From the IMG/VR virus record IMGVR_UViG_3300045988_019087, positions 1-5,933 of that record: a DNA stretch of 5,933 nucleotides; one strand, written 5' to 3'. The notes below the pieces were generated by a model. That model had not been told where the DNA came from. It made no database searches and was given only the letters and a program-made list of their open reading frames with translations. The stretch's first letter is position 1, and the number at the start of each line of letters is the position of its first letter. Source of the stretch: a virus. A program made the position numbers and the translations under genes. This document shows, piece after piece, positions 1 through 5,933 of this stretch.

Positions 1-8
1 ACATCCCA

Positions 9-848
9 TTAGTATCCACTACCTCCTCCGCCGTGTTCTTTTCCTTTTTTGCTTTTGTGCGTCTTTGGTGCATCTGGTACGGTTTTTTCCGTCTTTTGCA
101 TTTGTTTGTAGGTTTTGAGTAAATCTTCTGTTAGTTGTTTTGGGCTGCTGTAGCTTGTGCTCATTTGGCTGCCCACGGCTTCTGCGAGTTGATACCATTG
201 TGAGCTGCTTTGCGATTTGCTGTAATAGCTTGTCGGTACGTTTCCGCTCATGGTTGATACGCCCAGGGCGCTTGACGATGGCATTCCCATACTTGCTCCT
301 GTAATGGTCGCTCCTGCTCCGCCTGGTGTGCTTGCTCCTCCGTTAGCAAATGCTAAAATAGGATTTAAGCCTGCTTTTTTCATGTCCTCTACTGCTCTTT
401 GGTAGCTTGTGCTGCTCATGCGCTCTTGGAAGTTTCTGTTTGCCAGTGCTTCGGCGCTGTTGTAATTCATTGCTGCATTTTGCTCGATGTGGTTATAGAT
501 TCCTTGCTGGATTGCTCCTAGCGTGTTGTACCCCATCTGCATTAACATGTTTTGACGGTTTGTTTTGCTCTGGAATGCGTTTTGTCCACCTTGCCAGCCA
601 TAGAAGCGGTCTAGATAGTCCATAATTTGTTTATCGTTTGTACCGCCTTCACTGCTTGAGCTGCTTGCTCCTCCCCCTTGGCTTTGGCTTTGGTTGTATC
701 CTTGGCTTTGGCTTTGGCTTTGCTGCCCGTATAGTCCTTGAAGGCCTTTTCCTGCTAGTGTCATTGCTCCTGTGACTAGTTGCGGGTTTTGCGCTGCCCA
801 TTGTAAACCTTTTGCAGCTATTCCACCGATTGTTGATAAAAAGCTCAT
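9..848 (-). CDS. VP2: DNA pilot / minor capsid protein VP2
   Basis: 279-aa ORF immediately downstream of VP1, the canonical position. Gly/Ser/Gln-rich low-complexity core (QSQSQSQGYNQSQSQGGGASSSSSEGG) and basic C-tail, typical of microvirus pilot proteins. Single possible ATG at 846-848 with an in-frame TAA just upstream. Stop TAA at 9-11 overlaps the VP4 start across the circular junction. Confidence 0.75.
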   Translation of the reverse strand: MSFLSTIGGIAAKGLQWAAQNPQLVTGAMTLAGKGLQGLYGQQSQSQSQGYNQSQSQGGGASSSSSEGGTNDKQIMDYLDRFYGWQGGQNAFQSKTNRQNMLMQMGYNTLGAIQQGIYNHIEQNAAMNYNSAEALANRNFQERMSSTSYQRAVEDMKKAGLNPILAFANGGASTPGGAGATITGASMGMPSSSALGVSTMSGNVPTSYYSKSQSSSQWYQLAEAVGSQMSTSYSSPKQLTEDLLKTYKQMQKTEKTVPDAPKTHKSKKGKEHGGGGSGY

Positions 849-850
849 TT

Positions 851-876
851 AAAAATAGCCCGGATTTCTCCGGGCT
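851..876 (-). terminator. Rho-independent terminator/attenuator between VP1 and VP2
   Basis: On the minus strand: AGCCCGGA-GAAA-UCCGGGCU (8-bp stem 857-864/869-876, GNRA-like loop) followed directly by AUUUUUAA and the VP2 ATG. It sits right after VP1, the gene needing the highest expression, as in the phiX174 post-J/F/G terminators. Confidence 0.55.
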
Positions 877-886
877 TCCTCCTTTC

Positions 887-2578
887 TTACAGTTTGTACA
901 AGCCCGGTACACTGTACAGTGGCATACAACGTGTGGTCTTGTTTGCTACGCGGATTGCTCCAAAGAACTGGTCTTCGTTCTGTACGATGAGTGTTCTTGC
1001 AATTTCTGCTTTGCCTTCTGCCATCCACTCCTGTGACAGCGTTGGTACTGCAGAGTAGTTGTCTGCATAGTGCCAGAAATCTAACGTGCCTGTTGCGTTG
1101 CTTCTCATGAGGCCGCTTACACGGTTCGGCTTCATTCTGTAATCCGCCCAGGCCTCCTGATAGCCGAACGTTTCTTCATCAGTTGTCGTGCCGGTTAACA
1201 TGATTTCTTTTTTCTTTACAGGCTGTTCGCCAAGGTTTGCAAACTGAGGCACGTAATAGTCCAGTCTGTCCTTTCTACTCCAGAATCGCTCAAGTCCCTG
1301 CTGGTATGTTCTGTTGTGACGTACACACATTACACCGATTACAAATCCGTGTTCCTCAAAGCTCTTTGTAAAGGAGCTTTCGTTGATAGGCGTTACTGAC
1401 ATTGCGCCTGTTTCGCCAATTGGCGTATCGTTTGCGTTCTGCTGTCCGCTTGTCTGCACGATTTGGTTCATGTTGACGTGGTAGCGTCCTCCGCCCAGAT
1501 ATTCCGGAATCTGCACCGTTTTGTCGCTGATGGTCACATCCCACAGTGCCTGTACTTGTTCACGGTATCTGCTACCGCCTCGTGCCATTGCTTCATAGTA
1601 CTGCTGGACGGCTACTGCCTTTCGCAAGTCGTTGATAGTTGCTGCAGTTACGCTGCTAAGGTCTGCGCCAAGGTATGCTACTTGGTGGTCTGAGCCAGTT
1701 CCGTCTCCAATGTTTAAGTATGCTGCGCCGTTATTTCCGTCTTGTCCGATTGCATACAGTCTATCTTTGACGTTGCCCGGGTTTGTGCTTCCGTCAAAAA
1801 AGCTGTTTGCATAGATACTTGTTTTGCTTGTGTAATTTTTGTCTGTGTATCCTGTCACCATTGCATTTCCACTCAACGGTAGCGTTACCTCCGGCCCTCG
1901 CTGTGGATAAGGCAAACAGCTTGAGAAGTAGTCGTGAAAACGGTTGACTGGAAGACATCGTCCGCCCTTGCATGCTTCTTGCAGTGTTAATTCTGCAATT
2001 TCTGTAGATGTCTCTTGGTCTTGGTATGTTTCACTTTCATCGCCATCATTTTCTATAGCTGCATTTCCTACGTTTTGGTCTCTGAAAAATTCGTTCCAAA
2101 TTTTTACGTAAGCTCTTATGGGCAGCGAATTGACTTCGAATTTTCCTTTGTTGGCTTTTGCCACTCTTGTTGGCACACCCATGTAGTCCAGAATGCTTTT
2201 TTCGAGTGGAAATGCGGTCTGGCCTGTTGTTTCGATTTTGATAGTCGGTACACTGTATGTCTTTGTCGGCATCCATGGCCTACTATCCACTTCTCCCATG
2301 AACTGTTTGAAGTTTTTCCACAGGATTCGGTTTGGACAATAGAAGTAATAAAAATCGATAAATGCATCATCCATCACCGGATATTTCGGTGTGGTCATGC
2401 GGATGATTGCGCTGGTGTCTACTTGGAATGTGTCTCCCGGCAGCACCTCGTCTACAAAGAATGGAATGAGCTTGCCGCTGTCGAACGTGGTTAGGATTGT
2501 CTGGTCACGATTGAATCGTGTTCGGCTTGTGTGCATCTGTGGCACTTGTAAGAAGTGTCTTTCATTGTTTCTGTTCAT
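887..2578 (-). CDS. VP1: Major capsid protein VP1 (Microviridae, gokushovirus-type)
   Basis: 563-aa ORF, the largest in the genome. N-terminus ...FNRDQTILTTFDSGKLIPFFVDEVLPGDTF... matches the conserved gokushovirus VP1 N-terminal signature (..S...tt.d.G.L.P....EvlPGDtf). ATG at 2576-2578 is preceded by a strong SD (AGGAAGGGAG, about 10 nt upstream). TAA stop at 887-889. Length is typical for gokushovirus VP1 (about 530-570 aa). Confidence 0.92.
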   Translation of the reverse strand: MNRNNERHFLQVPQMHTSRTRFNRDQTILTTFDSGKLIPFFVDEVLPGDTFQVDTSAIIRMTTPKYPVMDDAFIDFYYFYCPNRILWKNFKQFMGEVDSRPWMPTKTYSVPTIKIETTGQTAFPLEKSILDYMGVPTRVAKANKGKFEVNSLPIRAYVKIWNEFFRDQNVGNAAIENDGDESETYQDQETSTEIAELTLQEACKGGRCLPVNRFHDYFSSCLPYPQRGPEVTLPLSGNAMVTGYTDKNYTSKTSIYANSFFDGSTNPGNVKDRLYAIGQDGNNGAAYLNIGDGTGSDHQVAYLGADLSSVTAATINDLRKAVAVQQYYEAMARGGSRYREQVQALWDVTISDKTVQIPEYLGGGRYHVNMNQIVQTSGQQNANDTPIGETGAMSVTPINESSFTKSFEEHGFVIGVMCVRHNRTYQQGLERFWSRKDRLDYYVPQFANLGEQPVKKKEIMLTGTTTDEETFGYQEAWADYRMKPNRVSGLMRSNATGTLDFWHYADNYSAVPTLSQEWMAEGKAEIARTLIVQNEDQFFGAIRVANKTTRCMPLYSVPGLYKL

Positions 2579-2580
2579 TC

Positions 2581-3027
2581 TTACGTTTTACTCCCTTCCT
2601 CTGGTTCTTCTTTCTGTGCTTTGCTCTGTTCTTCCAGCTCTTTGAGCTTCATTGTGTTTGCCTGGGCGGTCGCAATCATCTGGTGATACTCGTGGATGTT
2701 TTGCGGCCATTCGGTTATATCCATTTCTATTCCATCCATAACGCCTTTTTCAAGGCTTTTCAGAAATTCCGGGTCGAAACTTGCCTTTCTGACAATGTTT
2801 TTGATGTCACATTCATCCGAATAGCTTTCAATTTCCTGTTGGATGTCGATTGGTTCGGTTTCCTGTAACACTTCCTGCCCTTTTTCGTCCTTTGTCCAGA
2901 CGTATTGTTTTCGTAGTTTTTCGCCCGGATTCGAAAAGAAGGGCTTTCGCCCTTCCTCGTATCGTTTATTCATGCGGTTTGCCCTCCCATACTTTTTCCT
3001 TGCCGTTAGAAAATTCGCCGGACTCAT
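2581..3027 (-). CDS. Putative internal scaffolding protein (VP3-like); probably starts at the internal ATG 2971-2973
   Basis: 148-aa ORF ending 2 nt before the VP1 ATG, with an acidic C-terminus (ELEEQSKAQKEEPEEGSKT). ATG 3025-3027 has no SD. Internal ATG 2971-2973 (MNKRYEEGRKPFF..., 130 aa) is preceded by GGGAGGG at ideal spacing, and would cut the overlap with the upstream 79-aa ORF to 8 nt. Size and position next to VP1 suggest a VP3 analogue, but there is no sequence signature I can verify. Confidence 0.4.
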   Translation of the reverse strand: MSPANFLTARKKYGRANRMNKRYEEGRKPFFSNPGEKLRKQYVWTKDEKGQEVLQETEPIDIQQEIESYSDECDIKNIVRKASFDPEFLKSLEKGVMDGIEMDITEWPQNIHEYHQMIATAQANTMKLKELEEQSKAQKEEPEEGSKT

Positions 3028-3205
3028 CGTTGAATGCTGCTAACTGGTAGCCGATATAGTCCTGCGGGCTCTGCCCTAAGAAGGTCTTTTCGTCTTTTGC
3101 CATCGTGTTGCACATACGCGCAAACGTTCCGTTGTTTTTGCTTTCGCCCACCCATGCGTAGCATTTTGCTACGTTGTCCCAAATGCCATAATACAGATGT
3201 TCCAT
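2966..3205 (-). CDS. Hypothetical protein (79 aa, acidic)
   Basis: ORF MEHLYYGIWDNVAKCYAWVGESKNNG... with strong SD AGAGAGGAGAAAAAA immediately upstream of ATG 3203-3205. No recognisable family. Confidence 0.45.
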   Translation of the reverse strand: MEHLYYGIWDNVAKCYAWVGESKNNGTFARMCNTMAKDEKTFLGQSPQDYIGYQLAAFNDESGEFSNGKEKVWEGKPHE

Positions 3206-3221
3206 TTTTTTCTCCTCTCTT

Positions 3222-3344
3222 TTACAGACGGATTCCGCCCCGCATGGGTTTCTGGCTGAGGTTGATGGTTTTGGTCTTGCGTGCTGTTACGTTGAATAAT
3301 CGGCGGTCTTTTGCGCCGTTCATCTTCTTACGATGTTGTGCCAT
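3222..3344 (-). CDS. Small basic DNA-binding protein (phiX174 J / gokushovirus ORF8-like)
   Basis: Hand-translated 40-aa ORF MAQHRKKMNGAKDRRLFNVTARKTKTINLSQKPMRGGIRL: 11 Arg/Lys, 1 acidic residue. SD AAGGGAG lies 8 nt upstream of ATG 3342-3344. It overlaps the 3' end of the 75-aa ORF by 17 nt in another frame and ends at TAA 3222-3224, just before the SD of the next ORF. Size and extreme basicity match microvirus DNA-packaging proteins. Confidence 0.5.
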   Translation of the reverse strand: MAQHRKKMNGAKDRRLFNVTARKTKTINLSQKPMRGGIRL

Positions 3345-3555
3345 CGTTGTACTCCCTTCTGATTAGTTCCGTTTCGATTGTTTTTGCAAAACTTTTCATC
3401 TGCCATATTTCATCTAGCAGCTTCTTTGCATCTTGGATGGTGGCTACTTTGCGTAGCATTTTGTATTTTCCATCGATTTCTTTGTATTTTTGAGTTAGCA
3501 CCTCTTCAAGTGCTTCTTTGGTCTGGTCTCTTACATTCCATGTTTTGTGCATCAT
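3328..3555 (-). CDS. Hypothetical protein (75 aa, charged/helical)
   Basis: ORF MMHKTWNVRDQTKEALEEVL... with SD AAAGGAG 6-7 nt upstream of ATG 3553-3555. Packed head-to-tail with its neighbours. No recognisable family. Confidence 0.45.
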   Translation of the reverse strand: MMHKTWNVRDQTKEALEEVLTQKYKEIDGKYKMLRKVATIQDAKKLLDEIWQMKSFAKTIETELIRREYNDGTTS

Positions 3556-3558
3556 GGT

Positions 3559-3681
3559 TTACTCCTTTTCTTTTTCGTTGATGCTATCATGCAGTGCATG
3601 ATAGATTTCGTCAAGCTTTTCCAAAATCTGCATCATGAGACGGATTGCCTGCTTGACGTCCTTGATGGAAATAAGTGCCAT
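3559..3681 (-). CDS. Hypothetical small protein (40 aa, predicted helical)
   Basis: Translated by hand: MALISIKDVKQAIRLMMQILEKLDEIYHALHDSINEKEKE. ATG overlaps the peptidase stop (TAACATG) and is preceded by AAAGGGGGGTG at SD spacing. Its stop lies 3 nt before the next ORF's ATG. The tight operon packing supports a real gene. It is below the 60-aa cutoff of the supplied ORF track. Confidence 0.35.
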   Translation of the reverse strand: MALISIKDVKQAIRLMMQILEKLDEIYHALHDSINEKEKE

Positions 3682-3682
3682 G

Positions 3683-4084
3683 TTACACCCCCTTTCTGTA
3701 TTTGTTGGGTCGTGTATCAACGTGCACCCAACTTGTGTAGACGATGATACCGCATTCGTTTGGAATGATTCTATTCAGTCTGTTAGCAATTTCTTTTGCG
3801 GTCATTCCTTCAATCCGAATGTCTGCTGCCATACCGCGCATATGGTAGCTGTATTTTGCTCCATCGCATTTTTTGTTCCATTCTGGTGTTCTGTATCCGC
3901 TGGTTATGTATACCGGCTTTCCGACTTGGTTTCTGAGGATGTCCAGAATAGCTACAAGGTGCGTATCTATGAAAACTACTTGCGAATCGTCTCTACATGC
4001 GAATTCTTTTACTTTGAAGTGTTTTCCAACGTTCATGTTTTTGTCTGTGTCCATGATGTAGCATTGGATGGCCATGGTGTTCAC
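3683..4084 (-). CDS. Peptidase M15 family (zinc D-Ala-D-Ala carboxypeptidase / L-Ala-D-Glu peptidase-like) cell-wall hydrolase; probable lysis enzyme
   Basis: 133-aa ORF. Carries the M15 zinc-ligand signatures SGYRTPEWN, SYHMRGMAAD (SxHxxGxAxD) and WVHVD. The ORF track starts it at GTG 4084, but the in-frame ATG at 4073-4075 (MAIQ...) has better SD spacing (GAGAGGTGaacaccATG) and is the more likely start. Stop TAA at 3683-3685. Confidence 0.8.
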   Translation of the reverse strand: MNTMAIQCYIMDTDKNMNVGKHFKVKEFACRDDSQVVFIDTHLVAILDILRNQVGKPVYITSGYRTPEWNKKCDGAKYSYHMRGMAADIRIEGMTAKEIANRLNRIIPNECGIIVYTSWVHVDTRPNKYRKGV

Positions 4085-4260
4085 CTCTCTTCATTTCGGA
4101 TTTCACCATTTTTTTGTCGCTTTAAGGTTCCAGCTCCCTTATGAGCATTTCTGGTCATTTGGGTTCGCTGTTGTTCCGGTCTATCCGGTTTCTTTGCCAG
4201 CCGCCTATTTGGCATTCGCTGGACGTTTTGAGGAGCTTCCCGGTCCCCCTTCGTGATTCT

Positions 4261-4289
4261 ATTTTAGCAGGTTTTTTACTGTTTGTCAA
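4261..4289 (-). promoter_or_regulatory. Sigma70-type promoter driving the minus-strand gene block
   Basis: On the minus strand: TTGACA (plus 4284-4289), exactly 17 nt of spacer, TAAAAT (plus 4261-4266). An A-tract upstream (plus 4291-4298 T-run) is UP-element-like. Predicted TSS is about 4254, giving a ~170-nt leader before the peptidase gene. Confidence 0.5.
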
Positions 4290-4381
4290 TGTTTTTTTGG
4301 TTTGAATGGCGCTTTAGCGCCTTGCCGTGCGTAGCGTATGCGGAGCTCGGCCTAATCCATTCATTTTTAGCGCTGTGCGCG

Positions 4382-4556
4382 TTTTCAACACTTTCAACAC
4401 TTTCAACAGGTTTTCAACAAAATATTGCACAATGATTTCCGTCATTTTGACGAACTTTCAACATTTCAACAAATTTTCCACAAGACTTTCAACAGTGTTT
4501 TTCGCTTGTTTTTAACGTTTTATTGTTATAAATTTATATTTTTCAACTTTTCCACA
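4382..4556 (+). repeat. Iteron array: about 10 same-orientation copies of 9-mer YTTTCMACA, including two DnaA-box consensus matches
   Basis: TTTTCAACA 4382-4390; CTTTCAACA 4391-4399 and 4400-4408; TTTTCAACA 4411-4419; CTTTCAACA 4455-4463; TTTCAACA 4464-4471; TTTTCCACA 4474-4482; CTTTCAACA 4486-4494; TTTTCAACT 4540-4548; TTTTCCACA 4548-4556. The two TTTTCCACA copies fit the DnaA box TTWTNCACA exactly; the others differ at one position. Followed by an AT-rich tract at about 4500-4545. Confidence 0.7.
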
Positions 4557-4593
4557 GTCTCTACTACTACGTCTACAACAAGTTAATATAATA

Positions 4594-4637
4594 TACGCGC
4601 GCATGCGTGCGCGCTACGCGCGCGCGTGCGTGCGCAC
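4594..4637. repeat. Alternating purine-pyrimidine (CG/CA/TG) Z-DNA-prone tract: two tandem ~21-nt repeats
   Basis: TACGCGCGCATGCGTGCGCGC (4594-4614) then TACGCGCGCGCGTGCGTGCGCAC (4615-4637). Each unit is fully alternating Pu/Py. Almost pure GC in a genome whose plus strand is otherwise T-rich. Highly self-complementary, so it has cruciform potential. Confidence 0.7.
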
Positions 4638-4640
4638 CGG

Positions 4641-4664
4641 CAGCCCCCTTGCTAGGGGGCGCTG
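4641..4664. repeat. GC-rich hairpin 1 (GCCCCC-ttgcta-GGGGGC, flanking CAG/CTG with a bulge)
   Basis: Perfect 6-bp stem 4643-4648/4655-4660, extendable by 2 bp across a 2-nt bulge. Confidence 0.55.
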
Positions 4665-4670
4665 ACGGAA

Positions 4671-4696
4671 GGGGGTAGGCCGATAGGCCTACCCCC
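4671..4696. repeat. GC-rich hairpin 2: perfect 11-bp stem GGGGGTAGGCC-gata-GGCCTACCCCC
   Basis: Stem 4671-4681/4686-4696 with all 11 pairs Watson-Crick, GATA tetraloop. Followed on the plus strand by TATTTTG. Confidence 0.65.
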
Positions 4697-4703
4697 TATT
4701 TTG

Positions 4704-4722
4704 CTGATAACTGATAACTGAT
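4704..4722 (+). repeat. Tandem heptamer CTGATAA x2.7
   Basis: CTGATAA CTGATAA CTGAT lies between hairpins 2 and 3. The GATA motif also forms the loop of hairpin 2. Confidence 0.45.
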
Positions 4723-4745
4723 TTACATGGAGTCTGAAGTCTATC

Positions 4746-4772
4746 ATCATCCCCCCTTCTAGGGGGGATGAT
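4746..4772. repeat. GC-rich hairpin 3: perfect 11-bp stem ATCATCCCCCC-ttcta-GGGGGGATGAT
   Basis: Stem 4746-4756/4762-4772, loop 4757-4761. The flanks CTATCAT / ATAGAG extend it imperfectly. Confidence 0.65.
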
Positions 4773-4780
4773 AGAGGGGT

Positions 4781-4813
4781 TAGCCAAGTTCTTACTTGAT
4801 AGGTACTTGGCTA
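4781..4813. repeat. Hairpin 4: 9-bp stem TAGCCAAGT ... ACTTGGCTA with a 15-nt loop
   Basis: Stem 4781-4789/4805-4813. Lies 11 nt from the VP4 stop codon. Confidence 0.5.
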
Positions 4814-4823
4814 GGTGACACCG

Positions 4824-5843
4824 TTAGAGTGTCCCTCTCTTCTTCATTTGCTTTTTGATGACTCTTTCTTTTGTTTCACATTGCTCTGCAAAGTCTGCGT
4901 TTTCATACTTTAGCCGATTTTCTGCTATGGCTGCCGCCTGTCTGTTTTGCTTAATTCTCCACAACCTTTGTGGGTTTTCAGCTTCCATCATTTTTTCATA
5001 ATAACGTGGAATTTGTGCGTGTTTTCCGTTTGTGCATTGGATGTATCCTTGTCTCCATATTTCTGTTTTGTGTTCTTGGTAATAGTGGTCTCCAAGTCCC
5101 GGTTTTAGGCTCATACATGCAAAAGGCTTTGTTTGCCCTAATTCATAGTATACGTTTGCTTTCTGGCCGTCAATTTCGTACATCTTTTTTGTGACGTACC
5201 CTGCAACATATCTATATGTCTCTGGTACTGCTTGTGCTATCTGTATTTGACCCATGCCCCAGATGTCTGTTAGCCATTTACTTGTGAAATATCCGTTGTG
5301 TTGTATCTTGTATAGGTGCTCTAGGTCTGTTGGCTTCCATCCGTATAGTATCATATGATAATGTGGTCTAGCTGTTTGCTCTCCGTATTCTCCTGCTACA
5401 AAATAGCGTAATTTGCCCCTGTAAGCCTTTCTAAGACGTTTTAGGAATTTTTGAACGTCAGTATACAGTAATGTTTGTACGCTTTTAGGCGCTTTCTCTC
5501 CTGGCTTCCAGACGTATTGTACTTTTCTCATGATTTCGCCTGTGTTTATAATCATCCCAGGCACGTGTTCATCATCATACGTTAGAGTGATAAACCACAC
5601 TTCTTCTTTCGGATAGTCTCGTGCTTCTAATTCTATACGTGTTGTCCAGTCCTCTCTCTGTCTTATTCTGCATCCGATGCATTGCCCGCATGGTATTAGC
5701 ATTACATCTTTTCTATACATCAAATCTTCATATTTTAGCTGTTTTCCGCAGACTTGAGAAAAGCGGGCAAGTGAATACACCCGCCCGCTTATTTCTTTGT
5801 TGTCAGGGTTGTACAGCCTTATCAATGGCTTGTAACATCCCAT
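4824..5843 (-). CDS. VP4: Replication initiation protein VP4 (rolling-circle Rep, HUH endonuclease)
   Basis: 339-aa ORF. HUH motif inside ARPHYHMILYG. Catalytic tyrosine motif YVAGYVTKK (YxxxY..K) as in phiX174 gpA and gokushovirus VP4. Cys-rich N-terminal region (CGQCIGC). ATG at 5841-5843 (equivalent to window positions 7-9) preceded by GGAGGAGG, which is itself formed by VP2 Gly codons. TAA stop at 4824-4826. Confidence 0.9.
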   Translation of the reverse strand: MGCYKPLIRLYNPDNKEISGRVYSLARFSQVCGKQLKYEDLMYRKDVMLIPCGQCIGCRIRQREDWTTRIELEARDYPKEEVWFITLTYDDEHVPGMIINTGEIMRKVQYVWKPGEKAPKSVQTLLYTDVQKFLKRLRKAYRGKLRYFVAGEYGEQTARPHYHMILYGWKPTDLEHLYKIQHNGYFTSKWLTDIWGMGQIQIAQAVPETYRYVAGYVTKKMYEIDGQKANVYYELGQTKPFACMSLKPGLGDHYYQEHKTEIWRQGYIQCTNGKHAQIPRYYEKMMEAENPQRLWRIKQNRQAAAIAENRLKYENADFAEQCETKERVIKKQMKKRGTL

Positions 5844-5933
5844 TAGTATCCACTACCTCCTCCGCCGTGTTCTTTTCCTTTTTTGCTTTTGTGCGTCTTT
5901 GGTGCATCTGGTACGGTTTTTTCCGTCTTTTGC
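5835..5933. repeat. Terminal redundancy: exact 99-bp copy of window positions 1-99 (circular genome wrap)
   Basis: Bases 5835-5933 are identical to 1-99 on direct comparison. The duplicated part contains the VP4 start and the 3' end of VP2. Genome unit is about 5834 bp. Confidence 0.9.

Follow-up and report, generated by a model that had tools for sequence, protein, structure and literature searches.

How does translation of VP2 begin when the only Shine-Dalgarno (SD) sequence available to it is separated from the start codon by a stable hairpin? The question is raised by the VP1-VP2 junction of a gut gokushovirus (a microvirus), IMG/VR record IMGVR_UViG_3300045988_019087. The window, meaning the whole stretch of 5,933 nucleotides analysed here, has a terminal redundancy of 99 nt, which shows the genome to be circular; it is roughly 5.8 kb in size and has nine ORFs. 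The same VP1-VP2 layout is annotated in GenBank KT264791, with an intergenic gap of 39 nt. A VP1 search of 185,579 species genomes returned no relative and no prophage relative. The features that matter for the argument are the following.

887-2578, minus strand: VP1 major capsid gene, the upstream cistron (563 aa; Pfam Phage_F, E = 2e-134; phrog_514)
887-889, minus strand: VP1 stop codon TAA, the end of ORF 887-2578
878-886, minus strand: SD sequence GAAAGGAGG, with its GGAGG core at 882-878, the sole SD available to VP2
857-876, minus strand: hairpin AGCCCGGA-GAAA-TCCGGGCT, 8 bp and GC-rich, identified by folding, terminator scan and covariation
849-856, minus strand: U-rich tail AUUUUUAA, a candidate terminator U-tract and the single-stranded spacer to the AUG
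9-848, minus strand: VP2 DNA pilot protein (minor capsid) ORF, ATG at 848-846 (279 aa; phrog_8742, E = 7e-106, aligned from residue 4)
4824-5843, minus strand: VP4 replication initiator, Rep (phrog_942 and PF23343)
4261-4289, minus strand: best promoter-like site on the coding strand, TTGACA-17-TGcTAAAAT (11/12 consensus matches, extended -10)

Read from 889 to 846 on the minus strand, the junction is TAA GAAAGGAGG A AGCCCGGA GAAA TCCGGGCT ATTTTTAA ATG. We consider it probable that the 38-nt spacer between the two genes is a composite element, combining a split ribosome-binding site (RBS) with a leaky intrinsic terminator.

Anatomy and conservation of the VP1-VP2 junction

A reading of this DNA from sequence alone had placed the only strong SD of VP2 directly after the VP1 stop codon. 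Indeed, GAAAGGAGG at 886-878 forms an anti-SD duplex of -15.0 kcal/mol, the strongest among the gene starts in the window, and the tail AUUUUUAA contains no SD. The 12-mer originally quoted does include this SD, but its last two bases (A876 and G875) belong to the stem; a single unpaired A separates GAAAGGAGG from the hairpin, which begins 10 nt past the VP1 stop on the coding strand. The extended complementarity of GAAAGGAGG is no more than a hint that the 16S 3' end of the host is CCUCCUUUC. From the GGAGG core to the VP2 ATG the linear distance is 29 nt, in line with the 30 nt or so first given, whereas the distance with the hairpin excluded is not about 8 nt but 1 + 8 = 9 nt, plus the width of the stem base. 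The remaining genes in the window have their SD 4-12 nt from the start, and the effective VP2 spacing (9-12 nt, with the stem base to be added) lies near the upper end of the range used by this genome. An in-frame TAA stands immediately 5' of the VP2 ATG, as had been noticed. One alternative start, an in-frame ATG at codon 29 with AGGAG 2 nt upstream, was rejected: its Met is not conserved, the 28 N-terminal residues are conserved as protein, and the VP2 N-terminus is conserved from its Met onward across relatives. The statement that VP2 has no other in-frame start with a conventional SD thus stands.

That a terminator-like hairpin fills the gap between SD and AUG is borne out by two approaches. 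In RNA folding of the junction, the 8-bp hairpin is present in both the minimum free energy (MFE) and the centroid structure; the centroid has -16.3 kcal/mol (z = -4.4), and none of 200 shuffles was equally stable. Folded as DNA, the hairpin has -10.2 kcal/mol (z = -4.5). The terminator scan flags the same element, with 8 pairs (6 of them GC), a loop of 4 nt and the tail ATTTTTAAAT, which has 5 T in 8 nt and a TransTermHP-like score of -3.39. Anatomy and placement are those of an intrinsic terminator: a GC-rich stem within 5-14 bp, a loop within 3-8 nt and a U-rich tract directly after, on the transcribed strand and downstream of a coding region. A comparable hairpin and T-run (a stem of 8 bp or more, 6 or more of them GC, followed by 5 or more T in 8 nt) occurred on either strand in only 2% of 300 dinucleotide shuffles of the genome, so the element is not a chance feature. 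By its anatomy, then, the hairpin that bridges SD and AUG resembles a leaky intrinsic terminator, though one with a modest U-tract (5 U in 8, and 4 in some relatives), and termination may therefore be weak or absent.

Other identities for the element were examined and set aside. Sequestration of the SD by the U-tract appears in the MFE structure as G-U pairs between GGAGG and UUUUU, which contribute only about 1 kcal/mol and are missing from the centroid. An Rfam scan of the whole window with 4227 covariance models gave no match at the gathering threshold in the junction; the lone sub-threshold match there, BSnc120 on the opposite strand, scores 20 bits against a gathering score of 114 and is attributable to chance. 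A mobile or REP-like element was also rejected, as 93 of the 103 matches in an exact 16-mer scan of IMG/VR are the same VP1-VP2 junction and the other 10 lie in unrelated chance contexts.

The order stop, SD, hairpin, AU-rich tail, ATG is found in all 79 genomes of the clade, which comprise 44 distinct junctions. Across these genomes the SD lies 1-2 nt from the stem and the stem 8-10 nt from the ATG, for a sum of 9-12 nt. The linear spacing (29-31 nt) is conserved as tightly as the folded one, and spacing alone cannot discriminate between the two. The 38-nt spacer is better conserved than the flanking coding sequence, with nucleotide identities of 89-96% in the junction, 80-90% in the last 150 nt of VP1 and 62-94% in the first 150 nt of VP2. 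The stem is under structural selection: among the 44 distinct relatives 97.2% of cells are paired, double (compensatory) changes occur at 6 of the 8 pairs and none of 500 shuffles scored as high, a signal that cannot separate RNA-level from DNA-level selection because mRNA and viral ssDNA are of one sense.

Position of the SD before or after the hairpin in related junctions

To extend the comparison we used 169 hairpin-bearing VP1-VP2 junctions from related gokushoviruses. The SD is found either before or after the hairpin, and none of the 169 has both SDs or neither. In type A, like the junction studied here, the SD is upstream of the hairpin only (120/169) and the tail is 8-11 nt. An SD motif stands just 5' of the hairpin in all 120, pairing there with the anti-SD at -9.2 to -16.3 kcal/mol, and nothing in the tail pairs more strongly than -1.7 kcal/mol; 119 have 4-6 T within the first 8 nt of the tail. 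In type B, the SD is downstream only (49/169), at conventional spacing in a tail of 16-34 nt; here the upstream segment never exceeds -2.9 kcal/mol, and the tail duplexes reach -9.1 to -17.5 kcal/mol. Type-B junctions (stop-hairpin-U tract-SD-ATG; OP971934 / L082, L087, L166-L200) thus lie between the same two genes and retain the GC-rich hairpin with its T-rich tail after VP1, but their SD is 4-10 nt from the ATG, a conventional RBS for which the hairpin is not needed. Indeed, the identical hairpin AGCCGGGTCAAAACCCGGCT has its SD upstream in L056 and downstream in the L087 group.

Two further kinds of variant are informative. Hairpin-free relatives have the order stop, SD, short spacer, ATG (in L081, GGAGG, 9 nt, ATG), which, as judged from the sequences, is the layout that the studied junction would have if its hairpin were removed. 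Where 19-90 nt are inserted after the VP1 stop (L012, L021, L123 and L152), the SD stays beside the hairpin and the ATG, not beside the stop. These comparisons favour a split RBS specifically. The original proposal of a discontinuous RBS of the T4 gene 38 kind accordingly gains support from the either/or placement of the SD, the insertion variants, the hairpin-free layout and the reduction in spacing from 29 to 9 nt.

The junction counts are phylogenetically non-independent, and type A may have arisen once. In a neighbor-joining tree of the 300 C-terminal residues of VP1, Fitch parsimony gives at least 14 state changes among four junction types, a count that is unreliable as a number of independent events owing to recombination at the junction. 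Type-A and type-B junctions are scattered on this tree; within the L087-L126 clade, the type-B members have a single junction sequence in common, probably spread by recombination.

Alternative roles for the hairpin

Three other explanations of the arrangement were weighed. In one, the hairpin does no more than terminate transcripts or stabilise their 3' ends and its effect on spacing is irrelevant, VP2 being translated either by termination-reinitiation, in which an SD after the stop holds ribosomes that then slide to the AUG, or from an SD-less start on the AU-rich leader. In favour of this account, the AU-rich tail is unstructured, the SD of most type-A genomes starts 1-5 nt past the VP1 stop, and stop-start coupling is seen elsewhere in the genome, at the VP2/VP4 TAATG overlap. 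However, the insertion variants show the SD tracking the hairpin and ATG rather than the stop, and type-B genomes have none next to the stop, their SD keeping normal spacing to the ATG and being separated from the stop by some 30 nt or more. Moreover, a sliding ribosome would not be spared the hairpin, at about -16 kcal/mol, which it would need to melt or otherwise deal with, and SD-independent initiation leaves the SD kept in 120/120 type-A junctions unexplained. We regard this account as unlikely.

Selection could instead act on the packaged ssDNA, where the hairpin would serve in priming or complementary-strand synthesis, as a packaging signal or as a recombination site, and the positions of SD and ATG would be incidental. 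The complementary-strand origins of phiX174 and G4 are hairpins in the F-G intergenic region, and here the viral strand has mRNA sense, the element is stable as DNA, the junction is unusually conserved and the scatter of A and B junctions on the VP1 tree suggests recombination at this point. Against this, DNA-level selection does not explain the conserved T-rich tail or the either/or SD placement with its matching tail length; relatives of types C and D manage without a hairpin; and a non-coding region of 530 nt, with much stronger hairpins and repeats (4386-4813), is a better candidate for an origin. This explanation seems to us less likely still than the first. The least probable, which we think very unlikely indeed, is that the hairpin is an operator to which an RNA-binding protein of phage or host would bind and so repress VP2, as at the coat protein-replicase operator of MS2. 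Between SD and AUG it would be ideally placed for occlusion, and the stem sequence GCCCGG/CCGGGC shows fair conservation, but the loop varies freely in sequence and length (GAAA, GCAAAA, AATAA, TTATT, GTTT, GGAAAC), stems change by compensatory swaps, the L088 clade has a different hairpin sequence in the same place, and the nine ORFs include no evident RNA-binding protein.

Proposed dual use of the hairpin and comparison with known systems

In the split RBS that we favour, the folded hairpin would be looped out on the 30S platform, leaving a single-stranded spacer of 9 nt instead of 29, and SD pairing and placement of the AUG in the P site could then occur simultaneously, as in T4 genes 38 and 25. 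With 1 nt between them, the SD-anti-SD helix and the hairpin could be under steric strain. It had been suggested that the structure gates VP2 translation. This is overstated, since at about -16 kcal/mol the hairpin probably stays folded throughout and would serve as a permanent structural spacer, not as a switch.

At the transcriptional level, the RNA that runs into the hairpin probably begins near 4289, at the promoter-like site, and the hairpin with its U-rich tail would terminate part of these transcripts. The same promoter-like pattern is present on the coding strand of 22 related loci, and no promoter-like site was found between VP1 and VP2. The terminator would be placed directly after the most abundant structural gene and could form a protective 3' hairpin on the VP1 mRNA. 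Across the circular junction, the VP2 stop and the VP4 ATG share bases (TAATG), which places VP4 downstream of the hairpin as well; VP2 and VP4 would be made only from read-through transcripts, at lower levels, and terminated transcripts, ending before the AUG, would carry no truncated VP2 ORF. Tentatively, we suggest further that the one 20-nt hairpin is needed for two opposed steps, as a partial terminator after VP1 in the nascent transcript and as the obligatory bridge of the VP2 split RBS in the read-through mRNA. VP1-terminating ribosomes parked 10 nt upstream would cover the SD and could hinder hairpin closure, linking VP1 translation to transcription and initiation of VP2/VP4. The A/B polymorphism might then mean that gut gokushoviruses repeatedly rewire the junction to set the dosage of pilot protein and Rep.

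Microvirus virions contain capsid and pilot protein at about 60 to 12, and one 38-nt element could bring pilot protein and Rep below the capsid protein in dosage, which would affect the VP1:VP2 stoichiometry, as had been proposed. More generally, the layout may adjust how the downstream genes are both transcribed and translated. Such double use would suggest economy of regulatory sequence in a phage of roughly 5.8 kb whose coding strand has one strong promoter-like site, and the element suggests a compact part for synthetic biology that combines terminator and RBS. Start-site predictors that require an SD within about 15 nt would find none for VP2.

Documented split RBSs are few, those of T4 genes 38 and 25 being the examples that our literature searches returned; they were reportedly described by Nivinskas et al. 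in 1999 and by Malys and Nivinskas in 2009. The VP1-VP2 junction has the corresponding attributes: a linear SD-AUG distance above about 15 nt, a hairpin in the gap that cuts the spacing to about 5-11 nt, no alternative SD or start, and a covarying structure. In T4, folding shortens the spacing from 22 to 5 nt for gene 38 and from 27 to 11 nt for gene 25 (PMC3014915). There, as here (29 to 9 nt, a folded spacing within the T4 range), an SD too distant in linear sequence is restored to a workable spacing by a stable hairpin at an intercistronic junction of phage structural genes, and the structure is conserved in one clade and absent from more distant relatives. Unlike the T4 hairpins, the one described here has a U-tract and lies 10 nt past the upstream stop, and so has intrinsic terminator anatomy as well; it belongs to a small ssDNA microvirus of the gut, and in sister genomes the same hairpin is found with its SD on the downstream side. 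The junction would add a large natural family of about 120 genomes, with 93 exact-motif matches in IMG/VR, for which the sister genomes with a relocated SD or without a hairpin are built-in controls. Literature searches found no relevant prior description of a gokushovirus junction of this kind, nor of a split RBS with a terminator nested inside it.

In phiX174, the intergenic regions that hold terminators are longer and a conventional RBS of its own serves the next gene; to our knowledge, nesting of a hairpin between SD and AUG has not been described in that phage. Its terminators TJ, TF and TG are 40-60% efficient and TH 90%, and they shape graded transcript abundance (PMC11527146). As here, these are hairpins after structural genes, including the major capsid gene F, in a member of the same virus family. 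Among bacteria, the mccA-mccB intergenic terminator is proposed to control the MccA/MccB ratio (PMC4231749), and expression-limiting terminators lie between the co-transcribed genes dksA-gluQ-rs and rpsU-dnaG (PMC3542578). All three share with the proposed arrangement a terminator in a short intergenic region immediately before a low-need gene expressed by read-through, and in mcc the ribosomes on the upstream ORF influence termination. They differ in that the hairpin is not described as bridging an SD to a start codon; gluQ-rs has no obvious SD adjoining its start. Finally, the "split ribosome binding site" of E. coli thrS (Sacerdot et al., discussed in PMC3936740) offers a likeness in that the 30S subunit accommodates a folded, unmelted hairpin while contacting two separated mRNA segments. 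In thrS, however, the hairpin does not lie between SD and AUG; it parts an upstream single-stranded standby segment from the segment that holds them both.

Anatomy of the VP1-VP2 junction

The window spans a circular microvirus genome, 5834 nt long, with a 99-nt terminal redundancy, and its nearest GenBank records are gokushoviruses of human and pig gut (77-83% nucleotide identity). The minus strand carries all of its genes, listed here in transcript order:

Minus strand, first: peptidase M15 gene and several small ORFs
Start 3205, minus strand: VP5
Probable start 2973, minus strand: VP3 scaffold, between VP5 and VP1
2578-887, minus strand: VP1 major capsid (Pfam Phage_F, E = 2e-134)
848-9, minus strand: VP2 pilot protein (phrog_8742, E = 7e-106)
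5843-4824, minus strand, last: VP4 replication initiator (Rep)

Read along the minus strand from 889 to 846, the VP1-VP2 junction is TAA-GAAAGGAGG-A-AGCCCGGA-GAAA-TCCGGGCT-ATTTTTAA-ATG. GAAAGGAGG forms a -15.0 kcal/mol duplex with the anti-Shine-Dalgarno (anti-SD) sequence, the strongest among the gene starts of the window, and 29 nt separate its core from the VP2 ATG in the linear sequence; SD-to-start distances in all other genes are 4-12 nt. A sequence-only reading had placed a hairpin in this gap, and RNA folding bears it out: the 876-857 hairpin is present in both the MFE and centroid structures, with a centroid energy of -16.3 kcal/mol (z = -4.4), and none of 200 shuffles was as stable. 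With the hairpin left out, 1 + 8 = 9 unpaired nucleotides separate SD and ATG. The proposed shortening of a long linear gap stands with its distances adjusted to these values, and the description is otherwise correct.

The ATG at 848 is the true VP2 start, because an in-frame TAA lies directly 5' of it, the VP2 family profile aligns from residue 4, the N-terminus is kept from Met onward in all relatives (the same reading had seen no other in-frame start with a conventional SD), and the GenBank annotation of KT264791 has the same VP1-VP2 layout, with an intergenic gap of 39 nt.

Comparison across gokushoviruses

Querying IMG/VR with VP2 returned 80 relatives at 55-98% amino-acid identity. The junction was recovered from 78 of them, all with identical architecture, giving 79 genomes with the window and 44 distinct junction sequences. 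Across these genomes 1-2 nt separate the SD from a stem of 7-9 bp with a 3-6 nt loop, and the ATG follows the stem after 8-10 nt; the unpaired nucleotides add up to 9-12. When the 44 sequences are aligned, 97.2% of stem cells are paired and 6 of 8 stem pairs show both-sided changes, e.g., C-G to G-C and G-C to C-G; none of 500 shuffles and no slid register comes close to this covariation. Nucleotide identity to the window is higher in the non-coding junction (89-96%) than in either the last 150 nt of VP1 (80-90%) or the first 150 nt of VP2 (62-94%).

With outgroups from GenBank and from IMG/VR, the latter queried with two more distant VP1 proteins, 217 classifiable junctions fell into four types:

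Type A (n = 120): stop, SD, hairpin, short AU tail, ATG
Type B (n = 49): stop, hairpin, U tract, SD, ATG
Type C (n = 36): stop, SD, short spacer, ATG, hairpin absent
Type D (n = 12): stop and start overlapping or abutting

These counts are not independent events, and type A may go back to one origin. We scored the 169 hairpin-bearing junctions by the energy of duplexes formed with the 3' end of the 16S rRNA. Where the tail between stem and ATG is 8-11 nt (n = 120; 68 distinct sequences), duplexes 5' of the hairpin are -9.2 to -16.3 kcal/mol and none inside the tail is stronger than -1.7 kcal/mol, in line with the earlier proposal that the sole strong VP2 SD lies upstream, with no conventional alternative. 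Where the tail is 16-34 nt (n = 49; 36 distinct sequences), tail duplexes are -9.1 to -17.5 kcal/mol and the upstream duplex is never stronger than -2.9. None of the 169 has both SDs or neither. The hairpin AGCCGGGTCAAAACCCGGCT is common to a type A junction (L056) and the type B group of L087, and type B genomes are interspersed among type A genomes on the VP1 tree, which recombination at the junction blurs. Four loci (L012, L021, L123, L152) carry insertions of 19-90 nt behind the VP1 stop, and in them the SD is still 1-2 nt from the hairpin, away from the stop. L081, which has no hairpin, reads stop-GGAGG-9 nt-ATG, the layout that excision of the hairpin would give the window junction. Linear and folded SD-ATG spacings are equally constrained.

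One type A locus of IMG/VR (L107) has the SD-hairpin-tail module in front of a VP2 that starts with GTG rather than ATG. Types A and B also mix on the VP1 tree within the L087-L126 clade and L082/L166-L200, and 44-nt junctions are identical between genomes whose VP2 is only 57-59% identical to that of the window. Because of this intermingling and these identical junctions beside divergent VP2, the conserved junction suggests a recombination boundary between a capsid module and a pilot/Rep module.

Translation and transcription across the hairpin

To judge from sequence, the SD/tail split, the shared hairpin, the insertions and L081 together say that the upstream SD is that of VP2 and that selection acts as if the hairpin were uncounted in the spacing. 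VP2 initiation would then depend on the folded hairpin bridging SD to AUG. T4 genes 38 and 25 are documented precedents for this spacing: structure reduces it from 22 to 5 nt and from 27 to 11 nt, respectively, destabilizing that structure lowers initiation, and its conservation does not extend beyond close relatives (PMC3014915). In E. coli thrS, the 30S subunit can hold a folded hairpin (PMC3936740).

Termination-reinitiation or SD-independent initiation of VP2 is weakened as an explanation, since the SD moves with the hairpin and ATG instead of staying at the VP1 stop, and is kept in 120/120 type A junctions. A function of the hairpin in the single-stranded genomic DNA would suit its stability as DNA (-10.2 kcal/mol) and the viral strand being of mRNA sense, but is improbable: it leaves the T-rich tail and the SD/tail-length rule unexplained, and for an origin the 530-nt non-coding region is the better candidate, having repeats and hairpins that are stronger. 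A protein operator is unlikely, given that loops are free to vary and stem changes are compensatory. A mobile element was excluded, since this same VP1-VP2 junction accounts for 93 of the 103 places in IMG/VR where the 16-mer matches exactly.

In sequence terms the hairpin with its U-rich tail, only a moderate U-tract, also qualifies as a predicted intrinsic terminator; it comes right after VP1, the most abundant structural gene. The genome has two strong terminator-like sites, this being the sole one on the coding strand; 2% of whole-genome dinucleotide shuffles yield a comparable hairpin plus T-run. A scan of the window found no promoter-like site between VP1 and VP2, and the best on the coding strand (4261-4289, minus strand; near-consensus extended -10, TTGACA-17-TGcTAAAAT, a pattern also present on the coding strand of 22 related loci) lies upstream of the peptidase gene, so VP2 and VP4 would be made from read-through transcripts after partial termination at the hairpin, which could thereby affect VP1:VP2 stoichiometry. 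Parallels are the leaky phiX174 terminators (TJ, TF and TG, 40-60%; TH, 90%; PMC11527146) and the terminator of mccA-mccB, which has been suggested to set the MccA/MccB ratio (PMC4231749). In E. coli a ribosome at a stop codon hinders terminator folding, with a threshold of 10 nt from stop to stem (PMC4824070); because that distance is 10 nt here, VP1 translation could, speculatively, tune read-through.

Split RBSs are known, and so, separately, are leaky terminators in microviruses. In literature that takes in only a minority of subscription journals, we found no description of such a gokushovirus junction or of a terminator-like hairpin as a split-RBS bridge. The junction is widespread, with strong comparative support, and natural control variants make it directly testable.

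Other elements of the genome

VP2 and Rep both lie downstream of the VP1 hairpin. The VP2 stop and VP4 start overlap as TAATG (7-11, minus strand; 5841-5845 in the repeated end), with GGAGGAGG inside VP2, 11 nt upstream; Rep translation is probably coupled to VP2. Also within VP2, a tandem GGCTTTGG-type repeat (~660-730, minus strand) encodes a low-complexity Gln/Ser-rich stretch.

In the non-coding region, 4386-4556 holds at least 8 TTTCAACA-type direct repeats spaced by 8-9 nt or about 64-86 nt; these are iteron-like and may be binding sites for Rep or a host factor near an origin. A palindromic block of alternating GC (4594-4637) is followed, up to 4813, by three GC-rich hairpins:

4670-4697: 12 perfect bp
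4746-4772: 12 perfect bp
4781-4813: 14-nt arms, 86% complementary

The first is terminator-like in the antisense direction, because a T-run follows it on the gene-free plus strand. Another hairpin, GCGGGC...GCCCGC at ~5763-5790, lies in the 5' portion of VP4. The stretch that includes it (5708-5793, minus strand) matched Rfam Termite-leu at 28.4 bits, short of the family's gathering score of 51 (E = 0.004). True membership of that family is improbable; the stretch could be a structured element, for instance an origin of replication inside Rep like the one in phiX174 gene A.

Follow-up and report, generated by a model that had tools for sequence, protein, structure and literature searches.

The stretch of DNA analysed here (the window, 5,933 nt) holds the genome of a circular gokushovirus of 5834 nt, the ends of the window overlapping by 99 nt. 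Every gene is carried on the minus strand (VP4/Rep, M15 peptidase, VP5, VP3, VP1, VP2). Between VP4 and the peptidase lies a gap of 739 nt (4085-4823; 12.7% of the genome), filling exactly the interval from the stop of VP4 to the start of the peptidase, and a preliminary description was right in treating it as large, real and non-coding. It was right only in part in treating it as exceptional: the gap is so when compared to reference gokushoviruses, but not within its own clade, as a gap of 428-979 nt is found in 55/55 relatives having both flanking genes. The accompanying statement that no minus-strand open reading frame (ORF) is present proved literally false, with three ORFs, each encoding 43-44 aa, lying at 4081-4215, 4155-4289, and 4314-4445. 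Two of the three are interrupted by in-frame stops in close relatives, and the third, whose substitution entropy is without codon periodicity and which is found on the opposite strand in relatives with an inverted arrangement, exists only because the repeats described below impose its residues. A hidden gene in the core of the gap can thus be dismissed, given the lack of codon periodicity, the ORFs that switch strand, and the stops in relatives.

The gap is present in all of the relatives examined, and approximately 350 nt of it align gap-free across them, in agreement with the preliminary view of a modular, origin-like control region as opposed to spacer DNA. The modules listed at that time were all found, and they exceed chance wherever this is testable. 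A search of Rfam identified no known RNA family, the only match being a sub-threshold one to Termite-leu, elsewhere in the window (5708-5793). The best explanation for the gap is a composite region controlling both replication and expression. The flanking genes, and the features on either side of a central cassette to be considered later, are as follows.

5843-4824, minus strand: VP4/Rep
4781-4822, minus strand: post-VP4 element, GGTGTCAC plus a hairpin, candidate VP4 (Rep) recognition/nick site
4641-4772, no strand assigned: cluster of three G5/C5-type hairpins (4641-4664, 4670-4697, 4746-4772)
4704-4722, no strand assigned: CTGATAA direct repeat, inside the hairpin cluster region
4596-4634, plus strand: alternating-GC palindrome, 18-bp hairpin with loop CTA
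4297-4382, minus strand: module B, three hairpins (4369-4382, 4324-4351, 4308-4321), directly upstream of the promoter
4261-4289, minus strand: sigma-70-type promoter, TTGACA-17 nt-(TG)TAAAAT, serving the peptidase and the genes that follow it
4085-4260, minus strand: variable leader, with the Shine-Dalgarno sequence AGAGAGGTGA (4081-4090) at its end
4084-3683, minus strand: M15 peptidase

Not all of these are maintained to the same extent. The leader, of about 175 nt, is unalignable or deleted in most relatives and is dispensable, being missing from the shortest gaps (428-438 nt), in which some 20 nt are left. The promoter, matching the consensus at 11 of 12 positions and possessing an extended -10 TG, is kept in these same shortest gaps. 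Module B is oriented as the genes in 112/112 loci, carries compensatory changes in 7 of 17 pairs (for example, CG:15/UA:15) with none broken, and remains 86-90% identical even where the VP4 of the phages is 38% identical. Tentatively, it is a candidate for a single-strand (complementary-strand) origin or for a 3' element of the VP4 transcript. An origin of the ssoA type was considered and rejected, as the CS-6 hexamer TAGCGT, found in a module B loop on the plus strand, is not conserved in relatives.

The alternating-GC tract (4596-4637), previously proposed as Z-DNA, appears to behave instead as a conserved hairpin. Conservation applies to two palindromic arms closed by a loop of 3-4 nt, at a fixed position, and one relative (L077) has swapped in a short, non-alternating hairpin. 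The hairpin is uninterrupted only on the plus strand, antisense to the genes, with a folding energy of -23.7 kcal/mol versus -17.7 kcal/mol for the sense strand. Among 30 unique versions the antisense strand folds more stably in 28, the sense strand in none, with G.T pairs at 80/611 versus 3/519, and with 14 G.T versus 2 A.C among independent states. Functions in complementary-strand priming or at the transcript 3' end are suggested tentatively. As to the G/C-run hairpins of 4641-4772, these are dispensable insertions: the cluster is gapped out in 80-90% of the 55 relatives, the equivalent spacer varies from 0 to 133 nt, and a G5/C5-type hairpin is encountered there in only 11/54 relatives (absent in 43/54), the same hairpin classes being recognized in the equivalent spacer of L108 and L180.

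The post-VP4 hairpin, which had been lumped into this cluster, is the better candidate for a nick site. It consists of GGTGTCAC (4815-4822), arms at 4805-4813 and 4781-4789, and the loop TATCAAG (4795-4801). The stem covaries completely between lineages, with compensatory changes in 4/9 pairs, the GGTGTCA and the loop are invariant down to 45% VP4 identity, and the orientation is fixed (154 loci versus 0). In the divergent VP4 clade an analogous GTGTCAA with a covarying hairpin (loop ATAGACAAGgAAG) is located just upstream of VP4. Being fixed in orientation and tracking the VP4 lineage, this element is the best candidate for the site that VP4 would recognize and nick, and it may double as the VP4 terminator. 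Its loop reads CTTGATA on the antisense strand (TATCAAG on the sense strand), to be compared with the nick core CTTG/ATA of the pC194/pUB110 double-strand origins (PMC5031790, PMC7072734), the antisense sequence of 4790-4804 being CTTACTTGATAGG versus CTTATCTTGATA in pC194. As at the origins of phiX174 gene A, pC194, and pUB110, a Rep of the same superfamily (VP4) is accompanied by a conserved short motif beside the rep gene. However, unlike in pC194 and pUB110, the CTTGATA match lies on the strand opposite to the genes, although the sense strand is the single-stranded one, judging by the mutation spectrum, and the phiX origin, in contrast, has no hairpin and resides inside gene A. Packaging of the antisense strand, once hinted at by the T-rich plus strand, the antisense-only GC hairpin, and the antisense CTTGATA, is disfavoured: rare synonymous variants give a sense-strand deamination signature in all clades, with C>T changes of that strand no rarer than G>A. 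In phiMH2K, the sense strand is likewise A-rich.

The remainder of the gap is occupied by a cassette of approximately 213 nt (4382-4595), carrying ten same-strand boxes of the TTTTC(A/C)ACA type and composed of the following parts.

Starts at 4382, 4391, 4400, 4411, plus strand: box array 1, four same-strand boxes
Starts at 4455, 4463, 4474, 4486, plus strand: box array 2, four same-strand boxes
4495-4539, no strand assigned: AT-rich tract between box arrays, ~25% GC (0.25-0.27), of low information content
4540-4548 and 4548-4556, plus strand: trio-proximal tandem boxes TTTTCAACT and TTTTCCACA, in an 8-nt register
4557-4560, plus strand: box-to-trio spacer GTCT, 4 nt
4561-4576, plus strand: DnaA-trio-like repeat, CTA CTA CTA CGT CTA C
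4577-4595, plus strand: AT-rich run AACAAGTTAATATAATATA, immediately following the trios; a candidate for a DNA-unwinding element

The boxes of the two arrays (4382-4494) belong to one family, (T/C)TTTC(A/C)ACA, and between the arrays there is a variable spacer bearing a small hairpin (4439-4453). The string TTTCAACA occurs seven times versus 0.31 expected, a count of seven being reached in 0/200 shuffles. The tract at 4495-4539, poorly conserved in sequence, contains the duplex stability minimum of the genome at windows of 20, 30, 50, and 100 nt, and 4577-4596 is the second least stable 20-nt window of the genome, the least stable (4521) being also in the cassette. The two tandem boxes overlap by 1 nt, and the plus strand of the trio-proximal part reads TTTTCAAC.TTTTCCACA.GTCT.CTA CTA CTA CGT CTA.AACAAGTTAATATAATATA, while the complement of 4561-4575 reads, 3' to 5' on the minus strand, GAT GAT GAT GCA GAT. 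A box followed at 0-7 nt by (CTA)3 was found in 0/3000 shuffles, and a 180-nt span with five formal boxes on the same strand in 0/500. What had been listed as an iteron array, an AT-rich tract, and a phiX-ori-like AT segment are not separate elements but one cassette, matching a unit of DnaA-boxes, DnaA-trios, and an unwinding element.

Such a unit, the basal unwinding system (BUS) of bacterial oriC, is composed of tandem DnaA-boxes, a short GC-rich spacer, DnaA-trios, and an AT-rich element (Richardson 2016/2019; Pelliciari 2021; PMC8287927, PMC6669920). The published search rules call for a box with no more than two mismatches to TTATCCACA, a distance of no more than 16 nt from box to trios, at least three trios, and, optionally, a second box in tandem, directly upstream, with no more than four mismatches; the trios, with a central A and the consensus 3'-GAT-5', are on the strand complementary to 5'-TTATCCACA-3'. 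The cassette conforms to all of these rules: TTTTCCACA (4548-4556) has one mismatch to TTATCCACA and is 4 nt from the first trio, TTTTCAACT (4540-4548), with three mismatches, presents the second tandem box, and the strand and the order of the trios agree with the entries in the published table. One example for comparison is B. subtilis, with TTATCCACA.AATCCACA.GGCC.CTACTATTACTTCTACTA on the same strand, followed by AT-rich sequence. Another example is C. acetobutylicum, with TTATCAACA.AATCCACA.CTCC.CTACTACTATTACTACTT, and the trio reported for C. difficile is CACCTACTACTATTACTACTATGA. The 8-nt tandem register and the 4-nt spacer of the cassette are those of B. subtilis (boxes 6/7) and of the Clostridium entries, and its boxes are oriented as in B. 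subtilis, where box orientation is essential. Also in common are the order of the elements, the strand relation of boxes and trios, the 3'-GAT-5' trios that are strongest beside the box, the AT-rich run past the trios, and the additional same-direction boxes upstream. Differences are apparent as well. The cassette is carried by a 5.8-kb ssDNA phage, between VP4 and the peptidase and not by dnaA, and hence resembles an oriC without being the origin of a chromosome; TTTTCAACA predominates among its boxes; of the two tandem boxes the one nearer the trios is the better, as opposed to the upstream one in most bacteria; the AT run is short, with the GC hairpin closing it off; and the cassette is invertible and mobile between phage lineages.

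Origins that borrow the host initiator are known from plasmids and phages (P1 oriR, pSC101, RK2, F), in which DnaA boxes lie beside an AT-rich region, and these also need their own iteron-binding Rep, with iterons of 17-22 bp. The cassette is like them in belonging to an extrachromosomal replicon and in having DnaA-type boxes next to an AT-rich region, and unlike them in that no theta-type Rep gene is present, the repeats themselves are DnaA-type boxes, and DnaA-trios are present. Nor is it an origin of the iteron-dependent theta type, the repeat units being 8-9 nt long and the sole Rep being VP4, of the HUH type. The reference phages phiMH2K, Chp2, and SpV4 are without any such box-trio unit.

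The conservation pattern follows this anatomy. In 153 unique modules the boxes are near-invariant and the spacers between them are variable. Homologous box positions interchange TTTTCAACA, TTTTCCACA, and a perfect TTATCCACA, and the positions of the box-trio spacer vary freely (consensus GCCC; GTCT here, 50% GC). The string CTACAACAAGTT of the AT-rich run, near-invariant in independently collected relatives, is the most conserved in the cassette, and the near-invariant CAACAAGTT exceeds what the trio rule requires, suggesting that another factor may read it. Relative to the genes, the cassette occurs either way round (146 versus 36 loci; inverted in approximately 20% of relatives), one inversion being an in-place swap with the flanks unaltered, and in one clade, whose VP4 is only 38% identical, it has been relocated upstream of VP4. 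Of the earlier suggestions, that of an acquired cassette, offered as an alternative, is the nearest to the evidence. Synonymous skew and mutation polarity are independent of cassette orientation, and we therefore reject the idea that this orientation sets the packaged strand. A genome scan for a chromosomal homologue of the cassette returned only chance coding matches and one binned microvirus contig, a search of PLSDB yielded no plasmid homologue, and matches in viruses other than microviruses are Thr/Ser-rich coding repeats. Of known sites considered by eye, the likeness to IHF sites and to ParB parS fails, as the invariant positions are unmatched by either.

Some data offer leads to the host. 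The oriC of a common member of the gut Clostridia shares box types with the cassette (TTTTCCACA four times, and TTATCAACA) and reads, between dnaA and dnaN, TTTTTAAC.TTTTTAACA.ATCC.CTA AGA CTA CGG CTA CTG followed by AT-rich sequence. In one gut contig (L247, UESJ01001071) a microvirus cassette is joined to this Clostridia dnaA oriC inside a shared 14-mer, the junction falling within a head-to-head box pair matching at 22/24 positions. This is a single contig, at 7x, and could be an amplification chimera; a further such contig (L249, ERZ772880 NODE_4143) indicates Parabacteroides instead of Clostridia. In addition, a CRISPR spacer in L256 matches box array 2.

Taken together, both orientations, two genomic positions, and VP4s only 38% identical are best accommodated by a host factor acting on duplex DNA. 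From the sequence comparisons, we consider it fairly probable that the cassette mimics the strand-opening portion of a bacterial chromosome origin, with host DnaA binding it and opening the DNA, which suggests that these phages use the replication starter of the host. In such a scheme, host DnaA would fill the box arrays on the double-stranded replicative form and would extend from the two trio-proximal boxes onto the trios, and the filament so formed on one strand would open the adjacent AT-rich DNA. This opening could load the host helicase, with the replicative form replicating or persisting in the manner of a mini-chromosome, or it could melt the neighbouring DNA, with the GTGTCA hairpin extruding and offering its loop to VP4 for rolling-circle nicking. 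At high copy, the boxes could also soak up DnaA and curb host initiation. Strand-specific jobs would be left to the parts of fixed orientation, VP4 nicking to the post-VP4 hairpin. In the two main arrangements the AT-rich end of the cassette faces this hairpin, but in a minority arrangement, seen in close relatives (for example, L002, L009, L030, L032, L052), it points away, which weakens the version in which the cassette helps VP4 to nick.

Several observations count against a role for DnaA. The enrichment of the formal consensus TTWTNCACA (up to one mismatch) over the genome is weak, at 21 versus 13.3 expected, with 21 reached in 5/200 shuffles. The family consensus TTTTCAACA is two positions off TTATCCACA, the trio run is short (three perfect, one break, one more), and a very stable GC hairpin cuts off the AT-rich run after only 19 nt. 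Also, rolling-circle phages are not obviously in need of DnaA, and the reference phages named above do without the unit.

As to the other explanations, one is that DnaA does bind the cassette, which would be neither an origin nor an unwinder but a DnaA sink (like datA or the inc regions of B. subtilis) or a DnaA-responsive operator for a nearby promoter. In its favour, ten boxes are carried by a molecule that reaches high copy number, independence of orientation fits a sink, no part of the cassette is more constrained than the box arrays, and the promoter at 4289-4261 is about 100 nt away, with the cassette upstream. However, neither function requires the conserved order and orientation of tandem boxes, 4-nt spacer, trios, and AT-rich run, nor the genome-wide minimum of stability at the cassette, and, with the cassette upstream of VP4 and not of the peptidase promoter in the divergent clade, no single promoter relationship is kept. 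This explanation appears rather unlikely.

A further explanation, which we rate as unlikely, is that the repeats serve as iterons and are read not by DnaA but by a small DNA-binding protein of the phage or by another host factor, which would specifically bind TGTTGAAA, the likeness to oriC being coincidental. The two mismatches of TTTTCAACA to the classical box and the weak result with the formal consensus are in line with it, as is the fact that orf53 and the peptidase travel with the cassette into the divergent clade, at ~70% identity. Yet no small phage protein co-occurs with the cassette in all of the cassette-bearing lineages, orf53 being found in 30/47 mid-clade genomes and VP5 in 0/22 far-clade genomes. 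The substitution of a perfect TTATCCACA at homologous positions, the 0/3000 shuffles with the full syntax of box, spacer, trios, and AT-rich sequence, and the match in both box types and BUS layout to a real oriC from gut Clostridia argue in the same direction, and Spo0A boxes (TGTCGAA) are excluded, the required base being present in about 1% of box instances in the box logo.

The preliminary description had drawn attention to the AT segment 4577-4595 (CAACAAG/TTAATAT) as resembling the phiX174 nick site, in which case the cassette would be a VP4-dependent double-strand origin and the repeats Rep-binding iterons. There is a partial resemblance to the CAACTTG/ATATTAATAAC of phiX, the sense strand of the site reads TTAACTTG/TTG, and the most conserved string of the cassette, CTACAACAAGTT, is located here. 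In phiX174, however, the nick sequence is on the packaged sense strand, in fixed orientation, and this segment is divided between opposite strands (146 versus 36 loci) with mutation polarity and skews the same. A segment inverted and relocated without effect on the polarity is an improbable strand-specific nick site for VP4. The cassette is, moreover, common to phages whose VP4s are 38% identical, the GTGTCA hairpin being what changes with the VP4 lineage, and the repeats are DnaA-like boxes of 8-9 nt, not iterons of the Rep type, all of which makes this proposal very unlikely.

Finally, it is highly improbable that the cassette is the complementary-strand (single-strand) origin, folded or recognized in the packaged ssDNA and priming minus-strand synthesis: no microvirus can do without a site of this kind, proposals for other microviruses have assigned it to intergenic hairpins, and DnaA-box hairpins can reportedly nucleate a primosome (the ABC primosome; Masai and Arai 1990) on ssDNA, but ten boxes that are all direct repeats form no duplex boxes in ssDNA, inversion would place the complementary sequence in the packaged strand, and the covarying, fixed-orientation hairpins of module B, along with the GC hairpin, are better candidates.

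Returning to the imitation of oriC as the favoured reading, a more far-reaching version, possible but doubtful, would have the cassette as a portable replicon dependent on the host initiator, a mini oriC, allowing VP4-independent replication or persistence of the dsDNA form, competition with the host origin for DnaA, and recombination with the host oriC, leading to insertion beside dnaA. A precedent of sorts is found in gokushoviruses that integrate in enterobacteria via dif and XerCD, and whose circular DNA also persists without integration (Kirchberger and Ochman 2020, PMC7062461). In both cases a non-coding motif mimics a site on the host chromosome and can link phage and chromosome, but the site mimicked here is the replication origin and not the terminus dif, and integration is hinted at by one contig only. 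A dif/XerCD site in the present genome was considered and rejected, as only a XerD-arm-like ATTATATTAAC is present and the XerC arm is mismatched. If true, the mini oriC would provide a second, origin-directed route to the carrier state or lysogeny in Microviridae, besides the known dif/XerCD route.

Should the cassette be a working DnaA-dependent unwinding unit, it would be, as far as the searchable literature goes, the first oriC-type module reported in an ssDNA phage, offering a concrete, testable account of how the double-stranded form replicates or persists and of how host initiation could be disturbed. The host-dependent part (the cassette) would be separable from the Rep-dependent part (the GTGTCA hairpin), with a nick site that could be tested with short oligonucleotides. 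The approximately 55 nt holding the boxes, the trios, and the AT run would represent a natural minimal unwinding unit, of potential use in origin biochemistry and in the design of vectors for gut Firmicutes. Rare host leads for an abundant uncultured group of phages come from the CRISPR spacer and from the junction with oriC, and the questions touched are those of how gokushoviruses start their replication and what lets them remain in the gut for years.

The circular gokushovirus genome is 5834 nt long, the 5933-base window including a 99-nt terminal overlap, and the minus strand carries every gene:

5843-4824, minus strand: VP4 (Rep)
4084-3683, minus strand: M15 peptidase
minus strand: three small ORFs, VP5, VP3, VP1 and VP2

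The gap at 4085-4823 extends exactly from the VP4 stop to the peptidase start (739 nt, 12.7% of the genome), and its preliminary description as oversized, non-coding and modular is confirmed. The statement that it holds no minus-strand ORF is literally incorrect, as ORFs of 43-44 aa are present, but the non-coding character stands on the evidence of stops, repeats and entropy: two of these ORFs are interrupted by in-frame stops in close relatives, the third is a by-product of repeats that falls on the other strand in relatives with an inverted repeat block, and substitution entropy in the conserved core is flat over the three codon phases (0.72, 0.76, and 0.63). No Rfam family matches the gap region. 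Elsewhere in the genome, a sub-threshold Rfam match to Termite-leu RNA in the 5' part of VP4 (5708-5793, minus strand; 28.4 bits vs a gathering score of 51, E=0.0044) is probably due to chance, and GCCCGGAGAAATCCGGGC with a T run behind it (855-885, between VP1 and VP2 on the sense strand) resembles an intrinsic terminator lying among the structural genes.

As to the gap being exceptional, this holds against the reference gokushoviruses phiMH2K, Chp2, and SpV4, in which nothing comparable is present, but not within the phage's own group, where the gap is universal. It measures 428-979 nt (median about 600) in 55 of the 55 IMG/VR relatives containing both flanking genes (VP4 89-95% identical to that of the window), none of which lacks the region, and parts of it are common to fifty GenBank gut gokushoviruses. 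When projected on the window, conservation is sharply modular, with a 43-nt conserved block immediately 3' of VP4, G/C-run hairpins (4641-4772) missing in 80-90% of relatives, about 350 nt (4286-4636) conserved without gaps, and a segment, 4085-4285, that cannot be aligned. Two further features are:

4596-4634: alternating-GC tract, a conserved two-armed hairpin
4289-4261, minus strand: near-consensus promoter, 3' of module B

The shortest gaps (428-438 nt) are reduced to two hairpins, one of them the post-VP4 hairpin, together with the repeat cassette (4382-4595), module B (4297-4382), and the promoter with a short leader. In some relatives, such as L002, an extra small ORF (MKHTYELRRFNDDD...) replaces the variable leader, suggesting that the position between promoter and peptidase is an accessory-gene slot.

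The cassette is built of repeats. TTTCAACA occurs seven times vs 0.31 expected, always on the + strand, and counting the TTTTCCACA variants brings the total to ten units, grouped in arrays of 4, 4, and 2. The arrays are kept in divergent relatives (VP4 38-86% identical), in which unit variation is limited to TT(T/A)TC(A/C)ACA, including perfect TTATCCACA at homologous positions. Over 153 unique modules the inter-box spacers drift while the boxes are near-invariant, the pattern that would be expected of a protein-binding-site array. The last array leads into a different repeat:

4540-4556, + strand: last two boxes, TTTTCAAC.TTTTCCACA
4561-4575, + strand: trio-like CTA CTA CTA CGT CTA, after a 4-nt spacer and followed by AACAAGTTAATATAATATA

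When the genome was dinucleotide-shuffled, none of 3000 versions contained a box with (CTA)3 in the next 7 nt, and none of 500 had five formal boxes on the same strand in a 180-nt stretch. The least stable duplex of the genome lies inside the cassette, and the second-ranked 20-nt instability window begins at 4577, directly after the trios.

This architecture resembles the basal unwinding system (BUS) of bacterial oriC, in which a DnaA-box, sometimes joined by a second one in tandem, is followed by a short GC-rich spacer, three or more DnaA-trios (3'-GAT-5') and an AT-rich element, and in which the orientation of the box is essential (Richardson 2016, 2019; Pelliciari 2021; PMC8287927, PMC6669920). 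In the published table, written 3'->5', the BUS of B. subtilis reads AATAGGTGT.TTAGGTGT.CCGG.GATGATAATGAAGATGAT and that of C. acetobutylicum AATAGTTGT.TTAGGTGT.GAGG.GATGATGATAATGATGAA; in the same notation the window reads AAAAGTTG.AAAAGGTGT.CAGA.GATGATGATGCAGAT. The elements come in the same order and strand relationship, with a tandem register of 8 nt and a spacer of 4 nt in each case, and clostridial boxes also show the position-6 C-to-A variant of the cassette (TTATCAACA). The native oriC of one very common gut Clostridia has the box types of the phage cassette (TTTTCCACA four times, plus TTATCAACA), and its dnaA-dnaN interval, TTTTTAAC.TTTTTAACA.ATCC.CTA AGA CTA CGG CTA CTG followed by an AT run, has the same layout. 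The weak points of the match are the two mismatches of the cassette family consensus to TTATCCACA, the weak genome-wide enrichment of the formal box consensus, and the conservation of CAACAAGTT beyond the needs of the trios. Within the literature that could be searched, we came across no account of DnaA boxes or trios for Microviridae. On balance, and with moderate confidence, we consider the central element most likely to be a cassette for DnaA-dependent unwinding, either derived from bacterial oriC or the product of convergence on it.

The cassette is a discrete unit, with GC-rich sequence at its borders, and is oriented antisense to the genes in 146 loci and in sense in 36. In L085, L002, and other relatives it is reversed in place, both flanks keeping their orientation; as reversed cassettes are 76-80% identical to that of the window while the flanks are 88-95% identical, exchange rather than a recent flip is indicated. 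In the clade with VP4 about 38% identical, the cassette lies upstream of VP4, not downstream. In the two main layouts its AT-rich end points toward the GTGTCA hairpin, from which GC hairpins in varying number separate it, and in a minority layout among close relatives it points toward module B. Third-position skews do not differ between the orientation classes, and polarized rare synonymous variants on the sense strand show, in each of the three clades, C>T no rarer than G>A (0.13 vs 0.013, 0.19 vs 0.03, and 0.195 vs 0.127); thus the orientation of the cassette does not set the single-stranded strand. Since the cassette is found pointing both ways, at two locations and alongside highly divergent Reps, a host factor that acts on duplex DNA would explain its function best. 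We found no small phage protein that accompanies it in every lineage. In VP1 and VP4 of the window and relatives, rare synonymous variants on the sense strand are dominated by C>T and A>G, a deamination-like spectrum, while this strand is strongly A-rich and T-poor in third codon positions and non-coding DNA alike; such opposite pulls imply that strand composition is under selection, or that low-coverage contigs introduce artefacts.

Directly 3' of VP4 lies GGTGTCAC with a hairpin. Down to 45% VP4 identity, GGTGTCA and the loop TATCAAG are invariant while the stem shows complete covariation from one lineage to the next, and the element points one way in all 154 loci and the other way in 0. The divergent VP4 clade possesses GTGTCAA with a different covarying hairpin (loop ATAGACAAGgAAG), about 10 nt past the AT-rich end of the cassette and just before VP4. 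Because the element tracks the Rep lineage, it is the leading candidate for where VP4 recognizes and nicks the DNA, and most likely the Rep-specific site. In antisense it reads CTTACTTGATAGG, similar to CTTATCTTGATA of the pC194/pUB110 origin (PMC5031790, PMC7072734), but on the strand that the mutation spectrum marks as not single-stranded. The loop at 4790-4804 reads TTCTTACTTGATAGG in antisense, close to pC194/pUB110 TTCTTATCTTGATA, and CCTATCAAGTAAGAA on the sense strand, and the meaning of this likeness depends on the strand cut by VP4.

Module B, with three hairpins, has the orientation of the genes in 112 of 112 loci, shows compensatory changes in 7 of 17 pairs, and is 86-90% identical even in the divergent clade; a complementary-strand origin and a transcript 3' element are the obvious candidates. 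orf53 (3559-3720) and the M15 peptidase (3683-4084) are about 70% identical in the clade with VP1 and VP4 only about 40% identical, and thus module B, promoter, peptidase, and orf53 seem to travel together from lineage to lineage. On the + strand only (antisense to genes) is the alternating-GC hairpin perfect, each sense-strand interruption being an A.C that is G.T on the antisense strand (80 vs 3 pairs; 14 vs 2 for G.T vs A.C as independent states), a bias that runs against the recent mutation bias (sense C>T) and along with the A-rich sense-strand composition. The short G5/C5-run hairpins (4641-4772 in the window; also in relatives L108 and L180) are gained or lost between close relatives, always in the spacer that separates the GTGTCA hairpin from the AT-rich end of the cassette, including where this spacer is on the other side of VP4, and resemble insertions that prefer a particular target.

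Scanning metagenomes for a 22-base pattern specific to the cassette gave mostly human-gut contigs of 5-6 kb, and a few contigs link the phages to bacteria. One example is L247 (ENA UESJ01001071, human gut, 13.4 kb), encoding dnaA-dnaN-recF-gyrB-gyrA, in which a VP4 3' end, the TATCAAG hairpin, and the cassette lie upstream of dnaA, joined to the rpmH-dnaA origin region within positions 1-800. Free microviruses match positions 55-541 at 96-98% identity, and the native chromosome of that very common gut Clostridia matches 518-3000 at 98.75%. At the junction, a head-to-head DnaA-box pair, phage and chromosome agree at 22 of 24 positions, the switch lying inside an exact 14-mer, too short for an unaided k-mer assembler join and thus pointing to a real recombinant or chimeric molecule; this single 7x contig possibly represents an insertion at oriC, or else a chimera. 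Another example is L256:590-622 (OWJP01000119.1, a 41-kb contig), with a type I-E-like CRISPR array of a Eubacteriales organism (repeat CTTTTCCCCGCATACGCGGGGGTGATCC), adjoining a DnaQ-type exonuclease gene. One spacer is identical to the consensus of the second box array of the cassette, with perfect protospacers in 19 of those cassette-bearing microvirus loci that VP4 identity assigns to a clade (14 close, 5 far), and in 30 of all loci, including metagenome contigs and some duplicates of the same contig; this immune system targets the most conserved non-coding DNA of these phages. A third example is L249:2700-9200 (ERZ772880 NODE_4143, 9.2 kb, 120x), where the VP4 start codon of a close relative (VP4 95% identical) marks the exact point of fusion to Parabacteroides genes, among them those for a C69 dipeptidase and an outer-membrane beta-barrel protein. 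As the dif site of enterobacterial gokushovirus prophages is sometimes at the VP4 N-terminus (Kirchberger and Ochman, 2020; PMC7062461), the fusion may reflect integration, or else a chimera produced in assembly. Together with L221, a contig binned with a Bacteroides MAG, L249 conflicts with the Clostridia leads; strong Shine-Dalgarno sites and the sigma-70-type promoter would fit Firmicutes better as host.

In conclusion, the proposal of a composite, origin-like locus holds in outline but not in its element assignments, which give way to a probable DnaA-type cassette in the center and a candidate Rep site at the hairpin adjoining VP4. For the cassette, sequence architecture and comparative behavior suggest that DnaA may bind and open it, and that it may serve in helicase loading, aid VP4, or titrate the initiator.

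Follow-up and report, generated by a model that had tools for sequence, protein, structure and literature searches.

The closest described counterpart of the element reported here is the bacterial basal unwinding system known from incC of Bacillus subtilis, where DnaA-boxes 6/7 are followed by DnaA-trios and an AT-rich region (Richardson, 2016, 2019; Pelliciari, 2021; Winterhalter, 2023). The criteria given for it are tandem boxes and three trios or more no farther than 16 bp from a box, 3'-GAT-5' being the preferred form, and a tandem box pair proximal to the trios is its commonest arrangement (PMC10201434; PMC8287927). The phage element resembles such chromosomal systems in having boxes in tandem and then a short spacer that contains GC, at least three 3'-GAT-5' trios placed on the same side and strand, and finally AT-rich DNA, but it lies in a 5.9-kb rolling-circle ssDNA phage and not beside dnaA and dnaN.

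Several other systems bring DnaA boxes to places outside oriC. In P1 oriR, F, pSC101 and RK2 oriV, DnaA boxes assist an initiator encoded by the element, and the composite origin proposed below would likewise set host DnaA alongside the element's own Rep; those plasmids, however, use an iteron-binding theta Rep with one to four DnaA boxes, whereas the phage has an HUH nickase and a full chromosomal-type unwinding system, and we know of no trio arrangement described for them. The datA locus of E. coli and the DnaA-box clusters of B. subtilis also lie outside oriC, where they titrate or inactivate DnaA, but they lack the unwinding part found in the phage module. Microviruses are the textbook case of a minimal rolling-circle replicon, for which Rep and a short nick site are thought to suffice; the window's hairpin loop with ACTTGATA is like that of the phiX174/gokushovirus rolling-circle origin, although classical origins of this type have no DnaA boxes. 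The nearest phage precedent is the injection stop signal of T5-like phages, an array of about eight conserved DnaA boxes in a non-coding region reminiscent of oriC (Davison, bioRxiv 10.1101/866236). These dsDNA phages carry E. coli consensus boxes with a proposed role in membrane tethering during injection, and the abstract describes no trios (bioRxiv 10.1101/866236). Full-text literature searches found no publication that describes DnaA boxes, trios or oriC-like modules for Microviridae. The type of element is a known one; what is new is that a rolling-circle microvirus carries it, fused to the Rep hairpin.

The window, meaning the whole stretch of 5,933 nt that was analyzed, is an essentially complete gut gokushovirus genome with every gene on the minus strand and a gene set of VP1, VP2, VP3, VP4, VP5 and an M15 peptidase (Table 1). 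In GenBank its nearest relatives are Microviridae from the pig and human gut, about 77-83% identical, and one IMG/VR genome (L001, IMGVR_UViG_3300045988_022809) carries a module identical to that of the window. The module sits within a 739-nt non-coding stretch running from VP4 to the peptidase gene, and the predicted promoter is located downstream of it in the coding direction, upstream of the peptidase gene. The analysis was based on sequence throughout.

Table 1. Genes and non-coding features of the 5,933-nt window (coordinates on the window; functional labels of non-coding features are predictions).
Feature	Position	Strand	Remarks
VP2	848-9	-	
VP1	2578-887	-	
VP3 scaffold	3027-2581	-	
ORF5-like	3205-2966	-	
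M15 peptidase	4084-3683	-	
Strong predicted sigma-70-like promoter, TTGACA-17-(TG)TAAAAT	4261-4289	-	Consensus scan, 11/12 matches
Whole conserved module (boxes, trios, AT run)	4382-4593	+	212 bp, discrete cassette; sharp edges at 4381/4382 and 4593/4594
DnaA boxes B1-B4	4382-4419	+	TTTTCAACA, CTTTCAACA, CTTTCAACA abutting with 9-nt period, then TTTTCAACA at 4411
Conserved palindrome CGTCA-TTT-TGACG	4440-4452		In gap between box clusters; read from sequence
DnaA boxes B5-B8	4455-4494	+	CTTTCAACA 4455, ATTTCAACA 4463, TTTTCCACA 4474 (perfect general consensus), CTTTCAACA 4486
AT-rich spacer	4495-4539		Unwinding element proposed by the sequence-only reading; nearest-neighbour and conservation profiles
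Tandem boxes B9 and B10, TTTTCAAC-TTTTCCACA	4540-4556	+	Predicted origin-proximal pair of unwinding system
4-nt spacer GTCT, last box to first trio	4557-4560	+	CCCC, GCCC or GTCC there in host origins
DnaA-trios CTA-CTA-CTA(-C), CTACTACTAC	4561-4570	+	Same position and strand in host origins
Phage-specific motif CTACAACAAGTTAATAT	4573-4589	+	Invariant; inside predicted unwinding region; not in host origins
A/T-only run of 13 nt, TTAATATAATATA	4583-4595		Predicted unwinding element distal to trios
GC-rich alternating tract cgcgcgcatgcgtgcgcgc...	4596-4637		With gcgctgtgcgcg (4370-4381) forms imperfect inverted repeats flanking module
Hairpin next to VP4, candidate VP4 nick site	stems 4781-4789 and 4805-4813; loop 4790-4804	+	Loop tcttACTTGATAggt; TGACAC at 4816-4821 after
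VP4/Rep, HUH rolling-circle replication protein	5843-4824	-	Pfam REP_ORF2-G2P, E 5.9e-17

YTTTCMACA matches the window exactly nine times, never on the minus strand; one copy is at 2314 and eight are clustered on the plus strand between 4382 and 4556 (starts 4382, 4391, 4400, 4411, 4455, 4474, 4486 and 4548). Dinucleotide shuffles gave an expectation of 0.27 per window and reached nine in 0 of 200 trials, so the repeats stand well clear of the shuffle comparison that an earlier sequence-only reading had proposed for them. Counting two degenerate copies, ATTTCAACA (4463-4471) and TTTTCAACT (4540-4548), the array has ten boxes. That reading had described about ten same-orientation copies spaced 8-12 bp apart; the number and orientation hold, whereas the even spacing does not, as the start-to-start distances are 9, 9, 11, 44, 8, 11, 12, 54 and 8, and this unevenness resolves the array into three sub-clusters (4382-4419, 4455-4494 and 4540-4556). 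It had also placed perfect matches to the general consensus TTWTNCACA at 4474-4482 and 4548-4556, where TTTTCCACA is indeed found in both cases, and had put all other copies one mismatch away, which is not so for the CTTTCAACA and ATTTCAACA copies, each with two mismatches. The palindrome at 4440-4452 is mostly at least 80% conserved, and a clade with Rep proteins 36-42% identical to the window's has TTCGTCAAAATGACGAA at the same place. The array is not a coding repeat, because the module is found in both orientations; its coding-strand 9-nt unit, TGTTGAAAG, also has a stop in one frame, and the ORFs across it are mechanical and span only 43-62 aa. As a candidate RNA it gave only a chance miRNA match in Rfam at E up to 1.

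(CTA)3 occurs only once in the window, at 4561-4569, 4 nt past the box at 4548-4556, and its complement 5'-TAG-3' (3'-GAT-5') is carried by the minus, coding strand. The stretch 4540-4570 thus has all the published sequence features of the basal unwinding system, namely tandem boxes, trios and their orientation. The sequence past the trios, which ends in GTTAATATAATATA at 4595, is unstable and AT-rich, though the run is shorter than in hosts. The sequence-only reading had missed the trios at 4561-4570 and proposed the AT-rich tract at about 4500-4545 as the unwinding element. The tract is real, and in a nearest-neighbour profile no 25-bp duplex of the genome is less stable than 4518-4542 within it (dG -22.2; genome mean -32.8, sd 2.8), but the tract is poorly conserved, and homology with host origins assigns unwinding to the side at 4557-4595. 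There, on the far side of the last two boxes, the 25-bp duplex 4571-4595 has a dG of -24.5, which puts its stability 3 sd below the mean, and the tandem boxes are flanked by the two least stable 25-bp duplexes of the non-coding region; the tract at 4500-4545 may nonetheless contribute to unwinding, its poor sequence conservation notwithstanding. A likeness to a dif/Xer site at 4583-4600, seen by eye, was dropped in favor of the trio and AT-run reading. The module is very probably a DnaA box/trio unwinding element, which would work like the unwinding core of oriC and yet is no oriC, a bacterial oriC being a chromosomal locus beside dnaA/dnaN and the window a gokushovirus genome.

A scan of 185,579 species genomes with three tandem TTTCAACA units matched at least 120 loci, and among the matches listed there was a large excess of metagenome-assembled genomes of Ruminococcus, Oscillospiraceae and Acutalibacteraceae. 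In about 20 Ruminococcus/Oscillospiraceae loci among these listed matches, dnaA and/or dnaN were found beside the array (tblastn). The dnaA-dnaN spacers of these bacteria contain 16-36 forward copies of the window's 9-mers, the highest number being that of R. flavefaciens (L163), whose 36 forward boxes occupy a 1.48-kb dnaA-dnaN spacer downstream of yidC-rnpA (Pfam). A census of seven host spacers counted TTTTCAACA 65 times, CTTTCAACA 51, TTTTCCACA 18 and GTTTCAACA 13, with one orientation favored about 5:1; the phage draws on the same repertoire, and all ten of its boxes match 9-mers of Ruminococcus/Oscillospiraceae dnaA-dnaN spacers. Since the same 9-mers fill these spacers, the motif is the DnaA-box dialect of Ruminococcus/Oscillospiraceae (TTTTC[A/C]ACA), and the dialect points to this group as the probable host. 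On their dnaN side the host origins finish with a pair of abutting boxes followed by a 4-nt GC spacer (CCCC/GCCC), CTACTACTACTACTA and AT-rich DNA, to which TTTTCAAC-TTTTCCACA-GTCT-CTACTACTAC...TTAATATAATATA corresponds in the window; the string directly before the trios in R. flavefaciens oriC, cTTTTCAACTTTTCCACAg, is identical to the window's tandem boxes, and the strand and side of the trios agree between the window and 20 host origins among the matches listed. The earlier proposal that the locus has the architecture of a DnaA-loaded origin is strengthened by these 9-mers, and the comparison with oriC variants of candidate hosts that accompanied it returned both the same boxes and the same end layout.

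The likeness to Ruminococcus/Oscillospiraceae origins, which extends to the many upstream boxes in one orientation and an identical dialect, holds in sequence at the box level only. The phage module spans 212 bp against 650-1480 bp for host spacers, and its AT run, unlike that of host origins, is short (13 nt), is capped by a GC tract and is accompanied by a phage-specific motif in the unwinding region. There is no sign that a host origin was captured recently: blastn of the module against the 120 listed bacterial loci returned box-level matches alone. Prophages or contaminating host DNA do not account for the matches either, no VP1 or VP4 having been detected by tblastn in the listed bacterial loci except L194, which is a free gokushovirus of 5.8 kb that had been mis-binned with a metagenome-assembled Prevotella genome.

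The module is conserved, with boxes unchanged, in more than 100 gut gokushoviruses whose Rep proteins are 36-95% identical. A search of other gokushovirus genomes, which the sequence-only reading had called for, recovered the array in 48 GenBank genomes and aligned the module end to end (1-212), in either orientation, in 64 of 80 close IMG/VR relatives; in most of the other 16 the locus ends before or inside the module. One apparent close relative without the module (L008) proved to be an assembly chimera that carries portal and terminase genes of a tailed phage. Over 62 distinct modules conservation is at least 95% for the box cores and CTACAACAAGTTAATAT as well as for the trios, which are invariant, while the spacers, including most of 4495-4540, drift. 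The signature GTAGTAGTAG-N3-5-TGTKGAWA was present in at least 119 IMG/VR stretches, mostly microvirus contigs of 4.3-6.2 kb, and among the matches listed these have the same boxes with Rep 36-95% and VP1 40-91% identical to the window's. Two further genomes (L319, L323) represent a distinct 4.7-kb clade, with Rep at 29% identity, in which the same architecture is built from unrelated sequence; it has canonical boxes, with TTATCCACA four to five times (also TTTCCACA), plus TTTCCACATTTCCACA-ATGC-(CTA)5-AT. A canonical-box signature (..TGTGGATAA) searched in viral contigs gave 15 matches, all in contigs of 8.8-162 kb and none of microvirus size. The array had been called unexpected for a microvirus, and this holds. 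It is restricted to one clade: the box cluster is absent from 75 of 75 diverse control gokushoviruses, and the module was not found in Chp2, phiMH2K or SpV4.

Relative to the genes, the module differs among genomes in position and orientation. In seven of them (L002, L009, L030, L032, L051, L052 and MG945447) the inverted segment is exactly 4381-4593, set between collinear flanks and bounded by short GC-rich inverted repeats, and a larger segment is inverted in KT264800. In the 36-42% Rep clade, which includes KX513864, the module lies between VP2 and VP4. The boxes are on the non-coding strand in 60 genomes and on the coding strand in 24.

Beside VP4 lies a hairpin with the layout GTGTCA, stem, loop CCTATCAAGTAAG and return stem; the stem shows covariation at four pairs, with a conserved loop. 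On the non-coding strand this loop reads tcttACTTGATAggt, a match to the hairpin loop (Y)TACTTGAT(G) seen in control gokushoviruses and Chp2, as well as to what we take to be the phiX174 nick-site core, CAACTTG/ATA (in fuller form CAACTTG/ATATTAATAAC). An ACTTGAT-type loop on a covarying stem by rep is what a rolling-circle origin would show, and the nick site is predicted accordingly from this anatomy. The strand is unusual: in 45-61 of the 75 control gokushoviruses, depending on the core pattern, the loop motif is on the coding strand, whereas in the module-bearing clade it is on the strand opposite the genes. It is the AT end of the module, rather than the boxes, that adjoins the hairpin, at 24-210 nt. 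The distance varies with Rep clade, being 24-42 nt at 36-42% Rep identity, about 40 nt at 43-49%, about 98 nt at 50-60% and about 164 nt at 80% or more, with 185 nt in the window itself. In the 36-42% Rep clade the module sits on the far side of the hairpin and is flipped, and its AT end still faces the hairpin. This facing arrangement is seen in 128 of 137 genomes when kinship is ignored, a count that reduces to only about five independent arrangements, so that the adjacency is suggestive and short of proof. The AT end faces away in nine genomes, eight of which have the L002-type inversion; these nine, together with the GC hairpins that intervene in the window, mean that adjacency to the hairpin is not obligatory.

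We consider that these observations are explained best, at somewhat better than an even chance, by a composite origin in which the array forms the DnaA-box part of a complete host-type unwinding system and host DnaA cooperates with phage VP4. The phage would thereby probably borrow host DnaA to start the copying of its DNA. On the double-stranded replicative form, the boxes would be bound by host DnaA-ATP, and DnaA would oligomerize from the tandem pair onto the strand carrying the TAG trios, which in the window is the coding strand, melting 4557-4595. The melted end would point at the VP4-adjacent hairpin with its loop ACTTG/ATA, and the opening would in this way serve the phage replication origin, by exposing or extruding the nick site for the HUH nuclease VP4, by loading the host helicase there, or both. 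Whether the module is coupled to VP4 in particular we judge to be evenly balanced. Several points count against a composite origin: in the window the AT run and the VP4 hairpin are 185 nt apart, with very stable GC hairpins in between; the AT end faces away in nine genomes, and the facing count covers only about five independent arrangements; the AT run is short beside those of host origins; the strand logic is inconsistent, as the strand bound at the trios is in one arrangement the same as that of ACTTGAT in the hairpin and in the other its complement; the host is assigned from the box dialect; and, to our knowledge, Rep proteins of the phiX type need no DnaA.

The main rival to the composite origin, which we regard as rather unlikely, is an autonomous theta origin of the oriC type. 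DnaA would open the module and host helicase loaders would set up forks, so that the replicative form would multiply and last in a carrier state as an oriC minichromosome or plasmid does, independently of VP4, with rolling-circle replication reserved for making virion DNA. The module does have everything found in a chromosomal unwinding system and, with about ten boxes, is similar to a Firmicute origin. Inversion and relocation are tolerated, as by a self-contained cassette, and the (CTA)n strand automatically provides the TnnT pairs of a DnaD recognition element. Such an origin leaves unexplained that in most clades the AT end lies against the VP4 hairpin and that the phage-specific CTACAACAAGTTAATAT is invariant within the unwinding region, and the 5.9-kb genome shows no function for partition or copy control.

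Less probable again is a DnaA sink or sensor, pure titration having been among the roles that the sequence-only reading considered. The boxes would titrate host DnaA in the manner of datA and arrest host initiation, or their occupancy would regulate phage transcription, with the promoter at 4289-4261 as one possible target. A dense box cluster on a multicopy replicative form and a strong promoter-like site 93 nt from the array fit this role, as does the non-replicative function proposed for the eight conserved DnaA boxes of T5-like phages (bioRxiv 10.1101/866236). Boxes alone would suffice for titration or repression, however, and a datA-like cluster is one free of unwinding elements, whereas here invariant trios, a spacer and an AT run are attached and would go unexplained; the geometry of array and promoter is, moreover, wholly changed in the inverted and relocated variants.

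It is very unlikely that the module acts at the ssDNA stage, by recruiting DnaA or DnaD to the incoming strand so that a primosome can support complementary-strand synthesis, a role suggested earlier from the letters for DnaA or the primosome. DnaA-dependent primosomes do assemble on DnaA-box hairpins in E. coli plasmids, and the module carries trios on one strand and TnnT motifs, bound by DnaD as ssDNA, on the other. The boxes, however, are all direct repeats, so that no duplex boxes can form in ssDNA, and the occurrence of the module in both orientations relative to genes and hairpin means that a given virion strand would carry either version. The suggestion that the repeats are iterons bound with high affinity by VP4, their likeness to DnaA boxes being fortuitous, is scarcely credible: direct repeats near rep and 24-210 nt from a candidate nick hairpin recall CRESS viruses and plasmids, but the motif is identical over Rep identities of 36-95%, with none of the Rep-iteron covariation expected, the Rep-29% clade has canonical TTATCCACA instead, so that boxes track host-type dialect and not Rep divergence, the repeats equal host oriC boxes in sequence, variant mix and link to trios, and control gokushoviruses with homologous Rep and hairpin do without them.

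A chromosomal-type DnaA unwinding system within a microvirus would, if real, give ssDNA phages a new way to start or gate replication, tied to the initiation potential of the host; the 212-bp DnaA-box/trio module would be a natural, compact one for studying unwinding outside chromosomes, and box dialect would serve as a sequence-only host predictor for abundant uncultured gut gokushoviruses. A more far-reaching version, possible but put forward only tentatively, is that in a large clade of gokushoviruses from mammalian guts the simple origin has been replaced by a captured or mimicked DnaA unwinding system in host dialect, fused to an HUH-Rep hairpin opposite the genes. Phage replication would then be gated by host DnaA-ATP, and the dialect would be a culture-free host label, indicating Ruminococcus/Oscillospiraceae here and a canonical-box host for the L319 clade. 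With the hairpin on the strand opposite the genes, these phages would also be expected to nick and package the antisense strand, and the strand-inverted hairpin and the module together raise the question of which strand is packaged. The orientation of the module does not appear to set it, as the A/T skew at 4-fold sites is alike in the two orientations, at +0.59 and +0.65 for Rep and +0.47 and +0.41 for VP1.

The strand on which the origin-like hairpin presents its ACTTGAT-type loop differs between the superclade to which the window belongs (L001-L088 and L209-L323) and the control gokushoviruses (L338-L417). In the superclade the loop lies opposite the genes, with 105 genomes carrying it on the non-coding strand only vs one on the coding strand only, whereas in the controls (n = 75) it lies on the coding strand (59 coding-only vs 2 non-coding-only). 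Chp2 and two distant microviruses, L319 and L323, likewise have this loop on the coding strand. If VP4, the rolling-circle Rep, nicks at the hairpin, it would be the antisense strand that the superclade phages displace and package. In the window's VP1 (887-2578, - strand) and VP4 (4824-5843, - strand), the four-fold degenerate sites, read on the coding strand, show an extreme bias toward A (51-57%, with T at 11-17%); in Chp2 and SpV4 these sites are T-rich (T 51-65%). The ACTTGAT loop thus sits on the T-rich strand, a rule that holds for only ~70% of control genomes.

The DnaA-box module varies in both orientation and position. In a minority of close relatives (L002, L009, L030, L032, L051, L052, and L086) the inverted segment corresponds exactly to the 212-bp module (window 4381/4382 to 4593/4594). 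Inverted copies share ~77-80% identity with the window's module vs 84-93% for copies in the same orientation, and this greater divergence points to an old event rather than active flipping. In the clade with Rep identities of 36-42% (L212 and its clade; L084, KX513864.1, 5026-5224), the module occupies the VP2-VP4 interval and lies upstream of rep; 24-42 nt separate its AT end from the hairpin, and the hairpin here precedes the VP4 start codon.

Sequence features in and around the module of the window
Feature	Position	Strand	Remarks
Predicted extended -10 promoter, near-consensus (TTGACA-17-TGnTAAAAT)	4261-4289	-	upstream of peptidase and structural genes
Imperfect GC-rich inverted repeat, gcgctgtgcgcg	4370-4381		bounds module
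Palindrome CGTCA-TTT-TGACG	4440-4452		conserved; in gap separating box clusters
Motif CTACAACAAGTTAATAT	4573-4589		invariant, phage-specific; in unwinding region
Imperfect GC-rich inverted repeat, cgcgcgcatgcg	4596-4607		bounds module
Near-perfect GC-rich hairpin	4641-4662		between AT run and VP4 hairpin
Near-perfect GC-rich hairpin	4670-4697		12-bp stem; between AT run and VP4 hairpin
Direct repeats CTGATAACTGATAACTGAT	4703-4721
Near-perfect GC-rich hairpin	4746-4772		between AT run and VP4 hairpin
Origin-like hairpin	4781-4813 (loop 4790-4804)	loop read on +	conserved; ACTTGAT-type loop

The segment holding the three GC-rich hairpins (4640-4775) varies or is missing in other clades and could represent a complementary-strand origin or terminators. 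A palindrome occupies the same position as that of the window in other clades too (TTCGTCAAAATGACGAA; TGCACAAA..TTTGTGCA), and may be a binding site for another factor. The motif CTACAACAAGTTAATAT was not found in the host origins compared (Ruminococcus/Oscillospiraceae dnaA-dnaN spacers); it has CAAG(T) in common with the hairpin loop as read on the coding strand, TCAAGTAAG.

The microvirus contig L008 (IMGVR_UViG_3300045988_086966, 8781 nt; region 4105-6494) has tailed-phage Mu-F, portal, and terminase genes joined right after the VP4 hairpin and is almost certainly a chimeric assembly. L194 (CALBJK010000280.1, 5840 nt), a complete gokushovirus with the module (VP1 52%, VP4 52%), lies inside an "uncultured Prevotella sp." MAG; this placement is probably a binning artefact, and Prevotella should not be taken as its host.

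The 4.7-kb IMG/VR contigs L319 and L323, from a distantly related microvirus clade (29% for Rep and 35% for VP1), carry a DnaA module of their own, in which canonical TTATCCACA boxes and tandem TTTCCACA boxes are combined with (CTA)5 and an AT-rich tract. Such an independent canonical-box module suggests that the DnaA-module strategy arose or was taken up on more than one occasion, each time in a different host dialect. Outside the microviruses, the matches listed include dense TTTCAACA box arrays in Mesoaciditoga (Thermotogota) MAGs (L101 and L115) and at six Ruminococcus MAG loci (L123, L130, L136, L150, L152, and L154); a search of the 8-kb stretch at each of these Ruminococcus loci turned up neither dnaA nor dnaN. 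The canonical TTATCCACA plus (CTA)3 signature occurs in 15 stretches from larger IMG/VR contigs of 8.8-162 kb (L222, L228, L283, L293, and L327-L337), which could be prophage calls extending over a host oriC; alternatively, they could belong to large phages or phage-plasmids that carry an oriC-type module.

Follow-up and report, generated by a model that had tools for sequence, protein, structure and literature searches.

A conserved, strand-specific CG/TG hairpin upstream of the presumptive replication origin in a clade of gut gokushoviruses

SSB leaves the oric hairpins of phage G4 in duplex form, and they tell the host where to begin the complementary strand. Rolling-circle plasmids have sso elements (ssoA, ssoT, ssoU and ssoW), and these, like hairpins A–E of the Ff phages, are strand-specific and orientation-dependent and lie just upstream of the nick. 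Tracts of (CG)n and (CA/TG)n reportedly form Z-DNA in supercoiled plasmids and in phiX174 RF, as Peck and Wang in 1983 and Ho et al. in 1986 are said to have described. To our knowledge, the start of the complementary strand in gokushoviruses, and even the location of the origin, is essentially uncharacterised outside phiX174 and G4.

The n'/PriA hairpin of phiX174 is duplex under SSB and marks the host start of the complementary strand (cited in PMC9865509). In the A site of the ABC primosome, an ssDNA hairpin encloses a DnaA box (Masai et al., 1990; Masai and Arai, 1995; both as described in PMC6127211). DnaA bound to this hairpin loads DnaB on SSB-coated ssDNA, leading to complementary-strand synthesis (PMC6127211). 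For other microviruses it has been suggested, so far without proof, that intergenic hairpins showing compensatory changes are complementary-strand origins (PMC9865509).

The window (the whole stretch of DNA analysed, 5933 nt) consists of a circular 5834-nt gokushovirus genome and 99 nt of terminal redundancy. Its nearest GenBank records are gut gokushoviruses of pig, human and monkey, at 77–83% identity. Every recognisable gene is on the minus strand: VP2 (9–848), the major capsid protein VP1 (887–2578; Pfam Phage_F, E = 2e-134), the VP3 scaffold (2581–3027), VP5 (2966–3205), an M15 peptidase (3683–4084) and Rep (VP4; 4824–5843; Pfam PF23343, E = 5.9e-17). A single long intergenic region (4085–4823) extends from the Rep stop codon to the peptidase gene, and the tract studied here (4594–4637) lies inside it. 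Read along the + strand, the elements come in the order DnaA-box cluster, trio motif, AT-rich stretch, CG hairpin, three further hairpins and presumptive origin hairpin, the last of which is abutted by the Rep stop codon. The three intervening hairpins are at 4641–4664 (CAGCCCCC-TTGCTA-GGGGGCGCTG), 4670–4697 (AGGGGGTAGGCC-GATA-GGCCTACCCCCT, then ATTTTG) and 4740–4775 (ATCATCCCCCCT-TCT-AGGGGGGATGAT; inverted repeats I5 and I6), and all are present in the + strand centroid fold. The first of these is substituted or missing in some relatives. The second corresponds to inverted repeat I4, which is 12 bp long, 100% complementary and terminator-like on the + strand. Toward the peptidase gene there is a structured GC-rich element (about 4303–4363) and a strong sigma-70-type promoter on the minus strand (4261–4289; TTGACA-17-TG-TAAAAT, 11/12 matches, extended -10), which reads from 4289 to 4261 toward the peptidase and structural genes. 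The tract has the position given in a preliminary description of this DNA, adjoining presumptive replication elements.

That description reported a single 44-nt alternating tract made of two 21-nt tandem units. The sequence is as quoted, but it comprises two alternating purine–pyrimidine runs, 4591–4614 (24 nt) and 4615–4637 (23 nt), with a phase shift at C4614/T4615. One unit has 21 nt and the other 23 nt, and aligned as direct repeats (offset 23) they share 81% identity. Across 2000 mononucleotide-shuffled versions of the genome, the longest alternating run had a mean of 12.4 nt and a maximum of 24 nt. A pair of adjacent runs of 23 and 24 nt is far beyond chance, as had been supposed. The tract holds all four GCGCGC and all four CGCGCG sites of the genome, 7 of its 11 CGCG sites and 8 of its 25 GCGC sites. 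Outside the tract, GCGC is not avoided (17 observed, 13.8 expected) and CGCG is mildly depleted, about 2.4-fold (4 observed, 9.8 expected). A role in priming, as considered below, gives no reason for a stem of alternating CG instead of an arbitrary sequence; possibilities for this make-up are repeat expansion, very fast multi-register zippering and a dual role as hairpin and Z-DNA.

On the + strand, the tract forms a hairpin. In ViennaRNA DNA folds, the 5' arm CGCGCGCATGCGTGCGCG (4596–4613) pairs with the 3' arm CGCGCGCGCGTGCGTGCG (4617–4634), an arm also supported by covariation, through 14 G-C, 1 A-T and 3 G.T pairs. The loop CTA (4614–4616) is the purine–pyrimidine phase break itself. Strong self-complementarity in ssDNA had been noted before, and the tract is indeed the most stable 50-nt fold genome-wide, with -23.7 kcal/mol on the + strand versus -18.0 on the minus strand; the next-best 50-nt site in the genome reaches -16.6 kcal/mol. 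When the intergenic region is folded, the CG hairpin is present in the + strand centroid and absent from the minus strand centroid. An origin by tandem duplication, which the resemblance of the two halves had suggested, does not agree with the way they act, as hairpin arms around a conserved central loop.

We surveyed the tract in 4 GenBank relatives, 80 IMG/VR relatives and outgroups from pig, rhesus, monkey and human samples. This search for an equivalent in related genomes, proposed in the preliminary description, found one at the same position in 81 of 90 related gokushovirus genomes, in 58 sequence variants. Within this gut gokushovirus clade the tract is a fixed feature. It cannot be an assembly artefact, since it recurs in 81 of 90 independent assemblies. 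Outside the clade, a comparable tract was found in only 5 of 80 diverse gokushoviruses, so that the label 'unusual for Microviridae' is right for gokushoviruses at large and wrong within the clade. All or half of the tract is missing in five assembled relatives (L015, L033, L036, L038 and L081), which indicates that it is dispensable or redundant. Such natural loss is a better fit to a helpful but redundant element, like an sso, than to a core origin component.

All variants have one layout in common: two alternating blocks, each of about 21 nt, separated by a T-rich break of 1–4 nt. The break in relatives is CTT, TTT, CTAT, CTAC or TTTA and is always at the centre of the fold. On the + strand, each of the 52–58 variants folded forms one unbroken stem of 18–23 bp with the break as its loop; the reverse complements give weaker folds, interrupted by internal loops. 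Because alternating sequence of any kind self-pairs, we tested the register of the pairing. In the true register, with the fold centred on the break, 81% of pairs are Watson-Crick, 16.4% are G.T and 1.4% are A.C, and A faces T in 92 of 109 cases. If the partner arm is shifted by 2 or 4 nt, alternation is kept, but Watson-Crick pairs drop to 58–68%, A.C rises to 7–9% and A-T pairs are nearly gone. Relative to the slid registers, A.C is purged about 5-fold on the + strand and G.T only about 1.4-fold. A covariation count over 24 variants found 99.2% standard pairs on the + strand and four pairs altered on both sides (18 cells), a score matched by none of 500 shuffles. In the slid registers of these 24 variants there were no double changes. 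Wobbles of the G.U type occupy 80 of 480 cells and are A.C on the minus strand, which leaves only about 83% pairable there. Variation within the arms consists of transitions throughout, with alternation preserved.

Wobbles are thus tolerated on the + strand that are A.C mismatches on the minus strand, which argues for selection on the single-stranded + form and not on Z-DNA alternation or a symmetric cruciform. The conserved property is a hairpin in a single-stranded molecule of + polarity. As expected of an ssi hairpin, it is stable, maintained and strand-specific, and it lies in a non-coding region. The cruciform proposed earlier would place a hairpin on both strands, which the difference in standard pairs between the strands contradicts. 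Nor is alternation alone the thing conserved, since the slid registers retain it while losing A-T and gaining A.C.

On the 5' side of the hairpin is a putative DnaA module. A cluster of DnaA-box-like direct repeats, TTTTCAACA and TTTTCCACA, spans 4382–4556 on the + strand, all in one orientation (repeat families D1–D3 and D7). Five matches to TTWTNCACA with at most one mismatch fall in the cluster versus 0.31 expected, and the perfect TTATCCACA is present in relatives. The last box (TTTTCCACA, 4548–4556) ends 4 nt before a DnaA-trio-like triplet repeat, CTACTACTAC-GTC-TACAACAAG (4561–4582; 3'-GAT-5' on the minus strand). This motif is near-invariant in the form CTACTACTAC-NNC-TACAACAAG (82 of 85 genomes, at most 4 mismatches). 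The 13-nt AT-rich spacer TTAATATAATATA (4583–4595), which runs from the trio-like motif to the hairpin, is a candidate DNA-unwinding element and is variable among relatives. The orientation from box to trio in 4539–4595 presumably agrees with that of B. subtilis incC.

Basal unwinding systems comprise a DnaA box with at most 2 mismatches, a spacer of 0–16 bp, at least three NAN trios and an AT-rich DUE, the trio consensus being 3'-GAT-5' (PMC8287927). The element at 4539–4595 contains each part: TTTTCCACA (1 mismatch), GTCT, trios reading CTA CTA CTA CGT CTA CAA CAA, and then TTAATATAATATA. The phage trio motif also closely resembles the DnaA-trio of Clostridioides difficile oriC2, 5'-CACCTACTACTATTACTACTATGA-3', which has three DnaA boxes before it and an unwinding element after it (PMC7561715). 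Judged by its sequence, an oriC-like DnaA-box/trio unwinding module appears to adjoin the tract. A search of 185k genomes for a host or prophage carrying the trio motif returned nothing but a free phage contig in a bin and one chance match inside a gene, and hence neither a host oriC match nor an integrated form. A plasmid collection searched with the box/trio module gave no match, and the literature on Microviridae and gokushoviruses yielded nothing relevant on DnaA boxes, Z-DNA or origin hairpins. We also considered a dif/XerCD-like reading of the AT-rich junction and rejected it, as the AT stretch is too variable in relatives and no prophages were found.

Seven of 87 genomes carry the whole DnaA-box/trio module in inverted orientation. 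Where the tract is retained in such genomes, it sits beside the Rep-proximal hairpins, and its polarity relative to the origin hairpin is unchanged. The tract stays on the Rep side despite the inversion, so its functional association is with the hairpin array there rather than with the unwinding module. A functional tie to the AT-rich stretch is not supported, for the same reason.

The alternating composition had led to the suggestion of Z-DNA. In that case the blocks would flip in RF under negative supercoiling, absorb about 4–8 turns and modulate origin opening or transcription. The near-perfect alternation of CG with TG/CA steps speaks for this, as do the lengths of the runs, 24 and 23 nt, against the roughly 12–14 bp or more expected of a CG-rich Z-forming run. 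The tract also abuts the AT-rich/trio element in most genomes. In a two-state estimate (dinucleotide energies of Ho et al., 5 kcal/mol per junction, K = 1100RT/N), the critical sigma for the B-Z transition is about -0.04, whether one block flips alone or the two flip together with a Z-Z junction. On the same estimate, the flip would relax 4.0–7.9 turns in the 5834-bp circle. A sigma of -0.04 is above typical unconstrained supercoiling in vivo. The modelled threshold would be reachable in purified RF and borderline in vivo. Arm variation by transitions alone, with alternation preserved, is what Z-DNA would predict, but it is equally expected of a hairpin evolving via G.T intermediates. Z-DNA requires no fixed register, no A opposite T, no central loop and no strand asymmetry, yet all are observed. 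The conserved phase break would cost a Z-Z junction, and the polarity of the tract is kept where the unwinding module has been inverted away. Z-DNA is physically plausible, but what is conserved is pairing in one register on one strand, and we consider it an unlikely explanation of the tract. It may form in highly supercoiled RF as an incidental or secondary property.

A reading of the hairpin as part of replication depends on the polarity of the origin. The presumptive (+) origin is the hairpin TAGCCAAGTTC-TTACTTGATA-GGTACTTGGCTA with the 3' flank AGGTGACACC (4781–4822, + strand), and its loop contains TACTTGAT. We take this loop to resemble the phiX174 nick site CAACTTG^ATA and the pC194-family site CTTG^ATA. 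By analogy with the phiX174 site, Rep is predicted to nick after TACTTG, between G4798 and A4799. Chp2, phiMH2K and SpV4 each have one strong intergenic hairpin with TACTTG(A/T)T in its loop, on the coding strand. A stem, a (C/T)TACTTGAT loop and then (T)AGGTGACACC are found on the coding strand of 39–44 of 80 diverse gokushoviruses, an architecture that these three phages share, and this stem-loop-flank element is very probably the gokushovirus (+) origin. The hairpin at 4781–4822 has the stem, the loop and the 3' flank. In the clade of the window, however, the origin hairpin is antisense to the genes (85 of 85 in one count and 85 of 87 in another), and it was found on the coding strand in none of 87 clade genomes. 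Antisense placement among the 80 diverse gokushoviruses was seen only in L103 and L106, plus L163, which has CACTTG. One coding-strand candidate for a nick motif, AACTTGTTGTAG (a 10-mer in common with the phiMH2K loop), was discarded. It has neither a stem nor a AGGTGACACC flank and was judged to be at chance level, with an estimated 0.7 or so expected per genome when one mismatch and two variants are allowed.

The strand of the origin hairpin is the strand on which the CG hairpin is optimised. This + strand is T-rich (37.3% T), as previously described, and at fourfold sites the coding strand is 52% A and 12% T. Composition cannot settle polarity, because in phiMH2K an A-rich coding strand carries the origin hairpin; Chp2 and SpV4 are T-rich at fourfold sites. 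The AT skew of the coding strand is 0.38–0.42 in L103, L106 and L163 (the most A-rich in the sample), 0.35 in the window and 0.29 in phiMH2K. In the rare-variant mutation spectrum, C>T and G>A were similar, giving no clear strand bias. Mismatches in the origin-hairpin stem, which are few, were G.T in 9 cases versus A.C in 2 for the clade, and 5 versus 4 for the classical genomes. On sequence evidence, the T-rich + strand is probably the strand that is nicked, displaced and packaged.

For the CG hairpin itself, we tentatively favour a function as the SSB-resistant part of the complementary-strand (ssDNA-to-RF) origin on the T-rich + strand. Rep would nick, displace and package the + strand bearing the origin hairpin. 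On the infecting ssDNA, SSB would cover everything except stable hairpins, the CG/TG hairpin being the strongest among them. The duplex left unmelted by SSB would then offer a double-strand/single-strand junction to the host priming or helicase-loading machinery. The CG hairpin would be the first, and by far the strongest, in the row of hairpins 5' of the nick site, and its position upstream of the nick site means that it would be displaced last, as in Ff phage and rolling-circle plasmids. We infer both the identity of the + strand as the displaced, virion strand and the use of the hairpin in priming. Against priming, neither the loop nor the stem of the hairpin has a conserved sequence for a known primosome factor to read.

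The hairpin could instead act at the RNA level, either (a) as a minus-sense terminator or 3' stabiliser of the Rep mRNA or (b) in a + sense antisense or primer RNA. The tract is indeed flanked by the Rep stop codon and the late promoter (4289–4261), and a weak call places a terminator-like site on the minus strand (stem 4614–4597, tail GTATATTATA). However, the 16% of positions that are wobbles become A.C mismatches in minus-sense RNA, and type-C relatives lack a U-run after the tract; these two observations disfavour a Rep-mRNA terminator. Tolerance of G.U fits a + sense RNA as well as it fits + strand ssDNA. No conserved + strand promoter was found upstream, though, and the upstream sequence is wholly different between normal and inverted-module genomes. 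An Rfam search gave only miRNA-like matches at chance level. We regard an RNA-level role as quite unlikely.

Inversion of the module raises the further idea that the tract is a recombination substrate or boundary, forming inverted repeats with the CG-rich segment 4367–4382 that allow the module to invert, or else a GC clamp on DnaA-driven melting. The inversion endpoints do fall at the CG-rich flanks, and the reverse complement of 4367–4382, AAACGCGCACAGCGCT, resembles the start of the tract, ATACGCGCGCATGCGT. But inversion is rare and short homology suffices for it, and it would leave unexplained a stem of 20 bp whose register is conserved and which shows compensatory changes and strand asymmetry. 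A clamp fails in genomes where the tract is not beside the AT-rich end. Both are very unlikely. It is scarcely credible that the tract is a restriction or methylation decoy, as had been proposed, or a neutral product of CG-repeat slippage or duplication: CGCG, GCGC, GCGCGC and GCATGC sites are concentrated in it, CGCG is under-represented elsewhere and the direct repeat is evident, but elsewhere in the genome there is no avoidance of GCGC, and the 58 variants conserve the hairpin and not the particular sites. Nor would a neutral repeat be expected to hold on to its length, its central loop and its pairing in viruses from pig, human and monkey.

Hairpins of this type occur in other lineages. 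L103, L106 and L163 have a hairpin of about 80 nt with an alternating CG/TG hairpin at its apex, the lower stem of which pairs GGTTATCCACAAGTCCACA with TGTGGGCCCTGTGGGTAACC and holds two DnaA boxes in double-stranded form. On the origin-bearing versus the other strand, this hairpin has -32.4 versus -29.1 kcal/mol in L103, -30.7 versus -25.4 in L106 and -27.3 versus -19.2 in L163, with z-scores of -6.2 to -7.4. L106 has in addition four tandem perfect TTATCCACA boxes upstream of the origin hairpin. In L143 the coding strand is the T-rich one, and a small CG/TG hairpin lies on it. In all three lineages (the window clade, L103/L106/L163 and L143), the T-rich strand carries the T-containing, wobble-tolerant version of the hairpin; in the two for which we identified an origin hairpin (the window clade and L103/L106/L163), the origin lies on that strand too.

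It is possible, though more doubtful than a priming function of the hairpin by itself, that these elements form one system, in which the rolling-circle origin and the packaged strand are antisense (in the window clade and, independently, in L103/L106/L163), DnaA is recruited via the oriC-like module in the RF or, in L103/L106/L163, via an A-site-type ssDNA hairpin, and the CG hairpin is the component used at the ssDNA stage. A rolling-circle origin on the non-coding strand would package antisense ('negative-sense') ssDNA. The strand specificity of the tract and the orientation of the origin hairpin predict packaging of the strand antisense to the genes, which, if true, would overturn the textbook view that all Microviridae are positive-sense. 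The DnaA-box/trio module hints at chromosomal initiation machinery borrowed by a rolling-circle ssDNA phage, and such borrowing would bear on host range, persistence in a gut carrier state and host prediction. The tract itself is a sharply defined and easily mutated candidate element, conserved in a large clade of human and animal gut microviruses.

Compared with described systems, the ABC-primosome A site has the same architecture as the hairpin of L103, L106 and L163, a stem with double-stranded TTATCCACA boxes (PMC6127211). The window clade is like the A site in that DnaA-type boxes and the CG hairpin share one intergenic region. Its boxes, however, are direct repeats, unpaired in the + strand fold and outside any hairpin, and the defining feature of an A site, a box made double-stranded in a stem, is therefore absent. 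The phiX174 n'/PriA hairpin is likewise a stable intergenic hairpin in a circular ssDNA phage (Shlomai and Kornberg, 1980, as cited in PMC9865509). With the phiX174 and G4 hairpins there is no sequence similarity: here the stem is alternating CG/TG, the loop is not conserved in sequence and the priming role is inferred. The host is probably not an enterobacterium.

The sso elements and Ff hairpins are dispensable at a cost, which matches the natural tract-deletion variants of the window clade. The window stem differs from sso elements in having no promoter-like -35/-10, and a CS-6-like TAGCGT (ssoA) is found at about 4333 and not in the CG hairpin. The hairpins of reekeekee- and roodoodoo-microviruses also have compensatory substitutions, lie between capsid or other genes and Rep, and are suspected of a negative-strand role (PMC9865509). 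They belong to another clade and have other sequences, with no alternating CG and no DnaA-box context reported (PMC9865509). The tract is like known Z-DNA tracts in its alternating composition and in its predicted transition near sigma -0.04; unlike them, it conserves a pairing register, a loop and a strand asymmetry that are irrelevant to Z-DNA. The tract belongs to a known class, the origin-region hairpins of ssDNA replicons.

The origin-type hairpin conserved in gokushoviruses lies on the plus strand of the window at 4781-4822 (loop TTACTTGATA, 3' flank AGGTGACACC), the strand antisense to every gene. In contrast, the classical gokushoviruses Chp2, phiMH2K and SpV4 carry this hairpin on the coding strand, as do 39-44 of the 80 diverse gokushoviruses from outside the window's gut clade. 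The orientation of the hairpin in the window's clade predicts that its members package antisense ssDNA. Fourfold-degenerate sites on the window coding strand show an extreme A bias (A 52%, T 12%). At such sites Chp2 and SpV4 are biased the opposite way, towards T (49% and 65%), and phiMH2K resembles the window (A 45%).

Positions 4382-4595 hold an oriC-like module made up of clustered DnaA-box-like repeats in a single orientation, a DnaA-trio-like motif and a short AT-rich stretch. The final box, TTTTCCACA, is 4 nt upstream of the trio-like CTACTACTACGTCTACAACAAG, which is very similar to the trio of Clostridioides difficile oriC2; the AT-rich stretch comes next. The module is common to 47 GenBank gokushovirus records and had no match in the plasmid collection. 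Midway through the box cluster, at 4440-4452, is a palindrome, CGTCATTTTGACG, and relatives keep its form CGTCA-NNN-TGACG. It is a candidate target of a dimeric DNA-binding protein.

The module (~210 bp) is inverted relative to window 4367-4637 in 7 of 87 genomes (L006, L013, L034, L036, L055, L056 and L094). The endpoints of the inversion fall within CG-rich flanks, AGCGCTGTGCGCGTTT on the left and the alternating CG/TG tract (4594-4637) on the right. The two flanks form a pair of quasi-inverted repeats. Comparing the regions upstream of the origin hairpins also revealed natural variants without the tract. In L015 a deletion extends from the module into the tract, L038 has neither trio nor tract, in L081 the tract is replaced by a small, unrelated hairpin, and in L036 the inverted module adjoins the origin hairpin. 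The case of L033 is a truncation, affecting the 3' arm. Given these variants, either the tract is not strictly essential or the genomes concerned are defective.

Other elements surround the tract. Relatives that we call type-C (e.g. L016, L017 and L024) have an additional hairpin that separates the AT stretch from the tract. Its 17-nt loop, TGTGAGCTTGCGAACAA, is conserved, and its stem covaries (GGCGCT/AGCGCC, GGCACT/AGTGCC, CAACGCT/AGCGTTG). A related loop containing TAGCGA occurs in L062 and L083. At 4303-4363 is a conserved structured element with TGAATGG...CCATTCA around GGCGCTTTAGCGCC and GCCG..TAGCGT..CGGC; its TAGCGT recalls CS-6, a motif found in ssoA-type single-strand origins. Iteron-like repeats, CTGATAACTGATAACTGAT, occur at 4703-4721, on the stretch from the tract to the origin hairpin, and take the form TTGATAGACTGAATAGACTGATAC in relatives. 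The comparison covered L037, L074 and L078, and some relatives have a second CTACTTGATAGAC copy directly after the tract. The iteron-like repeats are possible Rep-binding sites.

On the minus strand at 4261-4289, a sigma-70 promoter that is close to consensus and has an extended -10 (TTGACA-17-TGnTAAAAT) is directed into the peptidase and structural genes, and strong Shine-Dalgarno sequences precede the window genes. Outside the intergenic region, the next-strongest local fold is a stable minus-strand hairpin, AAGCGGGC...GCCCGCTT (5749-5790, ~-14.8 kcal/mol), located towards the 5' end of the Rep coding region, inside it. GATC is absent from the window (16-19 expected) and depleted across the clade (mean 5.2 per genome against 19 expected), which suggests pressure from a host GATC-specific restriction system.

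An antisense origin hairpin is also found in a separate gokushovirus lineage (L103, L106 and L163). L106 has four perfect DnaA boxes in tandem upstream of its origin hairpin. All three genomes carry a hairpin of ~80 nt (L103:60-150, L106:3040-3150, L163:4100-4210) whose stem makes two DnaA boxes double-stranded (TTATCCACA) and whose apex is an alternating CG/TG hairpin. This is the same architecture as that of the ABC-primosome A site.

Follow-up and report, generated by a model that had tools for sequence, protein, structure and literature searches.

A composite hairpin cluster beside the VP4 gene of a gut gokushovirus: a likely viral-strand origin and a strand-specific hairpin module

Background

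The viral-strand origin of phiX174 is a 30-nt site for the gpA protein, read as CAACTTG^ATATTAATAACACTATAGACCAC with the nick at the caret. Nick-site stem-loops are also found in other HUH replicons, including plasmid double-strand origins of the pT181/pMV158 type and the nonanucleotide hairpin of CRESS-DNA viruses; these combine an invariant loop that holds the nick with a covarying stem, and lie beside the rep gene. For the complementary strand, the origin of phage G4 comprises several GC-rich hairpins, and its annotated primer starts at a CTG 3 nt past a GC hairpin. The single-strand origins of rolling-circle plasmids (ssoA, ssoU, ssoT, ssoW, ssoL) are structured non-coding modules that act on the displaced strand in one orientation, are flexible in position, fall into exchangeable classes, are not strictly essential, and limit host range (PMC5703833). 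Among microviruses, the reekeekee- and roodoodoo-microviruses have hairpins conserved in the space that separates the capsid and Rep genes, whose loops are identical and whose stems show compensatory changes; they are described as uncertified in function, and no link was drawn from them to a gpA-type cleavage motif or to the polarity of the strands (Olo Ndela et al. 2023, PMC9865509). In the gut and the oceans, gokushoviruses rank with the commonest ssDNA phages, and the searchable literature describes no gokushovirus origin, complementary-strand signal or negative-sense microvirus.

The window analyzed here is a stretch of 5,933 nt of viral DNA, positions 1 to 5,933 of the IMG/VR record IMGVR_UViG_3300045988_019087. 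It comes from a gut gokushovirus, and the chances are judged to be even that a hairpin region next to its VP4 gene is the replication-control region of that virus. At the predicted nick, the window and phiX174 have an identical 8-nt core, ACTTGATA, and the likeness extends to an overall length of ~30 nt, a conserved but only loosely similar 3' part (CTA..GAC.C) and a homologous two-tyrosine HUH initiator. The phiX174 core, however, is unstructured and lies within gene A, whereas that of the window is in the loop of a 12-bp covarying hairpin (hairpin 4) in non-coding DNA and, throughout the window clade, is opposite to the genes. The stem-loops of other HUH replicons resemble hairpin 4 in general design, but loop sequence and Rep family differ.

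A second part of the region, formed by hairpins 1 and 2 (HP-I/HP-II), shows the strand fidelity, positional flexibility and cassette behavior of plasmid single-strand origins, although it is much shorter and more GC-clamped. It has no arrangement of an RSB at the base and CS-6 (TAGCGT/A) in the terminal loop, TAGCGT occurring only at 4334-4339, outside the hairpins; without these hallmarks, the element is not a member of the ssoA class. Shared with the G4 origin are several GC-rich hairpins, some with CCGCCCC/GGGGCGG-type arms, and a CTG begins 6 nt past hairpin 2, but there is no sequence homology to G4, and the CTG is not conserved in module lineages outside the window clade. The reekeekee- and roodoodoo-microviruses belong to clades other than that of the window, and their likeness is taken from the published description, not from their sequences.

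The hairpin cluster

An earlier note on this DNA had reported four hairpins clustered beside the end of VP4, whose stop codon is at 4824-4826. All four are present where it placed them, at + strand coordinates 4637-4813 (Table 1), but some of their dimensions needed correction: the stems of hairpins 2 and 3, given as 11 bp, are both 12 bp, and hairpin 1, given as 4641-4664, is longer. A larger hairpin that the note did not mention lies directly upstream, at 4596-4635.

Table 1. Features in and around the hairpin region of the window, with positions counted from its first nucleotide.
Feature	Position	Strand	Description
Promoter, sigma-70 type, strong	4261-4289	-	TTGACA, 17-nt spacer, TG-TAAAAT; 11/12 matches
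Nine same-strand iterons	4383-4556	+	TTTC(A/C)ACA; AT-rich stretch at 4505-4545
Conserved block and variable (TA)n run	4557-4595	+	GTCTCTACTACTACGTCTACAACAAGTTAA; left border of the hairpin region
Alternating purine-pyrimidine GC/GT tract	4596-4635	+	Hairpin with 18-bp arms, on the + strand only, formed through G.T pairs
Hairpin 1 (HP-I)	4637-4668	+	CCGGCAGCCCCC TTGCTA GGGGGCGCTGACGG; G.A mismatch, C bulge
Hairpin 2 (HP-II)	4670-4697	+	AGGGGGTAGGCC gata GGCCTACCCCCT; perfect 12-bp stem
Unstructured spacer	4698-4733	+	T-run ATTTTG, CTGATAA repeats with three CTG, then TTTACATGGAGT
Hairpin 3	4740-4775	+	Core ATCATCCCCCCT tct AGGGGGGATGAT at 4746-4772; perfect 12-bp stem, 3-nt loop; bulged extension
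Hairpin 4 (putative gokushovirus origin stem-loop)	4781-4813	+	Arms 4781-4789 and 4805-4813; loop core TACTTGAT at 4793-4800
3' box (putative recognition box)	4811-4822	+	CTAGGTGACACC; ends 1 nt before the VP4 stop codon
Small hairpin	4817-4833	+	GACAC cgttaga GTGTC; reuses the box; runs across the VP4 stop codon
VP4, rolling-circle replication initiator	4824-5843	-	Pfam PF23343 REP_ORF2-G2P, E = 5.9e-17

Folding of both strands as ssDNA gave strong structure on each. A 246-nt stretch holding the hairpins reached -75.1 kcal/mol on the + strand (z = -11.7, equaled by 0 of 200 shuffles) and -65.3 kcal/mol on the - strand (z = -8.6). Perfect hairpins with a stem of at least 7 bp number 10 in the whole genome, compared with 1.2 in shuffles, and four of the ten fall in 4597-4772; the two 12-bp perfect stems, those of hairpins 2 and 3, have no counterpart anywhere else in the genome. 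The most stable 120-nt segment of the genome begins at 4591, at -52 kcal/mol against a mean of -10.8 (sd 5.8). The cluster is more than chance, and a comparable density of hairpins, sought in the rest of the genome, does not exist there. Rfam covariance models gave no match at E <= 1 in 4300-4830.

The energies of hairpins 1-4 in the window are about symmetric between the strands, and the alternating-GC hairpin alone is asymmetric, at -22.9 kcal/mol on the + strand vs -16.9 kcal/mol on the - strand. This asymmetry could be mutational, not selected.

The cluster is a composite of two kinds of element, a conserved hairpin that most gokushoviruses share and that is probably the replication start, and a strand-specific hairpin module. 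That it represents signals of the ssDNA replication cycle and not a VP4 terminator, as the earlier note proposed, is supported by hairpin density and by covariation, since the compensatory changes sought in relatives were found. The more specific proposal of a single ssDNA-to-dsDNA conversion signal may apply to hairpins 1 and 2, which behave as a strand-specific module, as would be expected of a complementary-strand origin, but not to hairpin 4, which is likely a viral-strand origin. Nor is the assignment of the gene (-) strand as the ssDNA, with the + strand as antisense, supported: motif, folding and skew all favor the + strand.

Hairpin 4 as a candidate viral-strand origin

Over 200 gokushovirus genomes, that of Chlamydia phage Chp2 among them, carry hairpin 4 with its 3' box (4781-4822). 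A 58-nt origin consensus matches 89 phage records, and the motif pattern has matches in at least 119 IMG/VR contigs. All of the ~75 relatives selected by VP4 keep the hairpin, and its loop is invariant among them. The relatives' version has a 12-bp stem and an 8-nt loop; the window copy is slightly damaged, with one 5'-arm base deleted and an outer stem of 9 bp. In 76 distinct sequences, pairing is kept in 91% of cells, and 11 of the 12 pairs show double-sided changes, a result equaled in 0 of 500 shuffles. Stems were counted on the covariance-model alignment, a single fixed-register count having failed on bulged variants. The same model (R1) scores the window hairpin at 53.9 bits on the + strand vs 8.8 bits on the - strand, and locates the Chp2 homologue in an intergenic position after VP3, on the coding strand. 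Non-Watson-Crick pairs in origin stems, read on the motif strand, comprise eight G.T vs one A.C.

The loop sequence of the window, TACTTGATA at 4793-4801, contains the cleavage core ACTTG^ATA; phiX174, whose origin sequence was verified from J02482, reads caacttgata. By this analogy, a VP4 nick is predicted between G4798 and A4799. The 3' box begins 10-11 nt past the loop and is invariant or almost so across diverse gokushoviruses, whether recovered by blast, pattern or model hits; in Chp2 it reads AGGTGATAGC. It bears only a loose likeness to phiX174 ACTATAGACCAC. Loop and box together span about 30 nt, as does the phiX174 origin. VP4 has an HUH motif (PHYHMIL) and a two-tyrosine motif (YVAGY). 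Because its invariant loop matches the phiX174 gpA site and is followed by a conserved 3' box, hairpin 4 is, to judge from sequence, most likely the VP4 nick site and viral-strand origin and not a complementary-strand origin.

A small hairpin of the form GACAC...GTGTC follows the box in 19 of 118 distinct tails, from at least eight lineages. The origin loop is not universal: phiMH2K and SpV4 have hairpins with TACTTGTT loops instead, and these are the real candidates in the two phages. A copy of ACTTGATA at 1641 in SpV4 was discarded as a chance match, as it is coding sequence with no hairpin.

The hairpin 1-2 module and its spacer

HP-I consists of an outer 5-bp stem, an A, an inner stem of the form GCCCC(C)/GGGG(G)C and a linker; AA and then the G-run of hairpin 2 come after it. 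Among 68 unique pattern hits, 43 have an outer stem with at least four of five Watson-Crick pairs. Perfect outer stems number 23, against 2.6 expected on shuffling, and seven of these are distinct. Covariation in HP-I was counted by script, as the MAFFT alignment (A3) places types A and B of the module in different registers and was unusable for it. For HP-II, 94.6% of cells in the same alignment are paired and four pairs show change on both sides. Across microvirus lineages, 26 HP-II variants have perfect stems of 7-15 bp, built from 17 distinct arms. The module occurs in lineages whose VP4 proteins are only 26-47% identical.

Wherever the origin was found alongside the module, the two are on one strand (29 genomes plus 5, or 34/34, with none opposite). 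Of 58 microviral contigs, 57 have the module on the T-rich strand; genes are on that same strand in eight contigs and on the other in about 50. Among 83 close relatives, seven carry type A and 13 the variant type B, and the rest have other modules or none. Since hairpins 1-3 are missing from 63 of these 83, they are not indispensable, being either dispensable or replaceable. HP-I also turns up in contigs of GC-rich dsDNA phages, in which no single-strand origin would be expected, and no locus bearing the module matched an Rfam family. The strand behavior of HP-I/HP-II fits that of a single-strand origin by analogy with the plasmid systems, and its priming function is putative.

The spacer is unpaired in the folds of both strands and is a homologue of the clade-wide block TTGATAGACTGAATAGACTGATACATGGAG. 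A CTG in unpaired DNA 3' of HP-II is common to the window and to types A and B, although so short a triplet is weak as a sign. Most HP-II variants have a T-rich tail on their 3' side.

Strand polarity

In the window, the origin motif is on the strand opposite to all genes. About 85 genomes have it on the coding strand; it is opposite to the genes in the window clade, in L115/L136/L211, in L143 and in L150/L151. Synonymous-site T>A skew tracks the motif strand in 34 of 38 VP1 clusters. At 4-fold sites of VP1, the coding-frame (A-T)/(A+T) of all 11 opposite-orientation clusters lies between +0.39 and +0.95, taking ranks 1-11 of 38, whereas values for the 27 same-orientation clusters run from -0.91 to +0.36. 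Some same-orientation lineages are thus A-rich too, and composition alone is no proof of polarity. The VP1 proteins of L143 and L100 are 70% identical, yet third codon positions go from T53/A8 to T4/A25 between them. In all 70 unique relatives, the + strand is the one on which the hairpin region forms the more stable fold, by -6.0 kcal/mol on average. The 11 opposite-orientation clusters amount to only about four or five independent lineages.

Taken with G.T-dependent folding and the T-rich synonymous-site skew, the strand of the origin motif indicates that the + strand of the window is probably the packaged one. This suggests that the clade is antisense, or negative-sense, with DNA packaged opposite to its genes. 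More generally, the balance tips slightly toward the view that a single origin stem-loop (stem, TACTTG^AT loop, stem, CTAGGTGACACC), a homologue of the phiX174 origin, is common to gokushoviruses; that the orientation of this origin, and not that of the genes, sets the displaced and packaged strand; that at least four inverted lineages, including a 5.5-6.1-kb clade of the human and pig gut, are negative-sense; and that HP-I/HP-II is a portable single-strand-origin cassette. The window clade is that abundant 5.5-6.1-kb clade of human and pig gut.

Possible mechanism and alternatives

It is considered an open call, with equal weight on either side, whether the region works on the + strand through two devices, a viral-strand origin and an adjoining structured single-strand-origin module. 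In such a model, VP4, the HUH initiator encoded by the adjacent gene, would recognize the box of the viral-strand origin at 4781-4822 and nick the loop (TACTTG^AT) at 4798/4799, as gpA does at ACTTG^ATA in phiX174. It would then prime rolling-circle synthesis and later re-cut and ligate the displaced strand. This displaced and packaged ssDNA would be the + strand of the window, making the clade negative-sense because the origin motif is opposite to all genes. The second device would comprise hairpins 1 and 2 (4637-4697), the alternating-GC hairpin (4596-4635) and GC-clamp hairpin 3, all on the same strand beside the nick. Once the strand is single-stranded, these hairpins may fold and remain free of SSB, flanking the unstructured T-rich spacer with its CTG repeats (4698-4733). 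Module and spacer together would be the complementary-strand (single-strand) origin at which host priming starts, and by analogy priming could fall to a G4-like primase, with RNA polymerase or PriA as alternatives.

In textbook Microviridae it is the coding strand that is packaged, which would favor reading all four hairpins as a complementary-strand origin on a gene-sense (-) strand packaged as in phiX174 and G4. Hairpins 1-4 are perfect palindromes and fold about equally on the - strand, and a role as primosome sites has been put forward for conserved intergenic hairpins in other microviruses (PMC9865509). However, the loop and box of hairpin 4 are asymmetric, lie on the + strand (53.9 vs 8.8 bits) and match a viral-strand origin in phiX174; the synonymous-site skew follows the motif strand, folding is better on the + strand in 70 of 70 relatives, and the module tracks the T-rich, origin-bearing strand and not the gene strand. 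This explanation is accordingly rated as highly improbable. It is unlikely, too, that the hairpins act as RNA, whether as stabilizers of the VP4 mRNA 3' end or non-canonical terminators, or, in the case of hairpin 2 and its T-run, as a + sense terminator or the body of a small RNA. They do lie directly past the VP4 stop codon; hairpin 2 is followed on the + strand by ATTTTG, as the earlier note observed, and scores as a + strand terminator, T-rich tails follow most HP-II variants, and TTTTGTC or TTTATTC comes after hairpin 4, read in gene sense, in some relatives. Yet none of the hairpins in the window is followed by a gene-sense U-run, again as had been noted, and an intrinsic VP4 terminator was rejected on that ground. 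Hairpin 4 has an invariant loop and box, which are not features of a terminator; no Rfam family matches, and neither a convincing + strand promoter nor a + strand gene upstream of hairpin 2 was found. Pairing that depends on G.T would become C.A mismatches in - sense RNA, and the module, anticoding in about 50 genomes and coding in eight, does not follow transcription.

Rolling-circle initiators often need an extruded origin hairpin, as at pT181-type origins, and it may be that the hairpins are duplex devices of the replicative form: cruciform or Z-DNA palindromes that absorb or sense negative supercoiling and aid extrusion of the origin hairpin for VP4, or else binding sites for phage or host proteins. 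The alternating GC/GT tract, 40 bp long, is of a classic Z-forming type, and a cluster of perfect palindromes falls within 200 bp of the nick site. This too is improbable, as duplex devices should work in either orientation, yet the strand relation of module and origin is fixed in 34 of 34 cases while the iteron block does flip; GC-clamped stems are also poor at extrusion, and a + strand folding bias would be meaningless in duplex DNA unless purely mutational. Strand-specific signals for packaging or condensing the encapsidated ssDNA, as distinct from priming sites, would be expected to leave the same signature as a single-strand origin, with an element that follows the packaged strand and lies near the origin. 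Rolling-circle synthesis and packaging are coupled in phiX174, with no separate site for packaging, however, and the module is missing from most close relatives with nearly identical capsid proteins; such signals are very unlikely here. Equally doubtful is that the hairpins are functionless or selfish palindromic insertions, acquired in the last-replicated region beside the nick as products of aberrant rolling-circle termination or recombination. Plasticity of the region is extreme, with five module states among genomes whose VP4 proteins are 89-95% identical, and the module may lie to the left or right of the alternating-GC tract or be missing, but pairing survives complete stem turnover (17 HP-II arms, 7 HP-I outer stems), and the HP-I core is conserved across VP4 identities of 26-95% with its strand relation fixed.

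Should the two-device model apply, a sequence-defined origin would permit the nick site and the packaged strand of a gokushovirus to be predicted from a contig alone. If antisense packaging is true, the family-level description 'positive-sense ssDNA' would be wrong for a major gut clade, which would affect strand-specific virome libraries, analyses of mutational spectrum and skew, and annotation conventions. The incoming strand would then be the transcription template, changing models of early infection. The portable hairpin module might mark host priming machinery, and so host range, as the classes of plasmid single-strand origins do.

Neighboring elements and other candidates

Hairpin 3 is a GC-clamp hairpin directly 5' of the origin hairpin and is restricted to the seven type A genomes. 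Non-homologous G5/C5 hairpins adjoin the origin hairpin in L143, L097, L149, L153 and L103, and among 125 genomes, perfect hairpins are ~9-fold enriched 25-150 nt 5' of the origin. The alternating GC/GT tract, potentially Z-DNA- or cruciform-forming in the duplex, is kept in 80 of the 83 clade members; L043, L088 and L019 are without this hairpin.

Several other candidates were considered and set aside. A dif/XerCD attachment site at 4581-4608, of the kind used by temperate gokushoviruses with their conserved 28-bp dif-like motif, was suggested by an XerD-like arm; it was rejected because its AT run (4585-4595) varies freely among relatives, and 185,579 species genomes yielded no related prophage. 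In L247 and L243, what look like host-phage junctions at TACTTGAT are CRISPR spacers flanked by repeats. A 55-nt duplication ending at TACTTG in L149 is the terminal redundancy of a circular contig and no evidence of physical ends; the origin motif is within 150 nt of a contig end in only 13 of 119 contigs. The sequence TAACTTGTTGTAG (4586-4574, coding strand), which resembles the phiMH2K loop, was examined as a second origin; it lies outside any hairpin loop, overlaps the CAACA core of the iterons and turns up again within them.

The iteron TTTC(A/C)ACA has 10 matches in the window, nine of them in 4383-4556, vs 0.5 expected. Only two copies fit TTWTNCACA, so the iterons were not taken as DnaA boxes. 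They are kept in all relatives, and in L041 and L043 the block has the reverse orientation with respect to the origin. The strong promoter at 4261-4289 drives the gene block downstream of the non-coding region, and relatives carry equivalent perfect promoters.

Hairpin cluster in the non-coding region

The window is a complete gokushovirus-type microvirus genome of 5933 nt, with all genes on the − strand. It is closest, at 77-83% DNA identity, to gokushoviruses of 5.5-6.1 kb found in human, pig and monkey faeces. A non-coding region of ~740 nt separates the peptidase gene from VP4, and the hairpin cluster lies at its VP4 end. All four hairpins that the earlier note placed downstream of VP4 are present; the two stems it described as perfect 11-bp stems are indeed perfect, but both measure 12 bp. 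An additional hairpin, formed by an alternating GC/GT tract, lies just upstream.

Features of the window
Feature	Position	Strand	Remarks
VP2-like protein	9-848	−
Perfect hairpin	857-876		AGCCCGGA tttc TCCGGGCT; between VP1 and VP2
F-type capsid VP1	887-2578	−
Chp2-like scaffold	2581-3027	−
ORF, 110 aa	3034-3366	+	No Pfam match
Perfect hairpin	3584-3604		CTATCATGC agt GCATGATAG
ORF, 169 aa	3635-4144	+	No Pfam match
Peptidase M15	3683-4084	−
Near-consensus sigma-70 promoter	4261-4289	−	TTGACA, 17-nt spacer, TG-TAAAAT
Iterons TTTC(A/C)ACA	4383-4556		Nine, same strand; 10 in window vs 0.5 expected
AT-rich stretch	4505-4545		Adjoins iterons
Conserved block	4557-4586		− strand TAACTTGTTGTAGACGTAGTAGTAGAG
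Alternating purine-pyrimidine tract (CG/TG)	4596-4635	+	40 nt; 18-bp hairpin
Hairpin 1	4637-4668	+	Longer than first described
Hairpin 2	4670-4697	+	Perfect 12-bp stem
Hairpin 3	4746-4772	+	Perfect 12-bp stem
Hairpin 4	4781-4813	+	12-bp stem, slightly damaged in this copy
Second small hairpin	4817-4833		GACAC..GTGTC
VP4 initiator	4824-5843	−	PF23343
Termite-leu RNA match	5708-5793	−	28.4 bits (gathering score 51), E = 0.004

The 246-nt stretch has folding z-scores of −11.7 (+ strand DNA) and −8.6 (− strand DNA), and none of 200 shuffles folds as well. Hairpins of similar density elsewhere in the genome, which the earlier note had named as grounds for rejecting its own reading, are not found: four of the 10 perfect hairpins with stems of at least 7 bp (1.2 expected genome-wide) fall here, as do the only 12-bp stems and the most stable 120-nt window, which begins at 4591.

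The region was compared with 11 relatives from GenBank, 80 IMG/VR loci picked by VP4 alone (89-95% protein identity) and further loci picked by DNA patterns. Across these sets it is a mosaic. On the + strand, the iterons are followed by a conserved block with CTACAACAAGTTA at its end and a (TA)n run that varies; then come the alternating-GC hairpin, GC-rich hairpin modules in some genomes, the conserved block TTGATAGACTGAATAGACTGATACATGGAG (CTGATAACTGATAACTGATTTACATGGAG in the window), hairpin 4 and the VP4 stop codon. Hairpin 4 is present in all genomes of the comparison. The alternating-GC tract occurs in 80 of 83 regions and also in two distant lineages (L322 and L295). Of the 83 regions, 7 match the window in hairpins 1-3 (type A) and 13 share this architecture with different inner stems (type B). 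In four, a related module sits on the opposite flank of the alternating-GC tract (type C); in 28 the hairpin is an unrelated one (type D), and the other 31 lack a module. Because hairpin 4 is constant in this comparison and hairpins 1-3 are patchy, the cluster is composite. The earlier proposal that it constitutes a complementary-strand origin is partly right: it probably holds for hairpins 1 and 2, while hairpin 4 is probably the viral-strand origin instead.

Hairpin 4 as a probable viral-strand origin

Hairpin 4 is a pan-gokushovirus element. Its 58-nt consensus matches 89 phage records, from tunicates, bees, blackflies, birds, rodents and a hot spring. The pattern TACTTGAT-N6-18-TAGGTGACAC occurs in at least 119 IMG/VR contigs, and bacterial assemblies add ~17 genuine hairpins that contain it. 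Trained on 7 sequences, a covariance model finds matches in 100 of 100 diverse contigs and in the unselected Chlamydia phage Chp2 (TAGCGTATAACAG-tc-TACTTGAT-CTGTTATACGCTA-GGTGATAGC, in the intergenic region after VP3). Among 76 distinct sequences, 91% of cells pair and 11 of 12 pairs show double-sided changes; no measure is reached by any of 500 shuffles, and slid controls collapse. The 5' arm has 72 distinct versions. Non-Watson-Crick pairs of the stems, read on the motif strand, are G.T in eight cases and A.C in one.

Within the invariant loop lies ACTTGATA, which is the core cleaved in the phiX174 origin (caACTTG^ATAttaataacactatagaccac; J02482, origin annotated at 4306). Loop and conserved box CTAGGTGACACC together span ~30 nt, as does the phiX174 origin. 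VP4 has an HUH motif (PHYHMIL) and a tyrosine pair (YVAGY) resembling those of gpA. On these grounds, hairpin 4 and its box (4781-4822) are probably the viral-strand origin, with a predicted nick between G4798 and A4799. Analogous hairpins in both classical gokushoviruses, SpV4 and phiMH2K, have loops with TACTTGTT, a second variant of the candidate origin loop; both are 10-bp hairpins on the coding strand (phiMH2K 3296-3335; SpV4 512-544).

The second small hairpin of the window makes further use of the origin box and spans the VP4 stop codon; 19 of 118 distinct sequences, which come from at least eight lineages, show this arrangement. In L115, a 4.5-kb genome of opposite orientation, a tandem 55-nt duplication ~230 nt upstream of the origin hairpin, on its 5' side, carries a GGGTACCC ctt GGGTACCC hairpin in each copy. 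Two bacterial assemblies (L247 3535-3562, Natronospirillum operosum NZ_SRMF01000001; L243 3301-3329) carry the origin motif TACTTGAT..CTAGGTGACACC as a CRISPR spacer flanked by direct repeats. The gokushovirus origin is therefore targeted by some hosts, and the arrays supply host links.

Motif orientation and the packaged strand

Typical 4.1-4.8-kb gokushoviruses and Chp2 carry the origin motif on the coding strand, between VP3 and VP4. In the window clade all genes lie on the other strand from the motif, whose orientation in the window is unambiguous (53.9 bits in the covariance model vs 8.8 on the other strand). Inversion is also found in L174 and, with the usual gene order retained, in L115/L136/L211, L143 and L150/L151; these genomes occupy at least four positions of a rough VP1 tree.

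Base composition tracks the motif, not the genes. On the + strand of the window, T makes up 37.4% of the bases and A 17.7%. In VP1, third codon positions are A8 C14 G25 T53 in the same-orientation genome L100 and A25 C54 G16 T4 in the opposite-orientation L143, with 70% VP1 identity between them; read on the motif strand, the two are alike, G+T-rich and A-poor. At 4-fold sites, the 11 opposite-orientation VP1 clusters, which represent ~4-5 independent lineages, have coding-frame AT skews of +0.39 to +0.95 and take ranks 1-11 of 38, and the 27 same-orientation clusters range from −0.91 to +0.36, some of these lineages being A-rich too. T exceeds A on the motif strand in 34 of the 38. Deamination of a strand with the time it spends single-stranded would yield such a skew; transcription-linked bias would track the coding strand. 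It is thus suggested, with moderate confidence, that the motif strand is displaced and packaged, which would make the window clade antisense-packaging. On this view, an abundant gut clade, that of the window, appears to package the strand complementary to its own mRNAs, as do a few other lineages.

Hairpins 1 and 2 as a probable single-strand-origin module

A pattern for hairpin 1 and the start of hairpin 2 (CAGCCCC-N4-9-GGGGCG-N3-9-AAGGGG), from which the outer 5-bp stem of hairpin 1 was left out, matches 92 IMG/VR loci. In 68 unique matches, this outer stem has at least four of five Watson-Crick pairs in 43 and is perfect in 23 (2.6 expected on shuffling), with seven different perfect stems. 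Hairpin 2 begins two bases further on, at the G-run, and in microviral contigs is a perfect 7-15-bp hairpin with 26 variants and 17 different arms; in types A and B, 94.6% of cells pair and four pairs show both-sided change. The module is carried by the window clade and by a sister clade whose VP4 is 80% identical. In three further lineages that have it, VP4 identity is 35-47%, and in one more group 26-34%.

Wherever an origin hairpin was found, the module is on its strand and never on the opposite one. It lies 108-154 nt upstream of the origin in 29 unique genomes, ~75 nt upstream in L311, L322 and L331, and downstream in L294 and L295. Of 58 microviral contigs, 57 have it on their T-rich strand; genes are on the opposite strand in ~50 and on the same strand in eight. 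L041 and L043, by contrast, have the whole neighboring iteron block reversed with respect to the origin hairpin. The module stays on one strand, that of the origin and the ssDNA; its place in the non-coding region shifts, its versions are exchangeable, and it is subject to loss. Strand retention, mobility, exchangeable classes and dispensability are known properties of plasmid single-strand origins (PMC5703833), which the module shares; ssoA hallmarks are absent from it.

Four other explanations were weighed. If the hairpins were terminators or RNA structures, the strand relation of the module, which ignores gene direction, would be difficult to accommodate and argues against any such element. 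They could be supercoil devices of duplex DNA, and the alternating tract is indeed Z-DNA-prone in duplex. They might also be packaging signals or neutral palindromic insertions. All four account less well for the fixed strand relation and the stem turnover than a single-strand origin does. From the conserved block to hairpin 4, the + strand fold is the more stable in 70 of 70 unique relatives (mean −6.0 kcal/mol), mostly through G.T pairs of the alternating-GC hairpin, and perfect hairpins are ~9-fold enriched 25-150 nt 5' of the origin hairpin in 125 genomes, many being unrelated, G5/C5-armed and abutting it, like hairpin 3. Both observations agree with the single-strand-origin reading. Hairpins 1 and 2, with the alternating-GC hairpin and hairpin 3, are a probable single-strand-origin module, which the cluster joins to the probable viral-strand origin; both would act on the + strand.

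The stretch between hairpins 2 and 3 is unpaired and T-rich, with three CTG, the first 6 nt past hairpin 2. In the phage G4 record, the primer and complementary-strand start are annotated at a CTG 3 nt past a GC-rich hairpin, with two more hairpins upstream, one with CCGCCCC/GGGGCGG arms. Given this similar layout, primase-type priming at the unpaired CTG region is the preferred guess; RNA polymerase or PriA might prime instead, and the CTG after hairpin 2 is not conserved in other module-bearing lineages.

Hairpin 1 followed by AAGGGG also occurs in ~12 contigs of 66-70% GC (L270, L277, L293, e.g. 6036-6300, L303, L305, L321, L324, L334, L352 and L356 among them), which encode a large terminase and an amidase and are therefore dsDNA phages. 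There it tends toward contig ends, its outer stem covaries and alternating GC is often nearby; hairpin 2 is not a simple hairpin.

Iterons and other features

The iterons are conserved in all relatives, and two copies fit the relaxed DnaA-box consensus TTWTNCACA. The block that follows is the most conserved non-coding block of the clade. On the gene strand it contains ACTTGTTGTA, which exactly matches part of the candidate origin loop of phiMH2K (CTACTTGTTGTAAG) and also shares bases with the iteron core; the complement of CTACAACAAGTTA, TAACTTGTTGTAG, resembles the same loop. The alternating tract folds well on the + strand only, because its interruptions are mostly T on that strand.

The near-consensus promoter, together with strong Shine-Dalgarno sites, suggests that the host is not one of the Bacteroidota but uses classical promoters and SD-dependent translation. 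The two long + strand ORFs, one antisense to the peptidase gene, are probably artefacts, since stop codons are rare on the A-poor + strand. The weak Rfam match to Termite-leu RNA, within the 5' part of VP4, is probably due to chance.
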